Part shown: piece after piece, positions 1-64,000 of the stretch | Position numbering within the stretch: position 1 is the stretch's first letter | Layout of the letters: every line of letters starts with the position of its first letter | NCBI GenBank assembly: GCA_011109175.1 | Contig: RDEW01000029.1 | Location: 344,158-408,157 of the forward strand | Reading direction: 5' to 3' | Source: Dicyema japonicum | Taxonomy: Eukaryota > Animalia > Dicyemida | DNA length: 64,000 nucleotides | The notes under the pieces: generated by a model | What the model was told of the DNA's origin: nothing | Database searches by the model: none | Seen by the model: only the letters and a program-made list of their open reading frames with translations | Made by a program: the position numbers and the translations under genes

Positions 1-95
1 CTATTAGGAAGAGAGGAGGAACAGACAAGCAAGCCAGAAAACTTCAACCAATTAACCACGCAGCACCACATGACGCCACGCGGCGTGAGAATTAA
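1..95 (-). mobile_element. 5' end of a Vingi/Ingi-like LINE running off the window edge
   Basis: Near-identical to 19220-19300; carries the GCGTGGCGTCATGTGGT 5' hallmark also seen at ~3420 (+) and ~43660 (-). Confidence 0.5.
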
Positions 96-399
96 GAGAA
101 AAAACACAATAATTAATGGAAATAAAAAAATAATTAATGTGTACAGTAATGTTGTGTAAATTTAGATACAAGTTCTTTGATATTATTATTGTAATATATA
201 ATTTGTTGTTGTGGAGCATGTTTGTTTCTCTGAATGAGTTAGAAACATTACCAGAGGACCTATTTACGAATGGATATGAAAGAAAACCAACACTAACGTA
301 GACATGGTGTTCCATGGAGTGCTTACAGAACAGGGAATTTCGCATGATTATATGACTTTTACTATCACGTCACTACGGGCCGATGGCTGAATCGTTGAC

Positions 400-3250
400 C
401 AAGATCACAAAGCTGAATGGATCGTACAAGTTGTTGGAACTGCCAAGTCGAGATTTGGAAGGATTCCTCGAGGTGGGTGGCCGTTAATCGCAGATATCTT
501 CAATATGGGGTTCGGTACCACCAAATCTGTGGCAAACGTAAAATTACTTCCCAAAACTCATGTAAAGAATACTACCTGTCACCAAGAAGGAAATCGGCAG
601 AGCGTCGAGAAGTCGGAGATTGCCTGTTTCACTAAGTACTTGGAAGAGTTTTCATGCCGGATTCAATAGATCAAGTCGATGCCCCGGGATAAACGAAAAC
701 AACCAAGAAAATTCGCTATCAGTTTACTCAAAAATGGATATATTATCCGGATTGAATTATGCTGTGGGACACTATATCAATAATATGCCCTAATACAATG
801 GAAGATATTACAGATATTCTGTATGCAACACATGCTCATATGAAACACTTACTACCACTGTTCACAAGGAGACCAACTGGCTGCAATCAAATAATAGGCG
901 ACTCACAAAACTAAATAATCACGCTGAGAAAATCAGCGCACTAGTTGGGTCATTGGGAAGTCAGAAGTATGATGATTCGACGAGAGAAGCTTTGTGTGCT
1001 TATGCATACAAGAAGTCAAAAAAGGAGATCTTGCGAGAGTGTTGTGTACAATCAATGAGAGATTAGAATTGTTGAAAAAAAGATTAGGATGCACAAGTCC
1101 AGAAAGGAATTTCGAAGAGACAATTTATGCTTTGAGCTTAAATAGAAGGCGCTTTTATAGGAAAATGAGAGAGGAAGGCCTGTTCTGTGTACAATTTTGA
1201 GATCGAGGAATGTTCAGCTTTTTGGAAAAACATGTGGAAGGAAAAGGATAAGAAGGATGTGGTATTCTCTATATCCAAATGAGACGTATGCTGAGTTCTC
1301 GAAAGAAGGATTGTTGGGAATAATCAAACTATTGCCTAATTGGAGAGCGTGGGGATGTGATCTACAATTTCTTTATTAAGAAGATTCGTCACTCCATGAA
1401 CATATATACAAGAAGTAGAAAAGGTGATAAAGGAAAAATCGACTCTTGAGGCATGGTTTTTCACTGGTGTCACTTACCTTATCACGAAGAAAGAGGTCTG
1501 TGACTCTTTGAAGGACCTTAGACTGATCACGTGTATGTCTAACCTCTATAAATTGACAACAAAGTGGGTGAATAGCAAGCTAAGCAAATATATTGAAGCA
1601 TTCGATCTAATCAGTGATAACCAGTTAGGAACTCGTAGAATGTGCCAGGACGCAAAGAACAAGCCTTGGTCAACCAATGCATTAACAAACAGTCGGTCAA
1701 TTTACGCTCGACTTGGATCGATGTAAAGAAAGCGTTTGATTCTGTGGATCATGGCTTTTTGTACGAAGTTTTAGAAAACTCCGGATTACCTATATGGATT
1801 ATTACGTTTATAAAAAAATCTTATGAAAATGTGGACACTCCAACTAAAATTTAATGGAAAATTGCTTGGTGTGGTGAATCTTAGAAGGGGAATATTACAA
1901 GAAGATTCCTTATTTCCACAGTTATTTTGTATTATTGATTGATCCGTTGAGTCGACTATTAAATGGTAAATACCCTACGTGACCATGGATGCTGAGGGAA
2001 ATACTCTTACCTATGCTACTAACCACTTGTTGTTTATGGATGATCTTAAATTGATATCCTATTAGGATGACACAATGCTAAGAATGATGACAAATCAGTC
2101 AAAGTGGAGAATAGGATCGTGAATCTTACAGACTAAACTGAATAGTGTTAACTTCTTCAAGGCAATCAATGAGCATGCGACTTCTCTATATAATTCTTTA
2201 GGACTCATTGAAATTGAATCTGATGAGTTTGAAGCAATTGACAAGTGTATACTTAGAAATGTTCGGATTCACTGTAAACCTGCAAATAAAGTTTGTATTT
2301 ACAGCGAGATTTTCTTGGGAGAGGATTGACTTCTGTTGTATGTAAAGTGAATGAATCTTCTACATTTTTACAACGACCTGCAACACAAGTCCAACAAATG
2401 CTTGAGAAGAGCAGGAATCCTACGGGTCTTGAACGCAAAGAAAAATCATATGGTCACTATCGTAGGATTCCTAGCTTGAAACTACCGTGTAAACACAAGC
2501 GACTAAAATCTAAAACAACTAAAGAATGTACAACAGAAAAGTTGTTAGCAAAGATAAAAAACCTATGCATGCTATGATGTTCGATTCAACAGAAGATCAG
2601 AATGTTGATATCAAATAATCTAGCCAATGGTTAATCGCCGGGAACAACTCCCCAAGGACTGAGGGAATGCTATTGCAATTCAGCGAAAAAAAACAGTGGA
2701 TCATCTGACAACAAAATGTGGAGGAATGCTCAATAGTGACTACCTACGTCGTCATAATGAGGTCGTCAGGTGCATACACTTACACCTGTGCAGACAGTAT
2801 GGAATAAATAAATCGAAAAGACAAAAGACTCATTCAGTACAATCAACGGTTGTAACTGAATTTGTGGAAATTCGCGTTGACACAATAGCTACGGACACGA
2901 GAATAGAGAATAACAAGCCTGATATTTTCATGTATGACAAAATCAACAACATAATGACGCTAATAAAAGTGGGAATAACCTCCCAAGATTTGAAACATGT
3001 AGAAGTCAACAAAGGCCGCAAGTACCATCTTCTCGCAAGTGAGCTGGGAATAATCACAAAGCAAAAGTTTACGTTGTCCCAGTTGTCCTCACTTGGATGG
3101 AATCGTAAGCAACTTTTGTAAACACCACTTGAGCCACTTAAATTTGGAGTGCTTTGTAGGAGCTTACATGAAGACGGTAACGATCAAAAAAACGATGGAA
3201 AGCGTTTTTGGGCGTTCATGTTTGCATGTCGAAGTACTAGTCGAAATGAA
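400..3250 (+). mobile_element. R4/Dong-type (R2 superfamily, RLE endonuclease) non-LTR retrotransposon, decayed
   Basis: Frameshifted RT motifs (DNQLGTRR, WIDVKKAFDSVDH, GILQEDSL, LLFMDDLK), then RHNEVVRCIH and the PDIF..KVGIT..KYHLLASEL restriction-like endonuclease. Confidence 0.85.
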
Positions 3251-3414
3251 AATGGAATTTGATGTTTATTAACTATTTTAGTTTATTCACAAATAAACTA
3301 AAATATTTTCTTATGTTTGTAAATCAAATATTTCCTATTTCTATAATTTAGGAATTATTTCAGCACTAACAGCCATTTCATTATTGAAACCATTACTCCG
3401 TCATCAAAAATTAT

Positions 3415-5715
3415 CATTAGCGTGGCGTTATTTGGTCTACCAATTCAAAAGGATTTGGAAATGCCCAGGGGAAATGCCCTCCGAAAAAGGACCGATAGAC
3501 CCCATTCTCCTGGGGACATTCTCGTCCCCGGGCGATGCATTTTGCAAAAGATCGAACCTTGCCGGAGGATATCCTCAGCCCATCGAAGAGAAAAGCTCTC
3601 CAGCTAAAAATAAATAGAATTAAATGAAAAATCAGGGAACTCCGCTCACTCCTGGTTTGTCAAAAGATTAAGATGATTCAAGAGACCAAATTCTCTTTTA
3701 ATGACCCTACCTTTTATTTTCCTAGGATACAAAGTTATCAGGAAGGAGAGGTCTGCTCACTCTATTCAAAAAAAACTTGAAATGCAGAGACATCTCCTCG
3801 AAAGTTAAGAAACTTGTTAGGGGATGATGATGTTACAGAAATAATTGGAATCTCGCTCTGGACAACGGAAGGAAGACTATGTTTTTTGAATATCTACGTT
3901 CCGCCTCCTGGTTCCTGCTCGAAGAACTATGTTATGCCAAACCTATAAGAATATATTCATTCGATGAGATCATCATCTGCGGGGATCCCTTATGGCTGTC
4001 AACTCAACTAGCTAACATGAGAGGGAAACTATTATTATTGCAAACGGACTCCCTAACGACATTGAATGATCCATCGAGAAATACAAGGACACCACTGAAA
4101 GAGACAGATGAACCTACCTCAGCGGACGTAACACTCTGCTCATCGTCACCTTCATCAAAAATTGATTGGTCAGTCCGCTACGAAACAAGAAGCGACCATA
4201 ATCAAATTGTGATGAAGATCAAAAGAGAGGCCAACGTGAGAAGAATTCCTAGCGGCTACAATTACAAAGGTGCTAACTAGAAATTGCATCGCGAAATCTC
4301 AGAAGAAAAAATGAAGAATTGTCACTTGGATAGCCTCAGATCTCTGGAGAATGCCATCAGCTACTTTACTCACATAATCGTGGAAGCAAAGATCAAGGGC
4401 TATACCCAAAAGTTCTTAAATTCGTAGAATGGTCGAGGGAAGACGACCTTGATTAAAGAAAGAAATCAGCTTAAAAAATCTAACCGATGACCTTGGTATG
4501 AAACTCCGGATCAGAACATTGAATATGAAATAAAGGCCAAAGAGCTCGAGGCCCAGATGCTTACAAAGGTAAATAGAAATCGCACTACGGAAGAGGAGTG
4601 GAAAGCTATTCGAAACGTGGCAAAAGAGAGGCCTTTTCAACATGGATTCAAAAATGAGAGATCCACGTCTACATACTTACAAACATTGACGACTTCATTC
4701 GAGTCGGATTCACAACCAAGTCGAGACACTTTAAAGCAGTACTCTGCTCGATTGACATACATAAAGCTTTTGACTCAGTCTCGAAAAAGATTCGAGAAAA
4801 ATATTTCAATCGGAGATCCCAGGGAAGCTAAAGCTTTAGATCATCAACTTTCTAAGTGGACGAAGGAGACGTGTTTGCCTCGGAGGTCTGAGATCAATCT
4901 CACAGCTTCTTCCCAATGGAGTCCCTCAAGGATCTCCTTTATCTCCTGCTCTGTTTAATTTCTTTCTGGCTGATCTCCCCACTCTAAATCTGATAATGAT
5001 GTTCTACTTCATATTGTGTTGGCTTCGCGAGATCAGGACATCCAGAAGGTCACAGAAGGAACACAAATTAACGTGGACAGGCTTAATGCCTGGATAATGG
5101 AAAACCGGCTCGTGGCGAATACAGAGAAGTCGTCTACGTCACTATTTACCTCTGAAAAGATTGGGAAGGAAGACAGTCACCCTGAACTTAAACAAGGTCG
5201 GCATCTTTCAACAGATATCAAAGGATCTTGGTTGTGACAATTGATATGCATCTCTGTTTGACACCACACGTAGAAAACATTCTATTGAAATGCGAGAAGA
5301 AACTGAACGTATTGAAAAGTTCTCGGGTATATTGAAGAGTGGGACTCACCCAGTCTTGATGAACGTGTACAAACAGTGCATCGAATCATGTTTCTCATAT
5401 GCATGCAAATCGTCCATATTTTGGACAAATATGAGGAAAATTGAGGAAATGCAAAAGAGGGCTTACAGAGTAACGGAGCGTTGGATTTGTGAAGATCATC
5501 GAACCGGAGATACGCCTCAGGAGGCCCGTATGAGACTAGACTCTAAATCACGGGAAGGTGGCGCTAAAAATTAAGGCAAGCGTCCTCAACGTTCATGCGC
5601 GGGGCGAAGGTAGAACACCGGTAGAAGATAAGGTCTCTCTTAGAAGGCATCGGGATCACGTGATAATTAGTTTGGTTTTACCATTCTTGGGTTAAATAAA
5701 TAAAATAAAAATGTC
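3415..5715 (+). mobile_element. Vingi/Ingi-like APE-RT LINE, decayed
   Basis: APE motifs (IQETK, LNDP..TR, SDHN), RT remnants, 5' hallmark at ~3420, and GGGATCAC 3' UTR with (TAAA)n tail at ~5650-5712. Confidence 0.75.
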
Positions 5716-5789
5716 AACGCTCATGTAGTAGAATATCTCATCTTTCTATCATGTCCATGTGGTCTCTTTTTAATTAAGTGGAATGTTAC

Positions 5790-6215
5790 ACTGAAGCCTC
5801 TCTCAACTTAGTAAGATAAGAGAAATTATACTTTGGAGTTTTCCCATAAAATACAATATTTTTTATGAATATCTTGTTTTAACCGAATATTTTGTATGAA
5901 CAACGTTCAAACTATGTTTTATCTCCAAATCATTTTTCAAATAGTTACTCTTGAAGATTCAACGTCGTCAATATACTGAATTGGGTTTATAATCCTAAAT
6001 TTTGAGATCAGTTAAATCTCTGAAACGTTCTTTTGTGTCACTTCAAGTGCATTAAGTGTTAACATAAGTAAGTAGGTCATCTCCAGAAAGCATGTCTTGG
6101 AATGTGGAAATGGTCGTTTTTCCAACTTAGGTGATGGCATGAAACCATAGTCGAGGTATTGGGGGTTATATTGGCGACTTTTTTCGCAAAGAAAAAATTG
6201 TTTCAAAGTCGGATA
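5790..6215 (-). mobile_element. Internally deleted hAT (Buster-type) remnant
   Basis: N-terminal QYLDYGF..C motif joined to C-terminal sequence homologous to 29029-29355. Confidence 0.6.
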
Positions 6216-6299
6216 ATACCAGGATGACTTTGCTAGGGTTATTTAAATACTGGCTTGCAATAGTTACCCCGATCCTCTGAGCATGGAATCGGTATATAT

Positions 6300-6515
6300 A
6301 TGCTTGACGAGTGACGCCGTCATCAGTGAACATTTCACTGCGTAACCGGATCGTCTATATAGGACACACACCCAAGAAAAAGAAAACAAAGAAGTGAAGA
6401 GTTTTCCTTGATTCTTTCTCATCGATTAGCTATGATAACTGTTCTCTGTTTAAAATAAAGTGTGTGTTCTGCCTGAAAGGAGCGATAGCTGAAATGGCTC
6501 CTCGGAAAGTGCATT
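6300..6515 (+). mobile_element. SINE family 1 body (copy without recognisable head)
   Basis: CTTGACGAGTGACGCCGTCATCAGTG...AAAATAAAGTGTGTGTTCTGCCTG shared with 24280-24470 and with 28650-28815 plus 31543-31710. Confidence 0.6.
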
Positions 6516-6790
6516 GGTCTATAATAGGAACAAATGATTCAAATATACTAATTAAGTTCCCGCATGTGCCACACACGAGACTATCATCCGATCGTTCATG
6601 TAATAACACTTTTAGATTGAATTCAAATAACTCTTGTGAATAGCGAACCCTCTCCATAGTGGTAAAATTCTGATCGTAGGAGGATGACTCGGTAATCATT
6701 ATGTAACTCAAATAGTCCACACTTGACTTTCGTCTCTTGAAAGGATCCAATAATGGCAATGTAAGTATTCTTTGCATATTCGTTTGTAGA
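6515..6790 (-). mobile_element. APE endonuclease remnant of a LINE (RTE-like)
   Basis: Stop-interrupted frame reads IAIIGSFQETK...HYGEG...IICSYYRP. Confidence 0.45.
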
Positions 6791-7004
6791 TATATTTCAA
6801 GCCTCTGACATTAAACGATAGAACGGTAAACTCCTCTGATAGCCACAGATGTGATTAAGACTTTGTGCAATTAAAACACTAACTCAACCAAAATAGGACT
6901 AGTATTTATAAAAAATATAAAATAAATAATATAATTTTATTATTAAATATTATTTACATTGGTTAACCAAATATATAATAAAGACTTATGAATTGTTTTA
7001 ATTA

Positions 7005-7620
7005 ATGAATAAACGAGTTCTAAGAGGCGTGTTAATAGGAATTACAGCAGTTTTAACTATATGTTTCACTGTATGATAACTTTAATTGTTAGGGAATTTT
7101 TATTGGGATATTTGTTGGAGGTGGGTTCTACATATATACATTTAACGATCAGCGTAATAGTGATTTAGCAATCTTTTTTTGGAGTACAGCAATTGGTATC
7201 TTTACTACTGGTGCTTACTATATTTTCATAACGACTCTTGCAATTGTAAGGATTTGGAAAAGAAATAAAGGGCTAAATATAACTGTTGTAAATTATTATA
7301 TTTTTAGTTATGGATATGTCTATTCCTGATTTTGATTACCAATGTTAGCGTTATTATTTTTTTTTCATCAAAATACATTAGTGGTACTATATTAGCCAGT
7401 TTATATGATGAGGATACAGATGAAGTTATTGTAATTATTATTTATAGTCTGATTGTCCTGTAAGTCTGAAAGATGATGAGGTAATGCTTTATAAATGAGT
7501 TAGGAATGTTTGGATCATTTACAGAGTTTGTTGGCAAAACATAGTATACCAATATATCTAGTCTCAACATACTCAGCATTAATCGTTTATGAAATTTTAT
7601 ATATTTTAGACCGCTTACCA
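7005..7620 (+). pseudogene. Four-TM (tetraspanin-like) membrane protein, copy A, frameshifted
   Basis: Removing GT-AG introns of 22, 20 and 23 nt gives MNKRVLRGVLIGITAVLTICFT/GIFIGIFVGGGF... with hydrophobic helices and a Cys-containing loop; indels break the frame. Confidence 0.45.
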
Positions 7621-8029
7621 TTACAATCTTAATTTATTAACTTTCATTAATACAGGCTTTCTCATTAAGATTCGAATATTTGTCATAAATAGGGCATCTG
7701 TGTCTAACACAAATTTTATAATATAATTTAAGCAAACATGTAGAATCACTATTTAGAACTTTGGGTCTCAACGTTTGTCTGGATCCCTCGTTTGGATTCC
7801 ACTTGCAAGTCTGGATAACTATGGAGAAGAGGGACTCTAGCGGATTGTCCAAGACTAGAGGCAGGACTTTAATAACTACCCCAACTTCATTCCTGACTAA
7901 TAGAGTCGTTCATTCGTTCATTTGGACTTAAGTGGTTGAATATTCTAGATTTTCCTTGGAATTTCACATTCTTGGCACTTAGAAACGATGGATTAGACAA
8001 ATATATTTTTAGTAACAAAAATTTATTAC

Positions 8030-8300
8030 TACAAATCGGATAGCAGTAGCAAGAGAAGTGAGCATTTTCGCGATGGCAATTCAGAGGCGTTCACGAAACC
8101 AATGCCGCTCTAGAGGATCTCCCAACCTGACAAGATTACGATTCCAATCTCTCGGATAACATCTCTGATGACAGGTCAGACTAGATCAAACTCTTAAACG
8201 CAATTGAGACTAAGCATAAGCCCCAAGGTTTCTACTGCGACAGACCGAGGACAAATTGATCCCTAAGCGTTTTCAACTTTTCAAGTAAGAAGAAGCAGAT
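8030..8300 (-). mobile_element. CRE-like retrotransposon 3' fragment (inside the duplication; also 20470-20720)
   Basis: PV..ET.G and GDPRERHWFRERL.IAI match the CRE 3' ends at 10600 and 18110. Confidence 0.6.
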
Positions 8301-8399
8301 ATGCAACGAGGTCAAAAAAATAAAACATTGACCCAATTTTTTCCCAATTCAAATATTTCCATTCAGACTGAGAGAAAGGTTTATTTTGTCGAGTCTTAA

Positions 8400-8470
8400 A
8401 ACTGCGAAAGAATCCAGACAGGATTTTAATAACGTAATCCCCCATAACTATCGCTATGTCTTGGTCTTTA
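8400..8470. repeat. Short dispersed repeat (partner 28555-28640)
   Basis: AAAACTGCGAAAGAATCCAG...CATAACTATCGCTATGTCTTGGT present at both sites. Confidence 0.7.
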
Positions 8471-8749
8471 ATAAAAAAATGTTATAATGTTATACCAAGA
8501 ATTTTTGGAGATTTGATAACGGGAAAGGTTGTTCAGAAATGAAAAGTGGTGGGCGAATAGTGGGTCGCATTTTATTAGGAGTGAGAAGCGTGATTTTATG
8601 AGAGAGATTATCCATAAATTGTTGGTTACCCCGTTCCTGTTTCTTATTTTTTGATATTCCATGTTCCACTTATGACTATTTTTGTTTCTTCTTCAAAGAA
8701 ATCGTACCCCCACGTCATCTGAAATGCTCATCTTGTTACCTAGTCGAAA

Positions 8750-10720
8750 CCCGGAGTATGGAATTTCTTCCACCTCGGGTATGTCAAACCGCTGCGTGCG
8801 CGCTTGAAGTATGGCATTTCTCGTCATGCCTTGAACCATGCAGAAAGGTCACTCGTATACGCACTATTATTAAGTCTTCCGTCAGTTGTTTATCACCCAC
8901 GGACCCTGAATAAATATTACAGACATCACGAGCGACGTTCTTATTCCGGTGAAAATCCCCAAGACAGTGCGCCCTTTCATATACAATCTAAGATGCTCTC
9001 CGGACGAAAGGTGCGTCTCCTTAGGTTTAGAGACTTAATCGGGAAGGTCCCAACTTGCAAGTTGGAGTCTCTCGCCGTCACCATGAAGACCAAAATTCGT
9101 TATTTTATGGAAGGAACTAATATCTTTGATTACCCCACATTTTTAACTAAATGCGGGAGACGGAGTCCGAACAAAAATGTATAAGTTATCTGCCTCAAGA
9201 GGACTGTTCGTCGAAGTTAATTAAGGTAGGAACCGTGATGATATTACGGCATTTTCTTCAAGCGGACTCTCGACTCTCGACGCCTACAAGATTTTGTTGA
9301 GCATCTGTTGCCACTACCTGCGCCCAGTCGCTCCGAGTGAGTCCCTTGACTCCATCGAATGCTTAGATTATCCTTGAAATATAGAATTTTCCCCCAGTAG
9401 CTCGACGGAATAAGACCTGGTCATTTGAAAAACCTGACTTCTTTGTTTGTTGGAGATCCAGGACTTCGTCTTACAAATTCAATTACCTCAATTATGAAAA
9501 GGATTCTGTCTAAAGTACTTCCCCGAGTGGTCCGCCTTGTCCTGTTTTCCACCAACTTGATAACCTCGATAAGAAGAAAGGCGGAGTAAACGATCGCCTC
9601 TCGATTATATCCCCCTTGTCACGCAATTCTTGAGCCCCCTTCAAGTAGGAGTTGGAGTTTGTCTTGGATGCGAGGCCGCTAGAATATTCCAAAAACGTAG
9701 CATAAAAGATTCCCGAGAACATGTCCTTGTCAAACGACATCAAGAACACTTTCAATAGTCTGAGGAGAGATAATATTCGAAAGGTGTGTCTGGGAAGATG
9801 TCCCAATAGGACTTGATCCTTCATCTTTACTCTTCGGGGACTACCTAATTCCTTCGTTATCCGGAGTGCAACAAGGAGTCCCTTGGACACCTGTTATTCT
9901 CTCTTGCAATCGAAATAATCAAAAAAGCTTCCCCGTTCGCCCCTTAATCTGTGATATCTGGATGATGTCGTTTTCGGTGGACCCCAGATTCTATCTTCCA
10001 GGATTTGGAGGTGATAATTTTGGCCTTGCCAGAAGCAGGAATTGCGGACTTTTGAAAGAGAAATATTCACAAATTATGCCATCTTTCGCCAATTTAGTCC
10101 TGGAAGTTTTTCCACCCCCGATGATGACCTAATATTCATCGGATCCCCAATCACTATGTGGAGAGCTATGCGGGAAAAAAACATTTACTCCAAGAGGCTA
10201 TGGATCCTTGCATCTACTTGACGTGCATACATCAACTTTCCTCCTAAATAGCAGCCCAATGTATCTCCCAGACACATGGCCATGAATAAAGTCGATCAAC
10301 GACCTTTGGACGTTGTTTGAACCTGTCGGACTTTGCAGACGTGACGTGAAACGACCCGATGGGATGACCATCTTTCCTTTAGAAGCGGGGAAACCACTTG
10401 TATGGCCTTTGAACTTACATCAGAGTTCCCCTGGTGCCTCCTCTGCCGATGAGAACGCCGTGAGGTTAAAACGAGCAAAATACGTAATCCTACCCGAGGA
10501 TTTTCTGTTTGTTCCGCTCGCGCCGGTTCCCTTGTGCCTGCGACGCTGGAATTCCAGAGTTATCTAGAGAATCAGAATTCTACACCAACAAAAGATCCCC
10601 GTGAGCGCTGCTGGCTATTTGAGTGAATCTCGCTCGCCATCCTGAGAGTGAATAGTCATGCAGTCAAGGCGGCGGATGTATTACCCTCGGTAAACTGTTT
10701 CTTTATTTTAATAAAACATT
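8750..10720 (+). mobile_element. CRE-like non-LTR retrotransposon, deleted and interrupted
   Basis: DGIRPGHL, VQQG.PL, YLDD-like region, RPDGMTIFPLEAGKPLVW, and terminal WLFE.ISLAILR; unrelated insert at ~9500-9870. Confidence 0.7.
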
Positions 10721-11044
10721 GTTTTTCAAAAAAATGAAAAAAGTTTTAAGGTAAATTTGCATTGAATTTACGCCATTTTGTTAATTTGAGTGTTTCGATG
10801 CAATTATCAACTTGTCTGGATAAGAAAATGTAAGAATACTACTCTTGGTTGGTTGTGAAATATCACTCAATAATTAGTTAGTGAAGGGAAGATAACTAAA
10901 CCTGGAAAGTATCTGCAGCATTAAGTTTTTAAACGAAATTCAGAGACTCCATATTTTAGAGACGAAATTGTATTTTGTAATTTGATTTGCAAGATTTAGC
11001 AAAATGATTTTTCACAAGAATTTTCTAAGGAGGAGCATGGGGCT

Positions 11045-11125
11045 AAAATGAGGTCCCTGCTAGAGCGTGCTGGGATCACGTGATTAGTTAGTTTGTATAA
11101 CCGTAGTCTCTAATCTTATTAGTAT
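11045..11125 (+). mobile_element. Severely 5'-truncated Vingi-like 3' tail (similar copies 32445-32505 and 37790-37870, minus)
   Basis: GCTGGGATCACGTG.TTAGTTAGTTTG..TAACCGT matches the 3' UTR at 5650. Confidence 0.55.
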
Positions 11126-11225
11126 TATCAGCTGCCATAAGAATTTGATTGCAGCACAGCGGCATAGTGGTAACTGAAAAAACAGTCTTATCGAATCGCA
11201 TCGGGAAACGACCCGATGACTCCCT

Positions 11226-11503
11226 TATTTATTTTATTTATTAACCCTTACAATTTTTGGTGAACTCAATACAAACGGTGTTGCAAGGGAAGAACCCAAG
11301 GGAGAACGTCTTTTTGTGCCACCAGATCCATTTTCCCATAGTAGAAGAGAGGTGGAGAAATGTATAGCACCAGATTGGACTTGTCGTTTCACGGGTGGGT
11401 CTGTTTGACGATTATTGATCTTGGCTGAAAATTCCATCTTTCGGAATCGAACCCACGACTGTCAGACCCGATGTCATCAGACATTATGTTCAGCCAAGAA
11501 GGC
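11226..11503 (-). mobile_element. SINE family 2 with tRNA-Arg(TCG)-like head
   Basis: Minus strand GCCTTCTTGGCTGAAC...TGACATCGGGTCTGACAGTCGTGGGTTCGATTCC aligns with remembered tRNA-Arg(TCG) and has a B box; (TAAA)-rich tail; related heads/bodies at ~37670-37712 and ~59705-59740. Confidence 0.6.
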
Positions 11504-11929
11504 TCCTCATGTATCAATAAGGTCATTACGGTCTCTCTTGAATCTGATACTTTCTGAAAGCATAAAAGATTCCCGAGAACAAGACATTTAGCTGACAATT
11601 CAATAACTTACAAAACTTGTTTGGGGGTATTGAACACTAGAAAAGCAGTGTATTTCTGTAAATGGTTTAAAATTGACAGACTACGGTTATGAGCGTTCTA
11701 CGTGGTCACAAGACGTTCATACGGTTAAACTTTACGCTCTTCCTTATACGCGAACGATCCCAGAACAACGACGCTGTCCTAAAAGGTGCGTGCTTCCACG
11801 TGTTTGGACGAGCACTGGGCGTTTACGTCCATAAGATGATACTGAAATTTTTTCACGATACTTGCAAATTTTACAAATTTTAAAACAATAATGTATCTTG
11901 TGGAATTGTGTCGGTTATTATATTCTCTT

Positions 11930-12530
11930 TAAAAAGCACTGCGCAAACTGACCTCATTTAGAATGGCATCTTTACTAAAAAGAAAAGTAAACTTGAAGAT
12001 AAAAGACGTATATTTCAAAAAAATGTGAACTACAGTATTTTTTTAAGTTAATTTAAAAATATATTGTTTAGTTTGCCACACAAAAGAGTACAACTTAGAG
12101 ACATTATGAAACTAATAAATACCAGAGCATAATGCATGTTTCAAGACTCAAAGAATTGAAGGATAAGATGACACTGTAACAGACATGTTTTACAAAAATA
12201 GAGCGAGCCAATGTCCCTTCTGTCACTGCAAGCTATGAAGTCAGCTAAATCTTACGGCGAAGGAGATTTCTTAAAGCATTGCATAGTAAAAAAGGCTGAT
12301 ATTGTTTCCCGCAGAAAGCATTGTTAGTTGAGGACATTTCATTAACGAGGAACATTGTAGCTGGATGCATTGATGAAGTGGAGGTTGATTTGAAACAAAG
12401 TTGAAGCCCGCATCATCTAAATTAGAACACTTTTCTATTGTTATATACGAGACATGGAATAGCACAGCTTGCAGTTTTTTAAATACTAAGACATTTGGCC
12501 GACAGACGTTTAGCCTAAAAGACATTCATT
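11930..12530 (+). mobile_element. hAT transposase remnant (GTF2IRD2/EPM2AIP1-like)
   Basis: Degenerate KRK...RIFQKKW..YFF, C..C, and ISLSRNIVA-type motifs. Confidence 0.5.
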
Positions 12531-12644
12531 TGACAATTCAATTAAGCATAAATGATCAAGAAATACACTATGTATTTTAATTCAATAAATGTTAAAATTT
12601 TCAATTTAAAATTAATAATTTTTTTTAAAATATTTAAACAAAAT

Positions 12645-14015
12645 ATGCGATTTCTCGTCGATGTTGGTGAATTATTTCATATTGAAAAAGATTCATCAAT
12701 TTTCTGGTATAAACCAAAATCTGATTCCCCTAACATATTAATCATTGACCTTATAAAGGAAATCTTACAATCAATAAACTACTGTCATCAATTCTCTGAG
12801 AATGATTACACTATCTTCCTCAACAGGAACATTCTTCCTTACTGGACGAAGTCTTCCATTCTCGCCAACGACGACCTCCTCAAGTCTCTCTCTATCTTCA
12901 TTTTAGAATATGCAGATCGAACCCACATAACAGGGATTTTCTCAGCAGATTTATACCACGTGTTCCTCAACCTCTGAAAGAAGTCGACCAAGACTCACAT
13001 CAGCCACCTCAAACATTTTGTATCTCCAATATGAAGAGAAAAAAGATTGAAATGAACACAGATATCAACCCAGAAGGGACAAGTAATTCTCCTCAACTAT
13101 CAAACCCTCCCCTGAAAAGACCAAAGCACAAGAAATGCTCACAAACTGATTACAGTGCCTCTACCAAACAGTCTGATCAATCGCACAATTTTCATTCTTC
13201 CACCCACGTGCAGTACAAGGGATCAATTTCAAACAGACAACAAACCAGGAATTCAATCAAGGACATCTCTAGTAGTTCCTCAAGCAGTTCTGAGGATGTC
13301 GTGATTGCAAAGTCTTCTCCTCAAAATGCCTTGAAGACCCCCACGAGACGAACAAAAACATGTGGACTAGGGCAGTCGAAGCACATTATATTCGATTCGG
13401 ATGGAGAAACTGATCTCCCAACAAAATACGACTCAAATACGAGTTTGGAATGTCCCGTAGTCGAAATGGCTGACCTTGTTCGTCCCAAGAGGACCCCGAC
13501 TAAGGCTACAGTGGTTGATATGGATGGCTTGCCCTTTGTCCCTGTTTTTGACAGATTTAAGGGAGAGAATGGGGGGACGGAGTATTCAGAGACTGTGAGG
13601 CCTACTGCGAGGAATGAATCAGTTATCTTGAAGGTTGTGTTCTTGTTATATAAGAGGGGACTGGATGTGCTAGGAAGAACTACGTTGATGGGAGAAAGCA
13701 GATCAAGTCTCTCATATCAATGCCTTCCGTTGGGAGTACTGTACAGTTTTCGGTAGTTTGGTGTTAGAATGCAGGTGGCTGAGGTGGACGAAAATTTGGT
13801 AGCTGTAATATCTGCCCACGTGTATGAGTGTGTTTGATTGTAGACTGGGGTCGTACTGGGGACGGATTTTGACAATCAACTGATTGACTTTGGATTGCTT
13901 GAAGGTTGATGTTTTTGTTTATTTTAGAGGACAACGTGTCTAATATGGTTGGTAGTTGATTTGATTGTAGGTCACTGTAAGACTTGATTCTCTTATTAAT
14001 GCTAAAATTTTGTAA
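12645..14015 (+). CDS. COIL: Coilin (Cajal body scaffold)
   Basis: N-domain FWY..IIDLIKEI..IFLNRNILP..ILANDDLLK; 23-nt intron 12884-12906; low-complexity centre with KHIIFDSD; Tudor-like C-domain rebuilt across 22-24-nt introns: MPSVGSTVQFS/VAEVDENLVAVISAH/TGVVLGTDFDNQLIDFGLL/VTVRLDSLINAKIL*. One junction near 13635-13656 needs a GAG acceptor. Confidence 0.85.
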
Positions 14016-14129
14016 TATTTATGGACTATTTTGTGTTAATACGTTATTGACTTTTAATTTTCTATGATGATTTTTTTGGTGGATCTTGACTTTGTGGTAG
14101 TTTTTATCCATGTTTAATCAAATTATTTA

Positions 14130-14815
14130 CAGTAAAGCCTCATGCGGCCCACGAGCCTCATGCGCAACAGTAGTGTATAGTGGAGGTCGTTAAATGCAAC
14201 ACTATAGTGCAGCTAGATTTGATGGCTATAAAACAAAATATTTTAATTATGAAATATTTTTTAATTTTAATTATTTTTTAATAGTATCTGTAAATCTCGT
14301 TTGTCAATGCCACGTGTTTGTTCTGGAACTAAAAAACGGTGTTTTTAAAGATGAAAAGAGAATTTTTCAAAAAATGGGAACTTTACTATTTTTGTATAAC
14401 GATTGATGGAAAAATTTATTGTTTGATATGCAACCAGTTTATCGCTATACTGAAAGAATACAACTTAAAAAGGAATTACCATTCCAATCATACGATCATT
14501 TCAAAGGCACTAAGTTGTTTATTAACCAATAAGGTCCAATGCGTGTTTCAAAGCTAAATGAATTACGACTGCTCATTTGTTTAAAGACATTTCTTTGACC
14601 AGAAACACAGTTGCTGAACATATCAAAGAAATGTCTTTGCATTTGAAACAACAATTAAAGTCTGAATTGTTTAAATTTGAATATTTTTCAAATTGCGATC
14701 GATGAAATGTTCGACGTTATTTGAATTGGGTTTTTATTAAAATAAATAATCTTTCTTTGATGAAAAATTATTATAAATGCGGCCCTCTAAGCTAATTAAG
14801 TTGACACCCCTGATT
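14130..14815 (+). mobile_element. hAT non-autonomous remnant
   Basis: GCGGCCC subterminal repeats, right end GTTGACACCCCTG, and N-terminal FKDEKRIFQKKWELYYF..CLIC fragment. Confidence 0.55.
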
Positions 14816-14817
14816 TA

Positions 14818-14884
14818 CAGTAAGTCTCTCGTATCCGCCAATTTCGGGGATCGGTAAAATCTGGTGGATTCGAGAGACTTACTG
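14818..14884. mobile_element. 67-bp Tc1/pogo-type hairpin MITE; a further copy of the same TIR at 17478-17501
   Basis: CAGTAAGTCTCTCGTATCCGCCA / TGGTGGATTCGAGAGACTTACTG inverted repeat; TA next to 14818 and 17501. Confidence 0.7.
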
Positions 14885-15265
14885 ATTTTTTCATCTATTA
14901 ATAATGTAAATCAAAAAAATTATTTATAAGCAAAAAAAGTCAGTTTTGATTTGTTTTTTTTTCAAGTTCGGATCATTGAAGATCCAAGCTTTTCAATAGC
15001 CTCTAGATTCCCGACATTCAAGAATTCTTATTGATTATAGATTTTTTGAATCTTTTAAGGCTAGAAAACCCTAGTTACACCTTTCTGACTTTCTTCAAGG
15101 GGTTCTTCACTATCAATTTCTTGTTCTATTTTCTCCGAATCATTCAAATCAAGTTTTTCATTTTTATTGTAGTCAATTTCGAAGTCTCTCTTCCATGGAT
15201 CACTTATGTTTACTTTGTCGAGAATATATTTTTAATTTTCAATAACAGGGTTTTCATAATTTATA

Positions 15266-17223
15266 CAGTCAAACCCCTCTAAACCGACTCCTCGGTATAC
15301 CGGAATTCCCTTACAACCGGACTAAACTTCTGGTCCCGATTTACCTCATAGGCCATCACTGCTATTTCATCTTCGATATACCGGATCTCTTCTATTCCGA
15401 ATACCGGCCGTATTTTGTGGTCCCAACTTGAATTCTCTTTTATCATAAACCGGCCTTCTGACATCAATCTTTGATCTAATCCTATTAATCGTCTTTAACC
15501 TTGAATTGCAAACAACGATAGAGATAAATATTCGAACAACTAGACAGAAAATCAAAAACTAAAAGATGATAGCGAACGTAAAGAAAACGATTACGTTGTG
15601 AATTGTCTTTAAAGAAAAAAATTCAAAAAAAATGAATCACCAAACACCTAAGCCGATACAAAAATTTCTCAGCAAGAAGTATGGAGTTGGATGCAGCACT
15701 GCATCAGACATCTTAAAAAGGCTGATATTTATTTGGAATTATTTTATAACAACGCAAAATCTGCCAAAAACGTTTTGACAATAAAATGAAAATTTGAATA
15801 AAATCACTTGGGAGTGGTTCCAGATTGCACGTTTCAAAAACTTTTGTTTGTCAGGACCAATTATCGCAAAAGCTACAGAGTTTGCTAAAGCACTAGGCAA
15901 AAATGATTTTAAAGCTTCCACTGGCTGGTTATGCTGGTGGAAGTCCTTTTACTCAATCAAGTCGTACTGTAACAGTGGTGAAAAAGCAAATGTTGACAGT
16001 GATGTTGGTTCTGACTGGATGGAACGTTTACCTTTTCTAATTGAGGGATATCGACGAGAGGATATATTTAACTGTGACGAAACCGGACTATTCTATCGTG
16101 CCCTTTCTGATAAAACACTATCAGTAAGAGGCATAATCATCACAGTGGATCAAAGAAGTCGAAAGAACGTCTTACTGTAGTGCTTGGATGCAGTTCAACA
16201 GGAGAAAAGCTAAAGCCAATTGTAGTTGGCAAGTCTCGAAAACCCCGATGTTTAAAGAATATTAATCTGAATGTGAGTTGCAAATTAACCACAGTTACCT
16301 GTTATTTACAGCTCCGACGTTACAGCCTGGATGATATCGAAATTGTGGTTGCAAGATGTGAACATGCAGATGATGTGCCAGAAACAAAAATTATTATGTT
16401 TTTGGATAATGCAGCATCACATTCACCAAACGTAAAATATTCCAACGTGGAACTCAAATTTTTTCCAGCTAACACAACGAGTGTCATACAGCCTCTGGAT
16501 CAAGTTATTATTCGGTCATTTAAAGAAAGATACAGAAGACTACTTGACTCAACTTCTTGCCAAAATGGACACAGAAGACAATGCGACACCACTTGCAAAA
16601 AATATCTCTCTTGAATGGTATCCGGTGGATTAGCACAGCTTGGATGGACGTGAAATCAAACAAATCTCCCTTGGTTTAATAAGTGTGGCATTCCAGTCAA
16701 ATGATATAAACGACAATCCTGAAAACAATTTACTGTTCATACCCCTCATGAATAGACTAGTCGATAATCCAATGACAAAGAATAATTTGTCAACTTAGAC
16801 TTGGAACTATTCACTGAAATCCCAAAGATTGGGAACCATCCTTAGTTGAGCAATACCAAACAGTCTCAGCTTCTGAAGATAATGACAGTGACTCAGATTC
16901 TGATAAGCAAATAGAGCCAAAACAAATAGAGAAATTAACTCGCAAAAATGTTCAACAAATGCTAGACCAAATCTGCCACTTTGCTTGCACTCAAGACCCT
17001 GCATTACTCGATCCCGTCAACAGACTGATCTATCTGAACAATGAAGCGATTGCTGAATCGAAGCTAAATACGAGGTAATCCTTATAGACAGATTTCTATT
17101 AATTTTAGTGTTTCACTTTTTCGTTATAAGTAAATTTAATGACTTGTTGAATATACCGGCCTCCCCTCTATACCGTACAATTCTGTCGGTCCCGAGAGGA
17201 ATCGGTTTAGAGGAGTTTGACTA
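15266..17223 (+). mobile_element. pogo/Tigger DNA transposon, decayed
   Basis: TIRs CAGTCAAACCCCTCTAAACCGA / TCGGTTTAGAGGAGTTTGACTA with TA flanks; CENP-B HTH (GPIIAKATEFAK, FKASTGWL), DETGLFYR, FLDNAASH, QPLDQ. Confidence 0.9.
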
Positions 17224-17759
17224 TATTTTCAATGTCTTGAATCCATTTTGCGTGCATTTGAATGTTAAAGAACTATCTATCTTGTTCCAAGCATTGACTG
17301 AAACTCTGTCTTTCAATACTTTATAACCTGATTTAAAATTTTTACAAACACTTTTGCTTCAAATGGCAATTTTTTGTTTGTTTTTTAATCGTGTACAGTT
17401 ACGATTAAAGAAAACAACAATAAACAATGACAGCGTGTTAATAAGTTATTTAAAAAATTATTTAAAATTAAGAAACATGGCGGATTCGAGAGACTTTACT
17501 GTATATTAATTTGATAAAATAAATTAAAATTTTCATTATTTGATTTTCTATGCATTTATTCCCGAGGTCTTTTTACGATTTAACCTTCAGACTGGGATTT
17601 CTCCACCAAAAAGATCAAAGGAAATTTACAAGAGATCATGAACATCACCACCGTCGGTAAAAATGAGATGACTGCTCAGAATAAATACAAAAATGCATAG
17701 AAAATCAAATAATGAAAATCCTCAAGTCCTCCAAAAATCCGAGATCAGGTAACTTCGCT

Positions 17760-18150
17760 ATTCTTATTTTTCTAATACTCGGCCATTCTTGAACCGGTCA
17801 GGTTATGCAGAAGTGACGGGAAACGACCGGACGGGATGACCATATTTCCATTTGAGGCGGGAAACCACTGGTTTAGGATGTGACATGTACAGACACGTTC
17901 GCCCAGAAAAAACTTTACGAGAGTGCTACAAGGGCCTGTTCAGCATCCGTAAAGGCGGAGAAGGCCAAACTCGTTAAATACGTCGACCTCCCCGATGATG
18001 TCAAATTTGTTCCACGTGCTATGGAGACTTCCGGATCCTACTCCCCTTCTACACTAGAGTTTTTCGGACGTCTTGGAAACCGGATCACCTCATGCACTGG
18101 AGATCTCCGTGAACGCCGCTGGCTATTTGAGCGAATTTCGCTCGCAATTT
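17760..18150 (+). mobile_element. CRE-like 3' fragment
   Basis: RPDGMT..WDVTCTDT..KY..FVP.AMETSG..WLFERISLAI. Confidence 0.7.
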
Positions 18151-18174
18151 TAATTAAAAATCTTAATTTATAAA

Positions 18175-18425
18175 CGGAAAAAAAGTCAAGTCCGCTACGA
18201 AATCACGGAGTTGACTTTTTTTTCCGTTTTGCGCTAAATTTTGAAAAATTTATAAGGGAAAAATTTTCAAAAATGGAATAAAAGTCAAGCGGGAAAAAAG
18301 TCAAGTATTGAAAAAAATTTTAAAAAATTAAAGTAGTATCACAAAAATGCGATATAAACTAAAAAAGACAACTTGACTTTTTTTCCGCTTGACCTTTTTT
18401 CCACTTGACTTTTTTTCCTACAACC
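18175..18425. mobile_element. Mutator-like (MULE) MITE copy A, left end lost or rearranged
   Basis: Tandem GGAAAAAAAGTCAAG / CTTGACTTTTTTTCC subterminal repeats ending CCTACAACC. Confidence 0.7.
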
Positions 18426-18830
18426 CAACTACCAACCACATTAGACACATTGTCTTCTAAAATAAACAAAAACATAAACCTTCAAGCAATCCAAAGTCAA
18501 TCAGTTGATTGTCAAAATCTGTCCCCAGTACGACCCAAGTCTACAATCAAACACACTCATACACGTGGGCCAAATATGAAGGCTACCAAATTTTCGTCCA
18601 CCTCAGCCACCTGCATTCCAGCTCCAAGATACCGAATATTGCACAGTACTCCCAACAGAAGGCATTGATAAAGGCCCCAAGTCATACGTAACAGGATGTA
18701 GTTTTCTCTGTTGTCATTTCCTGTGACTATATGCAGTTTACCATTAATTTTGTGGACAGTATCAGCCAGTTTTTTATTGACTATCCGAAATCCATTTTGG
18801 TTCTTACTTCTAAACATGTTGCTTTTCGGT
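18426..18830 (-). pseudogene. Inverted partial coilin paralogue (Tudor exons with introns retained)
   Basis: Reverse complement of 18426-18670 is highly similar to 13715-13960, including three micro-introns; the upstream part is more diverged. Confidence 0.85.
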
Positions 18831-18841
18831 GTGGCGCGAAC

Positions 18842-18975
18842 GGAGTGCGGAAAAAAAGTCAAATCGTCTTTTTTTACTTAATATAGCATTTTTCTGATAC
18901 TACTAGCATCTTTTAATTTTTAAAAATTTTTTCAATACTTGACCTTTTTTCCACTTGACTTTTTTTCCTACAACC
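18842..18975. mobile_element. MULE MITE copy B with 9-bp TSD
   Basis: GGCGCGAAC at 18833-18841 and 18976-18984 flanks the GG..GG AAAAAAAGTCAA / CTTGACTTTTTTTCCTACAACC termini. Confidence 0.85.
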
Positions 18976-18984
18976 GGCGCGAAC

Positions 18985-19300
18985 AACCAGGATGGAAGAA
19001 GATTAGGACATTTATTCGACTCTCTTGGCTCAAGGTTTTGACATCCAAAGAACCAAATCATTATTCGTACACAGGTTGTGATAAACTTATGTTTTTCTGG
19101 TGTCTTCAGATATTGGAAGCGAGTCCATCTGGAATCAACATAAAAGGTAAGACGTCCACTACATGCAGTTGTGGAGACCCCTCCTGTAGAGTCTGGGAGA
19201 AAAAATGATCATTTTTCGTGCTGGAAGAGAGAGAGGAACAGAGAAGCAAGCAGAAAACTTCAACCGATTAACCACGCAGCACCACATGGCGCCACGCGGT
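18985..19300 (-). mobile_element. Vingi-like LINE 5' fragment
   Basis: 5' hallmark GCGTGGCGCCATGTGGT, pyrimidine-rich leader, and degenerate APE start. Confidence 0.5.
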
Positions 19301-19302
19301 TC

Positions 19303-20860
19303 AGACTTTGTGCAATTGAAACACGAACTCAACCAAAATAGTATTATTATTTATAAAAATATAAAATAAATATTAAATTTTATTATTAAATATTATTTAC
19401 ATTGGTTAACCAAATATTTAATAAACATATATGAATTGTTCTAATTAATGAATCAACGAGCTCTACGAGTCGTGTTTTTAGGAAATACAACAGTTTTAAC
19501 TATTTGTTTCATTGTATGATAACTTTAATTGTTAGGGAATTGTTATTGGGATATTTGCTGGAGGTGGGTTTTTCATATATACATTTTACGATCAGCGCAA
19601 TGATGATGATTTTGATGTCTTTTTTTATGGTATAGTAATAAGTAGCTGTACTACTTGTACTTTCTATATTTTCGTAACGACTCTTCTACTTGTAAGGATT
19701 TGGAAAAGAAATAAAGGGCTAAATATAACTGTTGTAAATTATTATATTTTTAGTTATGGATATGTATTTTGATTTTGATTTCAATGTTAGCGTTATTATT
19801 TTTTTTTCATCAAAATACATTAGTGGTACTATATTAGCCAGTTTATATGATGAGGATATAGATGAAGTTATTGTAATTATTATTTATAGCTGATTGTCCT
19901 GTAAATCTGGAAGATGGAGAATGCTTTATAAATGAGTTAGGAATGTTTGGATAATTTACAGAGTTTGATTGGAAAACATAGTATACCAATATTATCTGCT
20001 TTTCTATTCACATTTTCCTAGTTTGTGATAATTATATATTTTAGACCGCTCACTCAGTTATAATCTTTATTTATTAAATTTCATTAATACAGGCTTTCTC
20101 ATTAAGATTTCAATATTTGTTATAATTAGGCATATGTGTCTAACACAAACTTTATAAATTAATTTAGAATTTCATACACAATCACGATTTAAAACATTGG
20201 GGCTCAACGTTTGTCTGGATGCGGGACCTTTCGTTTGGACCTCATTTGCAAGTCTGGATAACTATGGAGAAGAGGGACTCTAGCGGATTGTCAAAGTAAG
20301 AGGCAAGACTTTAATAAGCTACCCCCAACTCCTCATTCACTAGCTAATAGAGTCGATCATTCGTTCAATTTGGACTTAAGTGGTTGAATATTCTAGATTT
20401 TCTTTGGAATCTCACTTTGGCACTTAGAAACGATGGATTAGACAAATATATTTTTAATATCAAAAATTTATTACTACAAATCGGATAGCAGTAGCAAGAG
20501 ACAGTGAGCATTTTCGCGATGGCAATTCAGAGGCGTTCACGAAACCAATGCCGTTCTCGAGGATCTCCCAACCTAAGAAGATTACGATTCCAATCTCTTG
20601 GATAACATCTCTGATGACAGGTTTGACTAGATCAAATTCTTAAACGCAATTGGGGCTAAGCATAAGCCCCGAGGTTTCTACTGTGACAGGCCGAGTACAT
20701 ATTGATCCCTAAGTGTTTTCAGCAATTCTAATATGAAGAAGGATATCTGTATCGAGGTCAAAAAAATAAAACATTGATCCAATTTTTTGCCAATTCAAAT
20801 ACTTTCCATTCAGACTGAGAGAAAGGTTTGTTCTGTCGAGTATATATTTAGATAGTCGAG
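19303..20860. repeat. Segmental duplication copy B
   Basis: Direct repeat of 6858-8400. Confidence 0.9.
19448..20060 (+). pseudogene. Four-TM (tetraspanin-like) membrane protein, copy B
   Basis: Spliced frame GIVIGIFAGGGFFIYTFYDQR...FYIFVTTLLLVRIWKRNKGLNITV/LWICILILISMLALLFFFSSKYISG; a 1-nt loss and a stop occur in the loop. Confidence 0.45.
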
Positions 20861-21205
20861 TTCTAAAGGTTCCAGCTGTACAAAGAATCAAATTGCTTTA
20901 GGTCGTTTTCTCAAAAAATAAAACATTGACAAAATTTTTTCCAATTCAAATACTTTCTATTTAGACTAGAGAAAGGTTTATTCTGTTCAGTCTTATATTT
21001 GGACAGTCGAGTTCTAGAAGTTCAAGTTGTACAAGAATCAAATTGACTTTTGGTTCGTTGTCTCAAAACAAACATTAAACCAAATTTTTGCCAATTCAAA
21101 TACTTTCCATTCAGATTAAGTGAAAGGTTTACTCTATCGAGTCTTATATTGGACACTTAGAGTTCTTAGGTTCCAGTTGTACAAGAATCAAATAGTTTCA
21201 GGTTC
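20758..21205. repeat. Tandem repeat, ~152-bp unit x3
   Basis: Units start near 20758, 20911 and 21062 (AAAACATT...CCAATTCAAATACTTTCCATTCAGA...GTACAAGAATCAAAT); a partial unit is at ~8325-8397. Confidence 0.9.
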
Positions 21206-21559
21206 GTAGCCTCTGGGACTTTCTTTGGCAAGAGAGTACGTCAAGTCCTTTAACATATACCGTCCAGATGAAATCTGTAAGACAATATTCTTAAATTTTT
21301 TATTTTCTAGGTTGAGAGACCCGTAATTATGCTGGAGAGGCATAATTACTGTGACGGTTGAATACGAGCCGTTAAAGCCGTTAGAAATCAATAATTTTTT
21401 AATGAAAAATAAATCAATAAATTAATTAATTCACATCTTTATAATGATTAGTAATTTTAATAATTTAAATTTCTCACAAATTTTCATTTTCTTAACGGCT
21501 AACATCAAATAGAATAGTAATAGATTTTTGTTCAGGCTTGTTTTTGTTTTTTGTTATGA

Positions 21560-22260
21560 AGGTTGTCTATTTTACTCTGCTACAAAAGCAAGAACTAATG
21601 ACCTATCTGAGATACCAAATTTTACCTCAAAAATGGACATCCTGGTCGTGATAGACTTCTTTCTCTTCTAAGATTTTGCAAAGATGAAGTTATGGTTGTT
21701 CACAATGTCTGGCAAGACGGCTTATGAACACTCGACCAACTATAACACCTATCAGAGCATATACAGTGAGAGAAAGCTGTCCAGCATTCAACAACTCTGC
21801 ACGCTCCTTTTAAATTGATGTTCGGAGCTTCTGCCAATGATACCATAAATAATCATTACTCAGAAGAAGAAATGAATGAAATATTCAAGCAAATTGATTG
21901 ATGGAATGAAGAAACACAAACTGAAGCAACTAAATTTCTTGCGTGGTTTTGGTCATCAAGTAAAACTTCGAGAACAAAAGCAATTTTAAATTCAAACAAT
22001 GCTGATAGAAAAATTTTAACAAAAGGAATGTGGAAGAATGATATTTCTATTTTTAACATCGGTGATCGAGTTGTTAGAAGGGTCTATCTTGATAATAATA
22101 ATAAAAACACGAAAAAGTGGCTTAAACGAACACATTGATACATTAATATATCATGTTAAAGGAGTATCTGCCACAGGAATGATTGATCTAGAAGGAGAAG
22201 ATGGTGATTCAAGAAAATAGCATAGACTTAGCAAAGCTAGAATAATTTTACAATATAAAT
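21560..22260 (+). mobile_element. Retroviral-type integrase remnant (Ginger/Gypsy-like)
   Basis: GHPGRDRLLSLL (zinc-finger part) and C-terminal FNIGDRVV...KKW..Y in broken frames; catalytic core not seen. Confidence 0.4.
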
Positions 22261-22759
22261 TTATTAATTTTTTCTAATAAAATCAGTTATTATTATTATC
22301 ATTATTTTGATCATTTATAATATCATTAGAGTTAGGAGTTCTTAAGCTTTCAGCTTTGCATTAGAGTTAGGAAAACTTAGGGATATATATTAGAGTTATA
22401 CAACGAACAGAACGTAAGAAAACTAACAATTTGACGAGACACAGCTGAAACAAACAATTCGAATTGAAGTAGCAAAAATCACCAATGTAACTAAGAGAAA
22501 AAGTATTCATTAAGTCAGTGGTGTCGAACTCATTTCCCTTTGAGGGTCGCATTGACAAGCTGATAGTCGTATCTCATTCTGAACCGGTCACAATTACTAT
22601 CGATTTATTTAGCAACATAGATATTCTTTGTTGCCCAAAAGATGTACCACTACAGTCTCTAGTGATGACTTGTTGCATCCGTTCTTATGGTTTTATAACA
22701 TACTTTATATGCTGGGGAAGTCTAATGTTATACCAAGTTGGTGATTGCCAGATCCATTC

Positions 22760-23000
22760 GGAAAAGGCATGATGAACTTGCATTACTGTTGAAAGCCTAT
22801 AAGGCTGATATTGTCGTCGTTAACGAGACTTAAATCAGAGAAATGGAAGATTTTATCTTAGAGGATTTTTGTCTGTAGATATGAAATAGAAGGATGGAGC
22901 TGTTTTATCGTCTCATCTATACACTATTAAACCCCAAGTAATTCGGAATGCTGGATGTGATTTTACTTCTGTTGACGTTTGCTGTGACGATATTGGATTA
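22760..23000 (+). mobile_element. APE endonuclease remnant (CR1/L2-like)
   Basis: HDELALLLKAYKADIVVVNET. Confidence 0.35.
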
Positions 23001-24254
23001 CTATTAAAGTATTTTCCCCAAGTCTTATGTGTTAATTTAAAGTCGGCAATGTATTGCGGGGTTTTATGAAATTTATTCCTAAAGCTGCTGTCCCTTATAT
23101 ATCAAGCGGGAAATTTCAGAACGAATTGTCCGGGTTGTCGTTCATGCTCATGAGGCTTGGAGCCGTACCTATTAGTTTTCCCAACCTTCCATGATCATTA
23201 CAAAAACACATGAAACGCTCTTTACTTGGTTTTTAGAAAAACAAAAATCAATAAATGATCCCCGCCGAGATTAACCCAAAAAACTGCGTGGCATTTTGTG
23301 GTGCTAATAGAACATACTCCTCTTCCCATTTTATCGAATGCGATTGGCTCAAGTATACGGTTCTGATTTTCACGGATACCACCTTCAGAAAGCTTGCGGT
23401 GTATTGCACTTGGTAATTTTTGTGTATCCGAGACAATCGATATTTTTTCTCATAGTTTTGGGATCTGTACGTGTGCTCTTCGGAGTCAACCAATAATCTC
23501 CCTGAAAAGAATGTGAATATTTTCTTTACTTTCTCTTCTTCTTTCCCCTCCTCTGGGGTATGAATAGTGTGTATGGAGTGAAGCAAAACAATCATACCCA
23601 ATCCTCAGTTTCCACCGAAGAGACTGCCTTTTCAATACACTCATATAGGCATTCCACGACAGATACACAGGTGGATTGGGGTTCCTGATCATGATCCTTC
23701 GTGTGTGTCGGATTTGAAATCAATTCAAGAACTTTCTGATGATCCAGTGGCTAATCTTTACAGACTCGCAAATGGGGGATTGTACAGCTCCAAATTTGTT
23801 ACGGTGATAGCCACGGTGCTATTGTGGGTAACTAATAGGGGATATAGAGAACCAGATCCACTTGTAAGTTCACCAGACGTCAATACAGTGCATGTCTCTT
23901 TTGAAGGATTGACTGTTGTTGTCAACCTTTGGGTGTTCCCAGTAACGTACTTGAAGACCTCCAGTGATGATCAGTACGTCTTGACGTTTTCTATACATTT
24001 TGTGGTGGTTTGATTTAAAAACTATTGTGATAGCTGGTGTTTGGATAGGAAGCGTCCAACATAAATCAGCAAAACTGAGTAAAACCTCTTTCAGTTGTTC
24101 CTAAGTTATTACAAATAGATGCGTTAAGCCTAAATTAATCATCACAAAGCTGAGGCGTTACTTATTGATCTCGTCAGCATAATTTGTATGTCTTTGCTCA
24201 GGGCAAAATGCCTGATGGCCTCTAGTTGGAGTCTTACTGCTGTAAATTCCGGCT

Positions 24255-24470
24255 GAAGGTTCCACGCATCCAAGATGCTTTGTCTTGACGAGTGACGCTG
24301 TCATCAGTGAACATTTCACTGCGGAACCGGATCGTCTACAAGAGAACTCACATCCAACAAAAAGAAAGTGAAGAGCATTCCTTGGTTCTCACTCATCGAT
24401 TAGTTATGATAACTGTTTTTTGCTTAAAAATAAAATATGTGTCCAGTCTGGAGTAAGCTACAGCTAATTT
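24255..24470 (+). mobile_element. SINE family 1 body
   Basis: GAAGGTTCCACGCATC...TTGACGAGTGACGCTGTCATCAGTG matches the 28650 copy. Confidence 0.6.
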
Positions 24471-24959
24471 GGTAAAGTGCAGTAAAAAATGTACGTCTCA
24501 TTTATAATGGAAGCGATTTGAGTCAAAAGCATTAAAGTACGGAATATTATTGAAAAAATTTAGCTGCTATGGAAACACCCAATACTACAGTCATTAGTGT
24601 TGAAACTAGTTTTGGGGTCACTAATTTGATTGGTCGTCCGTGTGAACTATCAGCTCATTCCCACGTGCACCATTCAGGGGGACTCCGGACCCATCCCAGA
24701 ACACACATATTTCAATAACAAAGTTGTTCTTAACATTAGATAGAACAAAAACTACGAGAACTTGCAAACCTCAGACACTTTTGATAACCGTCTCCATAGA
24801 TGTGACAGGAAGCATGACAAACTGATTGGACTCTGCACACACGATGAAGTATAATCTGAACCCTCATGTTATAGGAGAAGGTAAAGGCAGTTCCTACTCT
24901 GAGTTCTTCCTTAATAGGGCATTACTTGAACGGTGGGATCACTCAGTGTCCTAGAGAGC

Positions 24960-25090
24960 ATGCGCGAATTGGACATATCAAAGATGCCTTTTACAGGAGA
25001 AATGGAATAAACATTCAATACAACTAACATAATTCTCACAAATTAACATTTCTAAAAATTTTTACACTTGTGGACAGCGTCATCCTCTAC
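24960..25090 (-). other. Degenerate PHD-finger-like coding remnant (possibly CR1/L2 ORF1)
   Basis: HKCKK...SCIECLFHFSC spacing; surrounding frames are full of stops. Confidence 0.25.
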
Positions 25091-25503
25091 ACTTGTTCCT
25101 GCCGCAGCGAGCTCCTTTAGTTCATTAAAGTCTCCTCCTTGAAAAGCCTGACATTCTCTTGGATGACCCCGTACAGGACCATCGGTAAAGTAGTCCTCAT
25201 TTTTGCGGGATCGAGGAGAAGTACCCCATGTAGTGACAAATGCATCGGGTAGTTAAAAATCAATTATCTTATGATAACAAATAAGAAATATTCAGTAAAC
25301 TGGGTGGTTAGAATTTGTCGTCCATGTTACATTGGTCTTTGGTTTGATCCCCAATGGTTACTTGGTTAAAGGTTTTCACGTTTTTTGTGATCCAAAATCT
25401 CATTAAACGGCCAGTGTCAGAACGGAATCAAAATGGTAATTTGCTCTTTGACAGGAATTTTCTTTGGGACTTTCCCACTAATGTGAATCTGTATATACTA
25501 GAC

Positions 25504-26384
25504 CAGAGCTTTTCAAAAAATAATTCTCGCGGCACACTAATCGTAAAAAAAATAATCCACGGCACACATTAAAAAATAAAAAATTAAATTTTTAAGATGT
25601 GTAAAAAAACTAAGTACAAAAATTGGTAATTTAATGCCCAAATTTTTATTAATAAAAATGAAATCTTAATTATAATTGTTTTTGCATACATTCTCCGACA
25701 AAGATATCTTCATTATTTTTTGTTCATATTTATGACTAAACATAATCCGAGCAATAATACGACAAGCAGGGATTATCAAGTTTTCGCCAATAGTGTGAGG
25801 TTTTAGTTGTTTTGTTATCAATCCTGATATCAGGTATGAACATTTCAGTGATTCCTTTGTGTTTACTAAAGTTTCACTGAACATCATTTGACTAGATCTA
25901 CGATTCATAGTAAAAACTAAATAATAGTTGTGTTGTTTTTTCAAATGGATAAAATAATCCACAGATTTTTCGGAATAGTCCGGATGCTTGGAAGTAAAAT
26001 ATCTCTTTAGTTTGCTAAAAACCATAGCATCATTTGCAAAGACTCTCATGCAAATTAGACATTGAGGTAGTTTATTTTTATCTTTGCATATAAATCCAAA
26101 TGACAAAAAAGAATCTTTATAAAAACGACGAACTGATCCATAAGCACGTTGATGCGCACGTTATTAAAAAATTAATAAATAATGGTTAACCAATGTAAAT
26201 GTCATTAATAATAAAAAAAATGATTATTTAATTTTAGTAATTATTTTAATTTGTTTATCTTTTTAAATTAATTAGGTCAAAAAATGCATATAAATTTATT
26301 CAAATTTTTATTTGGCAGGCGGCACACTAGAAATTGTCTCGCGGCACACTTAGTGTGCCACGGCACACCGTTTGACAACCTCTG
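25504..26384 (-). mobile_element. Non-autonomous Buster-type hAT element with perfect 8-bp TSD
   Basis: TACTAGAC at 25496-25503 and 26385-26392; CAGAG termini; CGGCACAC subterminal repeats; transposase N-terminus ORF 25666-26106 (LPQCLIC, LKRYFTSKHP, KPHTIGENLI). Confidence 0.9.
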
Positions 26385-26486
26385 TACTAGACCAATGGTT
26401 TTCAATCTTTTTTTACTCGCCCCTGCGAGTTTTTTTTGCCCTTTATTTCACAAGTCAAAAATTATTACCACGTATAGAAAGAGGGT

Positions 26487-28541
26487 TTACGTGGAGTTGA
26501 ACCCAGTGGCACCCCCTCGACTGACCTCGGGAAGATCTTGGATATTCTAAAACTGTCGGCGATAGAGACTGTTGGATACCAGGAAAAAGACCAAAATAGA
26601 CGAATGATTCATGACCCCTTAATTCGAGAATTGTCTGAGCAGCAGAAAGAAATACGTTCGAAACTGGGAAGTTCAAATTCGAATAAATGTGCATTAAGGA
26701 GAAAACGCAATCAAATATCGCATCTGATAAGAAGACGATCAAAAATCCTTTGGCACAAATATTTGGACGATAAAGCAACTGAAATCGAAAACTGTCAGTA
26801 TGGAAGACGAATGTTCTCTGCTGTTAGAACTTACACGAGGAACTGCAAAGAAACCACTGAAAGTCTGTGACGACAAGGTCAATATCTTTAAATCCCTGAG
26901 GATAAAACAAATTATATTGCTAGACACTTCGAGTCGTTGTTTAAATCTGAAGGGATGAATGTACCTAAATTTATTGGATATCCGAGACCCCTTACAAACA
27001 AAATTACAATAAAGGAAGTAACCGATGCATTTATGCATCTAAAGGGAAATCGGTCGGCTGGTTATGATGGCATTCCGGGTGAGATGCTAAAACATGCCCC
27101 GGTTACTGTTGGGAATATAATCACGAATATCTTAAATGAGTCGATGGAACTTCACTGTCCACTTCCTTTGGGACATGGAGTCTTAATTCCAATACATAAA
27201 CCTGGGAAAAAAGAAGGGTCGTTGGACGGACTAAGACCTATTATTCTATTGTCAGTTATCAGGAAAACCTTATCGATCATAGTGCTTAACCGTATACGAG
27301 AGCCAGTGGAAAAATACCTTTCCCTAAGTCAAAGTGGGTTTAGAAGTGGAAGATCAACCTCAGATATTGTGTGGAGTCATCGATGGCTCACATCAATATG
27401 TCAAAAATACACGAAAGTAATCTACATCCTAGGAATTGATCTAACGAAGGCTTTTGACAGCATCAATAGAGAAAAACTCATGATTGTTCTAAAGGAACTG
27501 CTTGACGAGGACTGCCTGAGACTAATAAGTTTATTACTTTCCGAAACTGACCTATCCGTGAGAATAGGAACAAAGCATTCGAAGAGTTTCAGTACCAACA
27601 TGGGCACTCCACAAGGAGATTCCTTGTCCCCAATTATATTTATTGTTTACCTCGAAGCTGCGCTCAAGGAATTGAGAAATGTCATGGGTCCTAAATACCG
27701 GGACATAACAGAGTTAATTTATGCGGATGATGTAGACTTTGTGTCTACCGACCAAGAAATACTTGACCAAATTTTACTTCAAGCCGAACGTATTTTTAAG
27801 AATTGGGATTTACGCATAAACATTAAAAAAACTGATTATACACGAGTCGAACGAGCAGAATCAAGGAACGATGAGTGCTGGAGACATACCAAAAAACTCG
27901 GCTCACTGCTAGGTGATGCTGAGGATATTTGTCGAAGGAAAATGCTGGCTACCATATACTTCAAAAAAATGTACCAAATTTGGATAAGGAAAAAACATGT
28001 ATCACTGAAACTTCGTGTCAGACTATACGACACGTTTGTTAAACCAATTTTGCTATACAATTCCGGAACATGGGCATGTTCTAAAATTGATTTAGAGAAG
28101 CTAGATACTTTTCACAGGAACCAACTCCGCATGTTGATTGGAATTTTTTGGCCGAGAAAAATCTCAAATGAAAATCTATTTTCACGATGTAAATCTAGAC
28201 CACTCAGCACCGATGTTATTTTATCGAGATGGCGACTATTTGGACATATCCTCAGACTGGACCCGACTACGCCATGTAACAGAATAATGGAAGAATACTT
28301 CTACCACGCCGGAAGTCGCAGATTTCAAGGCAGACCAAGAAACACACTTCCGACCTGCTTAAAAGATGACTACGAACAAAATAGTCGTAAATTGGTGACA
28401 GCGGACGATCTGGATAATGTTCGAATGAGGGCCAGGAACAAGGTGGCGTGGGCGAGGATGGCAAGGAGGATGGCTGCAAAACATGGCTCAAGCGAACCCC
28501 TTTTAGGGCCACGCGAAAGAGCTCTTAACTAACTAACTAAC
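26487..28541 (+). mobile_element. RTE-clade LINE, 5'-truncated, recent
   Basis: TSD TAGAAAGAGGGT (26475-26486 and 28542-28553), (TAAC)n tail, and uninterrupted RT ORF. Confidence 0.95.
26937..28532 (+). CDS. Reverse transcriptase of the RTE element (531 aa, no APE domain)
   Basis: QSGFRSGRST, DLTKAFDS, GTPQGDSLSP, YADD, KKLGSLL, RWRLFGHILR, GRPR. Confidence 0.9.
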   Translation: MFKSEGMNVPKFIGYPRPLTNKITIKEVTDAFMHLKGNRSAGYDGIPGEMLKHAPVTVGNIITNILNESMELHCPLPLGHGVLIPIHKPGKKEGSLDGLRPIILLSVIRKTLSIIVLNRIREPVEKYLSLSQSGFRSGRSTSDIVWSHRWLTSICQKYTKVIYILGIDLTKAFDSINREKLMIVLKELLDEDCLRLISLLLSETDLSVRIGTKHSKSFSTNMGTPQGDSLSPIIFIVYLEAALKELRNVMGPKYRDITELIYADDVDFVSTDQEILDQILLQAERIFKNWDLRINIKKTDYTRVERAESRNDECWRHTKKLGSLLGDAEDICRRKMLATIYFKKMYQIWIRKKHVSLKLRVRLYDTFVKPILLYNSGTWACSKIDLEKLDTFHRNQLRMLIGIFWPRKISNENLFSRCKSRPLSTDVILSRWRLFGHILRLDPTTPCNRIMEEYFYHAGSRRFQGRPRNTLPTCLKDDYEQNSRKLVTADDLDNVRMRARNKVAWARMARRMAAKHGSSEPLLGPRERALN

Positions 28542-28649
28542 TAGAAAGAGGGTAAAACTGCGAAAGAATCCAGGCCTCATGGCAGAATTTTTAATAACGT
28601 AATTTCCCATAACTATCGCTATGTCTTGGTATTTAATAAAAATTTTTGA

Positions 28650-28815
28650 TGTGTGGCATAGTGGTTAGGTGTTGGCTAAAAGTGGCTTAGGTCACGGGTT
28701 CGATTCTCGCTGTTGTTCACCTGGTGGAAGGTTCCACGCATCTACGATGCTAAAAGGGCTTGACGAGTGACGCCGTCATCAGTGGAGATTCACTGCGGAA
28801 CTAGATTGTCTAGAA
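28650..28815 (+). mobile_element. SINE family 1 5' half with tRNA-derived head (3' half at 31543-31710)
   Basis: A box TGGCATAGTGG and B box GGTTCGATTC; the body resumes after the hAT insertion. Confidence 0.75.
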
Positions 28816-31542
28816 CAGTGGTTCCCAAACTTATTCAGGTCATCGCCCCCTTTAACAAACTTTTAAAAAATATCGCCCACCAGGAAAACCTATATGGTAA
28901 CGAGTTGGAAATAAAAAAATTTAATAATTAATGTGAACAGTGATGTTGCAAAAAGTTAGAGACAAGTTTCTCAATATTTGGGTTCATGTTTGTAAGCCTA
29001 GTTCGTAGATCTCCTCTTCCAACAATGTTCAAGTGGTTTCTCCTTTGGCAATTAGCTGTGATACAACACTGAAGCTTCTCTCATCCAAATAAGAAGTGGG
29101 GAAAGCAATAAAAACAATTTTGATTTTTTCCATAATTGGATATTTTTCAGGAATATCTTTTTGTAACCAAAAATCTTGATACGACCGGTTTTTAAAAGTG
29201 GGTTTAATTTCAAAATCGTTTTTTAACATAATTAGTTCCCCTTGACAAGATTCAACGTCATCTACATTCTGAAAAGGGTCTTTTACCCAATCTGGAACTT
29301 TGAGTTCACATAAATCTTTGAAACGTCCCTTCATATCTTGTTCAAGAGTGATCAAATGTTCAATATAAATTTCGAAATCATCTTCAGAAAAAAAGTCTTA
29401 AGACTGTTGAAGACGTGGAAATTGGATTAATTATTTCCTGCCAAGAAATATTTTAACGAAACAACGAGTCACAAGTAATTAATTAATTAGCTAATCTCCT
29501 CTTCTTGGGGCCAACGTCAATTGTCAGTATAGGTGTGTTTTTGTTGTCGCACAACCCACATTCCGAGACTCCCCTAGGTCGACATTCCTTATCAGCTTCC
29601 TCCTCATCAGGTATCGATACTCCATGTCTATCTTCAGCTTGCATTGCTCTCCAACGTCTTTCTCAATACTAACGTTTGGATGTACGCTTTCACCCTTTCC
29701 TCCAGTTTGAGGGCATCCAGATGGCCCTTGAAGAATCTCGAAACAATCCCATCCCAGGTAATGACTACAGGGATTATTTTTACCTTTGCGCGATGAATAC
29801 ATCCGAGTTCGTTCGCCAGTAAGTCATACTTATGGAACTTTTCCACCTCGACTTGCTGAGGGCAGTTTTGGGACGTGATCCCAATTTCAACGAGAGTAAT
29901 CGTATTACGCACCTTATCATGAACGAAAATATCGGGTTTGTTATTTTGTACAGCCGTATCTGTACTAATCGTTGTGTCTACACGAATCTCCACAAATTCA
30001 TTTTAGACAACAGATTGGACTGAGTGGGTCTTCAGTTTCTTAGTTTTTCTTATTCCATATTGACGGCAGAGGTGTAAGTGAATACATCTGACCACCTCGT
30101 AATTAATTTAAAAAATGATACCTTGATTAAATTAATATCAGCAAATTGTAATTTCACGTTATGTTCATTAAATTTAGCAAAAATATCTGCTAAGTAAGCC
30201 ACATCATGTTTAACGAATTCTAGTTCCGGGCCAATTTGAATGTTTAAAAATTTGAGAAATTCTACAATAGTGCTGAAAAAAAAGAAAATCCGCGCCAAAC
30301 AGTCGCCCTTTGATAACCACTGTACTTCAGTATGTATTAATAGTCATATAAAATCTTTATCATTTTAATACATAGGTCTCGTAAAAAACGTGAATTTAAA
30401 GAGTTGGGTTTAATTTTGTTAATAGCAGATATTATTGAGAGAGTCATGTAGACGACCGTTTGTATTTTAGCAACCAGATGCTGTCGATGGATCACACAAT
30501 GTCAATACATTTAATACTTATTGATTTAATTATAAACCCGCGATAGCGACCAATCATTGAAGGTGCCCCATCAGTTGCACATGCAACTATATTTGTTAAT
30601 GGTATATCTTTAAGGCAGAGAAATGGATTTTGTCGAACATTGATTTCCCATTTGTATCAGTTTCAAGCTTTAGAGCAAATAGTAATTCCTGCATAATTCG
30701 ACCATCCTTGACAAAACGTACATATTCAAGCAATAATGAGTCATTTCCATGAAGTATTGACGCATCTAATTGTAGACTGAATTCCGTGTTTTTCAGTATT
30801 AAACAAAGATCGTTTTCCGCATCGAAAGCCATATCATCAAAACGTGTCTGCATCGTATTGTTGCTAAGCGAAATCGACTCAATAATATTCTGGGAAGGTT
30901 GGTGCATTACTGTTTTCAGTACTTCATGAATTGATGATATTATCAGTTCCTTCCCATTTGTGTGCGGTTTCCCCGACATGGCGAAAAAAAAAGTAAGTAA
31001 AGCGATGTTATATGATGCAACAACGCCATCATCACTACGTTTATTATTACTGGAGAATATTTTCTCCAGGCTTCGTTGATTTTTTTGTTTCCCCCGAAAC
31101 TTTTGGAAAAACGTCAGCGGCTGGTTGGAATTATTTGGATGGACTTATATTTTGATAAAATATAAGAACCCTTCGAAAATGGTGAGTTGATTTAGAACGC
31201 TTCATAGCCTCGTTAGAAAATGACTCTGAGCATAATAAACAGAAAGGTCGTCTTTCACCATTTGGAAATGCGATGAAACCATATTTTAATATTGTTGACC
31301 AATTTTTTTGCTTAGTGTCTCTTGCTCAATTGTTGAATAATACAAATGCACCGCAAATCACGCTAGAGTCAATTTAAAATTACAGGTTCACCATACTGAA
31401 ATTCTATTATATTAATTAGATGTATGATATAAATTTTACGAATAATTTATTATCCTCCCCTTGAAATTAAAATCGCCCCGATAAACGGTTTACTCATAAA
31501 CGCCCCCTTTGAATTTTTTATCGCCCACTTTAGGAAACCCTG
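28816..31542 (-). mobile_element. Buster-type hAT transposon inserted in the SINE, decayed
   Basis: TSD GTCTAGAA/GTCTAGAT; ends CAGTGGTTCCCAAA / TTTAGGAAACCCTG; transposase pieces KPHTNGKELI, FSLQLDAS, AYLADIF, FPTSYLDERSFS. Confidence 0.85.
29475..30045 (-). mobile_element. R4/Dong-type LINE 3' fragment nested in the hAT
   Basis: EIRVDTTISTD..NNKPDIFVHDK..EIGITSQ..KYDLLANEL; (TAAT)n tail. Confidence 0.85.
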
Positions 31543-31859
31543 GTCTAGATGGACACACATCTAAGAAAAAGAAAACAAAAAGTGAAGAGCATTCCTTCGT
31601 TCTCCCTCTACGATTAGTTATAATAACTGTTCTTTGCTTAAAATAAAGTGTGTGTTCTGCCTGTGGGGAGCTATAACTAAAATGGCTCTTCGGAATGTGC
31701 AAACATTTGATTGTTGATGTTGTTGTTTATTACCACGTACAGATATTATTTTAAATATATTTTTTATTTAAAATCAAAGTGTTAATGAGATCCCTATAGT
31801 TGATGAGTATTCACAAGATTCTCTAAATTTGCCTTTCTTTTCGTAAGTAATTTTTATCT

Positions 31860-32681
31860 CTGCTCTTGGACATTAATTTTGTTTTGTTTTTTTCCCGATG
31901 ACATTTTTGAGAGTGCTAAATCCTCTTTCTACGACAATATGAAGTAAGAAAATATAAAATGATTGGAATCACTTTCTCTTTAATTGCGGGACTTTTATCT
32001 TCATTAATATAGATCCCCAGAACTGTGAAAGGTTTTCACTCTTGAATTTGATTAATAAACTCTGTTATCTAATGGGGATTACCTACAAATTAAAATAAAT
32101 AACCAGTTTTTCAATTATCTCCGCAACTTTGTATAAATAAAATAGTCTAGAAACATTTTGAAATATACTTTTATTAAACAGAAAAGTTAAATTGTTTTTA
32201 TTTTTATAATTCTTTTTTAATTTAAAAAATTTTCTGTTTTTTTCCAATTGAGTTGGGATGTTTACGGTTTAAATGTTTGATTAAGCGCGATGGTTTCATT
32301 GCCTCATTGGAAAACACTGTACCGCATTGCAAACAAGCGGTTTATGAGGATCCTGAGGATTTTTAAAGAAATATATTCCTCTTTATAGGTTCTAATTTTT
32401 TTAAACAAGACTCATCACGAAGTATTAGAAATCACGCTAATAATAATAATAACACCAGAGACCACGGTTACACAAACTAACTAAACACGTGATCCCAGCA
32501 CGCTAATAATTTTAAACGAAATATAATATAAATTTTATAGTTTAATATAATATGATATAAGCCTCGTTTATTTATCCGTCTTTAATTTTTCACATGACTC
32601 CTCGAGGATCATCGCCCCCCCCCCCCCCTGATCAGAAAAATCTCCCAAAAAAGGCAATTCGCCCCTCGTTGAGAACCACTG
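31860..32681. mobile_element. hAT debris (dimerisation-domain remnant and a MITE right end)
   Basis: Minus-strand VERGFSTLKNVI; terminus GTTGAGAACCACTG at 32681 followed by TATTAGAC. Confidence 0.45.
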
Positions 32682-33507
32682 TATTAGACAGTGATGCTTC
32701 ATAACTCGTGCCCAAGAACGAACGCTTCGCTTTACTTAACGACAAAGACCCTCTTTCCATTGCACTCTGGGTCTTTCAAAACCTGTGGTCTTCATACTAT
32801 GTTAGTTACTTTCATAATTCCCTCACTTTTCCGGAGATATTGAAAATAGTTATATTTTCTTCCGATAATAATGAATTCGGTACATTGCCATAAGACAACC
32901 ATTAAAGACAAAATATCTCTTATCAGTGCATCTCTGGTTACTATAGTAACTCAGTTTAATTATATTTTATTAGTTACGACTAGTCATGATTATTGTTAGC
33001 GAATTTAGATAAAAATATTATTTTTAGAACAAGTAGCGAACATTTTCCTCTTTGATTTAAATTTATTCAACTATATATTTACTCCCAGTCCCTTCAGGCA
33101 AAGGAAAACAATAGTTAACATGAAAGTATCAAACAAACGGATATTTTACAAGAGATCAGTCAGACGGCGTGGGGGAAGAAATCGATTGCGGACTAGAAGG
33201 GGTGGTTTCTAGAAGCTAGAAGGGGAACAAAAATAAAACTGGTTCTTCTCATTTAATCTCGTGAAACTCTCGACAAGAACTTTCCGAGGAAGGAGAGATC
33301 GCTTCCATCAATTTTAGGCAGTAGACGTCCCAGAAGTTTGTTGACGCCAAGGCTTTTAGTGGCATTGCGGGCTCAGCTTCCGGAATGGTTCTTGTGAACT
33401 TTGTTAAAGAGGGTAGGTATGATCCCCGACAGTAAGCTACAACTAATGTCAAATATAATTTAAAAAATCGAAAATTTTTAAAATTAAAATAGGAAAATTA
33501 AATATAA

Positions 33508-35012
33508 TTAATTCGATCTAAATAATCTCAGAAGAGGCATTTGAAGGTTTGCCACAAGGCTCTCAATGTTGTCCCACATCTCGTTGTGACCCTTAACAGT
33601 AGTAAACAAGAATCAACGTCAAAAAATAATCTCCCACTGTTGTGTTTTCTAATCAAGTAATGTGCTACTGTTTGGTGATGTCCACACTGAAGGACCGACA
33701 TAACCAAACATTCCTTCCACGTGTTTGATCTCCTGATTACGAAACAACCCACTCCACGTGTGCTCAGATGCCGTTCGGCGTCTTTTCTAGTTGGGTAACC
33801 GAATCACAATACCGGCTGAACTCAGGATGGTACCAACTAGAAAAGTCCGTGAAGGGGTCAACTGGAATCTCCCGGTCTTCAGTAAGGCTAAGCCTACGGG
33901 GGGAACTGGAAAGACTGCAAACTCCACTGTCATTTTTGAAGCCTAAAATATTCCAAAATTAAAAACTTTCGTTGTTTTTTGACTTGGAAGCGTTCGATGT
34001 ATTCTACAATCACCATCACCAGCCAAACCATTGGGACAAATATAAACGTCTCCACCAGGTCATCATCCTCTGAGCATCCTCTACGAGACTTGCTTGATTT
34101 TATGCTTTTGTGGCTTTCACATTTGGGTGAACATTCCTGAAGACAATTTTTAGACGAGCAGGAACTCTTTGGAAGAGATCCACCCGAGCTATCGTTGGTA
34201 GTAGGGAATCTCAAATTTGGAGTTACACCAGTTGATTCGGTTGAAATGACTTGTCGGGGATTCGCCCACTGCTGTCAACATAACGAGTACCTCATTCAAC
34301 GTGAAATTGTTGTTTTTCTCAAAAATTGTGCTAATTGTGTCATTTACTAGCAAAATCTTATTATAAGAGCGAAATTTTACCTCTTCCTCTTTGTCGGAGG
34401 ATAAGATGTGCGCCACGTGAGTGTTCCTCTCATTGGATATTAAGGCCAGTCTCCGTTTTTCAGGTGAACAGATGACAAATGGAATGTTTTCGAATCGTAA
34501 GTCGAGGGTAGAATTCTAGGGATTATTGAAGAGTATACTTTGATTGTTTTCCCCATAATTCTGATCCCCGAGTGAGAAATAATGAGGGACACAACATCCA
34601 TGTGAGGCATCTATAAGTTTTCAAAGTCGGCAACCTTTGAAGTCTCGAGATAAGAAATGACATTAGCAACATAATTAGTAGAAAATTTGCCGCCAAAATT
34701 CAAAGTCTTGTGGTACTTAAAAGAAAACAATTATAATAGGCATCAATTTTTATTGTCTGGGCATCTTTGATATTTGATTAATGGGCCGATAAAAGAACAC
34801 AAGGGGGATAAAAGAGCACATTACATAGAAAGCAGGGCCACCACAAAGGCGCCAGATTAGTTATAAGGAGCATAGCTGGGTACCTTTAATGAGACGGCAC
34901 CGGGACAAAAGAGAATCTTTAATCGCTGTTTTTCTGTTTTTGGAGATGAGCTGAGTTTGAAGGTGTCCTCTTTTGAAGAAACTGAATCTTGGGTCAACAA
35001 ACCGATAGACAT
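33508..35012 (-). CDS. PTB + SH2 adaptor protein (SHC/SH2D5-like)
   Basis: PTB-like FKYHKTL..VVSLIISHSGIRI..HVAHIL..VNDTISTIFE; SH2 SSWYHPEFSR/KDAERHLSTRGVGCFVIRRS..LVMSV..VAHYLI..DNIESLVANL across micro-introns (e.g. 26 nt). Not every junction resolved. Confidence 0.75.
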
Positions 35013-35434
35013 AAAATTCACCGGTCTTGATTATCGGCATAATATATTATTTTTTGACGGCTACGATCATCGATTTTGCGATATTTGTTACTAATATGAG
35101 AAATTTAACATATTTGATAGATTTTATTTAAAGAACAGATCAGTTATAATTTAAAAGCACGTGGGCACTTGAATCTCATACTAAATGACTAAAACCTGAA
35201 ATAAAATTTTAAAATATTATATTGTTAGAAAATTGTTATTTATGGCTAAAATAACATTTTAAATTAAATTTCGTTTATTTAAAAATTAATTTTAATTTCA
35301 AATCGACTTTATTTTTAAAATCAATTTGTTGGTACTTTAATTGTCTTAATTTTGAATCAAATTCTCAAATATTGTCTAACAAATATTGTCTTAAAATTGC
35401 TTAAAAATTAAAATCACTTAGATCTAACAAAAAT

Positions 35435-35807
35435 GTTCTGGTTCTCTTAGAAATTTCTCTCAGGAGACTAGTTTCATATGTTGAAGCGAATGATTTGAGG
35501 ATTTGTGCTTATTCTGGTGCAAACTATTCTCAAACTTTGTTACTAACTTGAGTGTAGTCAATAATGGTAATCATGACTGGCGCTGTGGGATGAACCAAAC
35601 GCTAGGCTTAGGTACTTGACTAGGCGCACCAGGATAACATAAAAAGTATCAGTTGATTATGACAACAGGAAGGTGGCCTTAGTAGTTAGAAGCCTCAAAG
35701 GAGTGTCCAATAACTCACCAGTCGAATTAACTGGCCTTGAAAATGGCTGGCGCTGTAGTCGGGCCGTTGGTATAATGTAAGCCTGAATTGCTTAAGATAT
35801 GCCACAA
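35435..35807 (+). rRNA. 28S (LSU) rRNA relic, part 1
   Basis: Colinear eukaryotic LSU blocks: AAGCGAATGATT.GAGG, CTATTCTCAAACTTT, ACTGGCGCTG.GGGATGAACC.AACG, AACTCACC.G.CGAAT.AACT.GCC.TGAAAATGG.TGGCGCT. Confidence 0.9.
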
Positions 35808-36926
35808 CTATACCATTTTCAGGTTAATTCTGACATTTTTTATATCAATTTTGACAATGCGATATCCTATTATGACATTTTTATATCAATTTTGACTTCG
35901 CTTATCATAGTTGATCCAAATACGATTTGTGATTTATTTCTTGATTCGTTGTTCTTGTACCAATTTTTGTGTCAAGAAAAAATTCAAGAATATCAGAAGC
36001 TACGAGAAGAGCACTTATAAATAAGGATGAAGAGGGTGGCGATTATATACAACTTGCTCGAGATCCAATTAATTACCTACAAAATGCTGCGAAGAGAACC
36101 AATTTCCAGGAATAGTCTGGAAAATATAGAAAAAAGAAAAATATTTGCATTGGATTATCAACGTAATACAAATAGAAAAATACATTTGGACGAAACAAAT
36201 TTCAATCTCTTTACATTAAAAAAATTCGGCCGATCCCATAATCACGTGCGATAGTTCCAGTAAGGGCAAGCAAAGGAGTGAATCTCAACGTTATTTTAGC
36301 AATTGATGACAATGGAACAATTGTGAGAATTGAATCACACATTGGATCTATAAAATCGAAATTTATCAATTTTATGACGGCATTATCTGACAGTTTAGCT
36401 GGAGAGGAACTTATTTATATGGATAATGCTCCAATCCATAAAAAAGGAAACTTTGAAGGTATACGAGTAGAACATATATACGAAGATTTGATGCACAATA
36501 TTCTCCTCAACTTAATCTATGCGAAGGCTGTTTTTCCATTCTTAAGGCTGAGATAAAGAAGTATTTATCACAACGATCCCCATAAAGATGTTATTGCAGC
36601 AGGAAATGGAACTCTGACCGAATTTCGAGCTCAATTACTATAAAATGCTTTGGACTATTCTATAACACATCTAACGCGGGAGAAAATACGACATTTAAAA
36701 GGAATGTTGAAAAAATAAATAGAAATTGTACGCTTGGGATTCCATTATATGATTAAGTTGTTAATTAATTTTATTGTCAAAGATGTATATTGCAATGATA
36801 AAATATATTTAAAAAATGTTAAAATTGAATATCGCATTGTTAAAATTGATGCAAAAATGTCAAAATAGAATATCGCATAATCAAAATAGATATAAAAATG
36901 TCAGAATTGAACTGAAAATGGTGTAG
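35808..36926 (+). mobile_element. IS630/Tc1-mariner DNA transposon with IR/DR ends, inserted in the 28S relic
   Basis: TIR CTA(T/C)ACCATTTTCAG..AATTCTGACATTTTT with internal direct repeats; TA at 36927 (left TA mutated to AA); LDETNF, MDNAPIH, YSPQLNLCE triad in shifted frames. Confidence 0.9.
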
Positions 36927-37470
36927 TACGAGAGCGTGGAGGTAGCGTAGAAGCCATATATGTGAATACTGGTGGAGCTGCTCTCTAGTGCAGATCTTGG
37001 TGGTATTAGCAATTACTCAAATGGGATCTTTGCGGGCCTATGTGGAGAAAGGATTAATGTGAACATTATTTGGACATGAGTTAGTCGGTCCTAAGCATGT
37101 TGAAAAGTCATTGCCGTACTACCTTCCTTTACCCAAAACCAAACCGTGGATGGATGCAGATGCCGGATATATGGAAAACTGCCGAGGATATAGTTTCCTT
37201 ACAAATTGTGTTGGGAAGCCTTCTCATTTTTTGAGGAAACGGAAGAGGTCTCCAAGGGAAGAATGTTTTGCGAGCTTCCTCCCTTCGGAAGAGTCAGTGA
37301 CAGTACTGGGAGTGTCATGGAACAAATATCAACACAAGTAATATCCCATACGAAAAAACGTCCTTTGCTAAATAGGTAGATTGCAGGAAAAATCCCTATG
37401 TAAATCTAGTACCCTCAGCCTCTCAAATAGCGTAGCAGAGAGTCTTCAAGGAAAGAGCATTCTTCAGATT
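36927..37470 (+). rRNA. 28S rRNA relic, part 2 (increasingly decayed)
   Basis: GCGTGGAGGT, CTAGTGCAGATCTTGGTGGTA.TAGCAA, GTGGAGAAAGG, TTAGTCGGTCCTAAG; weaker colinear blocks to ~37470 and possibly ~38000 (TCCGTAACTT). Confidence 0.8.
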
Positions 37471-37529
37471 CTCGTCATCAAAACAAGCACCTTAATTTAT
37501 CCACGTGATCCATATTAGTGATTCGAACT

Positions 37530-37790
37530 TAACTTTATTTTAACATTTTTTTAGAAAACTGAACATTTAGATTTTTTTATCTTGGGACCCGACCATGTGA
37601 TACCTGAATTTTCCGGCAACTTGATCAGCGATGTAATTAACAGTTATTTTTGTTGTGGTTCCGGGATTAGTCGATCCGAAGTCATCAGACATTACGTTCA
37701 GCCAAGAAGGCCAATCATATACTTTATCTATGGAGGCACCTATCACAAAAGACGAAATCTCAGAATCTTACAAGTCAACGGCCACGATTA
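37530..37790 (-). mobile_element. Repeat with SINE2 tRNA-Arg-like head; part shared with 59850-59960
   Basis: GGCCTTCTTGGCTGAACGTAATGTCTGATGACTTCGGATC; TTTTTTAGAAAA.TGAAC block also at ~59880. Confidence 0.45.
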
Positions 37791-38160
37791 AATAAAAATT
37801 CCAAAGACCACGGTAACATCAAACTAACTGCTCCAGCAGAGACCTAATCTTGGCCCAATACTCCCCCTCGAGGCCACTCAAGCACCTGTAGGCCACATAA
37901 CTGGATACTCGTAGTCTCACGGGAATGTCCCTCGGTTTTTAGTGATTCCAGAAGAATTGGAGAAGGGACTTTTCCAAAAATTCATCGCTCCGTAACTTTA
38001 TAAGACCTTTTCTGACTAGCTTTGATATTTAAGGAATTTGTCAAAGAAGTGAGCGAACTCATGGGTTGTATGCATGTGTCCTTTTTGTACTAAAACTATT
38101 TAAAATAAATACTGTGCTTACAACTAAGATTTGAATATTAATTTAAATTTTCTTGTGGCA

Positions 38161-39770
38161 ATGCTACAACGTGGAAGAAATACATTTAAACTACATTTGA
38201 AATATTTATCTAATATCGACAATAATGATCGATTCGGCCAAACAGTACATATTCATCACTATCATAATAGTTGCCCCCACAATCTAATGAGAGACGAGTG
38301 CCGGCGACACGTGCTGAGAGAATAATCAACTTTGGGGGTAAGTTTTCTTGTTATTTAGGACTGATGGCCGGAATTGGAGTGGGGACAATATCTGAGGTTA
38401 TTAGGAAAAATATCAAAGGAGTGAGTGATCCCAATAATTTAAGGACTGCCGTCCTTTCTGAGTCCAATATTGAACGAATTGTTGCATCTCTTTGTAAGGT
38501 GAGAGGGGCTGCATTGAAACTCGCTCAGTTTCTAAGTATTCAGGGTTATCCTTTCAGTAAATCTGAGATTCAAACTTTATAGATCCAAAACTGAAGAAAA
38601 TATTCGACAGAGTCAGACAGAGTGCGGATTACATGCCTCCCTCACAACTCAAAGTGATTATAATGAATATGTCATAGAAAGTTCTAGAACGAGAATTAGG
38701 TGAAAGTTGGCGCCAAAATTTTGTCGAATTTGAAGGTAAACCATTTGCTGCCGCTTCGATTGGGCAGGTTCACAGAGGACGGTTAGTTTGTGGGACTCAG
38801 GTTGCAGTCAAAGTCCAAGTTTGTTGTTCTAACGTGATTTTTAGTACATTGGGGTCGACGAGAGCATAGAAAGCGATATAAAAAGCTTACTGACGTTAGT
38901 TAACTTTACGAACCTTTTCCCGCCAGGATTCTACATTGATCGAGCTGCAGAAATAGCAAGAAGGGAGTTGCTGCTTGAGGTTGACTATGAATATGAGGCC
39001 ACGTGTATGAAACAGTACAAGTAGGAATTGGGGTGTGATCACGTAGAAAACTGCTTGGAAATGACGAATTCCTGTATGTTCCAGAGGTTGTTGACACTCT
39101 CTGCACTAAACGAATTATCACTGCCGAACTTGTCCACGGACAGCCTGTGAACACAATCCAAGGAACTTTGAAGAGGGAAAAAGTCAATGAGGTGAAGATC
39201 TAGATGTATGCTAGATTTGTGGGAATATCCTTCGACTGGTTCTCACTGAGCTGTACAACTGGCGACTTGTGCAGTCTGACCCCAATTGGTCCAACTTCTA
39301 CTATGACAGTCATAAAAATCGGGTATTTTGTAGTTTGACCGTTTCAGTTGAATTTGCTTGATTTTGGAGCCACGAGGTCCTACAGCAAAGAGTTTGTTGA
39401 CAAATATTTGAAGCTGATAAACTCTGCCATAGAGGATGATACGGAACAAGTGTTAGTGATGTCGAGGGAGATCGGATTCCTGACTGGGGAGGAGTCGAAG
39501 ACGATGGAAGAGGCTCACTGTTCGTCGATTTTGATACTTGCTGAAGCACTCAAGTCTGACAATTATGACTTTGGAAGTCAAAATGCGACTACTCGAATAG
39601 CTAGCATTCTTCCAGTGATGATAAAAAATAGACTGACTCCCCCACCAGAGGAGACATACTCACTTCACAGAAAGATGTCCGGCATCTTTATGCTATTTTG
39701 TGAATTAAAAGCTGTTGTCCCCTGCTTCACTATTTTTGAGAAAGTCAGGAGAGAATATAAATTTGACTAA
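38161..39770 (+). CDS. COQ8: Atypical kinase COQ8/ADCK3-4 (UbiB family)
   Basis: ERRVPATRAERIINFG, KVRGAALKLAQ, RVRQSADYMP, PFAAASIGQVHRG, VAVKVQ, QSDPNWSNF, LLDFGATR, LTPPPEETYSLHRKMSG; introns of about 21-38 nt (e.g. 38338-38358). Confidence 0.95.
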
Positions 39771-39779
39771 TTTTTTATA

Positions 39780-40030
39780 CGAGTTTACTTTTATGAGGAG
39801 ATGTGGCTATTATTGTAGTTAAAGGCACCCTGTGTTCCCCACAAGCTTATATTAAGCACTCTCGCCTTGCCATGGTAAGGACAAACCATGCGAAACAACA
39901 AAATCATCTTCCTCCACTTGCTCCTGTCATAAGCAAGCTCCTGTAGTCCATCCAAATCCTTTCTTCTCAGAGGCGTCTCCCGATTTTTTGAATTTCCTCG
40001 TCGAGAATTATCAGAAGAATGGTCCATGTA
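39780..40030 (-). mobile_element. RTE 3' fragment
   Basis: DLDGLQELAYDRSKWRKMI. Confidence 0.6.
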
Positions 40031-40212
40031 ATGGGGGAATCAGAGGCGAAGAAGTACTCTATGGGCAAGTTAGCTGAGGTATCCAGGTCCATTCTCAGAA
40101 CAAAGTATACGCGTTTACATAAGCATATAAATACTTTTTGGTTACGATTTACTATTGGTTGAGATTGGATGTGTCACGGACTCTGTCTTAAATCCACGGT
40201 AACGCCTAACTA

Positions 40213-40701
40213 CAGCCTACCCCCGAAATAGGGGGAAATTCCCCAATTTTGAGGTTTTCCCAAAAATGAGGGTCTTAAAAAACTAAATAAACAATGTAGA
40301 GAAATTACTTTTATAATAAGAATTTACTGTAAAACAGTAAACACTCATTAATCCGAACAAAAAAATATGGATGCTCTTCGGACTATGAAGGGAATAAATA
40401 TACTAATTTCATTATATATTTTCATATAATAATCTCTCCATTTTCAGCATCAATTGTTTCTTCGTCGACATTATAATCCTCACAAAGATGACAATTTCGT
40501 TCTCGTCGAGCATTTATATTTGAGTTGTTTCTTTTTGACCAGTTTTTTTGGTACTCATTCAAAACAGGATCTTGAATGATATTTTCATTAGCAAATTATT
40601 CAAAACATTTAATTGCCCCTGTACCATAATGATGGCTTTTCGTAAAATCACAAAAAAAATTTTTTCCAAATCAAGGACTTTCCCAAAACGAGGTCGGACT
40701 G
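40213..40701. mobile_element. pogo-like MITE
   Basis: TA-flanked imperfect TIRs CAGCCTACCCCCG / CGAGGTCGGACTG. Confidence 0.45.
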
Positions 40702-40949
40702 TACTCATATGATCCTAAGACAATATTCACATGATCTTAACACAATGTTCCTCCCTCGAGTATATATAAGCACGCATCAATCAAGGGTAGAGTCGGATGC
40801 TCAAGTTGAATTGACACGTACCTCGGTTCTTATATATAAGAGATTTTGATAGAGTTAAAGAGGAGTCCTTTCCAAAAGTTTATCGCTACATAACTTCGAA
40901 TCCCCCATTCTGGCACATGCGTAAAAAATGGACGGCATAACTAAGGTCC

Positions 40950-41230
40950 TGTTTGCTGCAAAATTTTCTTAATTAAATGTCTCCATCGGCTCCTTCATTT
41001 GCATCTGCTCGTACGTCTTTATGTCGTCTGCACATATAAGTTTTCTTCTAATTCTATTAAGATCCCTAGGGATAGTGACTCTAGAGTTTCCTCTGAACGG
41101 TGGTCCGTTCTCATTTTACAAGTAGTTGTCTAGTGTTCTATTTGCAGGGGCGATTATGTTCATTCTAAGCACGTGCCCAAACAGTCTCCATCTTAATTCA
41201 ATGATATCAAAGCTTAATGGAAACGATTGT
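40950..41230 (-). mobile_element. RTE 3' fragment
   Basis: LRWRLFGHVLRM..APAN..PPFRG. Confidence 0.7.
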
Positions 41231-41274
41231 GCCACAGTATAATTTCTTAATTCCACTTTTTACTAATTTATTTA

Positions 41275-41834
41275 TTAACCCCGGGATCACCGAGTAAGAA
41301 AGACAAAATTAAAGTCAACTAGTTATGTGATCCCAGTTCCCGCAACCAAACGTACCATTCTAAGCCTGTGCGTCTCCATTGTTCCCACTGTCGAACTGAA
41401 ATGCCTTCGTTGATCCTTTCAGAGGAAGCCGATTTGGGACGGAAATTTCTTAGCCAACCTATTTTCTTTTGCGTGGAACAGTGAGAGGCTTAGTGGGTTT
41501 CCATCTTCCTCAAAAATGCGGAAAAATCCGGAATCACATCTACGGGTTGTAGATTCCGTCAGCAAGAGAGGTATTTTTGTTGCACATTGTGGTCCCAGCA
41601 TACGTATTTTTTTCCATTGCAGTAAGTTTAGTTTTTTGATAGTGGTCTCTGATAACGTGAATCTCCATTCAGCAGAAGCATATTCCACGGCCGGCGCGAT
41701 TGTCTGGCTGTATGTGGTTCCGATTGCTTTATTCATATTCGCTGGAGTATTCTGGATGAAGGCCCGTGTGACATTCAATTTCTGTAGTCCTTTGGTGAAG
41801 AATTGTTTGGCATGGTAGGTAAAAGTAAAAAAAA
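41275..41834 (-). mobile_element. Vingi-like 3' fragment with 20-bp TSD
   Basis: ACTTTTTACTAATTTATTTA at 41255-41274 and 41835-41854; GGGATCAC..GTGATCCC 3' hairpin. Confidence 0.8.
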
Positions 41835-41854
41835 ACTTTTTACTAATTTATTTA

Positions 41855-43675
41855 ATAACCCTAAAAGGAACACCAAGAAAGAAGGAGTAAATCAACTAAT
41901 TAAGTGATCCCGGTACGCCTCAAAAGGATCGAAAGATTTTTCTTATGTTTCTTTAGAGTACCCACGGCTTTCCTGTACCGAAACTATCAACTTTCATTAG
42001 AATTTGAAGAGGGGTGGGTTTTTTTCCAATTTACGTGTATTTGAGGCTTCTAATTTTAAATGGAAAAAACAACTTGTTTCGTGACCACACAGATCGATGA
42101 AATCGGAACCGTTGTTTTCGATTGAGGCATGGTCAAGCATTGGGGGAAGACGGGACCTCGATCTTGCGTGGGCTATACAGACACATCCTATTCTTCCGGA
42201 AAGAAAATAGGCTATCCTTCTTTTCAAATCCGGATGAATGATGGTGTCGAAAGCCGTTAATGAAGTTGGACGGTAGGAAGAAGGTAAGGTTTTCGGTTTT
42301 CTTGGTTTTAAGAGGGGTATTATAAGTGAGTTCTTCCATTTGCATGGGATGTCGTTCTTGTTAGAAGACATTAAAATTTGACGTAATCGAATTGATTGCA
42401 ACATTACCATGGTGTTTTAGTAAAATTCCCAGAATATCGTCAGGACCACACGTATAAGATCTCTTCATCGATCTTGTAGTCTGTGTGACCTTGGCATGCG
42501 TGAATAAATTAATCCACGAGGTTGGTTTAGGCATTAAATTCCGAAGTGACAGGAATGAGTTTTCGAGAAGTCCTTGTGACTTATAAATGCGTAATATTTC
42601 ATTAAGTTGTGGCTTGCTCAGTATTTGGAGCAGAAAAGGATTCTGATACATCCGATAAACTTAGCTTGATTCGACGAATAGTTTTCCACAAAAGACTCGT
42701 GGATTTCATATGTCCAATAGATGATAATAGGTTCCACGCCCTATCTTTCTTTTTTCAGATGAGTTTTGTGATTCTCTGATTTAAGCATTTTATATTTTCA
42801 AAATCAAAAGATGTGTTGATGATTCATCTTCAGGGAGTTTCTTTGATTGATGAGGAGACGAGTCTCCGAGCCCAGAGTAGCCTTGTAGGATTTGTAAACT
42901 GCACATGGACAAACATCTTTTCAGCTCGAAGGATTACATAGTTTAGATGGTCCACAGCTTTGTCGATGGAGCAAAATGAGCTGGGATCAAAATGTATTGG
43001 GTTATGGTCAATGAAGAGCTTGAAATTTGACCAGTCAGCTTTCTTGTAGACCTTGAAGATTGCTTTAATTCCACGTGAGTTATTGAATTGGCTCAGTTTT
43101 AATACAATCGGATTATGATCACTATGAAAATCGAAGGAGACGTTACATGAAATCATCGGGGGCAATCTTAGAGGAAGCAAAAGATATGTCGAGGGAGGTT
43201 GGGTTGTCATTTCTTCGGATTGATGTTTTTGTGAAGATGTACGGGTGATTCAGAATCATCATTTTTTCGAAATAGTCAATAATTAGACTCCCCCTCTTGT
43301 CTGCCGACTGAATACTAAGCCATTGGGGATGTTTGGCGTTGAAATCCCCACATAATAACACATTTCGAATTTCTAAGGCAAAGTCATTTTGTGCTTCGAT
43401 GATAGACATCGCAACTCCAGAATCTTTGTTTTTATTCCGTTAGCATTGAATTGCATAATAACAGGAGGTTTTGGTCCAGGGTTTTGTTCAATATCTACAG
43501 AAAGCTATAGAATCCATGGGAACAAACAACATCTCGAGTTTCCAGTTGAGGTATACCATCCAGACATACGAGGAGTCTGGATGGAAAAAAGAAAATAGTT
43601 CTTTTTGGTGAAACTTGACACTGAATGCTACCATAAAAGGTGAACCACATGACGCCACGCTAACATACTTCAAAC
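41855..43675 (-). mobile_element. Vingi/Ingi-like LINE (2A-APE-RT, internally deleted)
   Basis: 5' hallmark, LSVDIEQNPGP, MQFNANG, CGDFNAKHPQW, SDHNPI, GPDDI, KPKTLPSSYRP, GGGATCAC tail. Confidence 0.8.
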
Positions 43676-43854
43676 CCGCGATACAATGGATCGACTAATA
43701 CAAACAAATGATACAATTAATTTAATCCCAGAAATTAAATTAATAGAATTGAGAAGCGGAAATTTTTATCATTATATTTTTTTATTAAAAAAGATCTTAA
43801 ATGTGACAAATTTAAAGTCTTGCCAAAATGTGAGGCCGTCTTGTTTAGTGGATT

Positions 43855-46700
43855 ATTATTATTACCCCCAGGATCACTGGGTCAAAGAGAAAGAAAAGTT
43901 CTCATCTAACTAAGTGATCCCAGACCGACAAAGGTGAAGACGAGTCCGGCGGGGTCGAGAATCCTGAACAGCTCTTCTCATTGGACATGGCATCGGCTCA
44001 CAATTTCTGTATGATTGTAGATAATTCGATAGTATTTGGAATAGAGGGCAGCTCGGTAGAACAGCCTCCTTTAATAGTTTCCGTTGTAGTTCAATTAAAA
44101 AATTTTCGATAGGTTGGATATTGTGATCTGGTCCAATTAACCTTATTGCAGTCTCCTCGATAGCAGATAATTTCAATGTGGAAGATCGTGACATTTGCAT
44201 TGCCCATGAAGGACTTGCATACGTCATCGTTGGTAGGATAAATTGTTTGTATATCGTGGCAAGGATCCCAGTTTGATCTCTAAATATTTTTGAGAGCACT
44301 TTTAAAATTCTTAATTTTTTCAGAGCAGAAGTTACTCTGTTTTCAACATGCCGGATAAAGGTGAGTCCCTGATCAAAGGTTACTCCCAGAATCTTCGGTG
44401 TTTTGTTAATAGAGATAGCTTCGTTCTTCATAAAGACTTTTGGTTCGATACAGAGCTGTCTCTTGTAGGTGGTAAACAGTGTGACAAAGGACTTTGCAGC
44501 TGATGTGTCAAGTCTCCGCTTCGAGAGCCATAGTTCCAAGTTGTCGAGCATTTGTTGAGCCTACTGAGTCGCTGATTAAATGCTTCTGTTCTTGGAGCAA
44601 GAATGATATCGTCGGCATAGGAGAGGATTAGACAGTTTTCATTACAGGTTTGTGGCATGTCGTTTATGTAGAGATTGAAGAGTTGGGGTGATAGTGGGGA
44701 GCCTTGAGGGACTCCATTTGGGAAATAGCGAGATCATGATTTGATGTTGTTGCAGAGTACTTGTGCTAGTCTTCCATTTAGGAAGTTTCCAAGACAAAGT
44801 TTCAGGTTCGGATGGATGTTGGTTTCGTATATTTTCTTTGTTAGGAGTTTCCTGGGGACTGAGTCGAACGCTTTTGTGATCTCCACGGATATAAGTACTG
44901 TCCTCTGATGGGTTTGGGGGAGTTAAATCCTTCCGCAATGAATTGTGTGAGGGTTGTAAGGTGTGTTGTCGTCGAATGGTTGTCCCGGAATCCGTGCTGG
45001 GTCGGAGGTATTGAGATTGAGTCTTGTATTTTTTCCAAAACAAGCCTTTCAAGGATCCTTGAGACCGGACTTAGAATAGATATTGGGCGATAGGAAGATG
45101 GTTCATCTATTGGTTTGTTGGGTTTTCGGATAGGTCTGATTAGAGACTTCTTCCATATTTCAGGGATTGTATTTGTGTTAATGGATAGGTTGAATATATA
45201 GGCTAATAGTTCCAGGGCTCGATGGCCTAGGTGCTTCAGTTCACATGTGGTTATGTTGTCTGGTCCTTTGGCCTCTGAGTTGTTGGCCTTAGATATGGCT
45301 CTGCGAACATCCTGACTAGTAAATAGGATCCAGTCATCGGAGCGTTTCGGTTCAATCTTTTTCAGGAATACTTGGTGTTCTTTTGAAAACTTCCTGTAGG
45401 ATATAGATGTGTAATATTTTATCAGAGTGTCTGGTTTTATGTAGACTTCGACTTTTCTCTCTGGGGAGGGTCTTTTGATTTTTGATCCACTTCCACACTC
45501 TTTACATTGGGGAGTTTTGTAGAGAGCTTTCGATAGTCTCGTCCATCTATTTGCATTTTCTGTCTTTATGTTGTTGTCGATCTCTCTGTTCAATTCTCGT
45601 ATTTTCCTGATGTTTCTTCTGTTGGCGATTTTACCATCTTTAGATTATTTCGTTCTCTGATCAGATGTTTCGTCGTTGTGTTAAAACGTTTTGATGACGT
45701 TGGTTGTCTCCCCATAGGAATGTACTTCTTTTTCGCATCGTTTATAATGGAGTTGAACCATTTCACTAATTGTTCGACGGAGGGAAAAGTGGGGAAATTT
45801 AATAGTCCAATACAATTATCGACGTATTCCTTGAATCCTTTCCAATTCGCAAGGCTGTAGTTAGTTATTGTTGGGCATTGTCCTTTTATCCGTGACCTTG
45901 TTTTGACCTCCAAAAATATTGGGTTGTGGTCACTCCTGGTGTCATACTTCACTGACCAGTCAATAAGTGGGGCCAAGGACGGTGATGACAATGAGATGTC
46001 GATAGAAGAAGGTTTATCATTACGTCGAGTAGGTGTTCTTGTATGAGATGCAGGATCGTTGAGTATACATAGGCTGTGGAGGTCCTCAATTATCATCTTC
46101 CCTCTTTTGTCGTAGGTTTGTCCTGTCAGCCACAGTGGGTGCTTCGCATTGAAGTCACCACAGATAATCACATCCTTTAGTGACGCGAGAGGAGTGAGTC
46201 TGGGGGCACTGGACGAGCAGGAACTCAGTGGTGGGAGATATGCGTTGACAATTGTTATTGATAGTCTTGGGAATCGTATTTTGGTAACCAAAAGTTCGAG
46301 ATTTCCATATCCTTTAAGCATAGTGTAAGCACTGTTGGTTATGTCCTCAAACGGAATGCCGTTGCGGATAACTGTGAGAAGACCCCCACCAAGTTTGCCA
46401 ATTCTGTCACGGCGAATTACTGTGAATCCCGGAAATACTGGTGTTGAATTCTTTGGAGAAAGTTTAGACTCTTAAATTAGCAACAGATCAATGTGATTTT
46501 CTTTCACAAATGTCCGAAGTTCGAGTATTTTGTTCTTGATTCCATTTATGTTCAGGTGGACTATTCTGGCTCGGCCAGGGTTTGCCTCAACGTCTCCGTA
46601 GTGGCGCAGGCCTTCCTTATTGGTCCACCCGTGAAGATAGGGGAAAGTGTGGTTTTTTTTTCAAATGCCACCACGTCGTCGGCGAGCCATGTTATTCAAA
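43855..46700 (-). mobile_element. Vingi/Ingi-like LINE, near full length, no ORF1, decayed
   Basis: GDVEANPGR, HLNING, GDFNAKHP, SDHNPI, SSYRPISIL, QHGFR, GVPQG, SYADD, KILGVTFD, C-terminal C/H motif, and 3' hairpin with (TAA)n tail. Confidence 0.9.
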
Positions 46701-46908
46701 TTTATTCAAAAAAAATAAATAAAGTGAACTGGTCCAAAACAAACAGAAAATGAAAACTTTGGATTTGGCAATTATTTTAATCAATAAGCATATGCGATAC
46801 CATTTACAAATTTAATGTCTGAGAGGCAGAAAAGATAGTTTTTGTACAAAAACAATTTGGACAGATGTTCATGGCTCATTTAAAAGTAATGATAAAGTCA
46901 AGGCAAAG

Positions 46909-48619
46909 ATGACATTTCTGTTACTCTTGGTTGGGTTTTGCAGTACCAAAGAATGTACCGTTTTAATTAAGTTTTAGTTTACGGAGAGACAAAATGTTAT
47001 GGGAAAAGTTATTCAGGAAAGAACCAGACTTCTAGTGTAATTTGCCCGCCAAACATGGTCATTTCTCAATGCAGTTACAAGGGATTTGTCGACGGGACGT
47101 TTGTTGTTGAGGATCATTGCGTCACCAGAGGAGCGAAAGATGGTGTCAAATTTAAAGTATCCGGCAAAGTTGATGTAGGCCATTGTAACGTGCGTCCCCC
47201 GGTTGCTATTTAAGGCAATTACGATCGCTAAAATAATAAATGTCAACGGAGAACTGGTTTGTCCGCCGAATTCCGTGATTAGTGACTGCCGTACATACCA
47301 TCCGTTGTCTTGAGTTTTTACTTTAGGTGGGCGAAACTCAGACCTCATACCAAAAAGATCCAAAGCAATAAATGTGTCATCAATTCAACGAATTCAAAGA
47401 ATCACTATCCACTCAACACAGAAGTCACGTGCCTCGGTTTACTCAGCTAATAACCTAAAGAACGAATTTCAGCTCCCATGACTAAGTACATTGTTACGGA
47501 TTCTGACGGAAAAACTAGTATAATTGGAGTCTGCCAAAAGGGATACACATTAAAGTCTTGTTGTTGTAAAACTTGCTTCTCTACAGAGATCGTAGACCGA
47601 TTGTGCATTCTGCGATATAATGGATCGATCTCCCATATGAAGGTGGAAGTTAAAGTTACTCGATAGTCATCTAATAACTGCATTAAAGATGACGATGTCG
47701 AAACAGTCGTGAAAGATGTAAATGACCTACAAAAGTGTGATGTTCCCTTCATTGCTGGATGCACACTGAAAGTCAAGTTTCCCTCATTTTTATAAATAAG
47801 TTCTGGCGAGTCTTTCTCCCAGTTGTACAGAACCATGGATGCAAGTTGCAAATTGACGAAACACTGTGAGAAATGCAAGGTTCAAGAACTTCTTATTGGT
47901 GGCATTTATGGATTCATTTTAGTCCCCAAAACCATCAAGATCACTAATCGGGAGAGGACTCGGTGTCCTTCGGGGTTCACATTGACAAACTGCGTTGCTG
48001 AATCCGACCAGGCGTTCGTGAAACGAGAAATCTGCTATCCCATGACTCCTAAAAACAAGGTATACTACTCCTATAAATGGAAGGTTACGGCCTATTGCAA
48101 AAACTTCCCCCATTCGGACACCTACTATCGCACAGTAAATGCCACACAGACTGGACTCAACTCTGGGTCCTGTGAGGCAGGGGAAACCTTGGTGGCTTGT
48201 ATCCCAAACCAAGTTACTGATTATCCAAATTTCAAAATTTCCGCCAACGAATGCTATTTTAGTTCAAAGTCCGTGACTGCTGTTTGCTTAAGTGAGTGGT
48301 AGGTTAAATAATTTAGGGGATCATTCGGTAGAGGTGATCAGCGATGTATTCTTTGCAAAATATGGAGGGAAAAATAACTCAGTTTCTGTTCAATGTCCCC
48401 CAAAATATTACGTTTCCTCTTGCACTAACAAAATCTCTGCAACTTTCAACCATAACTATATAGTCGACAATATTTGCCATGCTTACTCTCCACTGCCAGA
48501 TGTACCGATTCAAGTTTGATGTGTTTTTATTTCAGGCACGTGCGATTTGTTTAATGGAGAACTATAAATATTCGGTTAAACACGGCTCTAGTGGTGAACC
48601 ACCAAGTGGGGGATTATAA
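46909..48619 (+). CDS. Secreted Cys-rich protein of about 7 PCSK9-CHRD/resistin-like modules
   Basis: Signal-like MTFLLLLVGFCS; modules CPPNMVISQC, CPPNSVISDC, CQKGYTLKSCCC, CDVPFIAGC, CPSGFTLTNC, CEAGETLVAC, CPPKYYVSSC..NYIVDNIC..ARAIC; micro-introns. The junction near 47290-47326 is unresolved and the gene may extend to ~48930. Confidence 0.75.
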
Positions 48620-48939
48620 TATTGCATCCCTTAGTTAGGTTGATTTATGTTGTTTGGTCTTTACTAGAATAGTCAATTTTAAATTAAATTATTGCAGACT
48701 AAGGGTGCACCAAAAGAATTCCCTGTTCCTGACGCTTCCCAGAACCCTCACCAAACTACAGTAATCCAGGGGACGTGTCCTGGAAAGCTGGTGTCAATTT
48801 CATCAACTGTCGAGCTAAATTGTTTTCAGGTAGAATGAATAGATTGATTCTTTTGAATGTTGATTGTGTCAGATTTTACTCCCGTCATGTGTTCAAAAAT
48901 TGCACCGAAACGTGTGACCAACCTTAGAGATGTCATCCG

Positions 48940-49250
48940 TTCAGATTATAGTGGGGGTTGGAAATGGTTACGAGACTGGCATCCATTCAACGAGATTCCA
49001 AAGACTCCGAGGGAAATCTCATTGTCGTTAAACTGGATATCTCCAATGCCTTCAACAGTGTCAGACGGGATTACCACTGAGCACCCGAGGACTATAAACT
49101 GGCTGCCCTGGTATATGACTCGGACAGCCCTCTTGTCTTCCGTTCTCAGACCGGTGTCCAGCAAGGGGACCAGCTTGTGCCAGTGCTTTTTTTACTCTGA
49201 CTGTCGATGATTTTGCGTTCCCAGTTCGATTTATGATATCTGAAAGACGC
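48940..49250 (+). mobile_element. CRE-like RT fragment
   Basis: KLDISNAFNSVRRD, GVQQGD. Confidence 0.7.
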
Positions 49251-49559
49251 TATTATCCACAACTCCGTTTTTGAGGTGTCTAGGATTTGCCGTGAATGTC
49301 TCGCAGATTGAGATTATCAACTTTTCCATGTCTGACGTAGATTTTGTTTCCGTTGTCTTTTCATACCAAAGTTAATCTTCGTTCTGAGAGGTCGCCAGTC
49401 TTTACGCACAAGGATATCCTAAACACCACAAAAATCCTAAAGTCCTTAGTATATGATGTACCATGCATGCGACTGGTGTGTAGGGGAAATCTTCCAGGAA
49501 CGCTTCGGAATTGTCATCGTTAGCGAAAATGTTCACTGTTTATTGGAATCTGGTATCCA

Positions 49560-50950
49560 TTTGTTTTTTTGTCTAAAAAAACTTTGCGAATGACTAAAAA
49601 TTAATATAAGTACTTGGAAACCTAATCTCCATTTTTTGTGAATCATAACATGGGCAACTCTGGGGTCCGGCTCGTGTTGGCTATCACCAAACTAGTGAAC
49701 AGGATGCTATTAGGGACACTACCAGAAACAATTCGACACGTAATGTTCTCCGCAAAGTTAATCGCATTCGACAAGAAGGGAGGTGGAATACGCCCTATTG
49801 CAGTCGGACTGGTCTTCCGTCGGTTGGCCTCAAAGCTTGTATGCAGAGCAATCCTGCCTACGCTGATAACACAGCTACAACCAACCCAAATAGGGGTCGG
49901 CACACCGGGGGGTTGTGAAGCAGCAGATCGTGCTGTCCGAACATTCACCGAAAAGAACGTGAACATTCCTCACGTAATCTTCAAAATTGACAATAAAAAT
50001 GCCTTCAACTCGATACGACGTGATACAATTCTGGAGGATTGCTTCACATACTACCCATCAGTGTACAGCTATATTCATAGCTCGTACGGAAAACCATCCA
50101 GTCTAGTACACGGCCAATATTACATTCCATCGTATTCTGGAGTCTAACAAGGAGACCCACTGTGGCCTGCCTTGTTCAGCCTGAGAATTGCCCGTATCAC
50201 AAGATATTGTTCCACTCCCCTGAGAGTATGGTATTTGGATGATTGCACCATGGGCGGCCATCCGAAAGATGTACTAGATTGTTTGAAAAGTCTGATAGTA
50301 CAATTGGAATTTCTATGCTTAACTCTAAACACCAATAAGTGTGAAGTTACCAATTTTGGATTTCCGCAGCCTGAATAGGATCTGATCTTTGGTATGTTCA
50401 GAGAGATCATTCTGAAAGCCACAGAAACCAAATCAGAACAACTGGAAATACTTGGATGCCCTCTTACTGATGCTGGAATCAGTAACACTCTAAGAACAAA
50501 AGAACATCAACTAAAAACAACATTCAGACGTCTGGAGATGCTGACCTCCCTATTCCTCCTGAGAAACGCCTTATCAGCACAGAAACTGAACTACGTTCTT
50601 CGGGGGCACCCTGCTACTTGAAAATGCAACAGCTCGATGCTATCGATTCCCTCTTCCGGACCACTATTGAACGTATCACAAATGTAAAATTTGACGACCA
50701 AAAGTGGGACCAAGCGACCCTACCTGTTAGCCTGGGCGGACTGGGAATCTCTTCAACGAAAGATCTGGTTTGCCCTGCTTATCTATCCTCTTTGGGCTCC
50801 AGCCGACTGCTGATCAGGATAATTCTCCAACTCCAAACAGAATCATCTGAAATCACAGAGATGGAGCATTTGAAGGGGATGATGCCTGAGCAGAAAGATC
50901 GTTTCAACAACCTGTGTTCCAAAAACAGAGGTTGGACTGTATAGTTTTTT
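49560..50950 (+). mobile_element. CRE-like retrotransposon RT region, decayed
   Basis: GGIRPIAVGLVFRRL, Q.GVGTPGGCE, KIDNKNAFNSIRR, WYLDD, LGCPL, QATLPVSLGGLG. Confidence 0.85.
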
Positions 50951-51039
50951 TTATTCATCCACGTTATCAACTGAAGTAAAACTGAGGCTAGTAGGAGCGG
51001 ATATAACCCTCAGGATTATTTTATGAGATATTTTATTTT

Positions 51040-52440
51040 TAATTATATATTTTAGAACCCCAGATTCACAGAGAAAGACATAGTTAGGTGACCCCTGTTC
51101 CCGTAATTATCAGGGCCGTCTTACGTTTGTGGTCTTTCATCGTATCCACCAATAGCTTCCTCTCGTGCTTGCACATGAAAATTCGATTGGGAAAGAGAAC
51201 TTCAAAATCGACTTTCATTTGCTCTGGACAAAAATAGGAAAGGATAATTTTTAAATCAATTAGTTACATAGCAACACTAAAGTTTGTTCTTTCTTCGGTT
51301 ACTTGGAGGACGTTATTACAGTAAGTTCTGGCGGTTGCTTCTTTCAAAAAATTGTGGGCGATCTGGATGCGGCAAACTTGCTTTGAATTCGGTTGTACAA
51401 CTCCTTTATCGAACCAATTCCGGTTTACAACGCGGGGACATAACCACCAAAGAACTGTGGAACCTCAACTCTTTCCACAGAAAACAACTACGACTTCTCC
51501 TGGGCATCTATTGGCCAAATCGGATGACTAACGACGAGCTCTACATAATGACTCAAACATCACAGATTGAAAATAAAGTGACTTCGGCCAAATGGCAGCT
51601 CTGGACATATCCTAAGAGCTTCGGAAATGGCACCGGCCAATCTGGCCATGGAATCATATTTCTCTGTATTAAACAAAACAACGTATCGAGGTCGACAAAG
51701 AACTCATGTGCATAGACAGGAAGCTGAAATCGGGAAAAGATCTGATGGTGGTTGTGAGAAACAGGGGAGGATGGAAACGACTTACAGCGCGTATCCAGAG
51801 ATGCATGCCAAAAGTGGAACCTCAAATTAATTAACTTTTGTGGTTCCGCAGAAATTGCTATTTATAATTATGCCTCCATGTGGACCAGGGATTGTTTCAA
51901 TGTGGCCACAAAGGAGAATCAATAGTCCAGAACGACGATGAAGCCAAACAGAGTCGGGTGCAGATTGGTTAAGGGAAACACTAAACGGTGGAAGAAGTTG
52001 GTGGCTCTATTCGTTCTTTTCCGGAATGGTTGACATCATTTCAGGTGAACCACAAGACACCACGATTTCAAATTTCTTATCGGAGAGTATGCTCTACAAA
52101 CTCAATTCAATGATTCCAAAAACTATTCATATGTTGGTCCTTCATATTGGATCAACAGTCAATCCCTTATTCACGGAAGCTACGTCCCGTAGTTGCGGAT
52201 CCGGGATCTTTCGTTTCTGTGAGGAAGATGGAAACTCATTTCGCCTGTCCATTTCCAAGGAAAAAGAAAACTGATTGGTTAAAAAGTTCTCCTTTGAAGG
52301 AATGAGAGAAGGATCTTTCATACAGGATTGAGAACAATGGAATACCACAGACGTTGGATGACGAAGTTGATTACGGGAACTGGGATCACCTATTTTTTTT
52401 GTCTTTCTTGGTGATCCCTGGGCTCTAAATAAATAAATGT
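51040..52440. mobile_element. Cluster of LINE 3' fragments: Vingi-like (51040-51250, minus), RTE (51284-51830, plus), Vingi-like (52020-52440, plus)
   Basis: GG.TCAC hairpin tails; LNSFHRKQLRLLLGIYWP; RFCEEDGNS matches 41330-41560. Confidence 0.7.
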
Positions 52441-52658
52441 ACTGTGATGGTTAGGTAGATGACACTTTTCTAATAATGTCTTTATCCTACTAAACTTGTA
52501 GAAAAAATAGTGAAGACCACCGACACAATTTACGCTTTGAACAAAAGGTATAAGACATTAATAGAATCATCTAATTTCGTCAATAAAAAACATTAATTTT
52601 ACAGAAAAATCGAGACAACTAAAAACCTAAATAAAATTCAAAAACAAATTAATGAAAA

Positions 52659-55302
52659 TTATTTATCAATAATCTGCTCATTAAGCTTATCTACGAGTGC
52701 TGAAATGAGCAGGGAGGGCTTTGACCTTGACGAATGGATAACAAATCCATCTCTAACAAATTCCTACAAATAAGCACAGTCAATACATCTATCGATCCAC
52801 TAACAATCATATTCCCGACAACACTCTCCACTATTGACTTACTCAGCTCAAACTCTTTCGTTAAAAACTCGAATGAAATGCTCGTGTACACTTCAGTGTA
52901 TGAGACCATAAACATCTTTAGAGACTCCGTTTAATTTCTTTCTAATAAAATGTCCTTAAATTCTTCAGGATTCATGACCAAGGAAATCAACTATGATAAC
53001 AACCACGTGTCACTTTCCCAATCAAAGGTGCCTCTGCGACAAAATAGAAACATTTTATCCAATCTCCATCCTTTAGAAAGTGAGCTGCCTCAACCACGTG
53101 CTCCCAAATATCTTCAGGTGGACCTCGGATAGCAGTCTTCTCGACTGTGTTCAACACATTCTCAAAATGTCGACAATGTACATCACGTTTTCTTTTACTA
53201 TCTTCAATAACAACTCAAACAAACCCAATATTCTAAAAGGCACGTGGGATACTAAAGCAGAGACCAAATATGCATATTCTAATAGACGAACATTCACGTG
53301 CATGTGAAGTGGAACCTTCATATTTGCCCCGTCAGCTGCCACCTCTTTGGACACCTTCCGTGAAACCCCAATAAACCTCATATCCCATTAAGTAACCAAT
53401 TTGGGGGTGGACGGCAATATCTGCAAGACAACGGTAAGAGTCTTCAAATCTCCCCAACAGAAAGGCACATATTCCCATCTGTCCCAGACATCTGTTGTAA
53501 AGGGATTGAGTTGCCAGATCCATGTTTTTAGAACATGCCAGTTCGGCAACATGACTGAAAGAATAGAGTTCATAAGCCTTGTTCCAATTCCTATGGAGAC
53601 TATTGTGGTACACAGCGTATAGGACTGCCCTAACAGAAAGAACAGAATAGGAGTCTTCCTCAGAAAACACATCAGAGCAATACTCTTCAATGGTGGAGGA
53701 CAGATTAGTCTACAAATCAGTACACACAATACAGTAATGTCACTGTCCACCAAATGACTGTATTTGTAGTACAACAAATCCAACAGAATAATACTAATAT
53801 CTGCACAATATGCACGTCCCTTTAAATAAGCACGTGTTCGTTGGCATATTCTAATAACTTGAAAATCCTCATTAAGTCTACAGTCACAAGAATAGAAAAC
53901 CTCTCCACAAATTGATCAGAGAACTCATCCACGGCCAGCAATCGTTTTTTATACTCCGTCGACAGATGATCAACCATAATCATGATATTACAATGGACAA
54001 CCATATCCCCATCCTTTAAGAGTAACCAATAAACTCACAAATAAATTTTCATCCCCACTTCCTGTGGAGGGTCGTAGTTCTATATTAGGATTACCCTCAA
54101 TGTAATCCAACAAAACGCAGAAAAACGTGATAAACCTTAAAGTAAGGGACGTCCCAACCTATTCCAAGCCGTATCCTTCATTGAAGTCAAATTGGAGTTA
54201 CTACTGAAAAGATCAACCAACTCCAATATAGAAATCACAATTTTCATTTCCAACGCAACAGAAAAGCCACGTGACTTTACAACCATTAACAGTTCTTCCA
54301 ACTGCTCAAACGTCTGCTTGAGTATTTTCCTTTGTTTGAATTTCACAGAGACAATCTCTGTCAGTTTACCGAGACATCTATTTCCCGTCAACTCCTCGTC
54401 TTCTTCAAACAGAGATGATACAACCTTTGGTATATAGACCACACCAACGGCTTTGGCGGGCTCTTCCTGCCTTTTCTTCACTCGTCTTTTCCTGAAAAAT
54501 ATATGTGACACATACCTTTTGGAGTCCTCAGCCTTTTCGTCCAGATCCTGCACATCGTCGTAGAACAAGTCCTCGATATCTCGACTAACAACACCATCTA
54601 CCTTTATCCTCAGCCTTTGCCCTGTATTTTTCAATTTCACCACTGAATTCCGCGAAACGAGGCCTCATAATTCCACGTAGAGATGGAAGAGCCTTTCTGT
54701 TGACTGTGGACAATTCACTCTTTGTATTCCATTGCTGAAATGATAACGGAATTCAACATTATCAATGTACTCCTCAAAAAGGGACAGAAATCTGACAAAA
54801 TAGTTTGGGGTACCATTTTGGAAGTACTTGGATGCCTTCAAGTATAAATCATACAATTTTTTAGCCTCTTTAAGTAATAATCAATCAGTAACCCCCATAA
54901 ACAGAACTGTTGTCCCCTGTTTTTGTATAATCGTGGATTTTCTCGATGCACGCCTTCAGGGAGTCGATTCTTATATAAATGAACAAAATAACCTTTTCAC
55001 AGACTCTTCTTTGTATGGAACACGTACATCCAAAGCTTCCCTAACGTTTAAATAAGCACGTGCTACTCATTGTCCACCTTGGAACGCCCTTTGATTTCGA
55101 CCTCTTCATCTTCTTCTTCAGAGCTCGATTTGTATACGGACTTCTTGTACATGATGGAAAGTTCCCTAGTATGATTATTTGAATAATTACTCTTCGGAGT
55201 CAGAATCCTCACAGTTCATTTTTACAAGAACGTCACTGAAATATTATAAAGTCAAATGTACTCAGAATCATCACTGGAATCTTCTACTCTTACAGCTCTC
55301 AT
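52659..55302 (-). CDS. EIF3C: Eukaryotic translation initiation factor 3 subunit C
   Basis: YLKASKYFQNGTPNYFVRFLSLFEEYI; FVERLNEDFQVIRICQRTRAYL..LLYYKY; RAVLYAVYHNSLHRNWNKAYEL..LYNRCLGQMGICAF; YTEVYTSISFEFLTKEFEL (PCI); many 22-27-nt introns. Start codon is tentative. Confidence 0.9.
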
Positions 55303-55477
55303 TTTCCCCACAAGAACCTATAGTGTCTATATTGTTTTAACGTGTTTTTTTTAATTTTTAAATTTATACAATTTTCATTTTTATTATTAATTATTTTACA
55401 TACAATTTATATATTTACTACTCTGATAAATTTTCAGTCACGTGAAATTTGCCATTTTCATCACAAAAAAGTACGCC

Positions 55478-55860
55478 ATGTCGAGGGTTATCAATGATTT
55501 AGTATTAACTATGGCCATTCGGAACCTAATAGAAAATGAGTTTCCTTCCTCAACACTAGATAACTCGGAAGAAACCCTTGATAGAGATTTTAGAAGAATT
55601 TTTTTGCAATTCAGTTTGGGACATTTCCGTCTTTCGAATAGATCAGAGTTTTGACGCATTCCAGCAATACTTTCACCCAAGCACAGCGATCAGAGGACGT
55701 TGTTCAGGGACCTTAGGTCGATGCCAGAACTCGTCGCCAGGGAGCGAAATTTGAGTTTTTATCGAACACATTTACTTTCCTGATGAGGCTCAGTAGACTG
55801 ATGGTCGATCTGGTCTCAAAGCGTTAAATCGATAAACGCTTAAGGCTTCGGCTTTCTAAC
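55478..55860 (+). other. Possible small intron-containing gene divergent from eIF3c (unidentified)
   Basis: ATG 39 bp after a CACGTG; ORF MSRVINDLVL... with several GT-AG micro-intron candidates; no consistent splice model found. Confidence 0.25.
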
Positions 55861-55873
55861 ACTAATTATTATT

Positions 55874-57128
55874 ATAAGCACTTATCGCTATGTCATAGGA
55901 CTTGACAAAGCATGTGCAACACGAGTTAGCAAATCACTGGTTAGTTTCATCCACTTCCTCCTATTCAAAGCCGCAGCGCGCAACCAGTCCAGATCCTCTC
56001 CACTTGCAAGATGCCGTCCCATTTCTTTGAGGTCCTCGTCGAGAACGACTGCCAGTGTCGTCCTTGGGCGACCACGGAAACGGGGGGCCTCCAACATGAA
56101 GTAATCCTCCATGGCTACGTTCGCGGGGGCATCTAGGTCCAGTCGCAGAATATGGCCGAAAAACCTCCATCGTGTATCCAGAGTCTCATTAGAAATTTCT
56201 GAGGTCTTCGTCCTCTTATAGAGAAGATTAGATGACATCCTCGTATCACTTCTTTCGAACATCATATGCCGTAGTTGGTCTCTATGAAACGCATTAAGCC
56301 TCTTCAGTTCATTTCTTGAGCAGGCCCAGGTACCAGCGTTATATAGTAGTATGGGTTTCACTAGCGAGTTGTATAATCGAGTTTTTGTTATAATGTCAAG
56401 GCCCTTTTTGTGAAGCCAGATGTTCTTTAATCTGGAGAGGGCAGTTTGTGCTAGGGTTTTCCTTCTCGTAATTTCTTCAGATAATGGGTCTCCCTGTGGA
56501 GTGCCAGCAGTCGTCTCAAATCGGCGAGACAAGGCTCCCCGACTCTTACAGTGAGCCAAGTATCAGCTAGGAGGGTGGTGGCCATTCTTGACAGTTGAAG
56601 CGTCTAGGAAACTTTCCAAAACCAGCATTAGCCTCCGTCTGTCGACAGAGTCGAAGGCCCTCGAAATGTCGATTCCGAGGATGGTTGTAGACATTTTGAA
56701 CTTTTGAACGGCCGCAGATCTCCACTTGTGGGACCACAAAAAATCGGAAGTAGATCTTCCTTTTCGGAATCTGCTGTGGTATGGCGACAGAAAAGTATCT
56801 AGGCGTCCTTCCATCCTTTGTAATGTTATGTTTGCCAAAATTTTTCTAAGTAAATTCATTAATATGACTGGACGGAGGTTTTCCAACTTAGCTCTTGGTT
56901 CATTTGCCTTCTGTACAGGTAACAAGATACCCTCTCCCAGGGTCAGCGTGTGATCATAATAGTACATTTCATTTATGATCCTAGCGATGCATTCATACAG
57001 ATTTTGGGTTCCATATTTGAAGAATTCACCAGCGAGTCCGTTGGGGCCAGGAGTCCTGTTGTTTTTCAACTTGGAACTCGCAAGTCCAACTTCATATGGT
57101 GTGATTTCCTCGTCCAATTTTCCTCGTT
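55874..57128 (-). mobile_element. RTE LINE, 5'-truncated and internally deleted, 17-bp TSD
   Basis: TAACACTAATTATTATT at 55857-55873 and 57129-57145; DISRAFDS, GTPQGDPLS fused directly to post-RT sequence, RWRFFGHILR. Confidence 0.9.
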
Positions 57129-57220
57129 TAACACTAATTATTATTTCTAAAATTAATATTTTTTATTTTAAATTAATATTAATTAATTTAAATAAAGTTT
57201 CCAAGATCTTAAAGTCAGAG

Positions 57221-57932
57221 ATGCCCGAATGGGGAACGTTAGTCAAATCTTGCCCTAAAACGTGTTTATTACAGGATGGTTAGCCACAATAAATATTAAA
57301 GGACGCTTCAAAATCCACTACGAATTGAACAAAGAATTAGAAATGGTGGAGGAATATCATTGCTCTACCTACGATATTTACAGTACTTATCCATTTAATG
57401 CGCAGTCAGAAAGTTCCGTAAAAAATCCCCCCTAAAGGGGTACTCAAAATGGGTCTATGAAATAGGTGATGATCATGGGGGACTAATAAATGATGATATT
57501 AACCTTAATAATGAACAGGTAACTGAATTGTTTAGTCACAGCCATTTTGCACAAGATACGACTCTAAGACGCATGCAGAGTGGAGAATAAGGAATCTTCC
57601 TTATCCTTTGGGGACTTACAAAGTTATTTGTGATGAACAGAAACCAAATATTATTGTGACTACTTCAAACAAGAAGTTGAGACCTTTACCATAGTTAGAT
57701 ACTACAAGATTGTCCAATTCGAGGAAATGGAGAGACTCAACTTGGATTTGAGACAAAGTGCCCTCAAGTATTCGCATTCAAATAATACTCTGATAATAAA
57801 GGTTGGACAAAAATATTATTTTAGTACGAGAAACCCCCCGAACTCCTCAAATTGGAGCAACAAATTCGTCATCAGTTGTCGAAAGTTAAACTTACTAAGG
57901 AAAACACAACCTCAGATTGCTCTGTTTGTTAA
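57221..57932 (+). CDS. DPCD: DPCD (deleted in primary ciliary dyskinesia homologue), with one apparent frameshift
   Basis: MPEWGTLVKSCPKTCLLQD/GRFKIHY..EMVEEY..RKFRKKS..WVYEIGD..EWRIRNLPYP..IIVTTSNKK/YYK..SHSNNTLIIK/YEKP..DCSVC*; one G appears missing at ~57610. Confidence 0.9.
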
Positions 57933-57959
57933 CTAAAATATCATTTTTTGTTTTTAAAA

Positions 57960-58513
57960 CGACTTTTTCTTTGAACGATCTTTTCATAAAAACCAAGTCA
58001 TCCTTTTGCTCTAGCATTTATACAACTAGCCGAGATGAATCAGCTTATCTTGAAGCTACAGAAGATCAGACTTAATCACCTGTGCACAGAAAATATTTGG
58101 AGATATTGAAATTTTGGAAAAAACAGTTTGAGAAACACAATCTGGCATCACTGCTATCAAAATTTAACAACAACAACCCTACATCGGAATGCATTGCTGT
58201 ATACACTGCCCATCTTAATGGTCTTATTGTAGATTTTGGAAGAAAATTCAATTACCTTTTAAATATGGATTGTCCACTCTGCTTTGTGGACCTAAAAATA
58301 ATGAACCAGGAGATAAAAATCCTGAGTTGGTTGAAATGCTGTTGGATTTGAATGTGAAACTGAGTTTATCCTTGATTATTAACTTAAAACTAGTTAATTG
58401 AGTGTTGTCAATTTTTTTGATGTTTATCCTTGATTATTAAAATTAAGGGCCTCAAAAAAGTTGGTTAGCTACATTTTGGTGAAATTCTCTGTCGACCACG
58501 TTGAGAACCACTG
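57960..58513 (+). mobile_element. hAT remnant with right terminus
   Basis: HLNGLIVDFGRKF-type fragment; GTTGAGAACCACTG end followed by TTTTAGAC. Confidence 0.55.
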
Positions 58514-58515
58514 TT

Positions 58516-59050
58516 TTAGACAATCGATGTCGCAATGGTTTCGAAGAGACGTATATGTCTATATTTCAGTATTTCCTTGGAGATACTATCCGATCCAGCG
58601 CTTCTGTGATTCGTTAGCTTACTGCACCCACTCTGAACTTCCTTAGATGTGATAATTGTTTCCAGCATCCATAGTTCTATGATAAAAGGGGTCAGCTCAT
58701 GGCGGTTCGCATTGAGCAGCTTTTCAAAATGAGTAAAAATCAATTCAAACCAACACTGCTGCTTCCTAGGAAAAATGAGATAGCAGATCGTATATCATCT
58801 GTGGTATCCTTCCAATTTCTGTCTCGTGTAGATCTGACGGGGCGTGTGGATGTTTTTGGGTGATGAGCTAAAGGGTTACTTTAGTTGGTGAAAGAACCTT
58901 GTCATTGCTGGAGAGCGTACGCAAGGCACTCCAAATGTCTCCGACCATGACCTTCTTATTCACTTCTTTGCGTATATTCCAATTGTTTTTCTTGATCCTG
59001 GACGATGAGGAGTTGATGCGCCACGGAGAGGTCAAGATTGTCCCGATTGT
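58516..59050 (-). mobile_element. RTE fragment
   Basis: RNKEVNK..DIWSALR; ITSKEV..KLTNHRSAGSDSI.KEILK. Confidence 0.6.
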
Positions 59051-59400
59051 ACTCACTTGGATGGCCTAGTGACTTTACATTCGTGGAAGTATGGCAGATC
59101 TTTGAATATAAGTGAAGGAACGTATGTTCAATCGCTGTTAATCAAGAAGACTTTGGAGAGTATGATTGTATCATATAGGAACAAAACCGACGTTTCGCGG
59201 AGTTATGATAACTTAATGAAGGAATACAGGATATTTACGGTCTGATTATAAAGGAATTCAAGAAAAGAATGTGAGCGAAGTGATGACAACATATATTGAG
59301 GAAAAGGATTGTGATAATTGGGTTTACTCCCATAGTTGCTCGATGATGAAACGAAGTGGATAGAGAACATTTAATTAGAATATTCTGTTGATATGGATTT
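59050..59400 (+). mobile_element. R4/Dong-type 3' end fragment
   Basis: DGLVT...YVQSLLIKKTLESM matches the C-terminus of 29634-29993. Confidence 0.55.
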
Positions 59401-60099
59401 ATAATTATAGAATTATATAATATTTTTGATTAAAAATCACATTTTTATAAGTTTTAACAATTTAAAAAAACACATTAATTTTTGACTTTATTGACAAAAA
59501 ATTGCCCTACCATCATATCTTTCGATCAGTTCATCGCGAGCTAATTTCAAGGGACCACGTGGGCGGGTTCCTAGATAAAAAGTCTAAATTTTTATTTTTG
59601 TATTTATCTTTAAAATGTGATTTTGGAAATTAAATGCAGCTCTCAAGGTCTCCAATTAGTTATCATATGGCTTAAACTCTTTGCTTGTCTTGTCTTCAAA
59701 AAAGGTATATTCTCTTCAAACAGATCCCACCCGTGAAATGACGAGTCCTCATGGCATGACACAGTTGCCCTGGTCAAATCAAATACTGAAGATTCCCTGC
59801 GTTAGAATGAAGTGACCACCTTAACTAATATAGCCACCATCGTGGTCCATAATCAGAATTTAAAAATCTCATTTTAATATTTTTTAGAAAATTGAACTTT
59901 TCAATTTCTTCTATCCTGGGGACCTGCCCAGGTGGTTTCTTGAATTTACTGACAATGAATTTACCTAGAACCTATTTGATTTCGCAGAGAAATGTTATTT
60001 CCGATCTGCTTGCGTTTCCAACATGTTAGATATACAACAGCTGATTAGCTTGGTTTCACTATCACCTTATTGTTCTATATTTTTATGGTTATAGATAAT

Positions 60100-60950
60100 T
60101 ATTTTCATTGAAAAGGGAAATATGTCACTATTTCTCATTAATAAGGCTTTCATTCACCACAAGTGCAATAGAGGACTCCACCTCTATCTTCAGACTAATT
60201 GTTTAATAAAATGTTACTCCAGCATGAAAAAGGACTCTTAATAGATGCTCTAATCAAACAGTAAAAACATAACTAAATTATTCTGGAAGCAACAAATAAA
60301 GTGAAAAGACACCTTCAAAATTATTACTCTCAAGGACCACCAGATCATTATTTTATTTTGGTTGAAGAGAAGTTTTTAATATTTTTTACTCATATTAAAC
60401 CACTAAAAGAAGACGTGGAGAATGCCTAGGAACAACCAAATTGAACGATACAATTCATAATGAGTGTAAGCTTTCTGCATGCTAGTAGTTGGGGTTGGTA
60501 ATTTACTGAATTTAGTAGATCTCCTATTTTCCCATTTTTGAAAAATTTTCAAAAATATATGCTAAATGAACCTCCTTGTAGATAAAACACAAAATATCAA
60601 GTCAGGAAGGTAATATATTAGATTTAAAGCATGCAACCACGACTCCTGCTGAGTTTAGAAAAAGGAATTTTGCCTTTTGTATAAACTTGTTTATGCAGGT
60701 TTTTTTAATAATTTCTTAAATGAATTCTAATGACAACAAGTTGGCCAGAATTATGTGACAACACATCCGAGAAGAATGATACAAACTGATAACTGCATGG
60801 TGAGATGTAAATGAAGACACCCTCTTTTCAATTTAATTTTAATCCCGAAATCACGAGAAAGGAGATAAGATTTATCGTCTGATCCTGGTGTCCATACCAG
60901 TCCTTTTCTTGACATCCACCGTTTATACATATTAGGGTTTCCAAGTTGAT
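60100..60950 (+). mobile_element. Highly decayed Tc1/mariner-like remnant
   Basis: Only faint TVKRHL and DN..H-like traces. Confidence 0.2.
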
Positions 60951-61244
60951 TAATAGGAAATACTTTAAATTTTGTAAAAATTTATTATTACAATAATTCT
61001 AAAAAATATTTTAAAATACTAATAAATTTAAAATAAATAAATAATAATGTGATGACAGGAATAGTATTAAGTTGAAGGTTTTGACAATGTACTTTAAATA
61101 AAATACAAACTCTTCAAAAAACTGACAAAGTATAGCGTTGAAGCATTCCACAGGATTTAAGATTATTTTGCGGAAAGTACGTCCTGATAATTTTTATAAA
61201 CCACAAAAACCGGCAGAACCGAGATAAAGTACTTTCGAGCTGAA

Positions 61245-63698
61245 ATGTCTAATATTCCACGATTTTACAGAAGGGAAAATTCCCTGAATACACAAGAAAT
61301 CAGAAAAACCAAAGATGCCGACGAAAAAAACTTAAGTTCTCCAAAAATAGAGAATACGAGGACCAAACGTGTAAAAGAAAATTCGGATCTCAGCAAGAAT
61401 GTTAACTTGTAGTATCCCTTAGGGCCAGAAATTAGTGAAGAAAGTGTTAAACGCTCAAACACGTGAGATTTCAAGCTTTGATGAGTTTATGTATGATTTT
61501 GAAAGATTTAAGGTCTGCTACTCAAGACAAACAGTCAACCGAGTAACAAGAGTTATTAAGTATTAGGGTAAATAAGATAAATCATTCACTCCTAAAGGGA
61601 AAAGTCTTCAGAAGTCCTTTATTTTAGATTGAGAAACAGCTGGAAGAGACAAAAACTACAAATTTCAAATTGTCGAGGGAATTGGAAGAGACTGTATCTA
61701 GTTAATGTAAAATAGAAAAAAATCTCAAAGTCTTTGGCAGAAATGTTGTCATCTTTGACAGATAAGCTGGACACTGCTACCAGGGAGATCACTAAAAAGG
61801 TTATAAGTCAATTTATATAGGATCGGCATATGAAGGAGATATCTGTCTTTCTAAACCTTTCTGATATGAAAGGAACCCAAAAATGTGATAGAATTTATGT
61901 AAGCTCAGTTCGCGGAGTTCAATCAATGAACAACATCTCCAGTCAATTTGATATCCATGAAAATAAATCTGAAGGCGAATCACGAAAACAAAAAAAGAAT
62001 TCAGTACCAAAAATAATAATTTTAGATAAGAAATTCATTCAAACGGATGTTTAAAGCAAGATCTTCCAAAGAAAGCCTAGCCTCAATGAAAATAATTCAA
62101 GAAGCGCCTTTGACGTGATCATTGGATGTTATAGACTAGATCTAACAACTCTGTGGGAGACATCAGTGATCTCTGTAAGCTATTGAGGGAAAAGGAACTT
62201 ACTGTGGCTGACTTACAGCTTGAGATTGTCGCACAGAGAAATATAATAAAAGAACTGGAAAGCAAGCTCGAAGATATCCAAAAAAGCCATCAGTCAACTG
62301 TCATATCTAAACGGAGACTGAGTGGAGTGGGGATCTTTACAGATGACTACAAACTAAGTTTAATGTTGATTAATTAGTAAATTTGCGAGCAAGTCAAGGG
62401 AATGAGTGGGAAGAAATAATGATATCATTCTATCTCCTCCAAAAAACCAAAGGAAAGAAGGTAGTCATTCAATATAACACCAAGAGTTTTATGGGGAATT
62501 TACTAATAAACAAAAGTATAAGTTGGGTTAGTCTCTTCCAAAATGCCAGGAAAATATTCAAAGTATTACACAAGATATTTTAGAATTTTATTAATTTGAT
62601 TGACTCAAGATCAAATATAGGGATTGGACCTGAAAGTATCCACGCCTTGGTCGTTGGAGAAAAGTCATGGCTTGTCGGTCTACACAATTTCTTTATTAAA
62701 GATAAGAACGTCCCGGTCTCCTCCCCTTGTTCTCATTTCTCCGGCTTCCACGACAGTATCTCCATTCTGTTGAAGGGATCAAAACAAAAGGCAACGGACG
62801 AGATTGCCTTTGACTTGCTAATTTCAAACAAACTGATCACACGTTATATGGAAGAGATCACTAAAAGTAGGAGACTGATACTCTACGGTCCACAGCTTAG
62901 TGGGAAATTCCACCTGGCGACCTCATTGGCTGAGCATATAAGAGATATCACATCGTCTGTCAATTAAAGTGATTTTTAGTTCCAAAACAACCGTGGTCGA
63001 AATCAAAAAAATATTCACGTCTGAGACAACTGTTTTGTCTACCCTTATGATGAATTTTGTTGAGAAAAATGACTGCAAGAATATTATATTTGTAGTAAAG
63101 AATATAGAAACTTGTAAATATAATTATCTGGATGTTCAATTTAGAAAGTTCTTTGCTAAAATCAGAAATTTACAGTATTAAAGTCGATTACTTTTAGAAT
63201 TTACATAATTGGAACCTGCAGGATAAACTCGAAAATTGTTAAAGATTTGGAGATGGAGTACAAATTCAAAGTATTTCGTCTTCCACTTCACATGGAACCT
63301 TTGGAGAACATAATATCTAGGTTAATTGTGAGGGAAAGCATTAACACAAACAATTCTATGATCAATTTGGAGACTGACGTTGAGATTGGCAACTTTTTTA
63401 CATCTACTTTGGTATTTATAAACGACCTCCTGGAGTCTAACGATAAGGGGGACAAAGTCTTAGGTTTAATTGTACTTTACTCTTAGGTCCCTTTATATTT
63501 GCAAACTGTCCTTTGTCAGGGAGTAAATCTGACTGGTTTGTCCGGACGTGGAATGAAAAAGTGATCCCCATTTTGAGGAATTCTTTGGACTCTACTCCCA
63601 AGGTCGAACCCTTTGATTGGGTGATGGAAAAAATTCCATGGAAGATAAGTCGAATTTCATTAAATAGACTGGGGATAATATATAAACGAGGAAATTAA
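61245..63698 (+). CDS. NAV: Neuron navigator (NAV/unc-53/Sickie) homologue, shortened
   Basis: CC1 SKSLAEMLSSLTDKL; KKNS/IRNSFKRMF; CC2 LREKELTVADLQLE; AAA region DEIAFDLLISNKLITRY..RRLILYGPQLSGKFHLA; YIIGT; GPFIFANCP..WFVRTWNEKVIP..DWVMEKIPW. Start is tentative. Confidence 0.9.
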
Positions 63699-63747
63699 TA
63701 TTTAATATTTGTTTATTTATAAATTAAATTTTAATTATAATAAATAA

Positions 63748-63977
63748 ATGAGTGGTTGTGTGGATGATAATCTATCTGATTGTAGTAAAATATCTAATAA
63801 ATAGTACTATTTGAACTTTCTGAATTACTAAATACGGGACTTAATAGGGACACGTTGAATGTATGTATACAGTTGCTTGACTCGGGTGTTAATCCTGAAA
63901 CTCTTGCTGAGGTCGTCCAGGAATTACGGAAAGAACCCGATAAAGAAGTAAACTTTTTTATTTAAAATTAGAAATAA
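63748..63977 (+). CDS. MZT1: MOZART1, gamma-tubulin complex microprotein
   Basis: After a 23-nt intron (63782-63804): LLFELSELLNTGLNRDTLNVCIQLLDSGVNPETLAEVVQELRK; a probable second intron at 63948-63971. Confidence 0.95.
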
Positions 63978-64000
63978 AATTTGTTTAATATTTTTTAGTT

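Follow-up and report, generated by a model that had tools for sequence, protein, structure and literature searches.

A nine-exon gene of Dicyema japonicum predicted to encode a protease-free array of six PCSK9_C/resistin-like modules

What kind of protein is encoded by a series of cysteine-patterned repeats in the genome of the dicyemid Dicyema japonicum, a parasite of octopus kidneys, and does their resemblance to the modules of PCSK9 and resistin extend to the fold? Resistin and the C-terminal domain of PCSK9 are medically important, and the working of their module is partly understood. To our knowledge, hormones of the resistin/RELM type are known from vertebrates only, and we are not aware that the CHRD/resistin module has been treated as anything but a vertebrate peculiarity. 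Within the window, by which we mean the whole 64,000-nt stretch of D. japonicum DNA that was analysed, a preliminary description had placed at 46909-48930 a stand-alone secreted protein of about seven PCSK9-CHRD/resistin-like modules. In our analysis, positions 46909-48619 of the plus strand are best explained as a nine-exon micro-intron gene with a predicted protein of about 501 aa that lacks a catalytic domain, an assignment that we regard as highly likely. The explanation as a whole, in which identity and architecture carry most of the weight, we consider probable.

Removal of eight GT..AG introns, with the exons joined by their coordinates, produced a 1506-nt frame of 501 codons, which contains no internal stop and closes at a TAA at 48617-48619. 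The introns measure, in order, 23, 25, 20, 36, 18, 24, 25 and 34 nt; the proposed splitting of the repeats by micro-introns was thus confirmed, as introns of 18-36 nt yield one open frame. All features lie on the plus strand. Exon 1 (46909-46954) carries the start codon and a hydrophobic N-terminus, a probable signal peptide of about 13-15 aa, and excision of intron 1 (46955-46977) restores the frame of exons 1 and 2. Exon 2 (46978-47189) encodes module 1 with its C-x8-C, C and C and one additional N-terminal Cys; it was matched at E 1.8e-7 by a module profile without window rows (see below), and module 1 was also matched by the own-genome profile at C212:391146-391319. Beyond intron 2 (47190-47214), module 2 is divided between exon 3 (47215-47306; first half, profile E 2.9e-4) and exon 4 (47327-47436; second half) by intron 3 (47307-47326). 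Exon 4 has 33% identity to the colinear exon of the paralogous locus L006, and its Cys residues stand where the third and fourth of a module are expected; its own profile score is not significant (E 0.88). Intron 4 (47437-47472) is followed by exon 5 (47473-47648), which encodes module 3, a module of the resistin type with an additional Cys straight after the C-x8-C (profile E 1.3e-4; 49% identity to the L006 counterpart; Cys at 174, 183-185, 188 and 198).

In the second half of the gene, exon 6 (47667-47776) comprises the last Cys of module 3 and then the start of a Cys-bearing spacer, and is colinear with L006 (26% identity) and with the paralogous locus L005. It is bounded by intron 5 (47649-47666) and intron 6 (47777-47800). 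In exon 7 (47801-48291), a 168-codon open frame with two profile domains (E 4.3e-5 and 5.7e-4), the spacer runs on to about 47873 and gives way to module 5 (47874-48101), followed by module 6 (48096-48291). After intron 7 (48292-48316), exon 8 (48317-48501) encodes module 7 through its third Cys (profile E 1.4e-4; 37% identity to the L006 counterpart). Intron 8 (48502-48535) separates it from exon 9 (48536-48619), where module 7 is completed by its last strand and fourth Cys (48536-48553) and a tail of 21 aa, rich in Gly, Ser and Pro, leads to the stop. The tail is without counterpart in L006, where further modules follow instead.

The least certain of the eight junctions is intron 5, which takes out an in-frame TAG at 47664-47666; it is the only canonical in-frame solution and is shorter than the other seven introns. 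At the equivalent junction, L005 has a clean 23-nt GT..AG intron, and L006 has 24 nt ending in CG rather than AG. A 34-nt intron around the TAG (47655-47688) was rejected because it runs into a stop, and an 81-nt intron (47655-47735) because, although in frame, it deletes a stretch that is kept in both L005 and L006. We likewise discarded a longer 3' exon joining about 48579 to 48697, whose target lies inside a repeat. For intron 3, an alternative donor 3 nt upstream, at 47304, would preserve the frame equally well. This region (47290-47326) had been suspected of a true frameshift that would make the locus a pseudogene. Instead, the site is a 20-nt GT..AG intron at a position common to at least seven paralogues: it lies right after the '..DCR....' exon end also in L002, L004, L005, L006, L008, L009 and L010. 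The median length of dicyemid introns has been given as 27 bp (PMC6543705) and the mean for D. japonicum as 38 bp (PMC6736024), and according to a 2026 survey, myxobolid myxozoans and D. japonicum are the only animals with comparably short introns (PMC13644364). The preliminary description, made without knowledge of the source, had rightly assumed a parasite; its guess of a myxozoan did not stand, the host of the gene being a dicyemid.

The predicted product consists of a hydrophobic N-terminus, three modules, a Cys-bearing spacer of about 70 aa, three further modules and a short tail. We made only local counts on the joined product; searches and fold predictions were run on single exons. Mean Kyte-Doolittle hydropathy is 3.0 over residues 3-11 behind the ATG at 46909, in agreement with the hydrophobic N-terminus described before, and the highest later 19-residue window reaches 1.45. 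No transmembrane-grade stretch was found by hydropathy after the N-terminus of the joined product. A short hydrophobic first exon is also present in the paralogues L006, L005 and L002, and the predicted protein would presumably enter the secretory pathway. Module 1 follows the N-terminus directly, at a distance of about 10 residues, and leaves no place for a protease domain between the two, as had been stated. The product contains 34 Cys (6.8%), or an odd 33 when the N-terminus is set aside, and five N-x-S/T sites, and is net basic (K+R 58 vs. D+E 42). With 12 His in 501 residues (2.4%) it is, unlike the CHRD of PCSK9, not His-rich.

The number of modules was determined with profiles. Profile A1 aligns 28 modules, each taken from a single exon, of the window and of seven paralogous loci. 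A control profile of 23 paralogue modules, from which the five window rows had been removed, was run on all 2,082 segments from the six reading frames of the 64-kb window and matched exactly the exon segments of modules 1, 2 (first half), 3, 5, 6 and 7, at E-values of 1e-7 to 3e-4. Six modules are therefore statistically supported, since the control profile singles out their segments and the best background segment in the same scan reached only E 0.42. All four canonical Cys in the spacing C-x8-C ... C ... C occur in each of the six; across them, the Cys positions are invariant and the surfaces variable. The repeated Cys pattern originally noticed is accordingly real and above chance in the 64-kb scan. 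We numbered the modules 1, 2, 3, 5, 6 and 7, the spacer being the fourth unit of the earlier count. This stretch (47667-47873) has a C-x7-C and gave neither a profile match nor a Pfam match, and was for this reason rejected as a seventh module; since the two nearest paralogues, L006 and L005, have a colinear and weakly similar stretch in its place, we named it a conserved Cys-bearing spacer.

At the 3' end, 48676-48860 and 48928-49078 match about 40 dispersed copies in the genome at 68-87% identity. The stretch from 48676 onwards, to judge from these copies, is a transposon outside the gene, and an end at 48930 thus lies about 310 nt beyond that of the gene, which is at 48619; the final 250 nt or so of the interval first assigned to it (48676-48930) belong to the dispersed repeat, and the apparent last module is spurious. 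An eighth module at 48683-48924 was rejected because it lies inside this repeat. Of the about seven modules originally counted, six were upheld, and the fourth unit (spacer) and the last one (repeat) were not.

We then asked to which known domains the modules are related. Searches with single units were largely empty: phmmer with a single exon against the PDB sequences returned nothing, and neither did a word-index search with the 168-aa exon, which was limited by protein length. We attribute this to the divergence of the single modules. Pfam PCSK9_C3 reached E 0.29 on the window piece (11.8 bits against a cut-off of 26.7) and E 6e-4 on a module of the paralogous locus L003 (positions 7-68 of 74; 20.4 bits, below 26.7). 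The Pfam Resistin model (PF06954) gave its best value, E 0.0011, on a paralogue module, one of the 28 modules scanned, where it did not reach the gathering score. With profile A1 the picture was clear. Against all PDB sequences, 17 of 17 matches were PCSK9, the best being the isolated C-terminal domain (E 3.8e-5); the alignment covers the C-x8-C ... (V)DNxC core of CHRD module 3 and is weaker on modules 1 and 2. Against 1.84 billion representatives, A1 found 66 proteins at E <= 1e-3, with a best E of 7e-24. PCSK9_C3 and/or PCSK9_C1 are present in nine of the ten best library matches at 36-116 bits, above the Pfam cut-off; no Peptidase_S8 was found in these ten, and the next ten gave a similar picture on both counts. 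The first match in the ESM Atlas was a largely molluscan cluster carrying PCSK9_C1/C3. Judged by these profile matches and by the predicted folds, the modules very probably belong to the PCSK9_C/resistin superfamily.

The structure predictions pointed in the same direction. The AlphaFold model of module 6, folded with A1, had a pLDDT of 77 and six strands, and that of modules 5+6 a pLDDT of 80 and six strands in each module; neither model contains a helix. In Foldseek searches with module 6, the first 21 PDB matches were resistin, RELM-beta and PCSK9, with TM scores of 0.58-0.74 and an rmsd of 2.1-3.8 Å over 63-72 columns, and across both models the top 21-25 matches were all PCSK9, resistin or RELM-beta. 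The E-values exceeded 0.001 because the domain is small. A second structural search of all PDB entries with VIA-align, independent of Foldseek, placed PCSK9 on top for module 6 (Z 8.2, rmsd 2.0 Å over 63 aa, residues 603-680), followed by the isolated CHRD 7ANQ (Z 7.5), resistin (1RGX; 6.8) and RELM-beta (1RH7; 6.8). The next match, the membrane-binding APC-beta domain of apicomplexan perforin-like proteins, had a Z of 4.5. In the two-module model, module 5 matched RELM-beta (1RH7; Z 6.8) and resistin (1RGX; 6.6), and module 6 matched PCSK9 (Z 7.1 and 6.4), with 4.3 for the next best. Instead of an unrelated fold, the top four chains were thus PCSK9, CHRD, resistin and RELM-beta. As a pair, modules 5+6 align to the CHRD in sequence order at an rmsd of 9-12 Å and do not superpose as a unit, so that a CHRD-like threefold packing is not supported by the two-module model. 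These models let us propose with high confidence that each module, about 60-70 aa long, folds as a six-stranded beta-sandwich and is homologous to the C-terminal modules of PCSK9 and to the resistin/RELM head. In PCSK9, disulfides join Cys626 to Cys678 and Cys635 to Cys654; by analogy, each Dicyema module would be held by two disulfides, between the first and fourth and between the second and third Cys.

Compared to the CHRD of PCSK9 (PCSK9_C1/C2/C3; 2QTW, 4K8R, 7ANQ), the Dicyema protein has in common the tandem modules, predicted six-stranded beta-sandwiches of about 60-75 aa with C-x8-C ... C ... C, and its best sequence match (E 3.8e-5) and best structure match (Z 8.2) both fall on CHRD module 3. 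It differs in lacking prodomain and subtilase, in having six modules and a spacer where PCSK9 has three modules, in its two presumed canonical disulfides per module, as opposed to three in PCSK9, and in its low His content. With resistin and RELM (PF06954; 1RFX, 1RGX, 1RH7) it has in common the richness in Cys, the predicted head-domain fold (Z 6.6-6.8), probable secretion and, in module 3 and several paralogue modules, the additional Cys right after the C-x8-C. Resistins, however, are single-head proteins of about 90-110 aa whose N-terminal coiled-coil assembles them into trimers and hexamers, whereas the Dicyema array has six heads and no helix.

The closest architecture is that of uncharacterised protease-free PCSK9_C proteins from other organisms, which consist of a signal peptide and two, three or six modules. 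Named sources of the library matches include an MMETSP protist transcript (P0001/P0067), the dinoflagellate Gymnodinium smaydae (P0006), the foraminifera Nonionella and Bolivina (P0015/P0077), the hemichordate Saccoglossus (XP_006818615.2) and the nemertean Tubulanus (XP_074659421.1 among the sources). The last contributes three small proteins, each with two modules and a hydrophobic N-terminus; two of them are visible in a second alignment (A2). Three matched stretches are common among the relatives, and some carry six; in P0001, a signal peptide is followed by six modules, which form two triplets resembling each other, and by a membrane anchor at the C-terminus. The modules of these relatives reach the Pfam thresholds, unlike those of Dicyema. 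Many of the relatives also add PAN, C-type lectin, WSC, PA14, laminin-G-like or somatomedin B domains or an anchor, none of which occurs in the Dicyema protein. A search of the literature on protease-free CHRD or invertebrate resistin-like proteins yielded nothing relevant. The architecture therefore appears to be unpublished as far as we found, but not unique to Dicyema: the remark that no description of it was known agrees with this search, while the protein sets of protists, a nemertean and a hemichordate do contain such arrays.

Could the array be the C-terminal part of a PCSK9-like convertase with its protease exons further upstream? We considered this as PCSK9 is the best-known carrier of the module, and found nothing in support of it. 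No Peptidase_S8 is present near the gene, the only whole-genome matches to this domain lying on the contigs C46 and C179; the flanks consist of LINE fragments, with minus-strand endonuclease/RT frames at 41997-46321 filling the 5 kb upstream and the repeat from 48676 downstream. The gene moreover has its own ATG and hydrophobic exon, as do its paralogues. Since S8 matches occur only elsewhere and the flanks are LINE, we consider the array to be protease-free, as had been proposed, and a convertase the least probable of all readings. Hardly more probable is a mere convergence of Cys spacing in an unrelated Cys-rich repeat without homology to CHRD or resistin. The single modules do fall below the Pfam cut-offs, and Z values of 7-8 can occur for common beta-sandwich arrangements, but by sequence profile PCSK9 alone was matched in the PDB, A1 reaches bona fide PCSK9_C proteins at E-values down to 7e-24, and two structural methods on two models placed the same three proteins on top with a clear gap below. 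The main structural alternative is that the locus is a pseudogene, decaying or truncated, derived from a longer member of the family: a LINE would have removed modules at the 3' end, and the TAG at 47664 would be a true stop. The dispersed repeat begins 57 nt past the stop, with LINE fragments on both sides, and L006 has at least two more modules after its counterpart of module 7, so the 3' end may be a truncation; in addition, the TAG needs an 18-nt intron, and the equivalent junction of L006 is without AG. These points are opposed by a canonical GT..AG solution at all eight junctions in one frame over 501 codons, by a 168-codon exon that is open in DNA of 40% G+C, by four intact canonical Cys in each of the six modules, and by the clean intron at the disputed site in L005. 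In the profile scan, no module remnants were detected downstream anywhere in the window. On balance, we judge a pseudogene to be improbable, though far less so than convergence.

An intact gene for a secreted array leaves the question of its function. The predicted protein would be a disulfide-stabilised chain of rigid beads, and as such could act as a multivalent extracellular binding scaffold on the surface of the parasite or where parasite and host meet, in the renal fluid and epithelium of the octopus. We propose a role in binding or adhesion because the protein has no enzyme domain and because its relatives pair their modules with PAN, C-type lectin, WSC, PA14 or somatomedin-B domains or with an anchor; this proposal by analogy is tentative, and we give it somewhat less than an even chance. 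The host-interaction or cytokine-mimic role put forward in the preliminary description is a conjecture as well. The main functional alternative is that the secreted array acts like RELM-beta or resistin, as a membrane- or lipid-binding antimicrobial, a host-cell effector or a mimic of a host signal. The Dicyema modules share their predicted head-domain fold with resistin and RELM-beta, and recombinant RELM-beta is reported to permeabilise bacterial membranes (PMC13647132). The net basic charge of the Dicyema protein would fit such a role, as would the next structural match, the membrane-binding APC-beta domain, at its weak Z of 4.5. However, the N-terminal coiled-coil required for assembly of resistin trimers and hexamers is absent, a chain with six modules bears little likeness to a hormone that is only about 90 aa long, and a cephalopod may have no resistin to mimic, as resistins are not known from outside the vertebrates. 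A RELM-like membrane or signalling role is accordingly doubtful, and we prefer the binding scaffold.

The gene is one of a family, as the paralogue search suggested in the preliminary description revealed. With the 168-aa exon alone as query, paralogous exons turned up on six further contigs (E-values of 1e-5 to 4e-3), and A1 run over the genome gave 48 module matches at about 14 loci, three of them within 100 kb on contig C101; one array on contig C57 has at least 11 modules. About 14 loci in a genome of about 5,000 genes might constitute a set of dicyemid effectors that expanded from small two-module spiralian proteins and engage receptors, membranes or the endocytic machinery of the octopus kidney. 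This reading by analogy, which likens the family to the PCSK9 CHRD and resistin heads engaging vertebrate receptors, is speculative, and we hold it to be unlikely, more so than a RELM-like role. If true, the resistin/PCSK9 module would be linked to an ancient, eukaryote-wide extracellular binding unit that often occurs in threes. The gene itself shows a known domain family in a new architecture, in which the module occurs as a free-standing, probably secreted array of six units, multiplied to about 14 loci in a genome that ranks among the smallest of any animal. For dicyemid biology, it provides a candidate family of surface or host-interface proteins, and for the resistin/PCSK9 field simple variants from nature that may help to find the binding partners of the module. 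This is a moderate gain: Pfam already contains the domain family, the novelty lies in the architecture, and the function is a proposal. Between paralogues of a sister subfamily, dN/dS ranged from 0.29 to 0.44, which indicates that the family is under purifying selection.

Using a profile built from 28 Dicyema modules, we obtained library matches from protists, P0001 and P0003, which carry a signal peptide, two similar PCSK9_C module triplets and, at the C-terminus, a hydrophobic anchor. Many further library matches contain exactly three modules, suggesting that the ancestral package was a three-module unit resembling the CHRD of PCSK9. When AlphaFold models of module 6 alone and of modules 5+6 were compared with PDB structures, PCSK9 and resistin were followed at Z 4.5 by the APC-beta domain of apicomplexan perforin-like proteins, and at Z 4.3 by mucin CysD domains. 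The likeness of the modeled Dicyema modules to either of these domains is weak.

Within the D. japonicum genome, the largest module array seen is the paralogous locus L003 (G000:C57:31157-34807), which has at least 11 module matches in 3.7 kb. Several of its modules show the full resistin-type pattern C-x8-C-x-C-x(3-5)-C, and the locus also includes exons of 164 and 174 aa that encode two modules each. Two further family loci on different contigs, G000:C312:2194976-2196013 and G000:C101:344952-346006, gave equal scores for three module matches and are thus near-identical; the pair could represent either a very recent duplication or assembly haplotypes that were not collapsed. In the closest paralogue, L006, the equivalent of intron 5, in the stretch L006:2036-2070 (G000:C327, minus strand), would be 24 nt long and end in CG, not AG. 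Here the acceptor could be non-canonical, the copy disabled or the assembly in error.

The gene itself has LINE fragments on both sides. Upstream, endonuclease-type and reverse transcriptase-type open frames of a non-LTR retrotransposon occupy 41997-46321 on the minus strand, and this series stops about 590 nt 5' of the ATG. Downstream, 57 nt separate the stop codon from a dispersed repeat (48676-48860 and 48928-49078) with about 40 genome copies at 68-87% identity, whose insertion may have truncated the gene at its 3' side. The reverse-transcriptase-like frames at 49638-50147 and beyond are the continuation of this repeat.
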